From Pseudogymnoascus verrucosus (taxonomy: Eukaryota): DNA of 64,000 nt. The notes beneath the pieces were generated by a model that ran no database searches, was not told the DNA's origin, and saw nothing but the letters and a program-made list of their open reading frames with translations. Shown here piece after piece: positions 1 to 64,000 of this stretch (position 1 is the stretch's first letter; each line of letters begins with the position of its first letter). The stretch lies in assembly GCA_001662655.1 (NCBI GenBank), contig KV460279.1; one strand, written 5' to 3'. The position numbers were made by a program, and so were the translations under genes.

Positions 1-3000
1 CCTTGGGTGAATGCGGGATATCTTTAATATCCGTGTAAACAACCATCAACTCCGTATCCTCACGCTTACTCTGAATCCTTTGTTGCTCCGTCTCGAACTC
101 CACCGGCCCACCTCTCGACGTGAAACCCTTCCCATAATACCCCTCGGGCAAGGCTGAGAAATCAACCTCACTCAACACAGGCCAGGGCTTGCTATTCACC
201 TCAGCTTCAGTCTCCTCATCATCCACCTCCACCACGCCCTGGAAGCGCTGTTTATGCATCATCCCCTCAGAACGATCATCATGTGCATCCCTCAGCATCT
301 CACCCTGGCGCCCCTCATCCTCCGATCGCTCGTGTGTGAAAATCCGCACTTCGGTGAGGCTATCCCCCTCTTTGAAGTGAACCCTGAGATGACGTCTAGA
401 CTCCTTGCGCTCTCTCCTGGCTTTCTGCTCGGGTGTTTCGTCAGGGCGCTTGGGTGCGGCGGGTGCTTTGGGGATTTCTTTCGGCTTTGAGATGTCGTCA
501 AGAAGCATAGATAGCGCAGAGGGTCCTGTAGATGGAGCGGGCCTTTTGGCCACAGGCTTGGCTGCTGGTATTGTCGTGGCTGGCGCGGCTTTCGGACCTT
601 GTTTTCCGAGCTTGGCGAAGAAACCAGTAGCCTTGATGGGGATCTTGTTGCCTGATGGTTTGGCAGGAAGTCCCTTCGCACCTTCCGCAGCAACCTTCTT
701 ATTTGGTGAATTACTAGCACTATCAGGCTCGTGAGGTCTCTTCAAGCTCGACACCGCCTGTATTCCCGCCTTGGTATCCGCAGGAGGTGTAGGTTTATGC
801 TCCCCCCTCGCAATAGGCTCCTTCATTTCAGCTCTCTTCGCAGAGTCTTCAGCAGCAGCCATTATAGCCCTATCCTGTGCTTCAGTCGTGCTCTTCATGA
901 TACTCTCCACAAAGCGCCTAATATCTTCCTGTCTCCGCTTTCCCTCGAGATCGACATTCTTGCTTTCTAGTCTGTTTTTGTTGAACTTCTTGACAATGCC
1001 ATCGAATTTAGATCTAGTCAAGACGGCCTCGCTCATTTTGTTGAAGGAGGACATGAGGTGGAAGACTGCGAGAGCGAGATCGCCCAGGTAGTCATCTGCT
1101 TTGATACAGTTTCTGAGGATATTGGTCAATCCAACAACGAACTTGTCATGCGTAGCCAGCGTGTCTTTGAGATCTTGATGTCCCTTAGTGATGGCGACAT
1201 TCAAAGCATTAACAAGAGCTTGTTGTCTCGTAGCTCGCTCAACTTTCAACTTCTTGACATCGGCATCACGCTTCTCGGTTTCCGCTTTGGCAAGTTCTCC
1301 TGTAACTCGTACTAGTTCTTCACGTAGACCTGCAATGAAGGGATGGAACCCCATAGCAACTTTCATCTTCTCATCTGCTGTTGCGCGACGACCTGGCGGA
1401 CTGTAAATAATGCCAAGGGCATCCCAGGTTGCCGCCTCGGCGACATCCGTTGGACGCGGCTCGGGACGAATCTGTGCCATTGTTAGTAACAAGTAATAAA
1501 CAATAGAAAATAACAATGATAAGAAGAACAAGGAAAGGGTGGAGGAGAAGTGGAGGGTTCTTTGTTGATCGCCTAGGAAACCCAAGACTCTGTTGATCAT
1601 CAAGGAAACTCAAGTCTCGGGACTCGAACATAAACGCTTAACATAAACGCTTAACGTTCACCACCACCCCCACCAACAAACAACAACAAAAAAAAACGTC
1701 CTTACCTCGTCTAGCGTCCTCATATCCCCCACCTCCTCCTCCTCCTCATCCGAATACTCCGACTCATCCTCCGAGCTCGTATACTCCTCCTCACTCGATT
1801 CCGGCGACTGCGACTGCGACGGCGGCCTAAGACTCGCTATCTCACCTGCAGGAATATTCGCAGCAGCAGCAGCAGATAAAGGCGCGAGTCGCTCCTTCGA
1901 GAGTAAATTAGACTTCCTCGCACTGGCGTACTTCTTTGTACCTGGGGCCCGGATTTTCTTGGGTTTGCTTGTGGGAATGGCGGAGAGTTCTAGACGGGGG
2001 GATGTCAAAAATGGGCTCTTGTATAAAGAGACTAAGTTGGGGGCGGGGTTCGGTAGCACTTACTATGCTCGAGGCCAGGTACTAGGACCTTTCCACTTCT
2101 GTTAGGGCGTCCTTGCCAGACGGGAAGTGCTTTTGCTACGGACGACAATTAGTTCGGTGTTCTCACAAAGAGGGTGAGTACACCATTTGATTACTGATTT
2201 TAACTTACAAGAATACTTATTGTCTAGTTCAATCGAGCCTACACCAAGAACCGCAAAAGGTGCCTGCGAGAATCTGCGAGATGGAATATCCTTTGTCTCA
2301 GCCAACAGCTCTGGGTGCGTAACCCTGAGCTGTGCGGAAGCGTATTTCTGAGCTGCGTCCGAAACACTGGGAATAGGCTGGCTAGGTAAAGGCTGGCTCG
2401 CTGGCGACGGTTGGTTTACTGGTTCTGGGTTGATTGCAGCAATAGAAGGCAAAGCAGGCACGGGTGAGATGGCGGCATGTTGGCTAACCACAGGTCGAAT
2501 AGGGGCATGCTGAGTCTGGATCTCCGGCTGGATAGGGTGGTACTGAGGAACCGGAGTCGAGACAGGAATAGGCTGTTCCAGGAACTCCGGCTCTGACGTC
2601 CACGACTGGCGGAAATTCTGGCTGGCAGCATTGCTGGGGAGTGGCTGTGGTGTCAAGACAATTCTCGACGGTGCTGGTGCAGGGTACTGCACAGCTCTGT
2701 CGAGGTCATGCGGCGAGATCGTTACAGGCACCTGAGGTTGAGGGGAATAAGAGTATTGGCCTTGGTTTTGCGCATACTGCTGGTGCGATTGAAGAGGCAC
2801 CTGTTGCGGCATCTGCTGGGCCATCTGCTGTATAGGGCTCTGGCTGGTGGTCGGGTAGGCGCCATACTGAATCCCATACTGTCCGAGGCTGCTATTTGAG
2901 CGCAGAGGCTCCTGGCCATATACGGCCTGATATTGCGCATTTGGATACACGGGTGACTGGGAAGCGACGTAATTAAATTGCGACTGAGCAGGCTGGATAT

Positions 3001-3256
3001 ATTGTTGTTGCTGCTGCTGCTGGATCTGCTGGGGGTGCTGATGTGAGAGTTGGTGCTGCTGCTCCTGGTGGGCATGCGGGTGCTGGTACTGCTGTGGATT
3101 GAAAATATCCTCAGCATACTGTGGCTGCTGCTGCTGCACCCATTGATTTTGGTCAATTAAAGACGGATCGACGATGTAATTATTCATCTGTTGACCCAAT
3201 TCATGCGAGTAGTTATCATTGCCTCTCATGGGGTTATTATCCTGCACGTGATCCAT
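1..3256 (-). CDS. PNUTS/Ppn1/Ref2-like PP1 regulatory subunit candidate (3' end outside window)
   Basis: Exons 3256-2209, 2135-2064, 1989-1706 and 1471-<1 joined by GTAAG...YAG introns give one open frame. Q/P-rich N-terminus, helical middle region, then KESRRHLRVHFKEGDSLTEVRIF (RVxF followed by a hydrophobic-pair/Arg element) and DAHDDRSEGMMHK. Confidence 0.6.
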
Positions 3257-3587
3257 ATTTGTTAGATGGACCGTGCGGGGGTGCCGCTTTATCGGATTAT
3301 TTTTGTTATTTGACCCCGTGACCGCTGGGTTGGGTGGCTGGTGGGTTAAAGCAGCGGAGGTTGTTCAGAGCCGTTCTTAGGCCGTTAAAAGCAGCGAGAG
3401 TATTGGACAGAGACGGTGGAGATAAGGGACACTAAGCGATAAAGAACCAATCAGCTGCAAGAACAGGGCCGTGAACCGTGAACAAGGTGGCAGTTCCCAG
3501 TAAATTCCCAGAAAAGGTCGACTCGTCAACAACGGACGGGTTCAAACGGGTCTTGTTCCCCAGCTAAAAGTCATGGATGATGTACTG

Positions 3588-3653
3588 TAGAATGAGTGTA
3601 GAATGTGTAGAATGAGGATAGAATGAGGATAGAATGAGGACTGCAGAATGAGG
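3588..3653. repeat. Short tandem array of ~11-bp TAGAATGAGGA units (six AGAATG cores)
   Basis: AGAATG at 3589, 3600, 3609, 3620, 3631 and 3645. Confidence 0.85.
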
Positions 3654-4712
3654 TGAGATAGTCGTGATGTCGTACTGTAAATGAAGTCGCTCTGCTCTGC
3701 TCTCTCTGTACGTCGAATTAAGAGTACGTACGTACGGTATGGTATATCTCCTCGGTCTCCTCTCCTGCCTCAATTTGTACGCGCTTCTCTTCTCGCGATC
3801 GACTGTACTGTCTGTATGTACAGCCAATATTTGACGCTGTAAAAGAACCCAGGAAAGCCCCAGAACAGACTGACAACAACAGACAACGCACGTAAATGCA
3901 GAAAAACACCCTTTTAGGCGGGACAACAACAGCGCAACACGCAGCAGCAACACACGTTCCTGCGCGTGTATTTTGCAACTGCTGCTTGTCTTGTCTGTCT
4001 GTCTGTTTGTATACACTGTCCTCTGTCCACCAACTGTATCCTGTATCTGTATCCTGTTCACTCCTTCCTCGCGCGCGCAACGAAAAAAGAACGATGCGCC
4101 TGCTGTTGACCCTGAACCCGACAGTCCTGACCAGCGCCTGCGTGGGAGTATTACACCCCTTTACAGCGCCTGTTCAGCGACCTGTCAGTACAGCCAGGAC
4201 AACAGCGCAAACACTGCGCGTGCGTTCCTTTTAATTTGAGTATTCGTACGCTGCTTGAGGTGATGAATTTATTACGATTGTATGAAGGGAGAGAGAGAGG
4301 GAGGAGATGGGAAAGGAGGAGGAGGAGGTTTCGGTGTTTGACGTTGGGTCCATTGAAAGAAGATCCTTGATGCACTGGCCACGTCTCGCTTAGGTAAGCT
4401 ATGACGACGGAGAGTGCCGTTGGTGATTGGTGGTGGTGGGCGGTGGGAGGGAGGGAGAGCTCTACTGTACTACACTACTGCTACGGGACACTTCTAATAA
4501 TTATAGACGCGGAGGCACAGGCAAGGCACAAGAAACTCACCTCACCTCACCATATCTTCACGATAACTTCATTCTCTCAAATACTACCATTATTGAAGCT
4601 CCCAGCCATCTACTGCAAGAATTGTATGAGAGCATTCCCCACGCTACACTGATGCGCCCATCTCCCGCCAACTCTCCCCCCCTTCCTTAATCAACCACCC
4701 ACCAGCCGAAGA

Positions 4713-7124
4713 ATGGCGACCACCCACCAATCCCTCCGCGAACGCCAAATCCGTAAGCACCAAACACCACTGCGAATACAATAGAACCACAGCTAACTGG
4801 GACACAAACAGGCTCCATCGAGAAGATCCTCAATTTAAACCACGCCCAGGATCCCGCAGCCAGCCATGCCGACCCGAACGCCAGCTCCCATGAGATAACC
4901 TCGTCCTCCGTGCCGATCCTGGATGAGGATGGAAACCCTATCTGGAAGATCCTGGTGTTTGACGACCTTGGGCGGGATATCATTAGCAGCGTGCTGAGGG
5001 TCAGCGATTTGCGAACATGGGGGGTCACAATGCACATGTACGCTCACACTTTAGAGCTCTCACAGCTCACATCTTGAGCTCATCCACTCCCAGAACACAC
5101 AGCTGACTTCTTTCTCCAGGCACATCGCATCAGCACGAAACCCCATCCCCGACGTCCCCGTCCTCTACCTCGTCGAGCCCTCCCCCGACAACCTCAAAGC
5201 CATCACCACCGACCTAACCCGCGGCCTCTACTCCCCCGCCTACATCAACTTCCTCTCCTCGATACCCCGCCCCCTGCTCGAAGACTTCGCCTCCCAGACC
5301 GCCGACGCCGGGACCTCCGAGAACATCGCCCAGGTCTTCGACCAGTACCTTAATTTCATCGTTAGCGAGCCGGATCTGTTTAGTCTGGGGATGCGAAAGG
5401 ATCACACGTACTGGGCGCTCAATAGCGCGAAGACGACGGATCAGCAGTTGGAGAATATAATTGAGCGGATTGTGAGCGGGCTCTTCAGCGTCGTTGTTAC
5501 GATGGGTATGTTTGCCGATTTCCAGGATCGCAAGATGTAGCTAATCATATCAGGTGTCATCCCCATCATCCGCTGTCCCAAAGGCGCAGCAGCTGAGATG
5601 ATCTCCGCGAAACTCGACCGCAAGCTACGCGACCACATCCTAAACTCGAAAGATAACCTCTTCTCCAGCTCCGGCAACCGACCATCCACATCCACCAGCG
5701 CCACATCCTCGCGCCCCGTCCTCCTGATCCTAGACAGGAACGTAGATCTGATCCCCATGCTCTCGCACTCATGGACATACCAATCCCTCGTCCACGACGT
5801 GCTAAACATGAAACTCAACCGCATCACCGTCGAGTCCCCCATCGATGAGGAGAACCCCGCCAAGGGCACCACGAAGCGCAGCTACGACCTTACGGCCAAC
5901 GACTTCTTCTGGACCAAAAACGCCGGCCTGCCATTCCCCCAAGTCGCCGAGGATATTGATGCGGAGCTAATGCGGTATAAAGACGATGCCGCGGAAATCA
6001 CCAAGAAAACCGGCGCCTCCTCCCTCGAGGACCTCCAAAACGACACCAGCGCCTCCGCACAACACCTCAAAGCAGCCATAACCCTTCTCCCCGAGCTGCG
6101 CGAGCGCAAAGCCGTGTTGGATATCCACATGAACATCCTCGCGGCGCTCTTGAACGGAATAAAGAATCGCCAGCTGGACAACTACTTCCAGCTCGAGGAG
6201 ACGATCACGAAGACCTCCAAGGCGCAGATGCTGGAGTTGCTGAATGATGAGGATAAGGGGAAGGAACCGTTGGATAAGTTGAGGGTTTTCATTATCTGGT
6301 TCTTGAGCACTGAGCAGGAGGTTTCGAAGGGGGATATGGATCGGTTTGTGGAGGCGCTGGGGAAGGCGGGGGCGGATACTAGTGCGGTTGCTTATATTCA
6401 GAAGTTCGTGTCTTTCTCCTGTTTACCCCTCTCCCATTTCACCCCCCCTTTGGCAACCCAAACTAACCAACCCAACAGAGTCCGCGCAACAACCCGCATG
6501 ACAATGCTAACCTCCACCGCCCTCCCCCCCTCCGCCCCACCCCCCTCCTCCTCCTCCGACCTCTTCCGCAACTTCTCCTCCATCTCCAACCGCCTAACCG
6601 ACCGCCTCGCCGCCACCGGCGTAACCGCCAACTTCGAGACCCTAATCTCTGGTGTCAAAAACTTTTTGCCTGCGAATCGCGATTTGACTATTACCAAGAT
6701 TACGGAGAGTATTATGGACCCTGCTGCTGCTTCCAGTTCGGCGATTGCTAAGACGGAGAATTACCTTTATTTCGACCCGCGCTCCGCCAACGCGCGCGGG
6801 ACGGCCCCCCCGCCGTCTGCGCCGCGCGGTGGGACGGCATCACCTATGCCTGGCGGACTGGGTAGTCTCGGTCCCGGGACAGGAGCGAGCTTTGGACAAA
6901 GACGCCAGGGGTTCAGCGAGGCGGTGGTGTTTACAGTGGGGGGCGGGAGTATGGATGAATACGGTAACCTTTTGGAGTGGGCGAAGCGGACGGGTGAGGG
7001 GGGTGTGGGTGCAGCGAAGGGGGCGGGGAGGAGGAGGGTGGTTTATGGGAGTACGGAGATTGTGAGTGCGGGAGAGTTTTTGGGGGTTGAGATGCAGGGG
7101 TTGGGTGTTGAGGTGTCTAGTTAA
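4713..7124 (+). CDS. SLY1: Sec1/Munc18-family ER-Golgi SM protein Sly1
   Basis: [91 protein letters not shown]. Several short introns, including a 75-nt in-frame one at 6404-6478. Confidence 0.95.
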
Positions 7125-7855
7125 AAGGAGGGGAGGAAAAGGAGGGGGTAGATAGGGTAGATAGAAGGAGGGGGGTAATGTGTGATGATACCTGCACTGT
7201 ATTCCTTCACCGATAGATTGATTGAATGAATGACTGACTGACTGTTTAATGATCGAATGATTCATTACTGATTTGATTGATACATAACCATGCTTTCTAT
7301 TCCAACACTATCTATCTACCACGCTACCGATCAGACCAGGCCATGTATCCAGCCATGGCCAACCCCCAAACCCCAACCCAACCCAACCCAGCCCAGCCAG
7401 GCATTTATACACCACCCCATGCCTTCCAATCCCGAGAAATCAGCGCAATGCACACAAAACAACAGAATGATCCCGACGCCATTTTCCCATTCCAATCCCT
7501 TTCCCATCCTATCCCATCCCGTTCCCTTCCCCCATTTGTGCGCCCAAATACAAAAGAATCCTCCAGGGATTTATATAAACGAGCCAAAACAATGAACATG
7601 AATGAAAACCGAGATCCCCCCAAAACCAGAGCTGAACAGACAGGTAGGCAGACGGAAGAGAAACAGCCGCCCTTTTTTGTGCTGTCCCTCCAGTCCAGGC
7701 GATATGATATCTACAACAAACCCAAAATAAATCGCAAGAAATAAAAAAGAGAGCAGCGTATACCATAATCCCCACCCCCATCAACAACAACATAGCGCCC
7801 ATCATCTCTTCTCATACTCCTGCCCCCTCGCCACCAACACCCCTCCAAACCTCTC

Positions 7856-10279
7856 CTACCCCCTCCCCAACGACGGCGGCTGCAGTGACATCCCCCCAGG
7901 CGGCGTAAGACTCGATCTCGGCCCAACAGGCGTACTCTGATGTCTCGAATGTCCTCCCCGCGCAAACGCGTTCGCAGCAGATGCGTATCTCTGTCCCGTC
8001 TGTCCCGCTTGCCCCGCCTGCACTCCCTGGTTCTGTTGGTGGTGGTGAGGGTGCTGGTTGTGGTGGCTATGGTGGTTCTCGGGAAACTGATACCCCGCGG
8101 CCCCAGAATACGAGCGCACATGCGACAGCATCACAGGCTGTTCCGGGAACGGGAAACCATTGATATCGGATCGCGAGCGACGATGTCCATTATCGGGGGC
8201 GGCGAGGAGCATGGTCGAGCTAGAGCGCAGTGGGTAGCGCGTCGCTGGTCCTTCGTTGGCGAGGATGCTGGAGAGGGATTGCAACGATGGTGTTAGTGCG
8301 GGCGGCGTGGGTAGAGGCGATCGATAAGGTCCATGGCCCTGGAACACGTCACTTGCGCTCGAGGACGCAGACAGGATAGACGGGTGTGCTTCATACGCCC
8401 CCGTCGTAACATTAAGCCTAAGCCTCTGACTCTGCGCCGTGAGTTCCGCATCCACATCCTCAGGGGAGCAATCGCGACGCTTCCTCTTGTGATGAAGCGG
8501 ACTATCCTGATTTTCAAAATTGCTATTCGACCTCGACCTCGAAGCGGCGTTGAACTGCAAGTCTTCCGGAAAACTGTCGAGCGGAGGTGGTAGTGCGCCG
8601 CCCATCGAGCGGGATCGCTGGTGGTGGCCAGTGGTGGGTGTCTTGCGGCGCCCGCCGTAGCGCATGGGGGATTCGGATTCTTCGCCGTCGAGGGTGATGT
8701 GTGGGAGGATCTCGATGTCGGGGAAGACGGGGCTAGGGGAGTTAAGGAGTTCTTGGTGGACACGGTTGAATATGTCGCGGATGTCGAGGGTGCTGTAGGT
8801 CTTGCCGCATAGGTTTCTGAGCCACAACGGGACGGCGGTGGCTGGTGCGGAAGGGTCGACATCGTCGTAGTTTCCACCGTATGGGTTTCCCCTTCCACCT
8901 CTCGCCTTTGATAATGCGAGATCATCAAGTCGTTTCTGTTCTCGCTTTCGGACGGCGAGACCCCAGCTCCTGACCACACCGCCTTCCCCACGCCGCTCAT
9001 TCTCGGCGCTCCATTCTTCTAGTCTCTGGATCTGTTTCTGGACGAGATCACACTGGCAGCGAGGCCAGTTCTTTGGCTCGCGGTATCGACTCCTTTGGTA
9101 GTGTTTGCGGCAGTATCGCACCCACACGTGCTCTGGGATTAGTCGCGTGCACATCTTGTTGCGACCAAAGATGTGAGACACGGCCTTCCGGGGTTGCGAG
9201 CCCGTATCGCATCCTTCTTTGAACATGCATGTCGAGTGCTGGTCCTGTAGTGGCGGTGTATATTGCGGACCCAAATGCGACGTACCATCTAGGGTCTCGG
9301 CCTGTGGCGACTCATTCTCGGGGTGCTGGGAGGATGGTGGAGTAGGCTCAGATCTCTGATACCTTGCCAACATATCGGTTGTAGGCTGTCCAAATGAAGC
9401 ACCTGACTGGCCTTGAATATGCGGCTCAGAGAAGGCCCTTTTATGACGCCTAGACTCCATAGCGAACCGGCCCGAGTGAGACTCAAACTCTCGGCGGTTC
9501 TCCGATGGTGGAAATGAGTTCAGGCGGTCGAGCTGTGCTCGTGGTTGATACTTCCAAGGTGCGGTGTTTTCTTCGCCGGCAGGATGAGGCTGAGTAGACA
9601 CACTCCCAGCTGTCTCGGACTCTTGGGGTGTTAGCGGTGAGTGCCTTTTGATAAGCAAAGCATCCGTAGGCGATGCAGTCCTCGACAACGCTGGCTGTTC
9701 CGAGGTGGTGCTGGTCGCTCTAGTATCGGCATCAGCCATCTCACTATCTTTGTAGTGTTCTTCTGAAGCGCTGTCAGCGTCCATGTATCGTCGCTCAGCG
9801 ATCTGAGCCAGGACGTGTATTGGCTCCGCACGTGGTGATGGCGGGTAGTGGTGGAAGCTGAACGTGGCAGGAGAAGCTGGTGAAAGAGTTGCAGAGTTTG
9901 CCAGAATACTGGTCCAGTCCACAGTAGAATCTGATAACTTGGAACTGTCCGTGAAGTTGGTGAAGGCTTGAAACCCGCCAACAGTTGATGCTGAGGAAAA
10001 TCTTGAGTGCGTTGAAGTTGATGCAGAAGCAAGAGAAGAGAGGGATCCGCGGCTGTCTGATAAGCTATGCTTGGTGGGATATGTCTGTGATGATTCAAGG
10101 GAGGAGTCATGATGGTGAATGTGTTTGCTGATTGTCGTATCCAGATCGTGATTCACGGGTAGTGAATAACCGCCAGCGTCCCAGGGCGTCCGACTTCGGA
10201 TAGTGGCTTCCCAGGTGAGTAGTGGCCGTGGTTGCTCTGCATCGTCGGGCGATGCATTTAGCATCAATCCGACTTCCAT
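7856..10279 (-). CDS. Conserved filamentous-fungal protein (ORP1-like) with a Cys/His-rich core domain
   Basis: Single long ORF, low-complexity apart from CMFKEGCDTGSQPRKAVSHIFGRNKMCTRLIPEHVWVRYCRKHYQRSRYR...FPDIEILP, a block I recall from fungal proteins annotated ORP1-like. Confidence 0.65.
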   Translation of the reverse strand: MEVGLMLNASPDDAEQPRPLLTWEATIRSRTPWDAGGYSLPVNHDLDTTISKHIHHHDSSLESSQTYPTKHSLSDSRGSLSSLASASTSTHSRFSSASTVGGFQAFTNFTDSSKLSDSTVDWTSILANSATLSPASPATFSFHHYPPSPRAEPIHVLAQIAERRYMDADSASEEHYKDSEMADADTRATSTTSEQPALSRTASPTDALLIKRHSPLTPQESETAGSVSTQPHPAGEENTAPWKYQPRAQLDRLNSFPPSENRREFESHSGRFAMESRRHKRAFSEPHIQGQSGASFGQPTTDMLARYQRSEPTPPSSQHPENESPQAETLDGTSHLGPQYTPPLQDQHSTCMFKEGCDTGSQPRKAVSHIFGRNKMCTRLIPEHVWVRYCRKHYQRSRYREPKNWPRCQCDLVQKQIQRLEEWSAENERRGEGGVVRSWGLAVRKREQKRLDDLALSKARGGRGNPYGGNYDDVDPSAPATAVPLWLRNLCGKTYSTLDIRDIFNRVHQELLNSPSPVFPDIEILPHITLDGEESESPMRYGGRRKTPTTGHHQRSRSMGGALPPPLDSFPEDLQFNAASRSRSNSNFENQDSPLHHKRKRRDCSPEDVDAELTAQSQRLRLNVTTGAYEAHPSILSASSSASDVFQGHGPYRSPLPTPPALTPSLQSLSSILANEGPATRYPLRSSSTMLLAAPDNGHRRSRSDINGFPFPEQPVMLSHVRSYSGAAGYQFPENHHSHHNQHPHHHQQNQGVQAGQAGQTGQRYASAANAFARGGHSRHQSTPVGPRSSLTPPGGMSLQPPSLGRG

Positions 10280-13200
10280 TTTGTTATTGTATCCGCGTAG
10301 GCAGTAAGATATGTCTTGGTGGAACAATCATCCAGGTAAAATGTTTGGTTGTTAGCTGACAGTTGCCATCCGATGCTAGTCGAGTGATCGAACGTAGGGA
10401 TGTCGACCAGATAAAATGGATCCAGCCTTCCAGATATCTTCTTAATCTTGATGCCAAGGGTAATCAACGTCCTGGCAGACGATGAGGCGAACGAATAAGA
10501 TCATACGACTGTTGATATATTAGTTACTATAGTGTCAAAGAATGAAACACTGCTGGCGTCGTTTTCTTCTCCGCTATAAACCTCGCATGCATTTCCCTTT
10601 TAGGACGCCCAGAGGTAGAGATGGACAGAGGCAATGTTAAAAAGTGTGTTGCTTCTTCTTCGCAGGTGTATGCACAGCCGCCGAGGAGTGAAACTGTCGA
10701 AACGCCAGGCACGGCACGGTGTATACAGCTCTTTCGCCTGAAGATACCGAGTGCTTGACTTCAAACCACCAACTGGACCGGGCCCGGTGGGGTAAAACTT
10801 AGGTTGTGAGAAGTCCTAGCGGGGGGCATCGCCGTCACCGTGCTGTCGAGGCGGAAAATATGTGCTCTAACCTCCGGGACTATGCATGATATATCCGATT
10901 CGGTTGACATGCGTGCAAATCAGAGAGATGGAATGCAAACCTACAGCAGTATCTCACTTCTAGCTCATAAAATAGAAGATTTATTGCCTTCAGATCCTGG
11001 GACTATCCTGCAAGCCGTCGACGATCTGTGAGTTTTGATGTGCCTGTCACTTCCCTCCAATGCCGGCCAAAGTAAGAAGGTGTGAGGAATTAACGTTGCG
11101 TTGGTGGACACACTAACTGAAGAGCCAATGAGACGATAATGACAGGAGTTTGATAGAATAAATATGTTGTATCAAAAGTAATGAAATATGACAGAAGAGA
11201 CAGCTAGTAAAGGAAGTTGCTCGTTTGCATAAGGCCAAGAGATGCCGTTTGTATCATCCAGGGAAGGAAGAGAGGAAGAAGGTGGAATCTGTGACAAGCC
11301 GTGTCGTGGTCTCGGCGGCACCTCGCACGGCAGTATCCAGCATGGCGGAGTCTATTTGTGGGAGGAAGGTCTCTAAGAAGTATAAGCCTGTGTGCTACAT
11401 GTAGTCTCACATCCCACGCCATAGGGAGTGTGTGTGGGGGGGGTAGGAGGAGGGGGGGGGAGAGACAACAGACAAGGAGCAAGACAAGACAGATACCTAC
11501 CGAACATGGTGAATGGTGATATGCACGGTAAAGCTCTGTGCATCTGCAGTCCGGCAGCCATAGCGAGATAGTCAACAGTTAGTTTAATTTAGTGTAGTAA
11601 GTGAGGCTAGAGAGAGGAAGGTTGAGACAGGGCATCGTTGTCATGGCGGAAGGAGCTATCCATAGTAGAAGCTAAGAGGTTGGCGGCATTGTAACGAGTA
11701 ACGTCTTTTGAGGCAATGAATGCCTGTAGTGACACTCATGGTCAAGGTTCATGGGCCATGTTTCGGTACTCGTGGCCGGCTCATGGCTCACAAATTGCTC
11801 ATAGATTGGGCCATAAATTGCTCGTGGGTAGTTACTTTTTGAAGCTTAATGGTGTGTGGTAAGTGATTGTTGTTGGTGGTGGTGGGTGGTGGCGGGTGGT
11901 TTGTGGGTAATTAGCCCCTGTGCCGTTGTTGGTGTTTTGGAAATAATATGCAAGTATCCAAGCAAAGCCCGTCTCCACCAGAATTCCTCCCCGTTACAGA
12001 TCCCGATCCCTCAAATCTGCCTCCCACATAACTCAATGACACTATAGGTGCGGTATTGTATTACTGTTATCATTTCAAATGAACTGAATTGGCAATTAAG
12101 CTTCGCTGAGCCCAATAAATCGACAATTGGCTTTTCAGGGAATAACATCGACGTGTGCAGGTACAGTATAGCATAGAGTATCGTCTCCATTTTTACTGAC
12201 GACGACTATTATAATTATAGGACTTCAACTCCACTGATGAATGCTATTTGCGCGAATTTCCGCTCTAGAGCCTCTGCCATAGGTGCAGTTTCGATCCGGT
12301 CCCAAAGCCACATTTCGCTGTCTTAGCCGTCTTCACACTTGACTGATCCACTCCGTCAATGCAATGAACGGATTACTTCGTCGGTACTGCCGATCATGCG
12401 GTAGTCAAACGCGCGCGGAGGATAGAGTTCATGGCTATTAGCTATCATCGGATGGCGAGATATCAGATATGTCGGTGTCAAATATATTCTGTGCCATCAA
12501 GATCTAACACCAGCCGGATACAGGATGAAAGATTGAAGGCTAGTTTATCATCACTACCGGTGTTACCATGGCCACCGCTGCGTCACCTACAGTGTAACCA
12601 TGCTCGACAGGGCGGGATGAGATTGAGATGTAAGACCTGTCTGAGAGATCTGCAACTAAAGAACACGAAGTAGGCACTTGCCCTTGTGCTCACGCGCCGC
12701 TCTCATGGACGACGGCCCGCGCGGCATTCTTGCAGCAGGCCGTGAATTGATAAGATCGGATGGTGCGGCGATTCAAATGGATCTCAAGTTATTCTAAGAT
12801 CTACACAACTAACTTAATGCGTCTTCCACCATCTGAAAAAGGCCCCATAGCTCTGGGGTCTCAAGGCCCTGTGCATGGAAATGAGCCGCTGGATAGTGTC
12901 TTGCCTGGTTCGTCAATGTCTCTAAAGCTGGCGAAAGGTAATGTTGCATTGGAGATGCCAGAGTGTACGGTCCCTGGCTCGAACAAACAGTGTTATTTCT
13001 GGGCGTTCTCCTGACATTCGTCACACGCAAGGCAAAAAGACTCAACCAAGGCAGCTCACATATATCGTTGAGAAGCATACGTGAGCAGTTCGTGCCCAAC
13101 ACGGGTCATTGGCCATGGCCAACAACCAGTGAGCTCCATTGGAACTTTCTCCCGAGCTTCCCGCAAAAATGGGGTTGGTTGGGGAAGCCTAGCCATGCCT

Positions 13201-15562
13201 CCGATGTGCAATAGAACGTTACTCCTGCCGTAGCTCCTCCCATGGAGCCCTATCTCATTGGTGGGAGCGCCCATTGCGGCCCGTTTCAGAATCTGCAGTG
13301 CAAATCAGGACCAAATAAAGTGCGTTCTGCGGCTGCATACTTGTGAGGAGCCGTGAGTGTCCAGATCGCGATCGGCTGAAACCGCAGTGTGTCGGGTTAT
13401 TATCCTAGTCAAACTCGCCGAACAATCAAGCGGGATAATGTCTTGGTTGCTTGCGAAAAGAGGCCAGAAGCATCAGCCACACGGGAAGTTATGAGATGAT
13501 GCGCGAGCTATCACTTTCCTGCGGTCTCGCAGAAGCATGCGCGATGAAGGCCCGACCCGATGGAAGATGAGTGGATGGAAGCATTGAAGCTCCACGACGT
13601 GGGCATGGCAATTGGCGACAAACGTCACCGGCGGGGAACATGTTCAAGTATAGTGGGCTTGCGCGGTCTCATATTTTCGGATTTGGAATCTACGTACAGT
13701 ATGTAATGTACTTTAGCTGTGGATTGCACATACCCCCGCCGGCGGCAGGTGTACAGAGCCATAGAGACAAGAGGCAAGAAACAGAAGGCAAGAGGCAAGA
13801 AACAAAGACTGTGGGCCCAGAAAAGCGTGTTAGAAAATCTTGTTCCGGTCAGCCCCAATGTCTATTTACTGTACAACACGTATTCAAACCCATATGACAG
13901 GTACGAAGGAGCCACAATAAACACGCGTCATAAATTTGAGCTACTCGATTAGACTCTGATAGACTTCTAGTAGACTCTAATTGACCGGGTTTAACTCTTC
14001 GGGATTTATCATTTCCACATCCTCCCGAGGTTTAAACGGCACTTTCAATTTCAATTTCAATATCAACAACACCACCACTCTACGTGGCACCGGACCGATT
14101 CCCGTCTCGGCGACAAGGAGGCGACAAAGAGGCGACAAAGAGAAAGTCAGAAAGTTGTAAGCAGCATCCAGGCCCCAGCACAGACACACAAAGGCACAAA
14201 AGCACAAACTCCCCCTCGTCCCCCTCGTCGCCCCAAAACCCGCACGACCAGCACAGACAAACCATCGCGCAAACACCTGGCCCGTGACATACCTGCCTTC
14301 CCCTGTGTCACTCTCCCACCCCCCGCGTCTACGCATCCACTCCACACCCACAGCGCCACGCTACCGTGTGCGCCATCCTAAAAATACCCATCCCCATCCC
14401 CCCCTAAGTCGCGCGCCGTCGCACCGCCAATAACAACAAAAAAATACGGGGCCAACGCACCCACACCACAGCAACACCGCAGCACGCTACAGGTCGGTCG
14501 CGGTATCCGCTTCTTTGTCGGAGACTTTTCCAACATACCACGTCTGATCGGCGCGCACGCACGTCTGCTTGCGGCGCACCCCCCCCACCCGGGCGGTCGC
14601 CCTTGCGGCACTTACGGCGCCCTGACACGTCACCCGCGTAGCGTGTGCGGAGGTGCAAGAGATGCGTCTCGTCTACGCGTCATCGTGGATTGGGGCGCAG
14701 TCGCGCGGGGCGGGTGAGTGGAGCGGAGAGGTGGTTTCTTCGAATGGGGGGGGGAGGTTGCGGATGTGGGGTGAGTTTGTCTGTTAGAGGCTGGGATTGG
14801 GATAGATGGGGGGGATAGGATGCTGGGATGGCGATCGGATCGTGGGGGGGGGGAGAGGCATGGGAGGGAGGTTAGGGCTTGGTTTCAGGGGGTTGGGGAG
14901 TTCTCGGTTAAGTCGGGGGGGAAAGTACGAGTACGGTGCATGATGGGGGCTGGGATTATTGGGATGATTTGCATTTTTGTGTTCGTTGAGATGCGTTTGT
15001 TATTTGTGTTCTAGTGAGCTTGGACGTATGATGCAGCATCAAAGAGATGCACGCATAGTAAATAAACAGACTTATCAACTTCTTGCCCCTTGATAATTTC
15101 CACCAATCTGGAAATCCCAATCGCAAAAGACTCCAGAACGAGAACATGGAAACGAACGGTGAGGGCCGAGGCTTGTTTCTTCCAAAGTTCATGTGCACTT
15201 GAATTCCATATTCACATGTCTCTGAGATTGGGGACGAGTGTGGTCAAATCTCCATAGCTTCTCTGCTTCTCTTTTTTGCCAATTTCTTCCATCCAAGTCT
15301 ATACCCCCTATCCCGTCTGTAACTACCACCTCATCGACTCCCCACGATGTTGAGCAGCTCAACAGGTGCACACATGCCCGTAGCTCTCCATCAACGCTAT
15401 GCCTGGGACCTTCAGGCTTGACTCCTCAATGTGCATGCATCGCCAAAACCCCGCCCCAAATGTGATGTAAAGGTAAATGAACAATACAATATGTAAAACC
15501 ACGCTCTAGGCAGGCAAACACCCTCACCCGCCAGTGAAAAATCCTATCGTAACAACAACAAT

Positions 15563-17528
15563 CTATAGCTCAATCTCAATGCCCAAGTCAATCGCGCCAA
15601 TGATATCATCATCGCACAACGGCCTCCTCATCGTAGCAATGCCCCCATTCTGCTTCTGCTTCTCCATCTCCGCGTGCAGCTTCGCCATGTGCGGCAGAAC
15701 CCCCGACTCCTTCTTCGGGCTCAGCTTCGGCGTCGCCACCTTAGCAGGCGTGCTAGCACCGCTGCCAGACTCCTTATTCACATCGTGCTTGAGCACAGCG
15801 CGCGTGCGTACGCGACGGCTGTGATCTACAACCGCATCTTCACCACGCGCAATCGCAGCCTCAATCCGGCGCTGCTCGCGCATCTCGCGCAGCTGGGCAG
15901 CCTTAATCTCCTCATTGTTCTTGCGGCGGTTCTCCTGGTTGAGAATAGCGAGGCGGTCCTGCTGGGACAGGGTCCTGGGGCCGGTCTGGGCGGGGGTCTT
16001 GTGGAGGGAGGTGCCGAAGGCGAGTTTGGGGCCCTCGAGGGCGGCGAGCTCGGCTTTGATCTCCTCTTGGCGGTCGACGTCGCCGAGGAGTTTAGCTTGG
16101 TTGAGGCGCTTGTTGAGCTTGTTGCGGTCGACGGACTTGTATTTTGCGGCGAGGGCGCCGGAGCGGCGGAGCTTCTCGGTCAGCTCGGCTTCGGTCCAGC
16201 TGCGGTTCACGAGGGCGTCGATGCGTCCCACCTGGGTGGCGAGCTGGCGGCGAGTAGGGATATTAACCTTCTCGACGGCGCAAGTCTGCATGTAGCGTTT
16301 AAACTCGGCTTCGGTGATGGGCGAGTTAGAACAGGTGAAGAATGGCCAGGGACGGACTGCTTTCCCGTGAGCGGCGGTGACATATTGCGTTGTGACAAAG
16401 GTCTGGCCGTTTTCCTTCTCCAAGGCATACGGTTTGCCCTCTTCAAAGCCTAAAAATTTGTTAAATCGATCCCCGAAGAAACGCAACAGAGGTACTAACC
16501 CATGATTTGAGCCATGCGATAGACATTATCACCAGTCGCCTTATCCGCCCCAACACTGACACGAACAAATCCACCATTGTACGCATCTTCGAAACCAGGA
16601 TAGAAACAGAGCTTCGCAAACTTCGTTCTCCCAATGGACACCTTCTGAACGTCGGGCAATTCGCAAGGCGGAGAGTGTGTCGGCGGGGAGGCTGAACGGC
16701 CATGCTTAGCCTTCCCATCATCCCATTCCAACTCGCTATCCGCACCAGCATCGTCATCGGACTGGTCGTGATTGTTAGCCCTGTGGCCGCCGTTGCGCTC
16801 CAAATCCTCCTTGCGGCGTTTCAATCGGTCAGCCTTCTCATCTCTAGCGCGCTTCAAGCTGTCGATGCCACTGCTCGCCTCTCCGACACGTCCACCACCA
16901 ACCTTGGTGCGCTGCCTGGAAGTCTTGCGCTGGTTTTCGTCCAAGTCGGCATTGCCAGCCTTGCGCTTCTTGTCGCCTCTCTTCTGCTCAGCCTCGCGCG
17001 CGTGGAGGAGTTGGCGCAAAGCCCTATTCTGGCGATCGCGTTCAATTTCCATCGAGCGCTCTGCAAGGATCTCCTCACGTTTGATCTCGGGCATCGCAAG
17101 AATCTCCGCTCTATCAGAGGAATTCACGAATTTGCCCTCGAGCGGGTATCTGTCTCCATCATCGAACATTGCCGGGCCATTGTCTGAATCCGACTCCGAT
17201 TCATCCATAGGAGCTGATCGCTGTGAGTCCGGTGACGAGTTCCTCGAAGAACTAACGCAGAGTCAGCAAATAGTACATTGCAGCGCGCGACGCGATATTT
17301 GAGTCGGGTGGCAAAGTGAGGTCGAGTTGGAAATGCTTACGCTTCGCCCTCTTCTTCCGACTCGGCGCGTCTGCCGCGGGCCTTCTTAGCCGTGCCTTTG
17401 CTCCCAGAAGGCGTGTTTGCGTCTGGGGAGTCCGATGCAGTGCGGGTAGCTGTCACCGGCGCGGTGTCTTCCTCATCCGAGGATGCGTCACCCGCAAGGG
17501 CGAGGAGCTCTTCGTCGATATCCGACAT
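15563..17528 (-). CDS. RTF1: Paf1 complex subunit Rtf1 (Plus3 domain)
   Basis: Exons 17528-17341, 17251-16500 and 16449-15563. MSDIDEELLALAG start, YPLEGKF...MPEIKREEILAER (histone modification domain), Plus3 region FVRVSVG...YRMAQI, C-terminal IDLGIEIEL. Confidence 0.95.
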
Positions 17529-18101
17529 TGTGATAGATTGCGATAGATTATTTGAAGTATGCGATTATGTTGATTGAGTGTATGCAAGGCCTGTGTGCGG
17601 GCGCTGGCACAAAGGGCCTTGGTGAATTCGTGTGCTTGTCGACAAGGGGTTGCCTCGTGAAGCGCAAGAACAGATGAAGCGAACTAGTTAAAGTCCGATA
17701 TCAGAAAGTCACAGACTCGGTGCGATGTATCGGAAAAGTTTGTGAGGCAAAGTAAAGAAGTAGAAGAAAGAAGTTGTCGGGGTTGTTGGAAGAAGAAAGA
17801 ATAAAGAGAGTAAGTAGTCTGGATGGAAATGGAGGGCGATATGGGTCCAGAGGCGGCTGAGGGTGCACTAACTTTATCACGGACAATACTTGTTCCGAAA
17901 ACCTTAAATTTCCGGGCGCCCATGGGTCAGTGGCCGGCCATCATCGGAATGCCAATAATGCCTCGATAAACCTCGAACGCAGCAACAAACCAACAATTTC
18001 CACCTCGAATATCTCAGCTCTGATCTATCTATACGCTTATCTACCAGCTATTTACCATTTATTTGCTACCTTTCTGGCTAAATCTCCTTTATATAGCCAC
18101 A

Positions 18102-18971
18102 ATGGCACCACTCACCACCAAACCCGCAGCCCGCCTCGTCCGATGCAACCTCCCAATATATGATTTCCTTACCCCACGATTCTCCCAAGCAACCCGCACA
18201 CGAGCTCTCCACACATCGCCTCGAGACCGCGCCGCCGCAGCTGCTGCAGCTGCACCTTCCCCCAACACCTCTCCCTCGCCCCCCACCGACAGCGCAGCCA
18301 CCTCGCCCGCCGCAGGAGCTTCCAAGCCCTCCAAACCCCTAACCCAAGCCCAACGAGACTTCCTCTCCAGCGCCGTAAGTCCCCCTTCCTCCCACCTCCC
18401 CCCCCCTCTCTCTCCAGCTAGGACTAACGCCCCCCAGCTCCGCGTCAACCAAGCCGGCGAGCTCGCCGCAACCCTAATCTACCGCGCCCAAACCCCTCCC
18501 ATCGTCGCCTCCCACCCCCACCTCCGGCCATTAATGAAACACATGTACGACCAAGAAGCCGCCCACTTCTCCACCTTCAACGCCCTCCTCGCCAAGCACC
18601 GCGTGCGCCCTACCGCTCTCTACCCCGTCTGGGTGGCCGCCGCCACAGCCCTAGGGTGGGGCACCGCGTTCCTAGGCCGCGAAGCAGCGATGGCGTGTAC
18701 GGAGGCGGTGGAGACGGAGATAGGGGGGCATTATAATGAGCAGGTTGCTACGCTGCTGGAGATGGTTGAGGGGATGGAGGAGGAGGGGGTGGAGGTGGGG
18801 GGGGAGTTGAGGGGGTTGGTGGGGGAGATTAGGAGGATTAGGGATGAGGAGTTGGAGCATTTGGATCATGCGGTGGAGAATGATGCGAAGTTGGCGGTGC
18901 CGCATGAGTTGTTGACGGGGGTTATTAGGTTGGGGTGTCGAGGGGCGATTTGGGTTAGTGAGAGGGTGTGA
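18102..18971 (+). CDS. COQ7: 5-demethoxyubiquinone hydroxylase, mitochondrial
   Basis: LRVNQAGELAATLIY, HMYDQE..H, AMACTEAVETEIGGHYNEQ, IRDEELEHLD di-iron motifs; Arg-rich presequence; 63-nt intron at 18375-18437. Confidence 0.95.
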   Translation: MAPLTTKPAARLVRCNLPIYDFLTPRFSQATRTRALHTSPRDRAAAAAAAAPSPNTSPSPPTDSAATSPAAGASKPSKPLTQAQRDFLSSAVSPPSSHLPPPLSPARTNAPQLRVNQAGELAATLIYRAQTPPIVASHPHLRPLMKHMYDQEAAHFSTFNALLAKHRVRPTALYPVWVAAATALGWGTAFLGREAAMACTEAVETEIGGHYNEQVATLLEMVEGMEEEGVEVGGELRGLVGEIRRIRDEELEHLDHAVENDAKLAVPHELLTGVIRLGCRGAIWVSERV

Positions 18972-19338
18972 GGAGGTTGGGGGTGGGTGTGTATGTTGTA
19001 TAGAAAGAAGAGGTACGAATATGTATAACTGTCATATTATGTAATTAGTTGTATTCCAAGAGAGGACAATAACGATGTCCAAAAGATATTTATTACACAT
19101 ATGATGGCATTGTTATACTATGTTTAAACAAGTCTATTCGAACTGACTACAAGAATATACACCATAATCGCTAGACCATGCAACCCCCCTTCTTCACTCC
19201 CCACCGACGCCAAATCACATCGACGAATATGTACGGCTCTCTAATATCAATACTTACGTTTCGAGCTTTCCCCATGCCATCCAACTCACATCATCTCCAC
19301 CGTCTCCCATCATCCCACTGCATCTCACTTCGCCTTGC

Positions 19339-22300
19339 TTAATCACTAAAAAGACTACGTTAGAATCCACTCCGCAAAAAAAAACCTGCAGTTTGAATCT
19401 GCCAGGGGAGGGGAGAGGAAAACTTACTAAATCTGCAACGGCGCCACCTGATCAACCTGATACAGCCAATTACTATTATGCTCCTCCGACTTCAACCACT
19501 CCGTCGGGAACACCACCAAATTTCCCTGCACAAGCTCCAGCATCGACAACGCCTCCTCGCGCGTCAACAGATCCTCCGCAGCCGAGAACCCCTTCTTACT
19601 CTTCGTCGTCCCGCGCCTGCGCCTCGCCCTCGTCGAGCCCTGGTGCGTAGGCGCCGCGGTGCTCTCCGTTGCGCCAGTAGTGGTAGTAGTAGGTAGGGAC
19701 GCAGAGAAGGTAGTCGTGCGCGTAGTCGTCGAGTCTAGACCCGTAGTCGGGACACGGGCTGCAGCGCTATCGATGGTGCTCTGGCGATCAACAGGCGCAG
19801 GGGACTTCTCGTCGAATTCTGGTCCCTTGCTCTTGGAGAGTGTAGCTTCCATCTCGGCTGCATTGGAGAGATGTCTATGTCTCGCATCCGCATCGTCGGC
19901 CCACTTCTTCACGCCGCCGTGGGGATGTTCGTCGTCGGCGTGACCAGCAGCGCTCAGTTTCTCAGCAACATTTGTGACGGTCTCACCCAACACGCCAAGG
20001 CTTTGCAGCGGCATGGTAGCACCAGGTGGGCCACTCTTGCCTTTACTCTCCTGCTCCTGTCTGCCCTCGCTCTTGACGCCCTGGGACTGGGCGAAGCGCT
20101 CGGAGTAGGCCTGGAACTCGGTGTACTCGTGCCAGTTCGTGACTTCGTTGTCGGGGTTGCAGCGGAAGACGCGGCGGAAGATCTTGGTGTTGTTCTCGGC
20201 GATGCGGGTCCACACGTCGTCGAAGAAGGTGTCGTTGAGGGGGTCGCGCATGCAGTCCTTGTCCACGAGGGCACGCGTAATATCCGCGGTTAAGGGGTTG
20301 AAACCCGCGTTTTTGCCACCCTTGGGGTCTCTGTACACCGGGGGACCGCCAATATCCGTATCATCGACGACAGGGAGAGAAGGAAGTTGAGAAAGCTGTG
20401 GTAGTCCCAAAGTCTCTGTGTTGCTACGGGTCGAGAGAAAAGGAGGTAAACCAATGTTACCGGTCTCCTTAGCCTGTTCCGACTCTTTGCCTGCTTTCGA
20501 AGCACGTCGTTTATGTGGGTGCTTCGGATGTTGAAGAGTACCTTTACCCTCAGGGGCAATATCGGCGACCAAAACCTCGCGTCCACTAATCAGTGTCGAG
20601 TCGCGGCCGTGGATTAACCCAGACTCCTCAGCCTGTATCATCCTATCCGGGCCATCGCCCTCAACATCTGGAACCCCATTCCCTTCCTCATTCGAGGAAC
20701 GCGTCTTCGCACTAACATGTGCGCGCATGAAGTTCGAATTACCCTCCCCATCCGTATCAACACTATTGTTGAAACTATGCAGGCTGCTATTCTGGGCAGT
20801 CGTATCGGCCTTCTTGCGCGCCGGGCGGGCCTGGCCGCTTGCAAACTCGTTATCGGAATCGTCGTCGTAGACACCGTCCATTCTGGACTCGAACAGCTCT
20901 TCCTCTCGGTCTAATTCGGCGCGGCGCTCTTCTTCCATGACGTCGTCTACGTCAATGCCGATATGCTCACGCATAAGACGCATTCGCAGCGTGTGCGCAA
21001 AGCGGCCCACCTGGAACGGCTCACCGCCCATAGTTGACCACAGGACATCCGTGTCTCTGACGACAGCAGCACACTCTGAATCTCTCGAGCCCAACATAGA
21101 CCTCTCATTGATATTGGCCGATCCAATAAGCGCAATGCGATCATCCACGATGATAACCTTCGCGTGAATATACAGCTGCTCCGTGACCAGCGTCTTGTTC
21201 GGCCCGATCTTGCCCCAAGCTCTCAAACTGTAAAAGGAGACGAAATCCTCGGGCTCAATGCCTTCATTTCTCAGTCGCCCAAATATGGAGTTCTCGCCAC
21301 GCGAGATACTGCGGAACTGGCACTGCATGATCAAACGAACACTGGTCCCATCTGGTGCATCGACCGTGTTCTGGAATCCGGGCATGAGTGGGATGAGAAT
21401 GACAATGCGCCAGTTCTCATTGTTCTTGTACGCCCTCACTGCGCGCTCGACGATGGCATCACCGATCTTGTTGACAATCTTCACGCCCATCGTCTCACAG
21501 CTCGTAATGAAGAACTGGTTCTCCATGTAGACGAAATGCTCCGACTCCTCGATCATCTTGCAATACGCGTTCATGATGCTGTGTTCAGTGTCATCGATTC
21601 CCAGCGACCAGTTGGAAGCCGATCGCAAGATCTGTACTTCGCACGTGCCGTTCAGTCCAAGGCTTTCAAGCTCAGATTGGCTAAAATCTGGTGGAGGCAG
21701 TAAGAACGGTGTTGGCCTCGTTGGCTTTCGGCCCCGTAGGACATAATTCCAGCGCTGAACAAAATGCCTTGTCAGATCGCGAGCCGGTTGCCCAACAACT
21801 TGCATGGAGACGTCGTGCCACGGCATTCTCGGTGTTTTCGAACGATCATACATCTCAGCATACGGTGCATTCAATTGGAAGAAGTCCTGCACACGAGGAT
21901 TCGAGTAATCCTTTCCAGGCCATAACTGGCAGTGGTCGGCATCCTTCGGCTCATCCGAGTGTTCAAAGCCAGTAGGCTTGTCGTCACAAACAGAGTGCTG
22001 CGGGGTGTCCCACCTACCAAAGCACAAATCGATGCCTCCAACAAACGCCACTGTGTGATCAACAATGCAAATCTTCTCGTGATGCGCAAAGAAGAACTGA
22101 TTCTTCTTGAACTGGTTAGGAGATCTCTGGAGGAAGATATTCGGATGCAGATCCAGCATCGAGAACTTGGTGAACTCAGAGTCGATGGGGACAGCAGCCT
22201 CAACATTACGGTAGATGATGATGAAGATCTTAACGCCTTCCCGGGCCTTCTTCCGGAGAAGTCGATCCAATCGCCACTTCTGGCTGATTGCTGCCGGACG

Positions 22301-24829
22301 ACGCATATACAACTGAGGACTGAGCCACCAATCATGGATATAGATAACGTCCTTAGCCATGTTGATGGCGCGAGATACATTCCACATGTAATCCCGACCA
22401 TCCACAAGCCATTGCGCATAAACTCCCTGTCGGACGGGAGCGAAACTATCAAAGCGATTCGGCTTAGACCACAGCGATGTTTTCATAATGAACTGAATCG
22501 ACTCCTGGAACTGTCTCATGATCCGCTCGTTCTTGGCCAAGAGATCAATCCTCCTCTCCGAATTGCGCAACTTGAGCCTGTGATGCTGGGGATACGTCGC
22601 CTTGGTCTTGGCTCTGATGGCCATATCCATGGCATTCGTATCCTTGATTTTCTGCTTCAGCTTCTTCTCCTTGGACACGATCTCAAACTTGCCATCGAGG
22701 AGATACACGTCGTAAATATGCATATTCTCAGGCGAATCCACACAGACAATATAACTGTGCCGAACCAGGAACCACTTCGGCGTATGCCTCGCGAATATCG
22801 CAGTCGGCGTAAGTATCCTCCTAAAATCAATCCCCTTCGACGTCCCAAAGACCAGGAACCCCTCCTTGCCATGATAGCTCCCCTCAGCCGCAAGTCTAAC
22901 GCCCAGCGCGGACAGCTCGAGGAACTTACACAGGCGGTTGCTATCAGCCCGGAAAATAAGCCAGCGTATCATCGCCTGCAAATACTCCTCGAGCTTCTTC
23001 CGTTGCCTCTCGTTGTATTGCCTCTTGGCCTCCCTGGCGTGTATCGCAATCTCTTCTGCAGTCATGCCGGCGGTGCTCTCGAGTTGGGCACTGGATCTCC
23101 TGCGGTGTCCCATACCTGGGCGTGTCGGCCTTCTTCTCCTACCAGGCAAGTCTAGCTCGCTGTGTGTGGCTTCGCCAGCGGTGTCATCACCTCTAATTGT
23201 ATCAGCATCCCCACCTTCTTCGTCGCTGTCGCCTATACCACGAACGCCTCTGAGATAAGGAAACGCTGTCCTGGGGAACTTTGGCTGTTTCGGCCTGTGC
23301 TCTATATCTCTCAGTTGAAGATACTTGTCGGTGCTGGCCTGGAGCTTGTATCGCAGATGCAGGTTCAAGAAATCCTTCAGTGACCGATCAATAACCCACT
23401 TCATGCGGTTCTGGCCACTACCATACTCGAGCATGATGCGGTAATTAAGGTGCCGTTCTGACTCGGCGACTTTGCCGTCCTGGGTAGTACTACTATCGGT
23501 AATCGTGAGCTTGAGCTGTTCAAGCAAGACCGGTATCCTCTTGTTGCCGTGCTCATCTCTTTGAATCATGCTCGCCAGCATCAAGGCAGCCGGTGCACCA
23601 GCACGCAGCTCCGCCATCAACTCTGCAGATTTCTTGTAGTCAACCATGTGAGGCTCTTTCTTTTGTCCCAGCAGCTTAAGTCCATGTTTGACAACTCCCC
23701 AGCGACGTGCTGCCGCGCCGGTAGTTCCTGCCCGATCAAAGCCCAAGAATGGCCGCCTCGGCGATTGGCCCTCGTTATCAGATCCACCCATACCCGTCAG
23801 TCGTCTGAGTGTGAGTGGTCGGCGCCCAGGAGTCACATTGGGATCATTCGGATTGCTCCCTGTATAATTATGGCCGCGCCCTCCAGATACCCATGAGCTT
23901 CCCTTTCTCCAAGCAGATCCCATGCCCAGTCTGTCCCTTCCTTCGCCTTCAGAGACGCCGCCACGAGGTTCCTCGAGATCATCAGGCATAGTGTTTCGGC
24001 GTCTAATCCTGCTAGACGATGCGCCCACTTCCGCTGAGGTCGAATGGTCGATTTGCAGGCTTCCCCAGGGCGGCCTACGGTATCGACGCTTCTTCTTCGC
24101 ACGTGCAGCATCTTCCACGGTTTGTTCATCAGCTGTTTGCTCCGCATCGGCATCGGCATCGCTGCCCTCCTCCTCCAGAGTCCCAGGCACCCCAATTGAC
24201 GAGCCAAATCTATCCGCAGTCGGCGAGTGCGGTGCAGATAACGACCCCCCAGCGTAAGGTTGTATATTGCCCGTGCTTTTGCTCCGTGTGTGTGTGTTCA
24301 ATCCTCCTGTTATTGCCAGAGCTCTCAGTTTAGACATGAGAGATATGCCTTTGCCCTGCGGATCCCCGTCCGCATCTGAGACATCCCATCGCGCTGGTAT
24401 TGCTATATCCGCCGAATCTGTTCTTGCGAATTGTACACTCCTTCGTCCGGGGGGCGTTTGTGTCCCACTGTAGATAGCTCCCCTGACGCTTGGTGCAGCG
24501 GAAGTTTGTCTGATGCTCGATGGCCGGGAGATTGCGGACGCTTCTGTTGAGGCAATGGGCGGAGGAGTCCCTGAAGATTCGTGCGGGAGGCCCCCATTCA
24601 TATAGTCATCCGCCTCGCGCAGCTCTGCCTGGCGTGGTGTTGTGGGCTGGCTGGAGTCCTTGAAGGTCGGCCGTAAATCCGTTGTGGTTGAGCCATCGGT
24701 GTTGAGTTCGGTGCGGAGACCCGATTGTCGGAATGCCGCTGTGGGAATGTTCGTAGAGCTTGCAGCCGGCGAGAGGTTCGCAGGACTCCGCGTCATGGGT
24801 GATATGGATGTGTCGTCGTGTTTGGCCAT
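19339..24829 (-). CDS. SPO14: Phospholipase D1 (PX-PH-PLD)
   Basis: Two HKD motifs (HHEKICIVD, YIHAKVIIVD...GSANINERS), IYIHDWWLSP, PRMPWHD. A terminal intron at 19346-19427 gives the C-terminus LQIYD*. Confidence 0.95.
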
Positions 24830-26130
24830 GCCTGCGCTTTCAACTCCTGAGCCCAGAGTGTTCGGGTCGATCTGCAACTGTCAATTTCCCTTTCCCTCGT
24901 AACCAAAGCATCTGTAGCAATGCCTTCAAGCCCAAGCATTCAAGCAATATGAAAGGTAGATTGTAATTGAAACATGAAAGTAATTTAATCGTACAGAAGG
25001 CCACAGTCGGTGGTTGTTTGGCTGTCGTTTTTGTCTCCAGGCCAATTTAATGGATGTCGTTGCGCCGAGACTCCCTAAATCTGAAAGCGCGACCCGCGAC
25101 CCTACGTGGAAATTTATGGTCTCCCCAGATGCCACTTGGTACTTATAAATCACGCAGCTCTGGCATTTGAAGCCACATATATTCTATTCTACTGGTTCTA
25201 TATAATGGGTGATTGCTTCTCACATATTACTCTTTATTTGTTTATTATGCCTCTTACAAAGTTGTCGGAATACTGCAGCAATCAACAGTCGTACTCAACA
25301 AAAAGTAAGATTAGTACCTTGTAGGTGTTGACAGCAGTTGAGGTACACGCATGTCGGAGTTCCGGGATGATGTCAGTTCTGCTTACGGGCCCACCAACCT
25401 AAGTGGAAGGATATAACACGTTCCTTTTATTTTCAGCCTCCACCATTCATTCAACTCTCTCAGAGGTAAACGATTGTGACTGAAAATCGAATCCAAACTA
25501 TACAGCCTGTTATGGTAGACTATGTTTGTTGTTCTCTTCCCTCTTAATATCAGATCATCAATCTCTTTTGTTAACAAAAACATACGAGGCCAAGTCTTCG
25601 ACTTCACTCCAAAGGCTAAGGTGAGGAAAGCTTCCTTCATTGGAATCTATTACTTTACTTAGTTGTGCTTTCTTTTCTATTTCACTACTATAACAGTTAT
25701 GAGGCTGTTTTGTATATACTTCCTACTTCAACTTTTCCTTTTACTTTGTTTGTTAACCGTAAGACGGAATTCGCGGCAAATTACGGTCCCAGGACCGTTT
25801 TGAGGTTTACAACCGTTTTGAGGTAATTCCAACTCAACCTCGCCCACTTTAGTTTATTTCTTTCTTTTCGCGTCAACCTCACTACTCTCTCCCTCTTCCT
25901 CTTTAGTCCCATCTTGAGGTCTAAGAAATTCCACATCTATTTTCTTCAAAATTGGGATTTATGGTATACCAATCAGTCTTAGATATCGTGAACCTCCCCT
26001 TTATTTCAATTTCACCTTCAGGTCTGCCCTTCTGGTCTGAGGCCCATCCACCACCTTCGTTTTCGTCTATCAAGGAAGACACATCCTCGATATCCGCTCT
26101 CATCAACTTTTACCTCGTGTGATTCCTACG

Positions 26131-27042
26131 ATGAAGCGCCGTCAGGAAGCGGCTGCTGCAGTTGGATTCACTCTCTATGGCAAAGGAGCTGGTGCAGTGG
26201 TGGGGGGAACGCTCGACGCAGCTATTAGGTCGGAGATGAGGAATGCGTATCCCGACGTGCAGCAGCACGAAATCGAGGCAAAATGGAAAGGAATGATGGA
26301 GATCTTGGACCGCGAAACGCGCTACGTGTTCCTCATGAATTTCCAGCATTGTGTTCCGGGGCTAAAGGAAGGACTTATCGCGAAGATCGCCCCGACCTGA
26401 AGTGGTTCTCGAGAACCTACGCAAGCTTGCGGGCCTTCATAATGGATAAGTCGAAGCAGATGAGATACAACATGCTGAAGAGTCTACAAGTAAGCCATAC
26501 AACTCTGATTCCGACACACCTACTAATACCCCCGCAGTTACATGTGAAGACTGCTGTACAAGACGCCCCAGATTTGCTCGAAGGCTGTCTTAGCATGGAG
26601 GATCTAGTGGCACATTTCCAAGAGCTCTACACTCCCGAGAACTTTCTCCAGGCCTTCGGATTCATCCAGCATTAATTACATCGACATCAAAAAAAGCACC
26701 GATCTCGGACAGTACTACATTGAGGAAGTATATTCGCACTACTGTGCGAAAACCAAACTCTTCCTGGACTGGGAGTCCGATCCCGAGCGCGAAGCCGAAA
26801 GCCCGTACAACAAAACGCGTCTCGTAGAATTCATGGAGCAATTCCCAACGGTCGCCAACTTTGATCGCCTTGAACGCGACGACTTTCACGAACTTACTAC
26901 CAAAAGGATTCGCAATCGCCCGGACAAACCATTTGAGGCCCACGGTCTCGTTCGCGGGACCGACTTCTTTCCCAGCCGCGAGGCGCCGCCGCCGTCGAAG
27001 AGGCAGCGTTTGGGGCTGAGTTCTGGGTCTGTGTGCGGTTAG
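26131..27042 (+). pseudogene. Frameshifted orphan gene of unknown function
   Basis: Three protein-like segments (MKRRQEA...GLIA / EDRPDLKWF...AFGFI / INYIDIKK...PPPSKRQRL) joined by two frame changes near 26380 and 26670. Canonical intron at 26490-26537 (GTAAGC...TACTAA...CAG). Confidence 0.5.
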
Positions 27043-29222
27043 TTGGTTGCGTGTTGGTATGGGCTGTGGTTTGCTTCTGGATGGCTGGGAAGGTGGGTGC
27101 GCAGAGGCAGTCTGGATGGGCTTATCTATTCGTCTTTGTGTGGGCTGCATGGGGGGTTTAGATGTGATATGGAACTGTGGTACGGAGCTGTGTTTGGCTT
27201 TGAGGTGGCTACGTTTGAGATGGCTACGAAGGGGTTGAGGAAGCGAACACTGTTTGTCTGTGTGGTCATGCCTTCGGGATGACTACGAACCGGTTGAGGA
27301 AATGGACTGTGGTTGTCTTGTCTCGCCATGGCTTCAAGATGACTACAATTGCCTTGCGGAAGCGGGATATGGATTGCTTGTTCAGCCATGGCCTTCATCC
27401 TGGGTCTCATACAGATTTGCTGCCGGTTTAGCGAGGCGTTTTTGGAGATGGTCATCATCATCATCGGATTGCTGTCGGGTTTACGCTGGGTATATCAGAG
27501 GTTGGCGTTATATTGCTGTTAGGCTTGAAGGGCTTGGGAGGTTATAAAATGGGCAATATTGGGCGTTGACCCTGGTTGCTGTCGGGCTTGAAAGCTTGAA
27601 GGATTTACAGACCACAAATGGGGATGGACGTAGGCTTTATTCTTGAAACTATATATAATGAAGCTTGTTCGGGGCCCGAGTGTTCGCTGCTTCTTTCCTC
27701 TGTTTGTCTGGTGACTTTCGCTGTGGTTGAAATGGTTACTATACCTGCCTACATGTTAAGGCAGCTCAATTACGGTCATTTGGAATTGAGGTATGTAGTA
27801 TATGGAATTGCATTGAAATTAACAGAGATCTGGAATTCATTCATTCAAAAGTTTAACAACAGCACTCCAAAAGCCAAGAATCGCACAGCTACCTTGCATA
27901 CCCATCCCTAGAATATTGGCAACAGTGGATATACTTAACCCGTTACACTAACAACAGTTGTCCTCCTTGGCGGCTCGCGGGAACGGATCGTGAACTTGGC
28001 GGCAATTCACGAACTTGGCGTCAAGCAATCCACGCCCGCCCGCCATCAACTCTATTTAAACGCAAACGCAGCTAGCTTCCATTACCCTACACCAATGGAC
28101 AGAGTATCCATCCAGACTGCAGTGTCCGGACTCCAGTTTGGATACTGCAGTGCCTCCAGTCTACATATACCAACATTCCCACCCTCCCTCTCCTCGTCTA
28201 CCTCACTCCTTGTGCACAAATATGACATGGTTGCCCAGCCAGCACCTTACCTTGTCTAACACCGCATTCGTTCATCCCGCCTTGGGCCTGGTTCGGCCTT
28301 GCATCTTGTCTTACCCCGGTGCGTGCATTCGGGGTCCGGTCCGGGGCGGGACGAGGTAGGAAGGTGGTGTGGTGTTTAGATGGACGACGGGGCGGGTTTG
28401 GGGATTGCGACTTCGCCGGGCATTTGTCAGGTATTGCACTTCTCACTGCATAGCTATGGGATTATGTAGTAGCAAGTCAAGTGGCGAGAAGCGCATTCTT
28501 TGTCCCAATACTGTATTACCTTACTCGCCGCACCGAACCGTGGGGGCGTAGGGGGGAGGACAAGGCGCATCCCTGGCTGCTGGTGGTTGTTGATGTCTCA
28601 ACCCTCGTAGTGGCGCGGTGCTCCGAGACGGTAATCTCAGCGTGTTGCGCTTGGCGAGAAACGGCGTTGTAGATCGGGCCAGCACACGAGCACGAGCTTA
28701 AGGCACCCTGCATCGTCTGAGCTGCGGCTTTGGGAGTGTGAGGTACTGATCGAACTCGTATAAGGGCAGCTCTTTGGTGAGCACGAAGTTGCAGCGAGTG
28801 AGTTCTGCGCAATTCTTTACCTGGAAGGAGATGCTGACAGCCACAGAGGGCGTTTGATGAGAAAAGGGGTTGTTGATCGTGGCGATCGGGAGTCAGCTGT
28901 ACGAGGGCTGATCTGTACTATACCGCCAAGTCCGTTGTGGCGCTCGACTTGTCAACGGACGATGGGGAAAGGCAATCCATCGCCCCATACGAGTAAGCTT
29001 CGCGCCAAGTATTAGGGGAGGAGGGAGGATACTACGTAGCAAGAGGCAAGTGCGAATGGATATATCTCGTTTTTGCTGTATAGTAACACATAGAATATTG
29101 TAATAGGGCGACCAGCCAGTCGGCACCTCGGCTTGGTGGTTGGAGCGTGTGTTTGTATGGTTAGAACAGTAAAGATTTCCTAGTGCTTGCGCGATCAACG
29201 ACGGCGACAGAGGTGCCTGGAG

Positions 29223-29272
29223 CTATACTAAGACTATACTAGGACTATAACTAGGACTATAACTAGGACTAC
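29223..29272. repeat. 11-12-bp tandem repeat (CTATA(A)CTAGGA), ~4 copies
   Basis: ctatactaagactatactaggactataactaggactataactaggactact seen directly. Confidence 0.8.
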
Positions 29273-30280
29273 TGCCGGAAGTGGCAGTTGCGAGGCGACG
29301 ACCCGTGCCTTTAATGCCCTTTAATGCGAGGTGATGGCCCCCGGTGGCGCGCGATGGCGGGGCTACTGCACGGGACCAAGCTTTAACAAGGAATGTCCGT
29401 TTACTAGGCAGGCGCTGGGCGTATACTGGGCATTTATCGACCTGTTATCCCTATTTTCCCTATTATCCACAGCCAAGCACATGCCTCCTTCGTCTGGTCT
29501 ATTATGCGGAGTTACTCGCGAAGATGGAAGCTGGAAGCTGGTTCCTTGTTGGATTATCGTAGGTTTGGTTGGCATTAATAACAGGCAGTTTTACTCGGCA
29601 TTAATAACAGGCGGATTTCACGCGTAGTTGCTCGTGTATAGCCTCATTTAGGCCATGTTGATCCTCATCGCCATTACCACCCCCCGCAACGACCTGTCCA
29701 ACGGAGATCAGCATTCCCAGTACAATAAAGTACCTACTTTCACACTGGCACGCACCGGTGATCTCCTACATTCCGCTCCTGCCCTCCTCGTACTACTCAT
29801 GTACTCCCTCTGCTGGTATCTATCTCCATGTGGGGATTGGGATTGGCAAGGCAAGTGGGACCCTGAGGGGTGCTACTGTACATCGGCTGCACCACTCACC
29901 TTTCACCTTACACCAACCTGTGTTTACCTTACCTTCCGCTATCACCGACCATGTCTAACCTCCTGCTCTTTTCGGAATTACCAGATGCCCTACCTAGACA
30001 CAGACACGAAGCGAAGAGACCCGGGGGGGTTTGACTGACATTGATCCAGATGCATAAGGTTACTGAGGTAAGTCAAAAGATCGTCCGGGCTGTATATAAG
30101 GTGGAACACTTTCTTCTTCCCCTCCATTTCTGTTTCGTTTCGTTTCTTCTCTGCGTTCTCATCTGCTTCCTTCATTGTTAGAATATCCTCTAGCATTTGT
30201 AAGTCCTGAGACATTCCACCCGTCAATCCGGTCAATTACACAGAACACGTCACTAACAATCGCGCAGAGAAGTTGCCATC

Positions 30281-32236
30281 ATGCGCGCTGGAGGAATCGT
30301 CGTCGGGCTGCTGTCTCTTGTAGGCAGCGCCCTTGCTAAGCCGGCAGTTGAGGTTTTTGAGTCTGTGAACGAGCTTCCCGAGGGATGGACTCAAGTTCGC
30401 ACCCCAGCTCCCGAGACAATTGTCAGTCTGCGCGTTGCATTGGAGCACCCGAACCAAGAACTCTTCGAGCAGACCCTCTTGGACGTGTCGACCCCAGACC
30501 ACCCCAAGTACGGCCAGCATCTCACGGGAGCCGAGCTGAAGTACATGCTGAAGCCCCGCGACGACTCCACCGAGTCGGTCATGACATGGCTGGCGAGCTC
30601 GAACGTGCCAGCGAGCGAGATCAAGAACGATGGGGAGTGGATCAACTTCCGCGCCACTGTTGCGCAGGCTGAGGAGCTCCTGTCAACCAAGTTCTACGTC
30701 TACAAGCACAATGAGGACAACAAGGAGATGATCCGCACGCTTGAATACTCTCTCCCAAGCTCCGTCGCGCCGCATGTCCTCACCATCCAGCCAACCACCC
30801 GCTTCTCCAGGATGATGGCCCAGCGCAGCACAATCCACGACATCAGCGCCATGAACGCCGTCTTCGGCGTCGCAGCAACCAACCACAAGCCCGCCCCCGC
30901 CATCCCATCCACCGAACTAGACGTCAAGGCTTGCAACGCCTCCATCACCCCCGCCTGCCTCAGGGCCCTCTACAACGTCGGAGACTACCAAGCCGATCCC
31001 AAGGGCAAGTCCCTCTTCGGCGTCGCGGGTTACCTCCAGCAATACGCCAAGATCAATGACCTGAATAACTTCATCGCCAAGTACGCCCCCTACGCCAAGG
31101 GCACAACATTCAACTCCGTCGGCGTCAACGGGCCCAACAACCCGCAAAACACCACCGAGGACGACGTCGAGGCAAACCTGGACATCCAGTACGCGGTAGC
31201 CATGTCCTACAACATCCCCGTAACCTACTACAGCACCTCCGGCCTCGGCGAGCTGGTCCCAGACCTCGACCAACCCGACAAAGCCACCGGACAGAACGAG
31301 CCCTACCTCGATTTCATCACCTACCTCCTCTCGCTCCCCAAAGACAAGCTGCCGCAGACAATCACCACATCCTATGGCGAGAACGAGCAATCCGTCCCCC
31401 CCAAGTACGCTAAGAAAGTGTGCAGTATGTTCGGCGAGCTCGGTCTGCGCGGCGTCTCTGTCCTTTTCTCCTCGGGTGACACCGGTGTCGGATCAGCGTG
31501 CCAGACGAACGACGGGAAGAACACCACGCGTTTCTTGCCCATCTTCCCCGCTGCGTGTCCGTGGGTTACGTCCGTCGGAGGCACGTACCAGGTCCAGCCC
31601 GAGCGCGCTGTGTCGTTCTCCTCGGGGGGATTCAGTGATCTCTTCCCGCGGCCTAAGTACCAGGATAAAGCTGTGAAGGGGTTCCTGCGTATCTTGGGTG
31701 ATAGGTGGAAGGGCCTCTACAACCCCGCCGGGCGTGGATTCCCGGATGTTGCTGCGCAGGGATATAGGTTCCACGTCATTGATGAGCTTGCCAACAAGAC
31801 TAACCCTGACATTCTAGTCGGTGGCACCAGGTATGTCCTCCTCTCCCCTCCCCGCCCCCCGCTGTTTTCCCTTACAGTAGAACACCCAACTAACACCCCC
31901 CACAGCGCCTCCGCACCCGCCTTCGCCGCCATCGTAGCCCTCCTCAACAATGCTCGCACATCCCGCCACCTCCCCCCCCTCGGCTTCCTGAACCCATGGA
32001 TCTACTCCATCGGCCACTACGGTCTCAACGACGTCACGCACGGCGGATCGACGGGGTGCACGGGGAAGGACATCTACTCCAAGCTTCCGACGCCTGTGGT
32101 GCCGTTTGCGAGCTGGAATGCGACGGAGGGGTGGGACCCGGTTACGGGGCATGGGACGCCGGATTTTAAGAAGTTGTTGGAGTTGAGTACGCCGGGTGGG
32201 GGGTGGTGGGGTATTGGTAGGGAGAAGGAGGATTAG
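30281..32236 (+). CDS. Secreted sedolisin / tripeptidyl-peptidase (S53) with prodomain
   Basis: Signal peptide, pro-kumamolisin-type region (VSTPDHPKYGQHLT), EANLDIQY, SSGDTG, GRGFPDVAA, GGT-S-ASAP (after removing intron 31831-31905), GWDPVTGHGTP Ca-binding motif. Confidence 0.93.
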   Translation: MRAGGIVVGLLSLVGSALAKPAVEVFESVNELPEGWTQVRTPAPETIVSLRVALEHPNQELFEQTLLDVSTPDHPKYGQHLTGAELKYMLKPRDDSTESVMTWLASSNVPASEIKNDGEWINFRATVAQAEELLSTKFYVYKHNEDNKEMIRTLEYSLPSSVAPHVLTIQPTTRFSRMMAQRSTIHDISAMNAVFGVAATNHKPAPAIPSTELDVKACNASITPACLRALYNVGDYQADPKGKSLFGVAGYLQQYAKINDLNNFIAKYAPYAKGTTFNSVGVNGPNNPQNTTEDDVEANLDIQYAVAMSYNIPVTYYSTSGLGELVPDLDQPDKATGQNEPYLDFITYLLSLPKDKLPQTITTSYGENEQSVPPKYAKKVCSMFGELGLRGVSVLFSSGDTGVGSACQTNDGKNTTRFLPIFPAACPWVTSVGGTYQVQPERAVSFSSGGFSDLFPRPKYQDKAVKGFLRILGDRWKGLYNPAGRGFPDVAAQGYRFHVIDELANKTNPDILVGGTRYVLLSPPRPPLFSLTVEHPTNTPHSASAPAFAAIVALLNNARTSRHLPPLGFLNPWIYSIGHYGLNDVTHGGSTGCTGKDIYSKLPTPVVPFASWNATEGWDPVTGHGTPDFKKLLELSTPGGGWWGIGREKED

Positions 32237-32808
32237 GGGTAAGTGGTATTTAGGTAGAGTTATAACTTTTTTTTGGGGGGGGAGGGATAATTTATATGTA
32301 TATTTTACCTTCGCAACTGGGTTTCATGATTGGGTGGGTGAATTGTGATGACGATAATCGTGTGGCCCAAGTGTTGGAGGTTGGACTGCTTGAAGGTGAG
32401 GATTGATATTGAGGTTTAGGCTGTCAGAAAGTATTATTTTGTGTATGCTTTTGGGCAATTACCTTGATCATCTACATCTACAGCCCTGGGTTATTGAGAG
32501 CATTTGTTTTACTTGCAGTTACCGTAGTCAGTGTCATGATGCACATTCCGTCTCTGGACTTTCGGGCAGTACGGATGGGTTCGGACGCATATCCATAAAC
32601 ATTTTTGAGGATACCGACTCTAGAGGCTTTGGCAACCGTGTTATATCCTACCATGTTAAACATAATAGGCTCGCAGTGTATGAGCATAGCCTCTGGTCAC
32701 CAGTTTCGTCAAAAAAACACAGTCTTCACAGTCAATTCACAGTATATTCAATATTCCCATAAAAAAAAAACGAGGTCTCGGGTATCCATCCATATCAATT
32801 CATTCAAC

Positions 32809-34389
32809 CTAATCAAAAGCAACCTTCGTCCCCTTACTCTCCACAATCCCCCCCGTCAACCTCGGCGCATACTCCGTCCTATACTCGATATTCTGCGCCT
32901 TCTTACTCGGCACAATAACCCCACTAACAACCTTCTCCTTCTTCTCCTTCTTCTCCTTCTTCTCTGTCTCCCCATCCGCATTCACCGGATTCTTGGTGCC
33001 TCCCGCGCCATATCGCTTCTTATACCGCACCTGTGCGTCTTCGGCGAACTCGATGCGCACCGGGCGGCGCTGGATCATGTTGACATATACGCGCTTCATG
33101 GGGACCTTGCGCTCCTTCTTCTTTGGCTTGGTGGCGGCGAGAGCGTAGTCTTCTGGGTCTTCGTCGAGGTCGCTCTCTTCCTCATCGGAGGTGTCCACGT
33201 CGGAGTTTTCCTCTTCCTCTAGGACGAATCCACGTACTGCCCGAGCTGAGGCCTCGAGATCAGCAAAGGTGATCCACGCGTACCCCTTGCATTTCCCGGA
33301 ATCCTCAAACGTGGCAACCATACACGTCTCAATGGGACCACAGCGCTCGAAATGCTCTTTCAAACTCTCCTCTGTGGTATCAAAGCGCAGGTTTCCTAGG
33401 AAGATACGCTTACTCGGCGCCTTGGTTTCTTTCTTCGCTGCGGCGTCTTTAGCTACTAAAGGACGCCCCTCGAAGGACTTGTTGTTCTTAATCAGCACCC
33501 TCCTTCCTCCTAGCAGCTCCTCGGATAGCGCTACGGCGGCGAGAGTGTGCTCTGCTGTTGAGAAATCAACGTATGCGAAACCCTTGTTGTGCTGTGTGCG
33601 GGTGAACCGGGACTCGACTTGGTTGGCTGACCTCTTGTCATCAGGCGACGGCATGTGGATGCGCGTGATGGCTTCTTCAGGCATGGGACCTTGGTTGATG
33701 AGGAAGGACTTTAGGTCCTCCTTGCTAACGCTCCAGGGTAAATTACCCACCCAGATTCCGTGCTCGGAGCGCTTCTCCTGCTCGGGTTTCTGCGGGGCAG
33801 AGGCGTCTTCGGCTCCAGATCCATCAGCGCCTTCTTCGCCGTCGGCTTTGGGTGCGGGGGCGGGTTTGACGTCGGAGACGGTTTTGGCTTTGGAGAGGGA
33901 TTTGCCCTTCTTGAGGCGACGGAGGTCTTTTTTGGACGGGGGTTGGGGCTTGGTTACGTCGACTTCGAGTTCTTCGCCGTCGACTGCTGACTTGCGCTTC
34001 TTTGCGGGAGGCTCGGTTTCGTCGTTGCCGTTGGTGTCGACTTCCATTGCCTCTGGCTGTGGGCTTGCGCTCTTGGTTGGAGCAGCATCGTCTTCAGTTG
34101 AGCGGGTGCGTTTGGACTTTTTGGGAGTGGACTCGGCGATTGGTCCTTCTTCTTCGCCGGTGGTGGTGGTGGACTTGCGCTTCTTGCTGGACTTTTCGGA
34201 TTTGTCTTTCTTTTCCTTCTTTTCCTTCTTATCTTTCTTCTCCTTCTTTGGCTTCACCTCTTCGGGTGCATCTTCTAGTACAACATCTTCGCTGGTTTCG
34301 ACGGCGGCAGGAACATCGGTTTTGTCGGCCGACTTGCTTTTCTTGGCCGACTTGTCCTTCTTAATCTTGACTTCCTTAGTAGACGACAT
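32809..34389 (-). CDS. NOP13: Nucleolar two-RRM RNA-binding protein (Nop13/Rnp24-like)
   Basis: K/E-rich N-terminus, IWVGNLPW...NKGFAYVDF, IFLGNLRF...CKGYAWITF, C-terminal GIVESKGTKVAFD. Confidence 0.8.
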   Translation of the reverse strand: MSSTKEVKIKKDKSAKKSKSADKTDVPAAVETSEDVVLEDAPEEVKPKKEKKDKKEKKEKKDKSEKSSKKRKSTTTTGEEEGPIAESTPKKSKRTRSTEDDAAPTKSASPQPEAMEVDTNGNDETEPPAKKRKSAVDGEELEVDVTKPQPPSKKDLRRLKKGKSLSKAKTVSDVKPAPAPKADGEEGADGSGAEDASAPQKPEQEKRSEHGIWVGNLPWSVSKEDLKSFLINQGPMPEEAITRIHMPSPDDKRSANQVESRFTRTQHNKGFAYVDFSTAEHTLAAVALSEELLGGRRVLIKNNKSFEGRPLVAKDAAAKKETKAPSKRIFLGNLRFDTTEESLKEHFERCGPIETCMVATFEDSGKCKGYAWITFADLEASARAVRGFVLEEEENSDVDTSDEEESDLDEDPEDYALAATKPKKKERKVPMKRVYVNMIQRRPVRIEFAEDAQVRYKKRYGAGGTKNPVNADGETEKKEKKEKKEKVVSGVIVPSKKAQNIEYRTEYAPRLTGGIVESKGTKVAFD

Positions 34390-34748
34390 ATTGGTTGATT
34401 GACGTCTTGTGAAATACAAGAAAATGCTTGAGTGTGCAGCAAGTTTGGTGGTTTTCACAAAGTAACAAAATAAATTCACTTTTTGCATGCTAACGTCCCT
34501 CCCGACCGCCGTAATCGCAAAAAATCCCGCCCTTGCTCAGCCTTATCCGCATCAACTATTCGCCGACCTCCTGCCTTAGGTGTGGATTCTTTCCCAAAAG
34601 CGACTTGGAAAGCGTGGTGGTCGGGACTTTGAGGCGCGACAAGCTCGCGCCAACACTTTCAATTCACTCAAACGGATCGAGCTGACGACTCTTCAACACA
34701 CTTTCAACTACGCGGATCGGAACCTTTGGGTTCAACTATATATCAGCG

Positions 34749-36115
34749 ATGGCGGAAAGCGAGTTGCCGCCTCTTAAGAAGATGGATGAGGGCAATGCGA
34801 ATGAGCATGATGCGTCAAAGGAGACATACAAATCATACAAGTACGCTCTACCATTCTCGATGTCGCAATGGCAGGAGCAGTTCTCGGGGCGATTCACTGC
34901 CCATATAGATCCTGTTTTCAAGATCATGTTCATTCTTGTGCTCACTTTGGGATAATTGGCTGACGAAAGACATCATAGGAAGAAGTATCGCAAGATGCGC
35001 CATCAGTTCGACCTGAAGATGAACCTGAGCAGGTCGCTCTACAAGCAAGAACAAGAAGCTGCTGAGACCTCAAGACGCCTGGCTTTAGAAAATGAGTACG
35101 TCCGACCTTATATACTCACCCAATTCCATATACACGCATCATACTGACTCCATCCAGTGGCCTCCTCGAGCTCCTCCTCGACATGAACAACTCCCCGAAC
35201 CTCCCCTCCGGCCAACGCATCGATCTGAGCGCCACAGCACCGAACGTCTCCCTGGCACCACTTCCACTACTCTTCCCGCCGACTCCAGCTGCATCCCCAG
35301 ACCAAAAGGGCATGACTCGTGGCCAAGAATCTTACAACAAGCTTCACGCGTACATGCATTCTTCCATGACAGACAAGCGATCCGCTGCTCCTCGACCACA
35401 AAAATCCCTCGCCTCAATGATGGCAAACGTCCCCCATCGCCCCTTCGAAGTGACCACCGTGCCACCATCCGTCTACAACGTCCCGGGCGTACTACCCGAC
35501 ATCGCCAAGGACCTCGAAATCGGATCCGACAAGCCAGAGCCAGTTGCATATCTATCCGCCGATCGCATCGACGAGCACTGCGCGCTCACCGACGCGAACC
35601 TGGACCTCCCCTCCGAACCGACGCTGTACACCAGCAACCCAAATTTCGTGCCCGCGCCCTTACATCTAAGCGACAAGGATTTGGAATTCAAGAACCCAGT
35701 CTCAGTGTACAACTGGCTCCGCGAACACGAGCCCAAGATCTTCCTCCAAGACGACGAGCCCGCCGACTTAGCCGAAAAGGCAGTCTCGCGCCCCGGTGCG
35801 TTGAGGGGAGCCGGGAAGCGCGCAGCGATCGCGGCGCCGACTAGACCTGATGTCGTGGAGTTCGTGGAGGAGGATGGGCTGAAGTATTTTGCGAGCATAA
35901 GCGATCAGTATGTGAAGGATAAGACGGGGTCGGGGGGGAAGAGGAAGCGTGGGGCGACGGATGAGGATGGGGGGTATAGGCCGAAGGGAGGGGCGAGCAG
36001 GGCGGCGAAGAAGAAGAGGGGAGAGGGGAGGGCGAGCACGGGGAGTAGGAGGGAGAAGACTGAGAGGGATGAGGATGTGGATATGGCGGATGAGGTGTTG
36101 GCGGTGGAGAAGTAG
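34749..36115 (+). CDS. IEC3: INO80 complex subunit Iec3
   Basis: Introns 34841-34978 and ~35096-35157 give YKSYKKKYRKMRHQF...LLELLLDMNNS, followed by NPVSVYNWLREHEPKIFLQD and a basic NLS-like tail. Confidence 0.85.
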
Positions 36116-36319
36116 GGACTGTCGGGGTTGTGAGTGGCTGGTATGCCGTGTATTTGTTACTACTTGGGTTTATGGCGTCGCGAGGGAAGGGAAGGGGTGT
36201 GTCTAATAGCTTGGGGGGTTCTGGGATTTGCTGGTTTCTTCAGAAAGGAGTTCATGATGTGCCATAGTCTGGTGCCGTGGTAGCGGGGCCATGGGGTTAG
36301 TTGAGATGAATGATATCGG

Positions 36320-36740
36320 ATATTGAGCACCGAACAGAACAATGGCCAAGCGTACAAAATCTTACTACGGTGGTTCAACTTCGAATATTGAGCACCAAGC
36401 ATGTTTATTATACTAGTTCGAATTGAGATAATTGGGAACCAAGCATGTTTATAGTGACCAAGAGTGTAAAGATATTACTATAGTGATTCAACTTCGAATA
36501 TTGAGCTCCAAGCATGTTTATACTGTTTTTCTTCGGTATGGAGATCAAGATGCTATATTGTGATGTCATGGCAGCAAACAATGAAGCTAGATGAGACAAA
36601 TGATATTGAATTATTGAGCACGAAGCATGTTTTATACTGGCCGAGCCTACAAGATCTTGTTACACTGGTTCAGCTTCAAATATTGAGCACCAAGCCATGT
36701 TTTATACTGGCCAAGCGTACAAGATCTTGTTATACTGGAT
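36320..36740. repeat. Degenerate ~66-bp minisatellite, about 6 partial copies
   Basis: Recurring ATATTGAGCACCAAGCATGTTT(T)ATACTGGCCAAGCGTACAAGATCTT...TGGTTCAACTTCGA with cores near 36320, 36385, 36430, 36498, 36610 and 36680. Confidence 0.8.
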
Positions 36741-37533
36741 CATACTTGGCTCAACTGGGACAATAATTTCTCCGTCCGAAATGCGGCCCGAAGCCAAAGG
36801 CACGTGCTTGGCACACCAATATCCATGGTGTACAGCATAAATCGATGGATTCGTCGAATTATACATCTACATATTATATTATACACTCAAAAACCATAGA
36901 ATCCAGCTTGGCGCCCACCCGGATGAACGGGATAACAGGCTGAACAAGCTGCTGTATTGGGATTGCAACCTCCAACTGATCCCCAGCCTTCCATATATAC
37001 AATTGAAACGGACCGAAGGAAGGAGCCTAGGGTCTCAGCCGATTGACGACGACACTACAAAACCTCCACTTGTTCTCCACTCCATCATTATCTTCTCCAT
37101 CGATTCAACTGCCTTACCCCACTATTAGTTACGATATCGGCGACAGAAACAGCGAAAAGAGGCTGAGAGCTCACATACAAAATAACTTCCTGGTACGTGG
37201 TTTAGAGTCGGAAAGGCATCATCATCTTCTCTCGCTGCGTCGCTGCCTCGCTGCAATTCCGCATTACCCCACAAAGCACGCAACGGAGTACTAACTCCGC
37301 TTTCAGTCCAAGACCTCAACTGTCGTCTCTGCCTTCCCCCTTGGGTTTCATACCTGCCTAAGCCCTCTCTCACACCCTCTCGACCGCGCATTTCCCCGCG
37401 GGTAACCTAGCGCGGGACCCGAACTCCCGAGGCAATCCCACTTTGCGCTCGGCCAACCACCGACGGCGCGTAAGTGTTACTCCGAACACTGCATTAACGT
37501 CTCTGGAAATTCTTCCCCTCTCCTACCGCCATC

Positions 37534-39016
37534 ATGAGCCCCTCACGAACAGTTCTCTCGCGGTCCCTCTCCTCACTCGCTACTCGACCCGTTTCCCAAG
37601 CCTCCAGGGCGTCTATCCTCGCATACAACAAGAAATCCGCATTCGCGCGCTTCACTCAACTACAATACTCAACCATGACGGTGGGATTCCAGAAGATCAA
37701 GGTCAAGAACCCGGTGGTGGAGTTGGATGGTGATGAGATGACCCGGATCATCTGGCAGGATATCAAGGACAAGTTCATCCACCCATACCTCGATATCGAC
37801 CTCAAGTACTACGATCTGGGACTCGAGTACCGTGACGAGACCAACGACCAGGTTACCATCGATGCCGCCGAGGCTATCAAGAAGTACTCTGTCGGTGTCA
37901 AGTGTGCCACCATCACCCCAGATGAGGCTCGTGTGGAGGAGTTCAAGCTTAAGCAGAGTAGGCATCACAATCTACATGTGACATATAATTTACTAACTTA
38001 CCATAGTGTGGCTGTCGCCCAACGGCACCATCCGCAATGCTCTTGGAGGAACCGTTTTCCGTGAGCCCATCGTCATCCCAAGAATCCCACGTTTAGTTCC
38101 GGGATGGAAGAAGCCCATCATCATCGGCCGCCATGCCTTCGGTGACCAATACCGTGCTAAGGATACCGTGATCAAGGGCAAGGGTAAGCTCTCCATGGTC
38201 TTCACTCCCGAGGGAGGAAAGCCAGAGGAGATTGAGGTCTACAACTTCAACGGTGGTGGTGTCGCCCAGACCCAGTACAACACCGATGAGTCTATCGCCG
38301 GATTTGCACACGCTTCTTTCAAGCTTGCCCTCTCCAAGAGCCTTCCCCTGTACATGTCCACCAAGAACACCATCCTAAAGAAGTATGATGGCCGTTTCAA
38401 GGACATCTTCCAGGAGATCTATGATACCACCTATGCCAAGGAGTTCGAGGCCAAGAAGATCTGGTACGAGCACAGACTCATCGACGACATGGTCGCCCAG
38501 ATGATGAAGTCCAGCGGAGGATACATCATGGCCCTCAAGAGTTTGTCCACCCACTCCCGCACAAAGAGCCCACTTACTAATTTTTTTTCAGACTACGACG
38601 GAGATGTTCAGTCCGACATCGTGGCCCAGGGCTTCGGCTCTCTCGGCCTAATGACCTCCGTCCTCATCACCCCCGACGGAAAGAGCTTCGAGTCCGAGGC
38701 CGCCCACGGCACCGTCACCCGCCATTACCGCGAGCACCAGAAGGGTAACGAGACCTCCACTAACCCCATCGCCTCCATCTTCGCATGGACCCGTGGTCTC
38801 ATCCAGCGTGGAACCCTCGACAACACCCCCGAGGTTGTCAGCTTCGCTGAGGCCCTCGAGAAGGCCTGTATCGACACCGTCGATGTTGATGGCATCATGA
38901 CCAAGGATTTGGCGCTTGCGTGCGGACAGACCAGCCGTGAGAGCTACGTCACCACCAAGCAGTACATGGAGGCTGTTGAGAGGAGGATGCAGAAGGCGCT
39001 TAAGGCCTCCCTGTAA
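37534..39016 (+). CDS. IDP1: NADP-dependent isocitrate dehydrogenase with mitochondrial presequence
   Basis: [56 protein letters not shown]. Introns 37958-38006 and 38541-38591. Second in-frame ATG at 37675. Confidence 0.97.
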
Positions 39017-40528
39017 ATGTGTTGTGTGTACATGTCGAAGCCGGCCTAGGCGGCGATGTCCTTGAGTTCTTGTCAGGTCTTTCTGTTGGGTTTCTTAAAG
39101 TGCATGGCAGCTCAGCTGGAGGCGCTGGTGTCCTGTCACCTCGCTTTGTCCGGGAGTTGGACTTATAAAACACACATTTCCAATGGTGATGCCTAGTCGT
39201 GTTGACTGGGATTTTTCACATCATCGTTGTTGGAAATGTATATGTCCAGCTCCCCATTGACAATGCACTCAATGGCTCATACGGAAAGGCCTAACAAAGC
39301 ACTCTTGAGCAACGTCGCTGCGGTCGTTCAATTTCGCACATAGAGCGGTGGAGGAGGAGAATAGTGATATAAGGACGGGATAGAGTCTCAGATAGGCCGC
39401 CAAGAAATTCGAAGGCGAAGCCGGTCGTAGGGTAGAGGGTGCATTTTAAAACGCATGAAGATATCCATTGTATATAGACTCTGGAAGCTGCCGGTAGATC
39501 AACCCCATTGCCGAACGCCGTGGTCCAACGAACCAATGCCTGCACTGCGTGAGGGTGATGTAGGTGACGCACCGTCGGGTGGCTAGAGATCCCGAGGCAT
39601 TTTCTTGCGGTCTCATGGAGAAACGCGGGGCAGCGGGTGAGTTGGTGACTGCCCACTTAATGGCGGGGCGGGGCGGAAAGGGGGATGGGTGGGAGGTGGG
39701 ATGGTCACGCTGCCTCTCACATGCTGTGGGATTCACATGTCAGGTTTGTTTGGAGCTGAGTTTGTCGTAATTGTAAGGGTTCTATACTACAGAAATAAGT
39801 ATGTACTTCGTATTGATAGCTGTTTCATCCAGTATTTAGTCCCATTAGCAGTGTTCGTAGAGTTACAAATATCAAATCCAGACCCCCATATTTCTCCCGT
39901 CCAAAAAAGGAATAGGAAGCCAGCATATTTCGCTTAGTTTCAAATTAGTGGTGCTCGATAGAGTAATAATTATAGTAGCTAACTCCACACGGTCATACGA
40001 TCCAGCTGGCAAAAATGCAAAAAAAACGACACCTGAGTGATTCGAACACTCGCTCCCGAAGGAAATGCCTAAATACTTCCTGTGGAAATAGCAGGGCATC
40101 GCGTTAACCACTCCGCCAAAGTGCCGGATTTGACTTAGTGGCCCTTATGGCGAATTAAATAGGTGTCACGACTCCTCATTTCGAGAACATTGAATCGCAT
40201 ATACATACAAATACATCCAAACTTGATGATTAAAAGGCGATTGATGAAATAATGGTGTAAATTGTAAATTCGCATATACCCCTCTTTGCCCTATGACACA
40301 TCCCATACTCCTCACGAGCTCACGCCATACAACGTCCATAGCATCCAAGCTCCCAACACCCCAAATGTGGGGAAAGCTGACCCAGCCGCTGCGATAACGA
40401 TAACGACCACCAACAGCAGCTCCAGCCCAGCTCTATGTCTCGGAGCCTCCCCGAACCACAAACCACCACCACCCACCACGACAACCACCCCAACCCCTCA
40501 ACACCACCACCACCCCAAACACCACAAA

Positions 40529-41053
40529 ATGGCTGACACCACCCCCTCCCTCCCCGCCCCCGCACCGCCCATCGGGAACTACATCCTAGGCTTCCTCCTA
40601 ATCGGACTGGCCTGGGGCTTCACAACGCCCTTCATCCGCGCGGCCGCGCGCTCGCATAAGCCTCCCGCGCACCCGATTCTCGAGACGGCGGCGGTGAAGG
40701 GGAGTCGGATCCGGAGCGCGGTGTATGGCGCGTTTTTTGGGATTACGGATTTGTTGAGGAATTGGCGGTATGCGGTGCCGTTGGTGGTGAATTTGACGGG
40801 GAGCGTGTGGTTCTTTTTGTTGATTGGGCAGGCTGGTGAGTTCGGAGGGGTTCCGGGTGAGGGATTAGGGATGAGGGCTAATGGATGCATGACAGAATTG
40901 AGTCTTACGGTGCCGATTACGAATTCGCTGGCGTTTTTGTTTACGGTTATTGGGGATTGGTATGTGGAGGGGAAGGTGATTAGTAGGGATACGTGGATTG
41001 GGATGACGTTGAGTTTGGTTGGGATTGGGTTGTGTGTGCAGAGTAAATTGTGA
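40529..41053 (+). CDS. TMEM234-family small membrane protein
   Basis: GLAWGFTTPFIR, YAVPLVVNLTGSVWFF, AELSLTVPITNSLAFLFT after 60-nt intron 40836-40895. Confidence 0.8.
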   Translation: MADTTPSLPAPAPPIGNYILGFLLIGLAWGFTTPFIRAAARSHKPPAHPILETAAVKGSRIRSAVYGAFFGITDLLRNWRYAVPLVVNLTGSVWFFLLIGQAGEFGGVPGEGLGMRANGCMTELSLTVPITNSLAFLFTVIGDWYVEGKVISRDTWIGMTLSLVGIGLCVQSKL

Positions 41054-41617
41054 GGAGGTGGAGGGGGAGGGGTTGTATATGATAATAGGATGAGGGGTTA
41101 GATGGACAACTGCGTTGCTAGATGCTTCTGCTTGATGCGGATGCGCCGGAGAGGGGTTGATAGATAATGAACAATTCTCATTTGTGGCTTCTACGCCGTC
41201 GGTCATTGAAAGCTATAGTATCATAAAATAATAAAATGCCGCATGGAAGATATTTCTCAGAGCAACCGCTGGGAAAATGAGTCAACAGAGAAATCGGGGG
41301 TGGTGAAATTGTATGTCATACACGTATTTTATTTTAGTGATATTATATTATATCACCAACTATTTATTGTATATACACATACTCTAAGTACGTATGAAAA
41401 TATACAGTTAAACTTGAATATAAAATACTATAAATAAATAAATATGCCTCTTCTAAGGCATTGTTATATCTACTCAATTTGAAGGTTTCAACTCCACAAT
41501 AAATTACTAGAAGAGAGATATTAAAAAATAATTATTATATTCAAAATTCCACAACACAACGTAAAACTATCAACCCCGCCTGTACCAGCTTGACAAGCCC
41601 CAGTTCGCAAACAATTC

Positions 41618-42306
41618 CCGAGGCAAACTGACTACTCTATATGGAGAGTATATTATAGAACGCCACCAGTGGGAGCTACTGTATAAACCCCAATACCGTG
41701 ACCCCATAGGGACCCATGCAAACGTCTGTCTCCAAACCCCCAACTCCTACCCCAACTCTGCTCCAACGATCACTGGCTACTCTGACTCCTGTACGCTTCT
41801 CGAAGCCATCATCATGATGCACAACAACCCCCCATCTCCAAATCCCTCGGGGTACTTCCGAGCTACGCACTCACCACGCTCACCACGCAGTCACCCGGGT
41901 AGAAACGGAGCGACAGTCGGCGTGTGCCATACACACCCAAGAAGCCCAAGATACTCACGGGCCCATGTTCAGGTACCGATTTCATGTGGACTCCTCACCT
42001 GCTTTCGCGTCTGGCCACGCTCTCGACTCGATGCTCAGCCTCCTGTGCCGAGGTTTGTTTCAATTGGAGATAGCGCTGTCGAAATGTCGAAATTTGGTGG
42101 TGGGGGAGGCTTGGGCACGTCAGCCTCGTTGCTTAGGTAAGCGGTTTTCCTTCACATGCAAGGAATTTTGGGGTCGCTGAGAACGTCATGGTCAACAACC
42201 TAGCCAATCAGAGGCCGCGCACTTCTCCAAAACCATGTCCCTTGGCCCGGAAATAATCGATAAGAGAACTAGACTGTTTTCGGTAGAGACTTTAGAATGT
42301 CCGAGG
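41618..42306 (+). promoter_or_regulatory. Cluster of four CCGAGG/CCTCGG (FarA/FarB-type) sites upstream of isocitrate lyase
   Basis: Sites at 41618, 41845, 42048 and 42301. Confidence 0.5.
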
Positions 42307-42774
42307 TAAGTTTCGACCGCCGACCTTGGTGGTAACGCCACGAAACCCCAAATTCTGGGGAATTCAACGAATGCCATTGGTGTATCGGCGTGAACCTTGC
42401 TGAGCTCAGCAGGAAATATGTGAGGTTTCGCCCTCTGAAGTGTCGGGAGAGCGCAAGAACGAGGTACTTTGGCCGACCCTTCCCGAGCCAGTTCTGGAAC
42501 TGTTTTCGCCTCGTGCCGGTCGTGGGGCATTTTCACGGCTCAAGGAGTCATATATACCACGAGGCCCTGCCCCCTCGCAGGGACTTTCTACTGTATTATA
42601 TATTTACTCGATTGCCCAGATCGAACCCTTTGTTGTTTCTACCGTTTGCTTGTAGAAATTTATATTCACTCGTATTCCTCATCTCGCCCTGGAATACAAT
42701 AGCCGCATCTCATACCTCTGACATCATATATACCACCTATACCCGTGACTCACGCGACCCCAAAAACCTCAATT

Positions 42775-44536
42775 ATGGCTTCGAACAAGATGGCGGCGCC
42801 GCCTGCGGATCTGGCGAAGGAGGACGCGGCTTTTGCTGCTGAGGTTGCCGCTGTTAAGCAGTGGTGGTCGGATTCGAGATGGAGGCAGACCAAGAGGCCG
42901 TTCACTGCCGAGCAGATCGTTTCGAAGAGGGGCACAATCCAAATCAACTACCCCAGCAACAACCAGTCGAAGAAGCTCTGGAACATCCTGGAGCAAAGAT
43001 TCAAGGTATGTTGTATTTTTTTTGTGGCAGTGTGGTGGTGGTGAGAATGTAGCGCTGACATGTGATTCTTAGGAGGGAGATGCGAGTTACACATACGGCT
43101 GCCTCGAGCCAACGATGTTGACCCAGATGGCGAAGTACCTTGATACCGTCTACGTCTCTGGATGGCAATCATCTTCGACCGCCTCGGCGAGCGACGAGCC
43201 CGGCCCAGATTTGGCTGATTACCCATACGTGAGTTGCCCTATATGATAACAGCAGCAGCAGGATCATGGCTAACAAACCTAGACCACCGTCCCCAACAAA
43301 GTGAACCAGCTCTTCATGGCACAACTTTTCCACGACCGCAAGCAGCGCGAGGAGCGCTCTACAACCCCCAAGGCTAACCGCGCTGGCGTGGCCAACATCG
43401 ATTACCTCCGCCCAATCGTTGCTGATGCCGATACCGGACACGGTGGTTTGACCGCCGTCATGAAGCTCACCAAGCTCTTCATTGAGAAGGGTGCTGCTGG
43501 TATCCACATTGAGGACCAGGCCCCTGGTACCAAGAAGTGCGGCCACATGGCCGGTAAGGTCCTGGTCCCAATCAGCGAGCACATCAACCGTCTCGTTGCC
43601 ATCAGAGCCCAGGCCGATATCATGGGCACTGATCTCCTCGCCATTGCCCGCACTGACGCCGAGGCCGCCACCCTGATCACCACCACCATCGACCCCCGCG
43701 ACCACGCCTTCATCCTCGGCACGACCAACCCCAACCTCCAGCCCGTCAACGAGCTCCTCATCAAGGCCCTAGAGGCCGGCAAGACCGGCGGCGAGCTCCA
43801 AGCCATCGAGGATGACTGGAACGCCAAGGCCGGTCTCAAGACCTTCGCCGAGGCCGTCGCCGCCGCCATCACCGCCACCCAGCGCGCAAACGCCAAGTCC
43901 CTCATCGCCAAGTTCACCCAGGAGTCCAAGGGCAAGAGCAACACCGAGGCCCGCGCCATCGCCCGCGCCATCGTCGGCAAGGACGTCTTCTGGGACTGGG
44001 ACAACCCAAGAACCCGCGAGGGTTACTACCGCATGCAGGGCGGCATCGAGTGCGGCATCAACCGCGCTCTCGCCTACGCCCCATACGCCGACGCCATCTG
44101 GATGGAGTCGAAGCTGCCAGACTACAAGCAGGCTGAGGCCTTCGCTAAGGGCGTCCACGCCGTGTACCCCCAGCAGAAGCTCGCGTACAACTTGTCGCCG
44201 TCGTTCAACTGGAAGACTGCGATGCCGCGCGCTGAGCAGGAGACGTACATCAAGCGTCTTGCTAGCCTCGGTTACTGCTGGCAGTTCATCACCCTGGCTG
44301 GTCTGCACACCACTGCTCTTATCTCGGATAAGTTCAGCAGCGCGTACAGCCAGCAGGGCATGCGTGCGTACGGCGAGTTGGTCCAGGAGCCGGAGATGGA
44401 TGGTGGTGTGGATGTGGTTAAGCATCAGAAGTGGTCGGGTGCGAACTATGCGGATGAGTTGCTGAAGATGGTGCAGGGTGGTGTGTCGAGTACGAGTGCT
44501 ATGGGTGCTGGTGTTACGGAGGACCAGTTCAAATGA
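42775..44536 (+). CDS. ICL1: Isocitrate lyase
   Basis: [65 protein letters not shown]. Introns 43006-43072 and ~43229-43283. Confidence 0.97.
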
Positions 44537-45672
44537 GTGATTGTTACGTAGGGTGGAGGAGGATGACGGGAGTATTTCTTTTTTAGGCGGCTACCGGCCG
44601 TGTACTGCAGGATAGATGAGCATGTAGCATATATTAAAAGGCTGCGTGATGGGCTGTACTGAATATTATTAAATTCATTATTAAGACTTAAGACTTGACT
44701 TTTGACTTTTCTGGCCGTACTGACTTTGTTTACATATATCGTGAGAACACGCCACTTTTCAGGGTGATAAGGGGACCTACCCCTTGTTCCTTCCCTACGT
44801 ACCTGAGGTTACATCAAGGACTTATCGCATACCCCGTCGACAGTCAACGGCGGCTGTAATGCGACCTGAAAACAGCATCTCAGTCTACAGTTTATGTCAT
44901 GCGTCGTGAGTGTCGTTGACAAGATCGATCTACTCTAATTTGTGGAATGACATGCATAACTCTAATGCATTTATTTATCCTGTATCCTGGGGTTTGGCGC
45001 GTGTAAAACGACGGATTTGGTTGCCCAGATGGCCCAGACCCCTGTTAATCGTAGCATTGGCGATGCCAACCTACGCCAATGATCGCCGTCGGCTGGGCAA
45101 CGTCGTCATCATGAAATCGTTCGTAATTCTTGGGTAACCAACAGCACAGGAAAGGAATGCCAGAAATGGAGGAGTGAAAGTGTAGAAATAGAATAATGAT
45201 AAATGACAAATTGATTAAAATAGAAAATTTATAATTAATTCATATACATCCACGGCTGTAGGGATACTGAAACTTGGTAGCCTGTCAATTTGTAAATGTT
45301 CGCTTCCAGCCCAGCCACTCTAGCAAACTCCCAGCCTCGTCAACCACTGGACGCGAGTACTCCCGCCGCAGCAACGACAAACCGCAGCAGCTATCTATTA
45401 CTTGAGTAGTTTCCATATAACAAACAACTAACGACAATCGCCCGTCGCCTCTAATGCAATTGCCATCTAATATCTCATTCCCAACCTAGAGCCAATTCCT
45501 TTGCTCTCTATAATATGGTCAGCTGAATTCTGCACCTCTTATAACTTCCAGGTACTTTTGTACCGTTACTCGACTCGACGTCAACAACAACACACAAAAC
45601 CCGCCGCCCAACGGCCACAACCGCCCCTCCCCTCGACCCCTCCCCCAAAACACAACAACACAAATCGCAATC

Positions 45673-48600
45673 ATGGCGGAAAAGACGAAAGTCCATTCGG
45701 CGGGCATATTCGCCGATATGACCGTGGACGGTCCGGAGATCGGGACGCTGGTCATTATCGTGGACCGCGCGAAGAACCTGCCCAACCGGAAGTCCATTGG
45801 GAAGCAGGACCCGTACTGTGCGGCGCGACTGGGGAAGGAGGCGAAGAAGACGAACACAGACCGTCGCGGAGGCCAGACGCCGAAGTGGTAAGCTCGCTCG
45901 CGATTTCCTAATTTCCTTCTGTTCGCTGTGCGACGTTGGGTAGTATTGTGTGTCTAACACATGCATCGCAGGGACCAGGAACTCCGTTTCACAGTACACG
46001 ATTCTCCCGACTATTATCAGCTCAAGGTGTCTGTTTTCAATGATGATAAGAAGACGGATCTTATTGGGGAGGCTTGGGTAAACCTCCAAGACGTGCTTGT
46101 GGCGGGTGGTGGCCAGAACGACTTGTGGCATACCCTGAATTGCCGTGGGAAATACGCGGGAGAGATCAGAATCGAAATTACATACTACGACACGAGGCCC
46201 AAGCAGGAGAAGCCGAGAGAGAGAGTTAGAGAAGGCGCACCGAGCACAGTGGAGGGAGGACCCAGAGAGTCCCTGAGCGGACCCAGAGGCCCAAAGGAGA
46301 AAGTGATGAAGAGGAGACCACTGCCGAGCGATCCTACGGGCGCAACACCAAGTCCGATTGAGACGCCGGAGCGGATATTGCCACAGCCCACGAGGGGATA
46401 TACAAATGGAACTCCGGATCACCCGCCTCAGCAGCCTAAAATGCATACTGCGCCAGTACCGGAGTACACTCAATCACCGCAGCCGATCGCATACAACACG
46501 CCCGAGCATGTCCAGCCTGTGCAGCAAAGACAGTATGCTACCCCTGAGCACGTACAAGTTCAGCAACCGCGGGGATCAGCATATAATACGCCGCCGGCCT
46601 ATATCCAGACGCAATCTCCTTTACAAAATCTGGAGTATAACACTCCGACGCATGTCAGGACGCACTCTCAAGTTATCCAAGGGCGATATGGACCTACTGC
46701 AATGGACCAACCACCGCTCCAAACAGACTATAATACCCCGCCACCACATGTTATCCCGCAATCTCACAGCAAGCATGTCTCACCTGCTATCAATAGCTAC
46801 AACCAAGCACCAGGCATGACGCCCGACAGGCACCACCCACGGGACATGTACAACGATAGACATGACGACTATGGCCAGCCAGAGAACTACAACGGAAGCA
46901 ATGTCTCCAGTAGACACGAGGATTCTTACACCCGCAGCCGAAACGATCTTCGGCAGGAGTACGCACCCCAACAAATGACCTACGAGCCTCCTGTTTCGGA
47001 TTACGACCCTCCATCCAGTCCTGAAGGACCACCGCCGCCACCTCCGGTACACAGGGTCCACCAAACCGCTGCCGCGCCTGCATCTAGCCCTGGCTATGGG
47101 TTCCCTCCACCAAACCCAACGAGAGAGGCACAGTTTGATCACTTGAGGCAGGATAGCCAGAGGCAATCCATCCCAGCATATTCTCAGAATGCTCCACAAC
47201 AGCCACAGCCGTACACTCCTCCGCGCCAGCAACATGCTCCGGTGCCGGCACCACCACCGTCGTCGTATGGCCAACAGGACCACTATCAAGGAGCTATCTC
47301 AAGGCATAACTCATATGATGATAGATACCACAACAGCACGTTCAGCTCTATGCAACCAACAGTTGAGGATGCGCCACCATCGCCCACACCGTACGCTACA
47401 GCTTCGCACCGAGCTAGTGAGCCGCAGATGTCGCAATATGGAGATAGACGATATGATGATGTTCCATCCCCGGCGCCTTTGAACTTGAATGGTGGGGGAA
47501 GTACAACATCTGGAAACTATAAGATGAATGCCAATTCATACAACAGCAATGCGTCGCACGAAGTCATTGACAACCGGCAATACAACAACAATGCATCACA
47601 CGAAGTCATTGACAACCGACAATACAACAACAACAATGCATCACACGAAGCCATTGACAACCGACATGCGGATCCCTATTATGACCAGCCACCGCCAGCA
47701 CGGTCATACACACAAGATCCGATTGAGGCACCACAAACTAGCCCAATGCCATCGCTCCCTCCATCGCTGGTAGCCGGCTTTGACCCCCTAATCCAGCGCG
47801 GGATCTCCGACAGGATCCACTCCGACACCCGGCCTAGAGGCGACAGCTACACTCAGTTCTCCGCCGCGCCAACGCACTACTCCGAGTCGCCGCAATCATA
47901 CCAACCCCCGCAACCTCAATACCGCGATGACCACTACACCCAACCCCCCGGCTACCCCCCCCAAGCCGCCCCCTCCGACCGCCAATCCCGCGGCATCCCC
48001 CAAACCTACACCAACGTCATAAAACCCCAACCCGTCTCCCCACACCCCCCTTCCCCCAACCCCTCCCCAAGCCACACCCACACCATCCACCGCAAATCCG
48101 TGTCCCCCGCCCCCCCCTCCCCCTCTCCGCGCCCGCTCTCCTCCTCCGTCCCCTTCGGCCCGGACGACTACTCGTCCCTAAACCCGAACTCACCAGCCGC
48201 GACATCCACCGAGCCCGACCCAGACGCTAAAATCATCCTCTACGACGGCAGGGAAGTCGATCCCTCTGACCACCTCCCTGAGGCGTCGTGGGCGGCTCTG
48301 CCGCCGAATCTGCAGAAGAAACTCGATGCTGCGGGGCGTCAGCGCACCGCGCCCCCTCCTGCTGCTGCGGGGGGGGCGAGGAGGATGGAGAGGCGCGAGA
48401 GACCGATGAGTTCGTATGCAGAGCAGACGCCCCCGCCGGCGTCGCAGGGACGCACGAGGTTGCAGAAGAAGGCGCATAGGGTATCTGCTGCGCCGGTGGG
48501 GGGGTCGAGTCCGCTGGCGCCGATTAGTCCGAATCCGAATCTTTATCAGTCGACGCCTGGGTCGCGGGACGGCGGGGGACGGAGTCTGCCGAGGGCGCAG

Positions 48601-48873
48601 ACTGGGGATTGGGGAGGGGGAGATGGAGGGTATGGAGGGGGGATGAATGGGTATAGTACGGGTTCGCCGGGGTATAGGGGACAGGGACGTGATGGTGGGG
48701 GGCCGCCGCCGGTGCCGGGGAAGGTGCCGATAGGTGGTGTGGGTGCGCCGCCGATGAGTGCGGGGGGGAGGGGGGAGCCACAGGAGAATGCGTGGGCGCT
48801 GTTGGAGGAGATGAAGAGTATTGATCTTGGGAGTGGGAGGGCGAGGAGGAGGAAGGGGGGGGCGGTTGTTTGA
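45673..48873 (+). CDS. INN1: C2-domain cytokinesis ingression protein (Inn1/Fic1)
   Basis: N-terminal C2 domain (RAKNLPNRKSIGKQDPYC...GGQTPKW|DQELRF), long Pro-rich tail with PPPVPGKVP; intron ~45888-45971. Confidence 0.88.
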
Positions 48874-49474
48874 GGAGGGGGGCTGAGGGATGTATATGAG
48901 ATGATTGGGATTTTAGGATTGGGAGGAGAAGGAATTGGGGTGGGGGGTGGGGGGTGGGGGTTATGGAATTGGAGTTTGGATGGGGGATTTAAAGGCGTTT
49001 TTCTGTTTGGGATGGTCGGCGGGGCTTTTTATGGCATTTGGCTGGATGCTGTGGATGGATGGATGGATGGATATCCGCCTCCTAGATGAGTAATGTATAC
49101 ATAAGATAGACTATGCGTTCCATGATACCAAAAGATTTCTCAACTATTTGCGCTCACTGGATGTTATTAAGGCTTGGCTTGATATGACAGATGCTATTGT
49201 GAGCACGGGAATATGGTATACTTACATCTTTCATCTCTTAGAATGGCAACAGAAACTGTCCCCTGATAATAGAATTTTGATGGAATATGCTATCTCTGGC
49301 CATGAAGGAACCAAAAGTGGCTTCATAAAGCACAGTCACGAACCAACATCCGCGTAAAGTGTCCCAGCCCCCACGATGGACCCCTGCGCGCCTTGCGCCC
49401 AACCTCGTATTCCCCAACCCCACCATCAACTGTCCCATCCCATCCAACACCTTACCCACACCCCCACCTCTCCA

Positions 49475-50648
49475 ATGACCTCCACCCTCCGCCTAGGCAA
49501 ATTCCTGAAAGGCACTCTAAGCAACTACACCATCACCAAACAACTCCAAGACTCCGTTTATCTCGCAACGTACCCTCCCTCCCTCCCCGCCTTCCCCACC
49601 TAGGAACCCCCCACTAACACCCCCCCCCCAGAAACTTCCACGGCGAAAAATCCATCATCAAAAGCGTGAACCACTGGCGTCTACAAAACGAGCGTGACGT
49701 CCTCCGCCGCTTCCAGGACAGCGCGCCGGGCTTACGGCCGTTGGTTGATGAGATTGAAAGGGAGGGAGGGGAGGCGCAGGCGATTGTGCTGAAGTGGTTT
49801 GAGGATGATGCGTTACATGCTTCGGGGGGGAGGAGGTTCACGAGGGGGGAGGTGAAGTATGTGGCTCGGACGGTGTTGGAGGCGTTGGAGGTGTTGCATG
49901 GGGAGGGGTTTGTGCATACTGGTAAGTGGGAATCGGATGATGTTGAAGACTTGGCGTTGGATGCTGATGAAAGAAAGCGCAGATATTAAGCCGGATAATA
50001 TTTTGGTGAATTATAATCCGTTGGTTGAATTCGATCCTAAGAGGACGAGGATTTCTACAGCGAGATTGGCGGATTTGGGGAATACGGTCTCGAATGACTC
50101 GGAGTATGCTAGAGATGGGTTTCCCATTGGGGCGCCAATTTTTAGGAGTCCGGAGGCGGCTTTGAGACTCCCTTGGGGGTGCTCGACGGATATTTGGTCG
50201 TTGGGGACGACGGTGAGTGTCTAGGGCAATTGCCAATTATCACCCATCTAACTCTGTACAGCTCACAAGTCTCATCTGGGGTCTAAACTTCCACATCTTC
50301 AAACCCCCCGTCCCCGTCGACCACGAGGAATACGAGTTAGAGATCCTGATGAAACACTGCCAGTACTTTGGCCCCTATCCTCTCTCATACAAAGACCTCG
50401 CCGACCTCGACACGCAGTATGTTCTCGCGCATGTTATGAATACCGTTGGTGGGGCGACTTCGGGGAAGGATATGAGGAAGCCGTTTTACCTGGCTGGGGA
50501 GTCGGAGATTTCGAAGGAGGATAGGACGTTTTTGGGGAAGATGATGAGGTTGGATCCGAGGGATAGACCGACGGCGAGGGAGCTGTTGGGGGATGAATGG
50601 TTTGAGGATCCGGGTGATGATTTTCCGTCGGGGAATCGAGGCACTTAA
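49475..50648 (+). CDS. Fungal SRPK-like (CMGC-related) protein kinase
   Basis: Four exons (introns ~49570-49631, 49922-49983, 50213-50262). IIK, HTDIKPDNILVN, LADLG, FRSPE, DIWSLG, LDPRDRPTARELL. Confidence 0.85.
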
Positions 50649-51350
50649 TCTATGTGTTTTGACGGTTGAGATGTATTAGATAACTAGAGATTGTGCTGCT
50701 GTTATATCCCCATACATCAAAATGTAATCTCCTCCCCATAGTCGGGATGTTATAAATAGCACCTGTCAACCAACGCTGTGCCGACATACCGACACATACA
50801 ACTTGTTGGAGATTCTGGAGATGATCCGGAATTTGCCAAGAAATAGCCCTGTATTTGGACTTTACCCAAGCCTATCTCATTGGCCCACCGATTCAGCTGC
50901 CCAGCTGATGGGAGACCGGCCAAAACTCAGGGTTTTGGCTACCCCCCAGGAATCAGGTATATAGCCACGTAGCCCAGTAAGATAGGTAAATAATTAAATC
51001 GATTTTATATGTTCTATATACTGTATTTACTCGTGATACTCCCTGGCACCGTCTGTACTGTGGAATCTTAAGGGATACCGGGTATTATCACCCGTTTTTG
51101 GGTGTGGCATCTCCAACGTCGATGCAATTTATGACAGCCTCACCCCTGTGTCCGTGAACACCTCGCCTCGCATCCTACGAGCTCCCCTTCCGCCCAAAAA
51201 TGGTCCTGATATTTTCCTCAGACACTTCGCGCAACAATTGCGCTCCTTCAGTCTTGCAATCCATCGGTGCTGGGGAATCTTTGCGCGACGAAAGGAGGGT
51301 TTATGCGAACGATTTCTAAATTTCCAAGGGAGTGAGAAAGGCGTTCTCAT

Positions 51351-52537
51351 ATGAGAGACGATATGTCGGTAGCGATGGATTTTCTCAAACAGAAGGGTGT
51401 GAAGAATGAACCCGAGAGACTTTGGGTTACAAAATTGACTCTCCGATGCATCTCGAGCGTCCTCAGTTGCGCAATCATTGGCACCGGGGCTAGCACTCAT
51501 AATGTCGAGATTGCATTGATGATGCCGGTGAGTTCACCATACCACGTCTTACACCCAATGATTCACTAACAATCCTACCTAATACAGCCAGCTTTCATAA
51601 TACTATGGAACGTCGCCGAGGGAATCACCCTGATCGTCCGTCGACGCGCATACGAAGGCATCCATCCCGGCGCCTGCGTCGCCCTCGACTTATTACTATC
51701 GCTCGGCAACTTGGTTTGCGTGGGTATGACGGGGCCGGAGATCTCGAATCCGAATATTTACTCCTCGAGGAACTGGCATGACCCCGTGGACTACTCTTCC
51801 CAGAGACTTATAATCGGTGGTGTGGCTGTGAGTATAATCGTAACGTATGATAACCCCTGGATGGACATGTGCCTACTAGTCAGTACAAGCTAACCCCTTC
51901 ATCATCAGACTCATCCAGATCTCCCTCTTCGTCATAGCTTGCGTTGAGACGCACCGACGGCGTAAAGCTGAACGCAACGTGCCAATCGCTCTTGCCACTT
52001 TCGACTCAGGCCAGCAGCAGGGCACATTCATCAACCCAAACCAGCAACCCTTCAATCCCAACCAACCCCCCGGCGCATTCAACCCAAACCAACAGCAACA
52101 GACCCAGACACAGACAGACGACCCCCCCCCACCTTACCAACTACTCCCAAGCACAGACGCAAACACACCAAACACCGTCCCCCCAATCCTCCATCGCGCA
52201 GCCTCAGATTCTACCATTCCGCCAGGGGACTTTGGCGCCCTTGCCAGGAACGGAGGCACCGACGCAGCCTCAGTGGCTGGGGAATTCGACGCCACAGAGA
52301 CATCATGAGATGTCCAACACGCCGGCGCCGAATGCGGGAGAGGTGTTTAATGGGAGACCACCTCACATGGCCGCGCCGCCGGTGGCGCCGCCGGTGGCGC
52401 AGATGCCACAACATGAGTTATCAAGTGGTACCCCCGCGCCAGGGGGGTTTACCCAGATTGCCCCACTACCGCAGCAGATGTCACAGTATGGGACTGCGAC
52501 GGCGAGCCAGGCGGGAAGTCCCGCCGCCGAGATATGA
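51351..52537 (+). CDS. Four-TM MARVEL-like fungal membrane protein with a probable frameshift in its tail
   Basis: KLTLRCISSVLSCAII, ILWNVAEGITL, GIHPGACVALDLLL, FVIACVETHRR; two introns. The frame stops at 52308 unless a C-run indel is assumed. Confidence 0.6.
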
Positions 52538-53001
52538 GATGTATATTCGGATTACTGGTGCGGAGAGGGGTGCGAATCTGCACGAGATGGGGGGATGGTA
52601 GGGGATGAGAAAACGGGGAGGGGGGATTTCCTCCCGGAAACGGGGAGGAAAAGGGGAGAAGAGGGTAGACCCTGGTGTCGAGTAGACCGAGGGCCAGATC
52701 GCAAGCCTAAATGGTCGTACATTAGACATATCTAAGAGATGCCAACAGGCGAAAGACATAGCGCAGCCATGTCTCGGTTTCTCAGCAAAGCCTGCGTGTC
52801 CCCTAGAGCCTAACTAATAAAACTAAACAACCTAACATTATCATCTTTGCCTCTAAACATTGTGATCTTCACCTTCAAGCATTGTGATCTTTACCTCTAG
52901 TAACGCAATAATGCAAGTTAATTAATTAGAGAAGAGTCAAACAGTTTAATAGAATGGTAACATAGAAAGCTATGGTACTCCTATCGCCCTCCTTAATTAG
53001 G

Positions 53002-53025
53002 CCTGCATGTATATATACATGCAGG
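53002..53025. other. Perfect 24-bp palindrome CCTGCATGTATATATACATGCAGG
   Basis: Identical to its own reverse complement; ~320 bp upstream of the PhiA-like ATG. Confidence 0.9.
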
Positions 53026-53340
53026 TGGTCAATCTCCCGAGACACTGATCTCTATTTTAGGGATGAATCTCGGAGCAACTTGATTTGACATGTAGATCGC
53101 TAATTGTGGCTGGCTATGCTGTCCTCCTCTGGGTAACACGGCGCAGCTATACGAGATGATGGTCAGACATCAGGGTGAGCTGCCCTGACTTTGCCCGATA
53201 TTCTGACAACACGCCCTACACGCTTGTATAAGAAGACTCTAAGGGGACGTCGTCGTCGAAGACGTGTTCTTGCTCATTATCAACGAATAGGAATTGACTG
53301 TATATGCGCATCTACTTGCAAAACGATACAACCTAGCATC

Positions 53341-53961
53341 ATGAAGTTGTCCGCCGCCGTCGCCTCTCTCGCCGGCGCAAGCTCTGCCCTCGCCACCGCC
53401 TTCGAGCTCATGGCGCTGCGACCTGACAGCCCAATCCACCTCGCCCCCTTCAGCGCTGCACAGAGCAACCTCTTCCTACATCTGCCACACCAGAACGCCA
53501 GCTGCGAAGGCGAACACCCCAACCGCGCAACTTTCCACATAAAGCACGGCAGCCTGTTCTTGTACTCTAAGGACGGTGAGACCCAGGAGATCTTTGTCGA
53601 CCGCTCTGGCATGGGTATGTAGACCTGGTACCCTCCCTACACAGCTATATATCGATCGTTAGCTGAATGAGCTTGGGTTTACTAACATGCTTGTTTGTTA
53701 GGCCAAGGCAAGATGGGCTACCTCACGAACAGTCCCTACGTTCCTCCGCATTTCGAGCTCGAAAATTGGCAGATTGACAGTACCGGCGACCTGAGCTTTA
53801 ATGGGAGGACCCTGATTGCTTGTCCCCATTCAATCGATCGGGCATGGAGCCTCTGGGTTGATACTAGCAATCCAACGCCTGGCGGAAACAAGGGATGCTT
53901 ACCCATAATAACCCGCGCAATCCCTGTCAATGATCCTATTAGATGTGATTACAGTCATTGA
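53341..53961 (+). CDS. phiA: Secreted cell wall protein PhiA-like
   Basis: Signal peptide, FELMALRPDSPIH, QNASC, FVDRSGMG|QGKMGY, LIACP...WSLW, PGGNKGCL; intron 53615-53701. Confidence 0.88.
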
Positions 53962-54234
53962 TCCATTAATAGGGAGGACTCTTGCCTACATCGCTAGGGA
54001 TTAGTGACTCAGACTGTAGGCTGGGTGCACAATCGGATATTTCCTAGAAAGAGGAGAAATATAGGAATATATAACTAGTCTACTAAACTTTAGCATCCAT
54101 GTCAAAATATAATATTATATGGTCTGCCTACACGTTACTAAATGAGAACAAAAAATGATTTGCAATAACATAGCTTCTCTCCACAGATTCAGAAAGAATT
54201 GGCTCGACTTGCTATGAGCGTCAGGGAGTATTTC

Positions 54235-57195
54235 CTAGTTAAAGAAACCAGCCTTTGCCAACCCCAGCCAGTTTTTATGCGTGTCTCCAAAACTCAAAAC
54301 CGTGCTCGGTTGGAGCTTCACGTGCGCATACTTGCCACCAGAGAAGAAGTATCCCTCTTCGAAATCCGTTCCCGGCACAAAGGTAAATGCGTCTATCTTT
54401 GTGAATCCCAATAGAGCCAATAGCGGCGAATTAGTCGAGACTTCTGGTTCTGGCTTGCCGTTGTTTTTACCGTAGATACTGTGGACAATTTCCTTCGATC
54501 CGGAAAAGAATGTAGAACAGTTTGGATCGCCTCCCTTCCAATAGTGCGGCACAACGCAATCAATGGACTCGAAGCCGCTCTTCTCCTTCAGACCTTTAAA
54601 CACCATCGTCCAAGGGTTTAACTTGCCTCCCAGGAAGGGTTTTCCAGTCTCCACGTCCATAACTATACATGAATCCCCACTGAAAACCCACGCTACCTTC
54701 TCATCCTTATCTACTGTCAGGACTGCATCGACCCCATTAGGCAAACCCGCTAGCGCGGGCCACATGCCTTTGACTTCAATTGGAGTACCAGTTTTGGTTT
54801 TATCCACGGCGTCAAGACGGAGATATTTTGGACCATCAAAGAAGTACACTTCATTAACCGACCACGGGAGATGCAATATGGCGCGCGGAAGAGGATTTGA
54901 TTTTAGCGGAGGCTTTTGCTCGGGGGATAGGTTGGTCTTCTTGTCAACGCCGTCCGTCGTTTTGTCAAGTACAACAGGATTGGCCTCAACAGGCTTTTTC
55001 TTGGAGTCATCGATCGTTTTATCGAGGTTGTCAGGTTTTAGGTTGGGTCCATTGGTCATTCCATTGGGACGGGCCGTCACGGATCCTGGAAGCGGTGCAG
55101 GTGAAAACACAACAGTTCCGTTCGGGGAAAAGTCCCCAATCTCTTTCTGTCCACCGTCTGCGCGAATGATCCAGTCCACAAAGTCATTAGCTCGCTGCTT
55201 ATTGTTGGCTTTGCTGCCGATGACGAGCTCCGCACGCTTCAGCAGCGGATCTTGGTCGTCATCCTTACCAACAGCCTAAATAAGTGAGCAGATGTTCACG
55301 AATCAACTGGAACATGCTTACAAAGATAGTCAATTCCTTGCGGCTCTCCTCACTTGCAGCATTCCATATACCTGTGTTCAAAGTCAGCAGAGTGTTCAAG
55401 CTGGGTATAAGACAATGTATTGTAATCTGATTGTCATTGTAACCACTCGTTGCTAGTGTGGACCATGTTTCGTGTTTTTGAGATCATAGCACAGATTTAG
55501 GTTCACATACCGCTATCAGTTAAGGTGTATGCGCCGATTATTGCAGCTTCAGCCAAGGTCTCCAAGGCGGAGCTCTCGGAGGACGCATACCAGGATGCTC
55601 CAGCCGAGGCTGATGGTGTCCGACCAATTGCGGACCAGATGGATGATTCCTTAACATTGGACGCGGACCCATCGGAGCGAGATAGGAACACTGTGGAGGA
55701 GCCGGGGTCGGCTTGGAGGCTGGTGTAAAGAGCTGAGAACAGTGCATACACGCTTGTATCGCTGTTCTCTGGGAGTTTCGCTGGATTGTTTTGCGGGCCA
55801 ACCAGCATCCAGTGGTCGCGCCAGCCAGTCTCTCTCCGGTCAATGATACCTTGATTGGTGGCGAGTGTGTCAAGCAAAACACTATCCGTAATGCCAATAT
55901 CGATAATATTCTCGCACAGATAGTCTATAGTGACACCTGAATCCGATGCGTAGAACTCAACAACGAATGGGGTCTCTTTCTTGATCTCGACACAACTATC
56001 AACACACTGTTAGATCATATATATATATGGATGATTGTGAGAGTAGTTACTATTGAAGGTATCCATCAAGCAACTTTACCAGGAGGCCGGACTGATCTGA
56101 CCCGCCCGTTCCAATGCGGAGACCGACGCCACTGCCAGGCCAGCTGTAGATCTGGTCCGGTGTAACGGTGGTACCATTAATTTTGGCGGTGCCACCATCT
56201 ACTGTCCGACGCTGGTACTGAGTACTAGGATAACGTCGGTCTAGTCGTCCATCTTGATCATCTCTGGGATTATAACGCGGCCTAGGATTCCCGTATGGAT
56301 CCCTTTCAGTCTGACGAGCCCAGTCAGGGATCTGGTACTGGTATTTGTTAGTCGCCAGATGGAAGTACTGACTACTAGGATAACGTCGGTCTAGTCGTCC
56401 GTCTTGATCATCTCTGGGATTATAACGCGGCCTAGGATTTCCGTATGGATCCCTTTCAGTCTGACGAGCCCAGTCAGGGATCTGGTACTGGTATTTGTTA
56501 GTCGCCAGATGGAAGTACTGAGAGCTAGGATAACGTCGGTCTAGTCGTCCATCTTGATCATCTCTGGGGTTATAGCGCGGCCTAGGATTCCCGTATGGAT
56601 CTCTTTGAGTCGGACCAGCCCAGTCAGGAATCTGGTACTGGTACTTGTTGGTTGCCAGGTGGAGATAGTGAGAAGGATAATAACACGAGCCATGAGAAGG
56701 ATGATAACACGTGTCATGTCGTCCACCTTGCCCGTTGCTAGGAGGTGGTGGACGCTGCGACTTGTTAAGCGGTTGGACTGGAGCTACTCCTTCTTGGATG
56801 TCATCGCCAGCCGTGTTTGTGACACCACCCTCCCCATCATCAGGATTCGTAACGACGTCGCGGCGTGTGGGGAAGAATGGCTCGGGATTGCGTCGAACGG
56901 GGGGTACAGCATGCATAACCGGCCCAATTGGAAATCCCTAGCCTAAATTAGATCTCCATGTGTAAGAAGGAGCTGTATGATCATAGAAGAGAATTTTTTG
57001 AGTTTGTTGAAGGGGAGCTGTTACTTCTTGCTCTTCTTCTCCGCTAGCATTCACGAACGGTGCACCCTCAGTGGGAGGCCATGGAATTTCAATCCCCATC
57101 TCTTGCGCCTTTCGGATCTCATTTAGGGTGAGCTGTTTGCCATTGTGAAGCTTAAACATCAAATGCAATTGGAATGGTGGAATATCTGTAGCCAT
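54235..57195 (-). CDS. Multidomain protein: 3x50-aa repeats + TupA-like periplasmic-binding domain + hemopexin-like domain (~877 aa)
   Basis: Exons 57195-57025, 56937-56051, 55995-55511, 55371-55322 and 55275-54235 total 2634 nt in one frame. LRIGTGGSDQSGL, RDHWMLVGPQNNPA, FLSRSDGSASNVKESSIW, YTLTDSG, DPLL; then VYFFDGPKY, VDAVL, IDAF, YFFSGGKY blades. The first exon is less certain than the rest. Confidence 0.75.
56215..56680 (-). repeat. Coding tandem repeat, 150-nt/50-aa unit, ~3 copies
   Basis: Period of 150 nt (56215, 56365, 56515); unit RRYPSSQYFHLATNKYQYQIPDWARQTERDPYGNPRPRYNPRDDQDGRLD. Confidence 0.95.
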
Positions 57196-58771
57196 GGTAA
57201 TCGCAGTCCAATGAGTTCTGGTGTTGGAATCGATGTATGGAGGATGGAAATTGGTATATCGGGCACCTTCCAACCTTTATGCAGTAGGGAAGAGTTCTCT
57301 CGCAACTTCTACCTCCTGTCGTGAACCCGAAATGCTCTTGCTCACACTCATTCTGTGGCTGGCTGATGTACAGCGTCGTCAGCTGCGCAAAGCTGTGTCC
57401 GCAGCTCCTGCGTTCATTCATCCAGTCTCAGTTGACACTTGCCAACCCTGCATCTGCTTAACGCACTCTTTGGCTGACTGAGAGCCAATAAAGATAGGCA
57501 TGGTAACATCGAACGGTTCCTCATTGTTGCAGCTCTTCTGTCCTTCTTCACTGGTCGCTCAGCGCAAGCCACCGCCCGTTTTGTAACCGTGTCCAAGCTG
57601 AATCGCCGTAAGAAGGTGCCCGCCGTATGCGGGTGGTGGAATTGTTAAGCATTCAATGCTGCATCTGGTGCTAATTTGCTAACCACGACCACTCAGCACG
57701 TCCCATTGCCCACAGTTGCGAGCTGGACAAATTGAGGTCGGAGAGATATGCAATCTATCGAAAGAGATGGTGTGCATTGCATAATATTCATTGGAGTGGT
57801 GCGGAGTGAAGGAATCCGTTGCCTGGCGACTGGTTCTAGACGCATGCTGTACACCGCTGAAGAATCGTTAGAGTAATGCGGAGTGAAGGATCTGTTGGCT
57901 GGCGACTGCCCCTGATATCCGTAGGTATGCTGCAAAAGCCGTTGTGGCTAGCTGAGAGCTGTGGTGGCTTGCTGGATAGCGGATTCGCCGTTGGGCGTAC
58001 GCTGGCGCCATGTTCACGTCGGGTTTGGCGGGAATGTATGGTTCCCCGCGCGCCGTCCCCGCGTGCCGTCCCCGTGTGGAGAATGGACGGAAAGGACAGG
58101 CTGAAACCCCGCACCTTATTTCACATGGGTTCACAAACAACGCTAAACATAGCAACGAACCCGACTCTGGTCCAAATTCTGGGAATTCATTCTAGCGAGT
58201 AACGAGCGCGCATCAAGTATCCCTAACAGGCCTGACTTCAAGTGCTCTGCGTAGATCTGAAGTATGACCAGTGGGAAACAGCCATCGGAGTTGCCGCTCG
58301 AAAAGGGCATCAAATTATCGTTAAGCGCCTCTTGTCCCCCGGGGAGCCATGTCGAAGGGCTTAGACCTTACTAGACATGCCTCGTTGTGGCTGCATTGCA
58401 TGAACATGCTTCCATTGTTAAAGACACGTTGGATTAGTAGAACGTATTTAAAGGATTGAGATTTATTTTAGGGTAGTCTTGGGGTGAAGCGAGGGTGGGC
58501 AGGGTGGGCTGGGTGAGCTGGGCGTGTCCATTCTAGTGCCAAACCTGGTATTGAGCTCGACTCCTGAGGCCCTTGGTGTCACTCTAACGGAATATATTGA
58601 TAACGTTCGTGGCTTTGGCAATATCCTGGCAGCTATGACCTGCGATTGTAACAAGTACTACCATTACGTCATGATCATGAACAGTTAGTTGTTTAATCAG
58701 CATCCACCATCACCTTATCGTCACGATTAATCTATCACTCATGCTGCGTTCAATGCAACGACTCACAAAAT

Positions 58772-59609
58772 ATGGTTAGTAAAAAGCCCCATCAAATGTC
58801 AAATCTAAAAGCTGATCCTCATTCCATTTATTTCCTAGGTATCGACACGCGCCAGCTCTAAGCGCAAACGCTCATCTTCTACAGGAGATGACCAGAATGT
58901 AGCCGACAACCCTCAACCCAAACGTCGGGGGGAGGATGCCCCAACTCGTCTCAATAAGTCTCAAACAGTAGAGAGTCACGACGGAGTCGTGCTACCAGCG
59001 CAGAAAAAAACTACCACCTCCACACGGCCACCCTCCTCGACGTTTTCTCACCCCATAATATTCACCATTGGCCACGGCACGCGCACACTATCCACCCTGA
59101 TTGATCTCCTCCAATCCGCACATGTCACCAGACTCGTAGACGTCCGCTCGATCCCGAAGTCCTATACAAACCCCCAATTCAATCACGATGATCTAGTCAC
59201 ATCTACCGAATTAAAGGCAGCCAACATAGAATATATATGGTATGGTGTCAAACTCGGCGGTCGCCGCAACGCACAGCAGCCCAATGTTGAGCAGCATACA
59301 GCCATCCGCGTCACGGCATTTAGGAATTACGCTGGTTATATGAGCACTCAGAACTTTCGAGATGGGTTGGAAGAGCTGAAGGCGTTATGCAAAAAGCCGC
59401 AGAGTAGGGGAGGCCATTTGGTGGCGATCATGTGTAGCGAGACGCTTTGGTGGCGGTGCCATCGGCGGATGATTGCAGATGCGCTGGTAGTAGAAGGATG
59501 GGACGCACAGCATTTAGGCATCAAAAAGGGAGAGCCTATGAAGCATGTCTTGTGGGATATTGTAAGATGTGATGATAACGGGGAATTGATATATGATGTC
59601 AAGTCGTGA
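58772..59609 (+). CDS. DUF488-family protein with N-terminal basic (NLS-like) extension
   Basis: ATG-only first exon, intron 58775-58838, then VSTRASSKRKR...PKRR. Domain motifs IFTIGHGTR, LVDVRSIP, PQFN, LGGRR, FRNYAGYM, IMCSETLWWRCHRRMIAD. Confidence 0.8.
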
Positions 59610-59918
59610 GGTTTCTTCAGTTGGTGCCATCCCTCTCTAATCGGAGGAATCAGCCCCCGCAGGAAGGTAAATTCTATAGTGCTAGTTACAAATAAAATAT
59701 CAGTGAGCATCGCTACACGCAATACTTAACTTGCCCACTTTGTGGCAACTATTGATTCTAGCGAACCATGGTGGAATTCTCACTTCGTGCCTGGGATAGG
59801 GGCGGCGGTGCCGCCCTTATTTTGTGAGCTTTAGATTGAGTGAGCTGATGTCAATCAACAAAAGTCTGACTGACTGCTCCGCAAAAAATAGTTCGTTATC
59901 GCATGGCCTGACTTCACC

Positions 59919-60393
59919 ATGGATCCACAAACAATTGAACTCGTTGAATCCATGATCGGTCAGTTCTACTTCCTACAAGTTTGAACCTGCGTTTGAATTT
60001 CATCCCGTTTCATCGATGGCTTACAGTTTACGCAACTAGGCATTTTCGACGCCATCTCTAGCGATCTCTCAAGCGTACAGACCATCGTCAGCGCAGACAA
60101 GCTCGAGACGGACGGCCACTACCTGCTGCAGCTTGATGAGAAGCTTATCATAACCAAATGGCAAGCCCTGGCTGCGGAATGTTAGTATCTCGACTGTCCT
60201 TTTTGATTTGCGCTTTTCTCAGCTGCCTGTCACATCCCGTCCCGGCCGCGCATATCACGTCTTACTCTAGCTCTCTCTCGTGTGATTGGTTTGAACCCGC
60301 AATTGACAGAACTGGCACGACTCGTCCACAGGCAAAGAGTACGCCAACGGAGCTGTGAAATCCTTTGCGGCTATAAAGTCGAATAGTCATTAA
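59919..60393 (+). CDS. Small spliced orphan ORF or gene fragment
   Basis: CACCATGG start; intron 59959-60039 gives MDPQTIELVESMIGIFDAISSDLSSVQTIVSADKLETDGHYLLQLDEKLIITKWQALAAE. 3' exon structure uncertain. Confidence 0.35.
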
Positions 60394-60969
60394 CTCATTT
60401 TTTGTATTTCCTTTAGCTCAGTCTGCTAGGTTAGATATTTGCTCCATTTTCTGCCTTATCCTATTTGTTGCAAGGTCCTTTCTTCTGAAGAACGGAGAGC
60501 TTGATCATAAGTAGCCTGTTCAACTTTATCACTTGCAACTCGACGACATTCCACTGTTTCCTTGACCCCTCCAGCTTCTTTCATTCGCTCACCATACTGC
60601 AGCCGCTCTGCGCTCTGGATTTGGCCTATATATTAATTAAATACAGTACAGGACAGTTAGACACTTTTTAGAATAGTATTAGTAACATGGCGTCGTCTCA
60701 CGATTGTCAATTACTGAAGCTTTGCGATGCGGCTTTAAATACCACATTGTATTTGCATTCCGGTTGTTATAATGGGTAACTGGGCTACAAGTATGAGGAA
60801 TAGCTATTGTAACTATAGCCTTAAGCTCCTGCCTTTTGCAAAGTGATACCCGTATTCGAAACTGGCAAGCTGCATCTTTGCAGATTAAGATGTGGCGTTT
60901 ACGGTCTGACTACGAGTTAGGGCACCCGCTCATAACGGTCAGAACACTTGAAACCCATCAAAGCAACTA

Positions 60970-62195
60970 TCACGCTATCCTGCCCTCTAAATCGGTATCT
61001 GACGTCTTCTCGCCATGTAAAATCGACCTATAAGATTGATATCGCCTCAGCATTCCTTTGATTTTTAATCTCCTCACCATAAAGAACACCGCTGCCGCAG
61101 CTCCGAGTACGAACAAGGGTATCCACCACTTGGCAGACCTACTTAACGAAACAATTAAAGATGCATCATAAGAGTGCCACGATGAGCTACCAAGATGGTT
61201 GAATATGGGAGTCGAAACAGGGCCGTTCAAGCTGTGCAGCTTGAAGTTGTCCAGGGGTCCAGCAAGGATCTTCAACTCTGATCTATTTGGTTGCAGGGCA
61301 TGGATTGTCCTAGTCATATAAAATCAGTCGGAGGCGCACCTTTCAAGTCGAGCAGCTGCCGCAACTCTGGATAATCACTTACGAAGCATAATGGCACCCC
61401 GTACTGAACATAACAGTCGGATATGGCAATCCAAACCACCGCCTATTATACATCTTCAAACTGCGCACCAACTTCCCCACGAACTCATTCCTTTTACTCG
61501 CCATCATGAACCCAATCGAGAAACCCGTCGGATGTGCCGCTGGAGCAACAAAGCTGAATCTTCGTAGCGGACCTAGCGATCTTGTGCATTTCAGATCCAT
61601 ATCAAGAACAACTCCTGTGCCAAGTCAGCATTAGCATCTAAATACTGTACATATAAACCAATATCCAATTCCCTAAGAGGCAAGAGAGAGCAGAATAATA
61701 CTCACCACCATACTCATACAGCACCATATACCTCAACGCATCAATCCTCTGAATCGTATAACCATACCGCTCCCACATATGCAGCAACTCTGGAAATCTC
61801 TCCCTGACAAAATCTCCCGCATTCCCATCCGTCCACAGCATCGCCTCCCATCCCGGATGCAGCTCCAAACACGCATTCCTCGCATCGATCCATTTCCCCT
61901 GCGGCTTGTGACTCCCCAGCGCAATATGGTGCAGCACAGGTGGGACGAGGTCGCGGTACAACGGACCCGCCGAGTCCTGCGTGCGGCTGTAGTTCGCAAA
62001 GCTGAGATCAAAAGCGTCGCGGTCCGCGTTGGGTGAGATGAGGAAGTCGGGCGCGCCCCGTGGCCAATTAAAGGTTAGGGAGAGGAGGGAGTAGGTCGTG
62101 CAGATCAGGGTGCGGAAATAGTAGAGCGTGAGAATCCCGACAATGATGCCATAGGCGAAGATGATGGGGTGCGTGCGATAGAGTCGTAATGACAT
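60970..62195 (-). CDS. GT32-family glycosyltransferase (IPC-glycosylating, GntA/Sur1-like)
   Basis: N-terminal TM, PPVLHHI, LHPGWEAMLWTD, IQRIDALRYMVLYEYG|GVVLDMD (DxD), VMFSTG, HLGSSSWHSYD, C-terminal TM. Introns 61615-61705 and 61310-61382. Confidence 0.88.
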
Positions 62196-62381
62196 GATTG
62201 GGAACAATTAGTGGTCTAGACGTCGTAAACTCCACGTCTCAGATCATGGCACAACAACCCAAAATGCTAAAATTGGAGCTTCGGGAGCTTGTTTTTTCAC
62301 GCTGGAAGTGATTGGGGGGTTTGGTGCTTATATATGTGGAACGGAAGCCTCGGAAGGCCAAACGAGTAACGGGAATTATGA

Positions 62382-63493
62382 TTAAGCTTTGTCCTCTATG
62401 CTAGGTACCTTTTTTAGGTCATTAAACCACACATACCGGCTCAAAACTAGATACAAGTGCCGATCCCACGAGTACTGGCTATTGTGGTTGCGGAAGGCAC
62501 TGCGAGTCTTCATGTATCGATGCCACGTATTGGCAACCAGCGCTTTGTGGCTGTAGCTGAGACCCGCCACAGGGGATGGGAAAGCCATCGCTTCCAAGAT
62601 GCGCCAGGTAAAGGGTAATGCGGTCAGAGTGAGGTCACCGAGAAAGGTGTATTTGCGGAGAAGGGTGGTTGTGGTGACCATGTAAGCGATGGGAGCTTCT
62701 CCATTGGTCGATGCATAATTGCTAGGGAGTGAACATGAGCTTCGCGTTCGGAGCCAATCAGGTGAGGCGGGTGGAGGGAGACAAGGCGAATTTACCTTAT
62801 AGCGGCGCTAACAGCCCTGTGGTTTATATGTCCGGAGATCCCGCCTGAATCAAATGTGAGGATCTGAATTGGAGAATGCTGTCAGTGACATTCCCAAAGC
62901 ATATAAATGATTGTTGTTGGGAAGAGAGAACTTACAGCGTCAATGTCCCATTTGTGGACATACTCGGTCACGATGCTTTGGATGAGATCCGTATTCCACC
63001 ATACCGTTGGATTATCCTGCAATTCGGCTTCATCTAGTGCGACGCATCTAGCCAGGTCGATGCCCAGCGACTCACAGGAGCCTCTCAGCTCCTCTTTCCT
63101 CGTCTCGCCAATCCCAGTATTATTCCCTGCAACAGAGTCAAACCCCGAATATCCACTTCCTGCCTATGCAACCTCACCTGTAGACATAACCAGCAAGCCT
63201 CCTCTAACATCATGATTCCTGTCTAGCACCCCTAAAATGCTCGGTGCGAAGAACAAACACTCATCGTCAGGATGCGCAGTCACGATCAGCAAATTCTTCG
63301 CACCCTGTAGTGAGGATGGTAAGAGCCTTGCATCGCTGCCTACCAGGTATCCGATCAGCCATTGTAAGAACAGTGGCAGCACCAGGAGGATCGGCGCGAT
63401 GCGCATTATCCAGCGCCAGGCGTGCCTTGAGAGTCTGCTGATAAGCCTGGATGCGGTGGGTCGTAGCATCGGTAATGGCTTAAATGCGTACAT
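62382..63493 (-). CDS. PIG-L/LmbE-family GlcNAc de-N-acetylase (DacA/Gpi12-like)
   Basis: Four exons; TM anchor, LIVTAHPDDECLFFAPSI, R.EEL..SC, LQDNP, ILTFDSGGISGHINH, LLRKY, HNSQYSWDRHLYLVLSRYVWFNDL. Confidence 0.88.
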
Positions 63494-64000
63494 GAGGCAA
63501 GGAGGTGGTTAAGTCCGGACTGACTGTCGAGCGTAGTTAATAGAGACAGAAGTAAGTGGATAGGAAGTTTATCTTATGCGGTGAATTGTGATGTGGTAGG
63601 CTCTGCGTGGCCTGGAATGCTCGGAAGTTGCAGTTAGCTCTGTCGTCTGATATTCACTGGGATATGCGACGGGGAGCAAATAAGGTTGGGGTTGACGTAT
63701 TAAGCTTTCACTACTGACGCTAGAGGCCCATCTCACGCTTGGCAGTGCTGACGTACGGTACAACCACGAATGCGTCCGCTCTAGGTGAGGGTAAGGGCGG
63801 CGCATTGTTTTACAATCGTTGACTGTGCATTCGGCAATTGCCGTATTTTATTCTGAAGCTGTTGTCAGGATTCCGGCAAAAATGCAGGGCATGCGAACTG
63901 CGGCGGATTGAAGAATTCGATGTCGCATCTCTCGTAATTTCGTGCTTACGCGTCACTTTGACGTCGTTACGATTAGTGAATCGCGCAAGCCGCTTACTCG

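Follow-up and report, generated by a model that had tools for sequence, protein, structure and literature searches.

Gene structure and expression

The window, a stretch of 64,000 nucleotides from Pseudogymnoascus verrucosus (contig KV460279.1), contains a gene on the minus strand at 57195-54235 with five exons and four GT..AG introns, which together give a 2634-nt coding sequence for an 877-aa frame plus stop. The product is an uncharacterised hypothetical protein, and both of its folded domains, a type-II periplasmic-binding-protein-like (PBP) domain and a hemopexin-like propeller, are of known kinds. The features are:

54235..57195, minus: whole gene, ATG to stop, 877-aa product; start and junctions identical to those of the annotated orthologue P0001, four of four junctions found in spliced contigs
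56938-57276, 56050-56937, 55503-56009 and 54235-55275, minus: stop-to-stop frames feeding the model
57025..57195, minus: exon 1, aa 1-57, conserved N-terminus, predicted helical hairpin
56938..57024, minus: intron 1, 87 nt, GT..AG; an 87-nt skip in an X2 contig
56051..56937, minus: exon 2, aa 58-353, a single open frame with the disordered arm, its repeats and the first part of the PBP domain
56224..56673, minus: three tandem 50-aa repeats, aa 146-295 (Tandem Repeats Finder and peptide copies)
55087..56142, minus: type-II PBP-like domain, aa 323-594, with introns 2-4 inside (3cvg_A match, AF2 and Foldseek)
55996..56050, minus: intron 2, 55 nt, GT..AG; absent from X1 and X4 contigs
55511..55995, minus: exon 3, PBP-domain core (Pfam PBP_like_2 match)
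55372..55510, minus: intron 3, 139 nt, GT..AG; absent from an X1 contig
55322..55371, minus: exon 4, 50 nt, aa 515-531, within the PBP domain; exons 3-4-5 joined in one X1 contig
55276..55321, minus: intron 4, 46 nt, GT..AG; absent from an X1 contig
54235..55275, minus: exon 5, one 346-aa open frame with the C-terminal part of the PBP domain, the linker, the hemopexin-like propeller and the stop
54889..55086, minus: linker, aa 595-660 (66 aa), predicted disordered (P0001 residues 509-566 with pLDDT <50)
54238..54888, minus: hemopexin-like four-blade propeller, aa 661-877 (Pfam, AF2 and Foldseek)

The gene is real, expressed and spliced. Precisely the four intron intervals are missing from spliced contigs of the public runs X1, X2 and X4 (X4 being on record as RNA), and run X9 retains all four, as DNA would. 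One X1 contig unites exons 3, 4 and 5, with joints at 55367/55507 and 55274/55321, and contigs of X4 (54299-55176) and X1 (54566-55186) cross the linker from the propeller into the PBP part. X2 and X4 each cover less than half of the bins, and uncovered stretches in single runs were not taken as absence. The initial annotation had spliced four open-reading-frame fragments and a 50-nt exon in phase into a protein of about 877 aa; its coordinates, strand and model were correct, and all junctions are found in the spliced contigs.

The whole mRNA is not spanned by any single contig of the public runs, which favours a gene model in which two or three adjacent genes were joined in error. Such an artefact is nevertheless highly improbable. 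Exon 2 holds both the arm and the first motif of the PBP domain (LRIGTGGSDQSGLL), and since the arm/PBP and PBP/propeller boundaries each fall inside a single uninterrupted exon, the fusion is not an artefact of the gene model. The four observed splice joints and the contigs spanning the linker speak against the artefact as well, as do two relatives (P0160 and P0162) that are open frames of 621-633 aa on 2.2-kb contigs.

X1 also contains two odd joints, a 78-nt CC..GG skip at 54406/54485 and a 57-nt skip with two other letters at 55995/56053, for which other strains are a possible source.

Localisation and neighbouring genes

We found no signal-like hydrophobic N-terminus and no transmembrane segment in the Kyte-Doolittle profile (best 19-aa mean 1.26), in agreement with the initial annotation. 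The missing signal, and only this, suggests a cytoplasmic location, and unconventional secretion would be possible. The neighbouring genes include those for isocitrate lyase, TMEM234, a C2-domain ORF, DUF488, a glycosyltransferase and PIG-L and offer no cluster context; ABC-transporter genes were absent among the neighbours scanned, from 40 to 64 kb.

Domain organisation and the repeat arm

The protein comprises five parts. A helical N-terminus and a disordered repeat arm come first, the type-II PBP domain, which belongs to the fungal 3cvg family, follows, and a flexible linker then leads to a single hemopexin-like propeller. The initial annotation proposed an intracellular two-ligand sensor or scavenger, with the PBP domain as the site for tungstate, molybdate or a similar oxyanion, the propeller as the site for heme, and the repeats as an assembly arm. 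The spliced gene, the two folds and the absence of a signal were upheld, whereas the oxyanion, the heme, the assembly arm and the uniqueness of the protein were not, and we regard this two-ligand role as improbable.

The exon 1 peptide is identical to that of P0001 at 55 of 57 residues and matches no Pfam family at its cut-off. In the AF2 model of P0001, the N-terminus forms helices at residues 7-17 and 24-32 (pLDDT ~78-84). The arm that follows (~250 aa, rich in P, R, D, Y, G and Q) is predicted to be disordered, with pLDDT <50 for the equivalent part of P0001, and gave only sub-threshold noise against Pfam and NCBIfam. Tandem Repeats Finder reported a 150-nt unit present 3.0 times at 56215-56663 with 93% matches, and the synonymous to non-synonymous counts between the repeat copies are 12:5, 12:5 and 4:0.

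Close relatives have from 0 to 3 copies of the repeat, and P0160 has none, which, together with the predicted disorder, argues against a conserved assembly arm and so against the two-ligand role. The arm would instead be a lineage-specific region of variable copy number whose peptide sequence is under selection, and for that reason is probably a multivalent interaction region. The RR found at every unit boundary raised the idea of a Kex2-processed or RiPP-type precursor, which we rejected because there is no signal peptide and the repeats are in frame with folded domains.

PBP-like domain

Pfam PBP_like_2 (PF12849) was detected on exon 3 alone (34.2 bits against a cut-off of 27, E 3e-08) and went unreported by Pfam in full-length P0001 (E<=0.001) and in P0163, P0003 and P0160 (E<=0.01), where the fold is clear. 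Residues 230-502 of P0001 match residues 13-284 of the 294 in 3cvg_A (E 3.1e-56 over 273 aa), and its AF2 model has pLDDT mostly >90 across residues 215-508. The Foldseek TM scores, normalised to the target, are 0.93 for 3cvg_A and 0.81 for each of the TupA structures 5my5 and 3lr1, which come next after 3cvg. The PBP-II fold of the initial annotation was thus recovered by both HMM scan and structure prediction.

PDB 3cvg is a structural-genomics entry described as a 'putative metal binding protein', from a source organism that we take to be Coccidioides immitis. The significant match over the full domain and the shared motifs (LRIG.GG..QSGL, RDH..LVGP..NPA, FLSR.D.SA.N.KE, YTLTD and GQ..I..F, common to the protein and its relatives) place the window protein in this fungal 3cvg-type family, and the motifs first read as a TupA-like pattern are the consensus of the family. 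Unlike 3cvg and most relatives, which are single-domain, the window protein adds the arm and the propeller, and it has TGGS and TD where the 3cvg family has NGGA and TY. A full-text literature search for the 3cvg code returned no paper on that protein by title or abstract.

The tungstate pocket of TupA comprises Thr9-11 and Ser12 (the TTTS motif), His59, Arg118, Thr124 and Asp170, according to PMC5517513, from whose numbering the 5my5 chain is offset by 23. The TTTS motif aligns to T334-G-G-S337 of the window protein, with the motif Ser kept and the middle Thr-Thr replaced by Gly-Gly; the same position reads N-G-G-A in most fungal relatives and V-V-P-D in P0160, and the TTTS-type rows align in the same columns. 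His59 aligns to an Asp (D390; phmmer against 5my5), which is Tyr in most fungal relatives. In the alignment to 5my5, Arg118 and Asp170 are kept as R459 and D513, and Thr124 is conservatively replaced by Ser465. Two of the five pocket features are therefore altered.

The retained Arg, Asp and motif Ser and the closeness of the fold to TupA favour the two-ligand role. The altered TTTS and His59 positions weigh against it, as does the NCBIfam TupA equivalog (NF041772), which was missed at 19.9 bits against a cut-off of 400 when exon 3 only (161 aa) was scored. The window protein further differs from TupA, to which it is ~24% identical, in not being periplasmic and in having no TupBC ABC-transporter partner, and the lack of a transporter context also tells against the two-ligand role. 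On these grounds the specificity for tungstate or a related oxyanion was not sustained, and the predicted ligand of the PBP domain is not specifically tungstate. A small anion would be bound as the domain closes, with the conserved residues Arg459, Ser465 and Asp513 and the Gly-rich T334-G-G-S337 loop holding it in place. This anion-nest loop is VVPD in P0160, and anion binding may therefore not be the function common to the fusion clade.

Hemopexin-like propeller

Exon 5 matches Pfam Hemopexin (PF00045) with 26.8 bits against a cut-off of 21.3 (30.0 bits for P0160), and the AF2 model of P0001 has four strand groups with pLDDT ~90 in this region. The blade motifs quoted in the initial annotation are the propeller-blade consensus, and its four-blade hemopexin-like propeller in the same polypeptide as the PBP domain agrees with both Pfam and AF2. 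With Foldseek, TM scores (target) of 0.72-0.75 were obtained for plant albumins (6ix1, 3oyo, 3s18 and 3lp9) and for MMP hemopexin domains including that of MMP-14. The PA2-type plant seed albumins (6ix1, 3oyo CP4, 3s18/3v6n chickpea and 3lp9 LS24) are also the best PDB sequence matches (E ~1e-6) and likewise consist of a single four-blade propeller of ~220 aa, but they are stand-alone proteins with ~22% identity to the window propeller.

Plant hemopexin-fold albumins have been reported as heme or spermine binders, and, being the nearest solved propeller folds, they favour the heme part of the two-ligand role. Against it, mammalian hemopexin holds heme between two propeller domains by two histidines, and both Pfam and AF2 found only one propeller in the window protein, so that the bis-His heme site of mammalian hemopexin cannot form. 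The heme claim was thus not supported.

The propeller appears to be less constrained than the PBP domain. Among the 40 best-supported of 148 strain differences, taken from contigs of relatives, the synonymous to non-synonymous counts are 7:1 in the PBP domain, 2:5 in the linker and 8:12 in the propeller. P0163 is identical at 255/272 positions of the PBP domain but at only 176/214 of the propeller, and 6 of 45 aligned linker residues are identical between the window protein and P0160. The propeller would serve as a further recognition module that evolves faster and is either lectin-like or a binder of small ligands. It would hold the PBP domain at a partner or surface, with the two domains behaving as beads on a string.

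Relatives and history of the fusion

We identified four annotated Pseudogymnoascus orthologues of the fusion. The full-length relative P0160, found on transcript-sized contigs, has the same domain order and 37% identity across a 565-aa stretch that takes in both domains (119/269 in the PBP domain, 88/211 in the propeller). Four further clusters (P0026, P0034, P0044 and P0106) are fragments that begin with the tail of the PBP domain and continue into hemopexin. In the PBP tree, the PBP domains of the fusions group as a single clade (SH-aLRT 100), and the window protein falls within a fungus-type clade (support 99), apart from the TTTS-type rows; those fungus-type rows that bear a name are fungal. 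Three hemopexin-only rows (P0075, P0108 and P0114) entered the tree via misalignment, lie on a branch of length 4.69 and are noise. P0002, an annotated model with an internal gap, was omitted.

One word-index search, restricted to proteins of 607-2000 aa, returned only the three Pseudogymnoascus proteins; fusions of ~520-600 aa could not appear in it. Metagenome contig scans with P0160 and with exon 5 gave no confirmed locus. In a literature search we found no paper on the PBP-hemopexin combination or on the fungal PBP family, nor a ligand for any member of that family or any fungal hemopexin-like domain. The claim that no described protein combines the two domains is consistent with this search, while the claimed uniqueness does not hold, given that the same domain arrangement is present in several lineages. 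The folds are known, their arrangement is new, and the combination is rare. On the sequences compared, the fusion is a conserved unit and is not unique to the genome of the window.

The two domains might also have been joined recently and by chance from stand-alone PBP and hemopexin-like genes, with no joint function. Such an event would fit the length, disorder and poor conservation of the linker, the frequent occurrence of stand-alone fungal PBP proteins of ~300 aa (with the Atlas matches for P0160, which at 0.88 fall below 0.9, as leads only) and the existence of stand-alone hemopexin-like proteins. We give it little probability, however, since the domain order is kept in P0160 at that level of identity and in the four fragment clusters, the fusion PBP domains are monophyletic, and the gene is expressed and spliced.

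Other propeller fusions and possible functions

The same PBP family carries a propeller of another fold class in Aspergillus and Emmonsia (P0010, P0011, P0014, P0067 and P0141), in proteins that are likewise annotated as hypothetical. Their propeller differs from that of the window protein in being N-terminal and in having UVR8/RCC1 and tectonin 2 as its nearest folds. The fold was checked in P0011 only, whose propeller-PBP model has a mean pLDDT of 91.6 and a TM score of 0.63 to Laccaria tectonin 2. These tectonin-like-propeller PBPs lie in a separate clade, and their fusion is thus independent of the hemopexin type. A C-terminal hemopexin-like add-on occurs in turn on members of three toxin families, namely the Burkholderia enterotoxin-A family (P0123), a Streptomyces RIP family (P0124) and a Hebeloma pierisin/scabin-like protein (P0152). 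As in the window protein, a related hemopexin-like domain is there appended to a functional domain, which is an enzyme toxin domain, whereas the window protein has a binding-protein fold that is not known to be catalytic.

These parallels bear on a possible role as a defence chimerolectin, in which the propeller would recognise glycans of grazers or competitors and deliver or anchor the PBP domain as an effector, for example in nutrient sequestration. The arrangement would work along the lines of cytoplasmic fungal lectins and AB toxins, and the signal peptide is absent, as in many cytoplasmic fungal lectins. The PBP family was joined to lectin-type propellers in two independent fusions, the hemopexin-like domains of the toxin-family proteins occupy the place of a targeting module, and evolution is faster in the propeller than in the PBP domain. 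The lectin tectonin 2 of Laccaria has a role in defence, and the chickpea hemopexin-fold albumin agglutinates cells (PMC6359319). On the other side, we identified no sugar-binding site in the propeller, PBP domains are not known to act as toxic effectors, the adjacent genes give no defence context, and every Tectonin Pfam hit of the relatives falls short of its gathering score (as does a DUF4082 hit on P0012). We consider this role unlikely.

We give an even chance to a more general reading, that of a soluble, non-secreted modular binding protein whose folded domains are joined flexibly, with a putative small-anion PBP domain and a recognition propeller. A broader and quite unlikely proposal is that the protein belongs to an ascomycete class of cytoplasmic PBP-propeller chimeras with at least two independent couplings, in which the propeller would target foreign or self glycans and the PBP domain would capture a small anion or metabolite there, as an effector or sensor in defence or signalling.

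Solute-binding (Venus-flytrap) domains are textbook parts of bacterial transporters, and our literature search found no description of a eukaryotic family, expressed, conserved and lacking a signal, that has repeatedly joined such a domain to propellers. If the coupling is functional, it would offer a first entry point to what the fungal 3cvg family does, a family of hundreds of proteins with a single orphan crystal structure, and would bring a new type of module to fungal lectin or sensor biology. PBP-propeller chimeras would largely escape Pfam-based architecture searches, the PBP domain of full-length members being missed by Pfam alone. A eukaryotic PBP_like_2 domain fused to another module, with a presumed role in ligand sensing, is described in PMC3251606 for the chytrid protein SPPG_06488, where it is the N-terminal sensor of a glutamate-type GPCR; SPPG_06488 is a membrane receptor, whereas the window protein has no transmembrane segment.

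Gene structure and expression

The gene at 57195-54235 is a single, spliced and expressed gene, and in its product, which carries no signal, a disordered arm with repeats precedes a PBP domain of the 3cvg type, which a flexible linker connects to a hemopexin-like propeller of four blades. Four long stop-to-stop frames lie on the minus strand at 57276-54235 (56938-57276, 56050-56937, 55503-56009 and 54235-55275). Reading the sequence and locating splice signals, we joined five exons into a CDS of 2634 nt (877 aa plus stop), an exact match to the splicing with a 50-nt exon proposed in the initial annotation.

Exons of the gene (splice-signal model)
57195-57025, minus, exon 1
56937-56051, minus, exon 2
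55995-55511, minus, exon 3
55371-55322, minus, exon 4 (50 nt)
55275-54235, minus, exon 5 (346-aa frame)

All four introns (87, 55, 139 and 46 nt) have GT..AG ends, and three contain CTAAY-like branch sites (CTAAT, CTAAC, CTGAC), with none in the 46-nt intron. The annotated Pseudogymnoascus orthologue P0001 has an identical start and identical junctions. Ten public sequencing runs had words in common with the window, and four were compared: X1 and X2 (RNA by guess), X4 (metatranscriptomic RNA on record) and X9, a run that behaves like DNA in that its long contigs retain the introns. Intron 1 is absent from an X2 contig (joint 56936/57024), intron 2 from X1 and X4 contigs (55995/56051), and introns 3 (55367/55507) and 4 (55274/55321) from an X1 contig; read on the plus strand, the skipped intervals have CT..AC ends, equivalent to GT..AG on the gene strand. 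Exons 3, 4 and 5 are joined on one X1 contig, and the part running from propeller through linker to PBP is continuous in contigs of X4 (54299-55176) and X1 (54566-55186). These contigs are 90-99% like the window and therefore derive from close relatives. None of the compared runs has the whole mRNA on one contig. Exon 2 contains both the arm and the PBP domain's first motif, and the PBP tail, linker and propeller all lie within the 346-aa frame of exon 5; both module boundaries are independent of splicing. That the architecture is an artefact of the gene model is extremely improbable.

X1 contigs also contain two non-canonical joints. One skips 78 nt of the propeller in frame (54406-54485) and has CC..GG ends; the other skips 57 nt at intron 2 (55995-56053), with two other letters. 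Either may reflect strain variation or an assembly artefact.

Domains and predicted folds

Pfam matched PBP_like_2 in exon 3 (34.2 bits, cut-off 27) and Hemopexin in exon 5 (26.8 bits, cut-off 21.3), the two families named beforehand, and gave no match above cut-off in exons 1 and 2. As a stand-in for the window protein in structure work we used P0001 (786 aa, one repeat versus three, 96% identical over exon 5). In a search of solved structures its residues 230-502 matched 3cvg_A, a 'putative metal binding protein' (E 3.1e-56), followed by the bacterial tungstate-binding protein TupA (5my5, 7.5e-10), 3muq and 3lr1, and the C-terminal part gave matches at about 1e-6 to hemopexin-fold proteins of plants (6ix1 and 3oyo). 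When P0001 was modelled with AlphaFold2 from an alignment of 64 rows, pLDDT was mostly >90 at residues 215-508 (PBP part), ~90 at 567-786 (propeller), ~80 in a short helical hairpin (7-32) and <50 at 39-206 (arm including the repeat) and 509-566 (linker). Target-normalised Foldseek TM scores were 0.93 for the PBP part against 3cvg_A and 0.81 against TupA (5my5 and 3lr1), and 0.72-0.75 for the propeller against 6ix1, 3oyo, 3s18, 3lp9 and the MMP-14 hemopexin domain; the plant albumins 6ix1, 3oyo, 3s18 and 3lp9 have a four-blade fold like the one predicted here. The model of this orthologue confirms, as predictions, both the PBP and the hemopexin-like folds, as the initial annotation had expected. 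Its view that the protein lacks a signal peptide and TM segment also held, since no signal-like N-terminus or TM-like segment was found in the window protein (best 19-aa hydropathy mean 1.26).

Binding sites and ligand

PMC5517513 gives the TupA pocket as Thr9-11/Ser12 (TTTS), His59, Arg118, Thr124 and Asp170, and reports that R118E abolishes binding. We compared these positions using a phmmer alignment to 5my5 (chain numbering offset 23) and an alignment of PBP-domain relatives (A1).

TupA pocket positions and their equivalents
TTTS (Thr9-11, Ser12): window T334-G-G-S337; most fungal members N-G-G-A; P0160 V-V-P-D
His59: window Asp390; most fungal members Tyr
Arg118: window Arg459
Thr124: window Ser465
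Asp170: window Asp513

Together with a TupA equivalog score of 19.9 bits (cut-off 400), the comparison points to a small-anion clamp in outline and not a TupA. The changes of TTTS to TGGS and of His59 to Asp count against the tungstate- or oxyanion-binding TupA-like protein first proposed, and this anion loop varies even inside the fusion clade (TGGS in the window protein, VVPD in P0160).

Plant hemopexin-fold relatives are reported to bind heme or polyamine. In mammalian hemopexin the heme site is formed by two domains, and a single propeller cannot form it, which weakens the heme-binding role originally given to the propeller. We regard the combined oxyanion-plus-heme version as improbable.

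Relatives and spread of the fusion

Searching a library of 1.84 billion representatives at E<=0.001 produced 853 matches. The best 150 of these were mostly PBP-only proteins of about 250-350 aa, fungal where they had a name (Monilinia, Mollisia, Aspergillus, Emmonsia), with a smaller hemopexin-only set. Among the same 150, four 'hemopexin' matches (P0026, P0034, P0044 and P0106) start with the last 20-45 PBP residues (...ANxFxDWxIRxDGGQxVIxxFxxNGxxxYxxAP) and continue into the propeller; each is the last-exon piece of a fusion protein in some other organism. A word-index search added P0160 (621 aa), which shares 37% identity with P0001 across 565 aa covering both domains (E 1e-115). It lies on a 2209-nt contig and its cluster mate P0162 (633 aa) on a 2230-nt contig, both of transcript size. 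A 193-kb contig carries P0023 and P0161, which are shorter pieces of this protein, and the pattern agrees with a eukaryotic gene split by introns. P0163 (776 aa) is the fourth Pseudogymnoascus orthologue with an annotation. By its best identity to named proteins, the window belongs to Pseudogymnoascus or a near relative.

In a maximum-likelihood tree of the PBP domain (57 rows, P0002 left out, three misaligned hemopexin-only rows being noise), the fusion PBPs (window, P0001, P0003, P0163 and P0160) form one clade inside the fungal group (SH-aLRT 100), in line with a single origin. The PBP-propeller unit is kept in several lineages, and we think it unlikely that the two domains form an unintegrated fusion.

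Full-length P0001 gave no PBP_like_2 match at E<=0.001, full-length P0163, P0003 and P0160 none at E<=0.01, and P0163 and P0003 no match of any Pfam family at E<=0.01. Routine annotation does not show the architecture (all 'hypothetical protein'), probably because of these missed matches, and Pfam-based architecture searches would overlook full-length fusions, though exon 3 alone passes the cut-off. We found no paper on the PBP-hemopexin fusion, the fungal PBP family or 3cvg, in keeping with the earlier statement that no described protein combines the two domains; PMC3251606 records a chytrid GPCR that carries a PBP_like_2 domain. Because the two folds are familiar and the gene already has a database entry as a hypothetical protein, the label 'undescribed system' went too far. 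As a way into an orphan fungal family, the gene offers a sound lead that can be tested.

Other additions to the PBP domain

Relatives P0010, P0011, P0014, P0060, P0067 and P0141 (386-560 aa; organisms include Aspergillus and Emmonsia) have an N-terminal extension with weak Tectonin matches, all below the gathering score. Five of them (P0060 is outside the 57 rows) fall on one side of a branch (support 96), apart from the hemopexin fusions; the smallest fork with all five (support 92) also takes in the unlabelled P0079. In the predicted structure of P0011 (mean pLDDT 91.6), residues 1-260 form an all-beta propeller matching UVR8/RCC1 propellers and Laccaria tectonin 2 (5fsb, TM 0.63), and the PBP domain is 60% identical to 3cvg (TM 0.96). 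The fungal 3cvg-type domain has therefore acquired a propeller on at least two occasions, the second fusion being independent of the hemopexin fusion; its propeller is N-terminal, whereas that of the window protein is C-terminal.

P0012 (JGI) is a PBP protein of 474 aa whose C-terminal extension gives a weak DUF4082 match (21.4 bits, cut-off 28.4); this extension may represent a third kind of addition.

Related hemopexin-like domains are C-terminal in toxin-family proteins of Burkholderia (P0123, enterotoxin-A family), Streptomyces (P0124, RIP family) and the mushroom Hebeloma (P0152, pierisin/scabin-like), where they stand in the usual place of a targeting module. A version in which the window protein is a defence chimerolectin is possible, if somewhat unlikely. 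We give about an even chance to a more general joint reading, in which the PBP domain would clamp a small anionic ligand, the propeller would be a second recognition or tethering module and the arm would be a variable interaction region.

Constraint and the repeat arm

The window and contigs differ at 148 positions; the 40 best supported, 3 of them outside the CDS, are a subset and give a rough measure.

Differences by region (40 best supported of 148)
PBP: 7 synonymous, 1 non-synonymous
Linker: 2 synonymous, 5 non-synonymous
Propeller: 8 synonymous, 12 non-synonymous (three of the 12 in the last codon)
Arm: 1 synonymous, 1 non-synonymous

Compared with P0163, 255 of 272 PBP residues, 55 of 66 linker residues and 176 of 214 propeller residues are identical. 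On these figures the PBP domain appears to be the most constrained region and the propeller to evolve faster. Recognition modules often evolve faster.

Tandem Repeats Finder detected a 150-nt unit (x 3.0, 56215-56663, 93% matches), which translates into three 50-aa copies (aa 146-295). Synonymous to non-synonymous differences between copies are 12:5, 12:5 and 4:0, an excess from which the repeat peptide seems to be under selection. The window protein has three copies; P0163, P0005 and P0019, a more distant fragment, have two, P0001 and P0002 one, and annotated P0003 none. Because copy number varies, the distant fusion P0160 is without such an arm and only Pseudogymnoascus-like fragments matched the region in the whole-library search, we take the arm as a lineage-specific addition outside the conserved core. 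Directly upstream of the array, a small tandem repeat (24 nt x 2.1, 56669-56718) encodes the arm's CYHPSHGSCYYPSH stretch.

Neighbouring genes

The genes adjoining this gene gave no functional context, with no biosynthetic or transporter cluster.

Neighbouring features
40268-41053, plus, TMEM234
43283-44536, plus, isocitrate lyase frame (Pfam ICL, E 1.1e-228)
45958-48873, plus, 971-aa open frame (weak C2-domain match only, 19.6 bits, cut-off 22)
58839-59609, plus, DUF488, divergent from the gene studied
61638-62207, minus, DXD glycosyltransferase fragment
63164-63508, minus, PIG-L-like fragment (below cut-off)

The convergent neighbour at 53179-53961 (plus) comprises two frames without a Pfam match, starting with the signal-like MKLSAAVASLAGASSALA, and may encode a small secreted protein.
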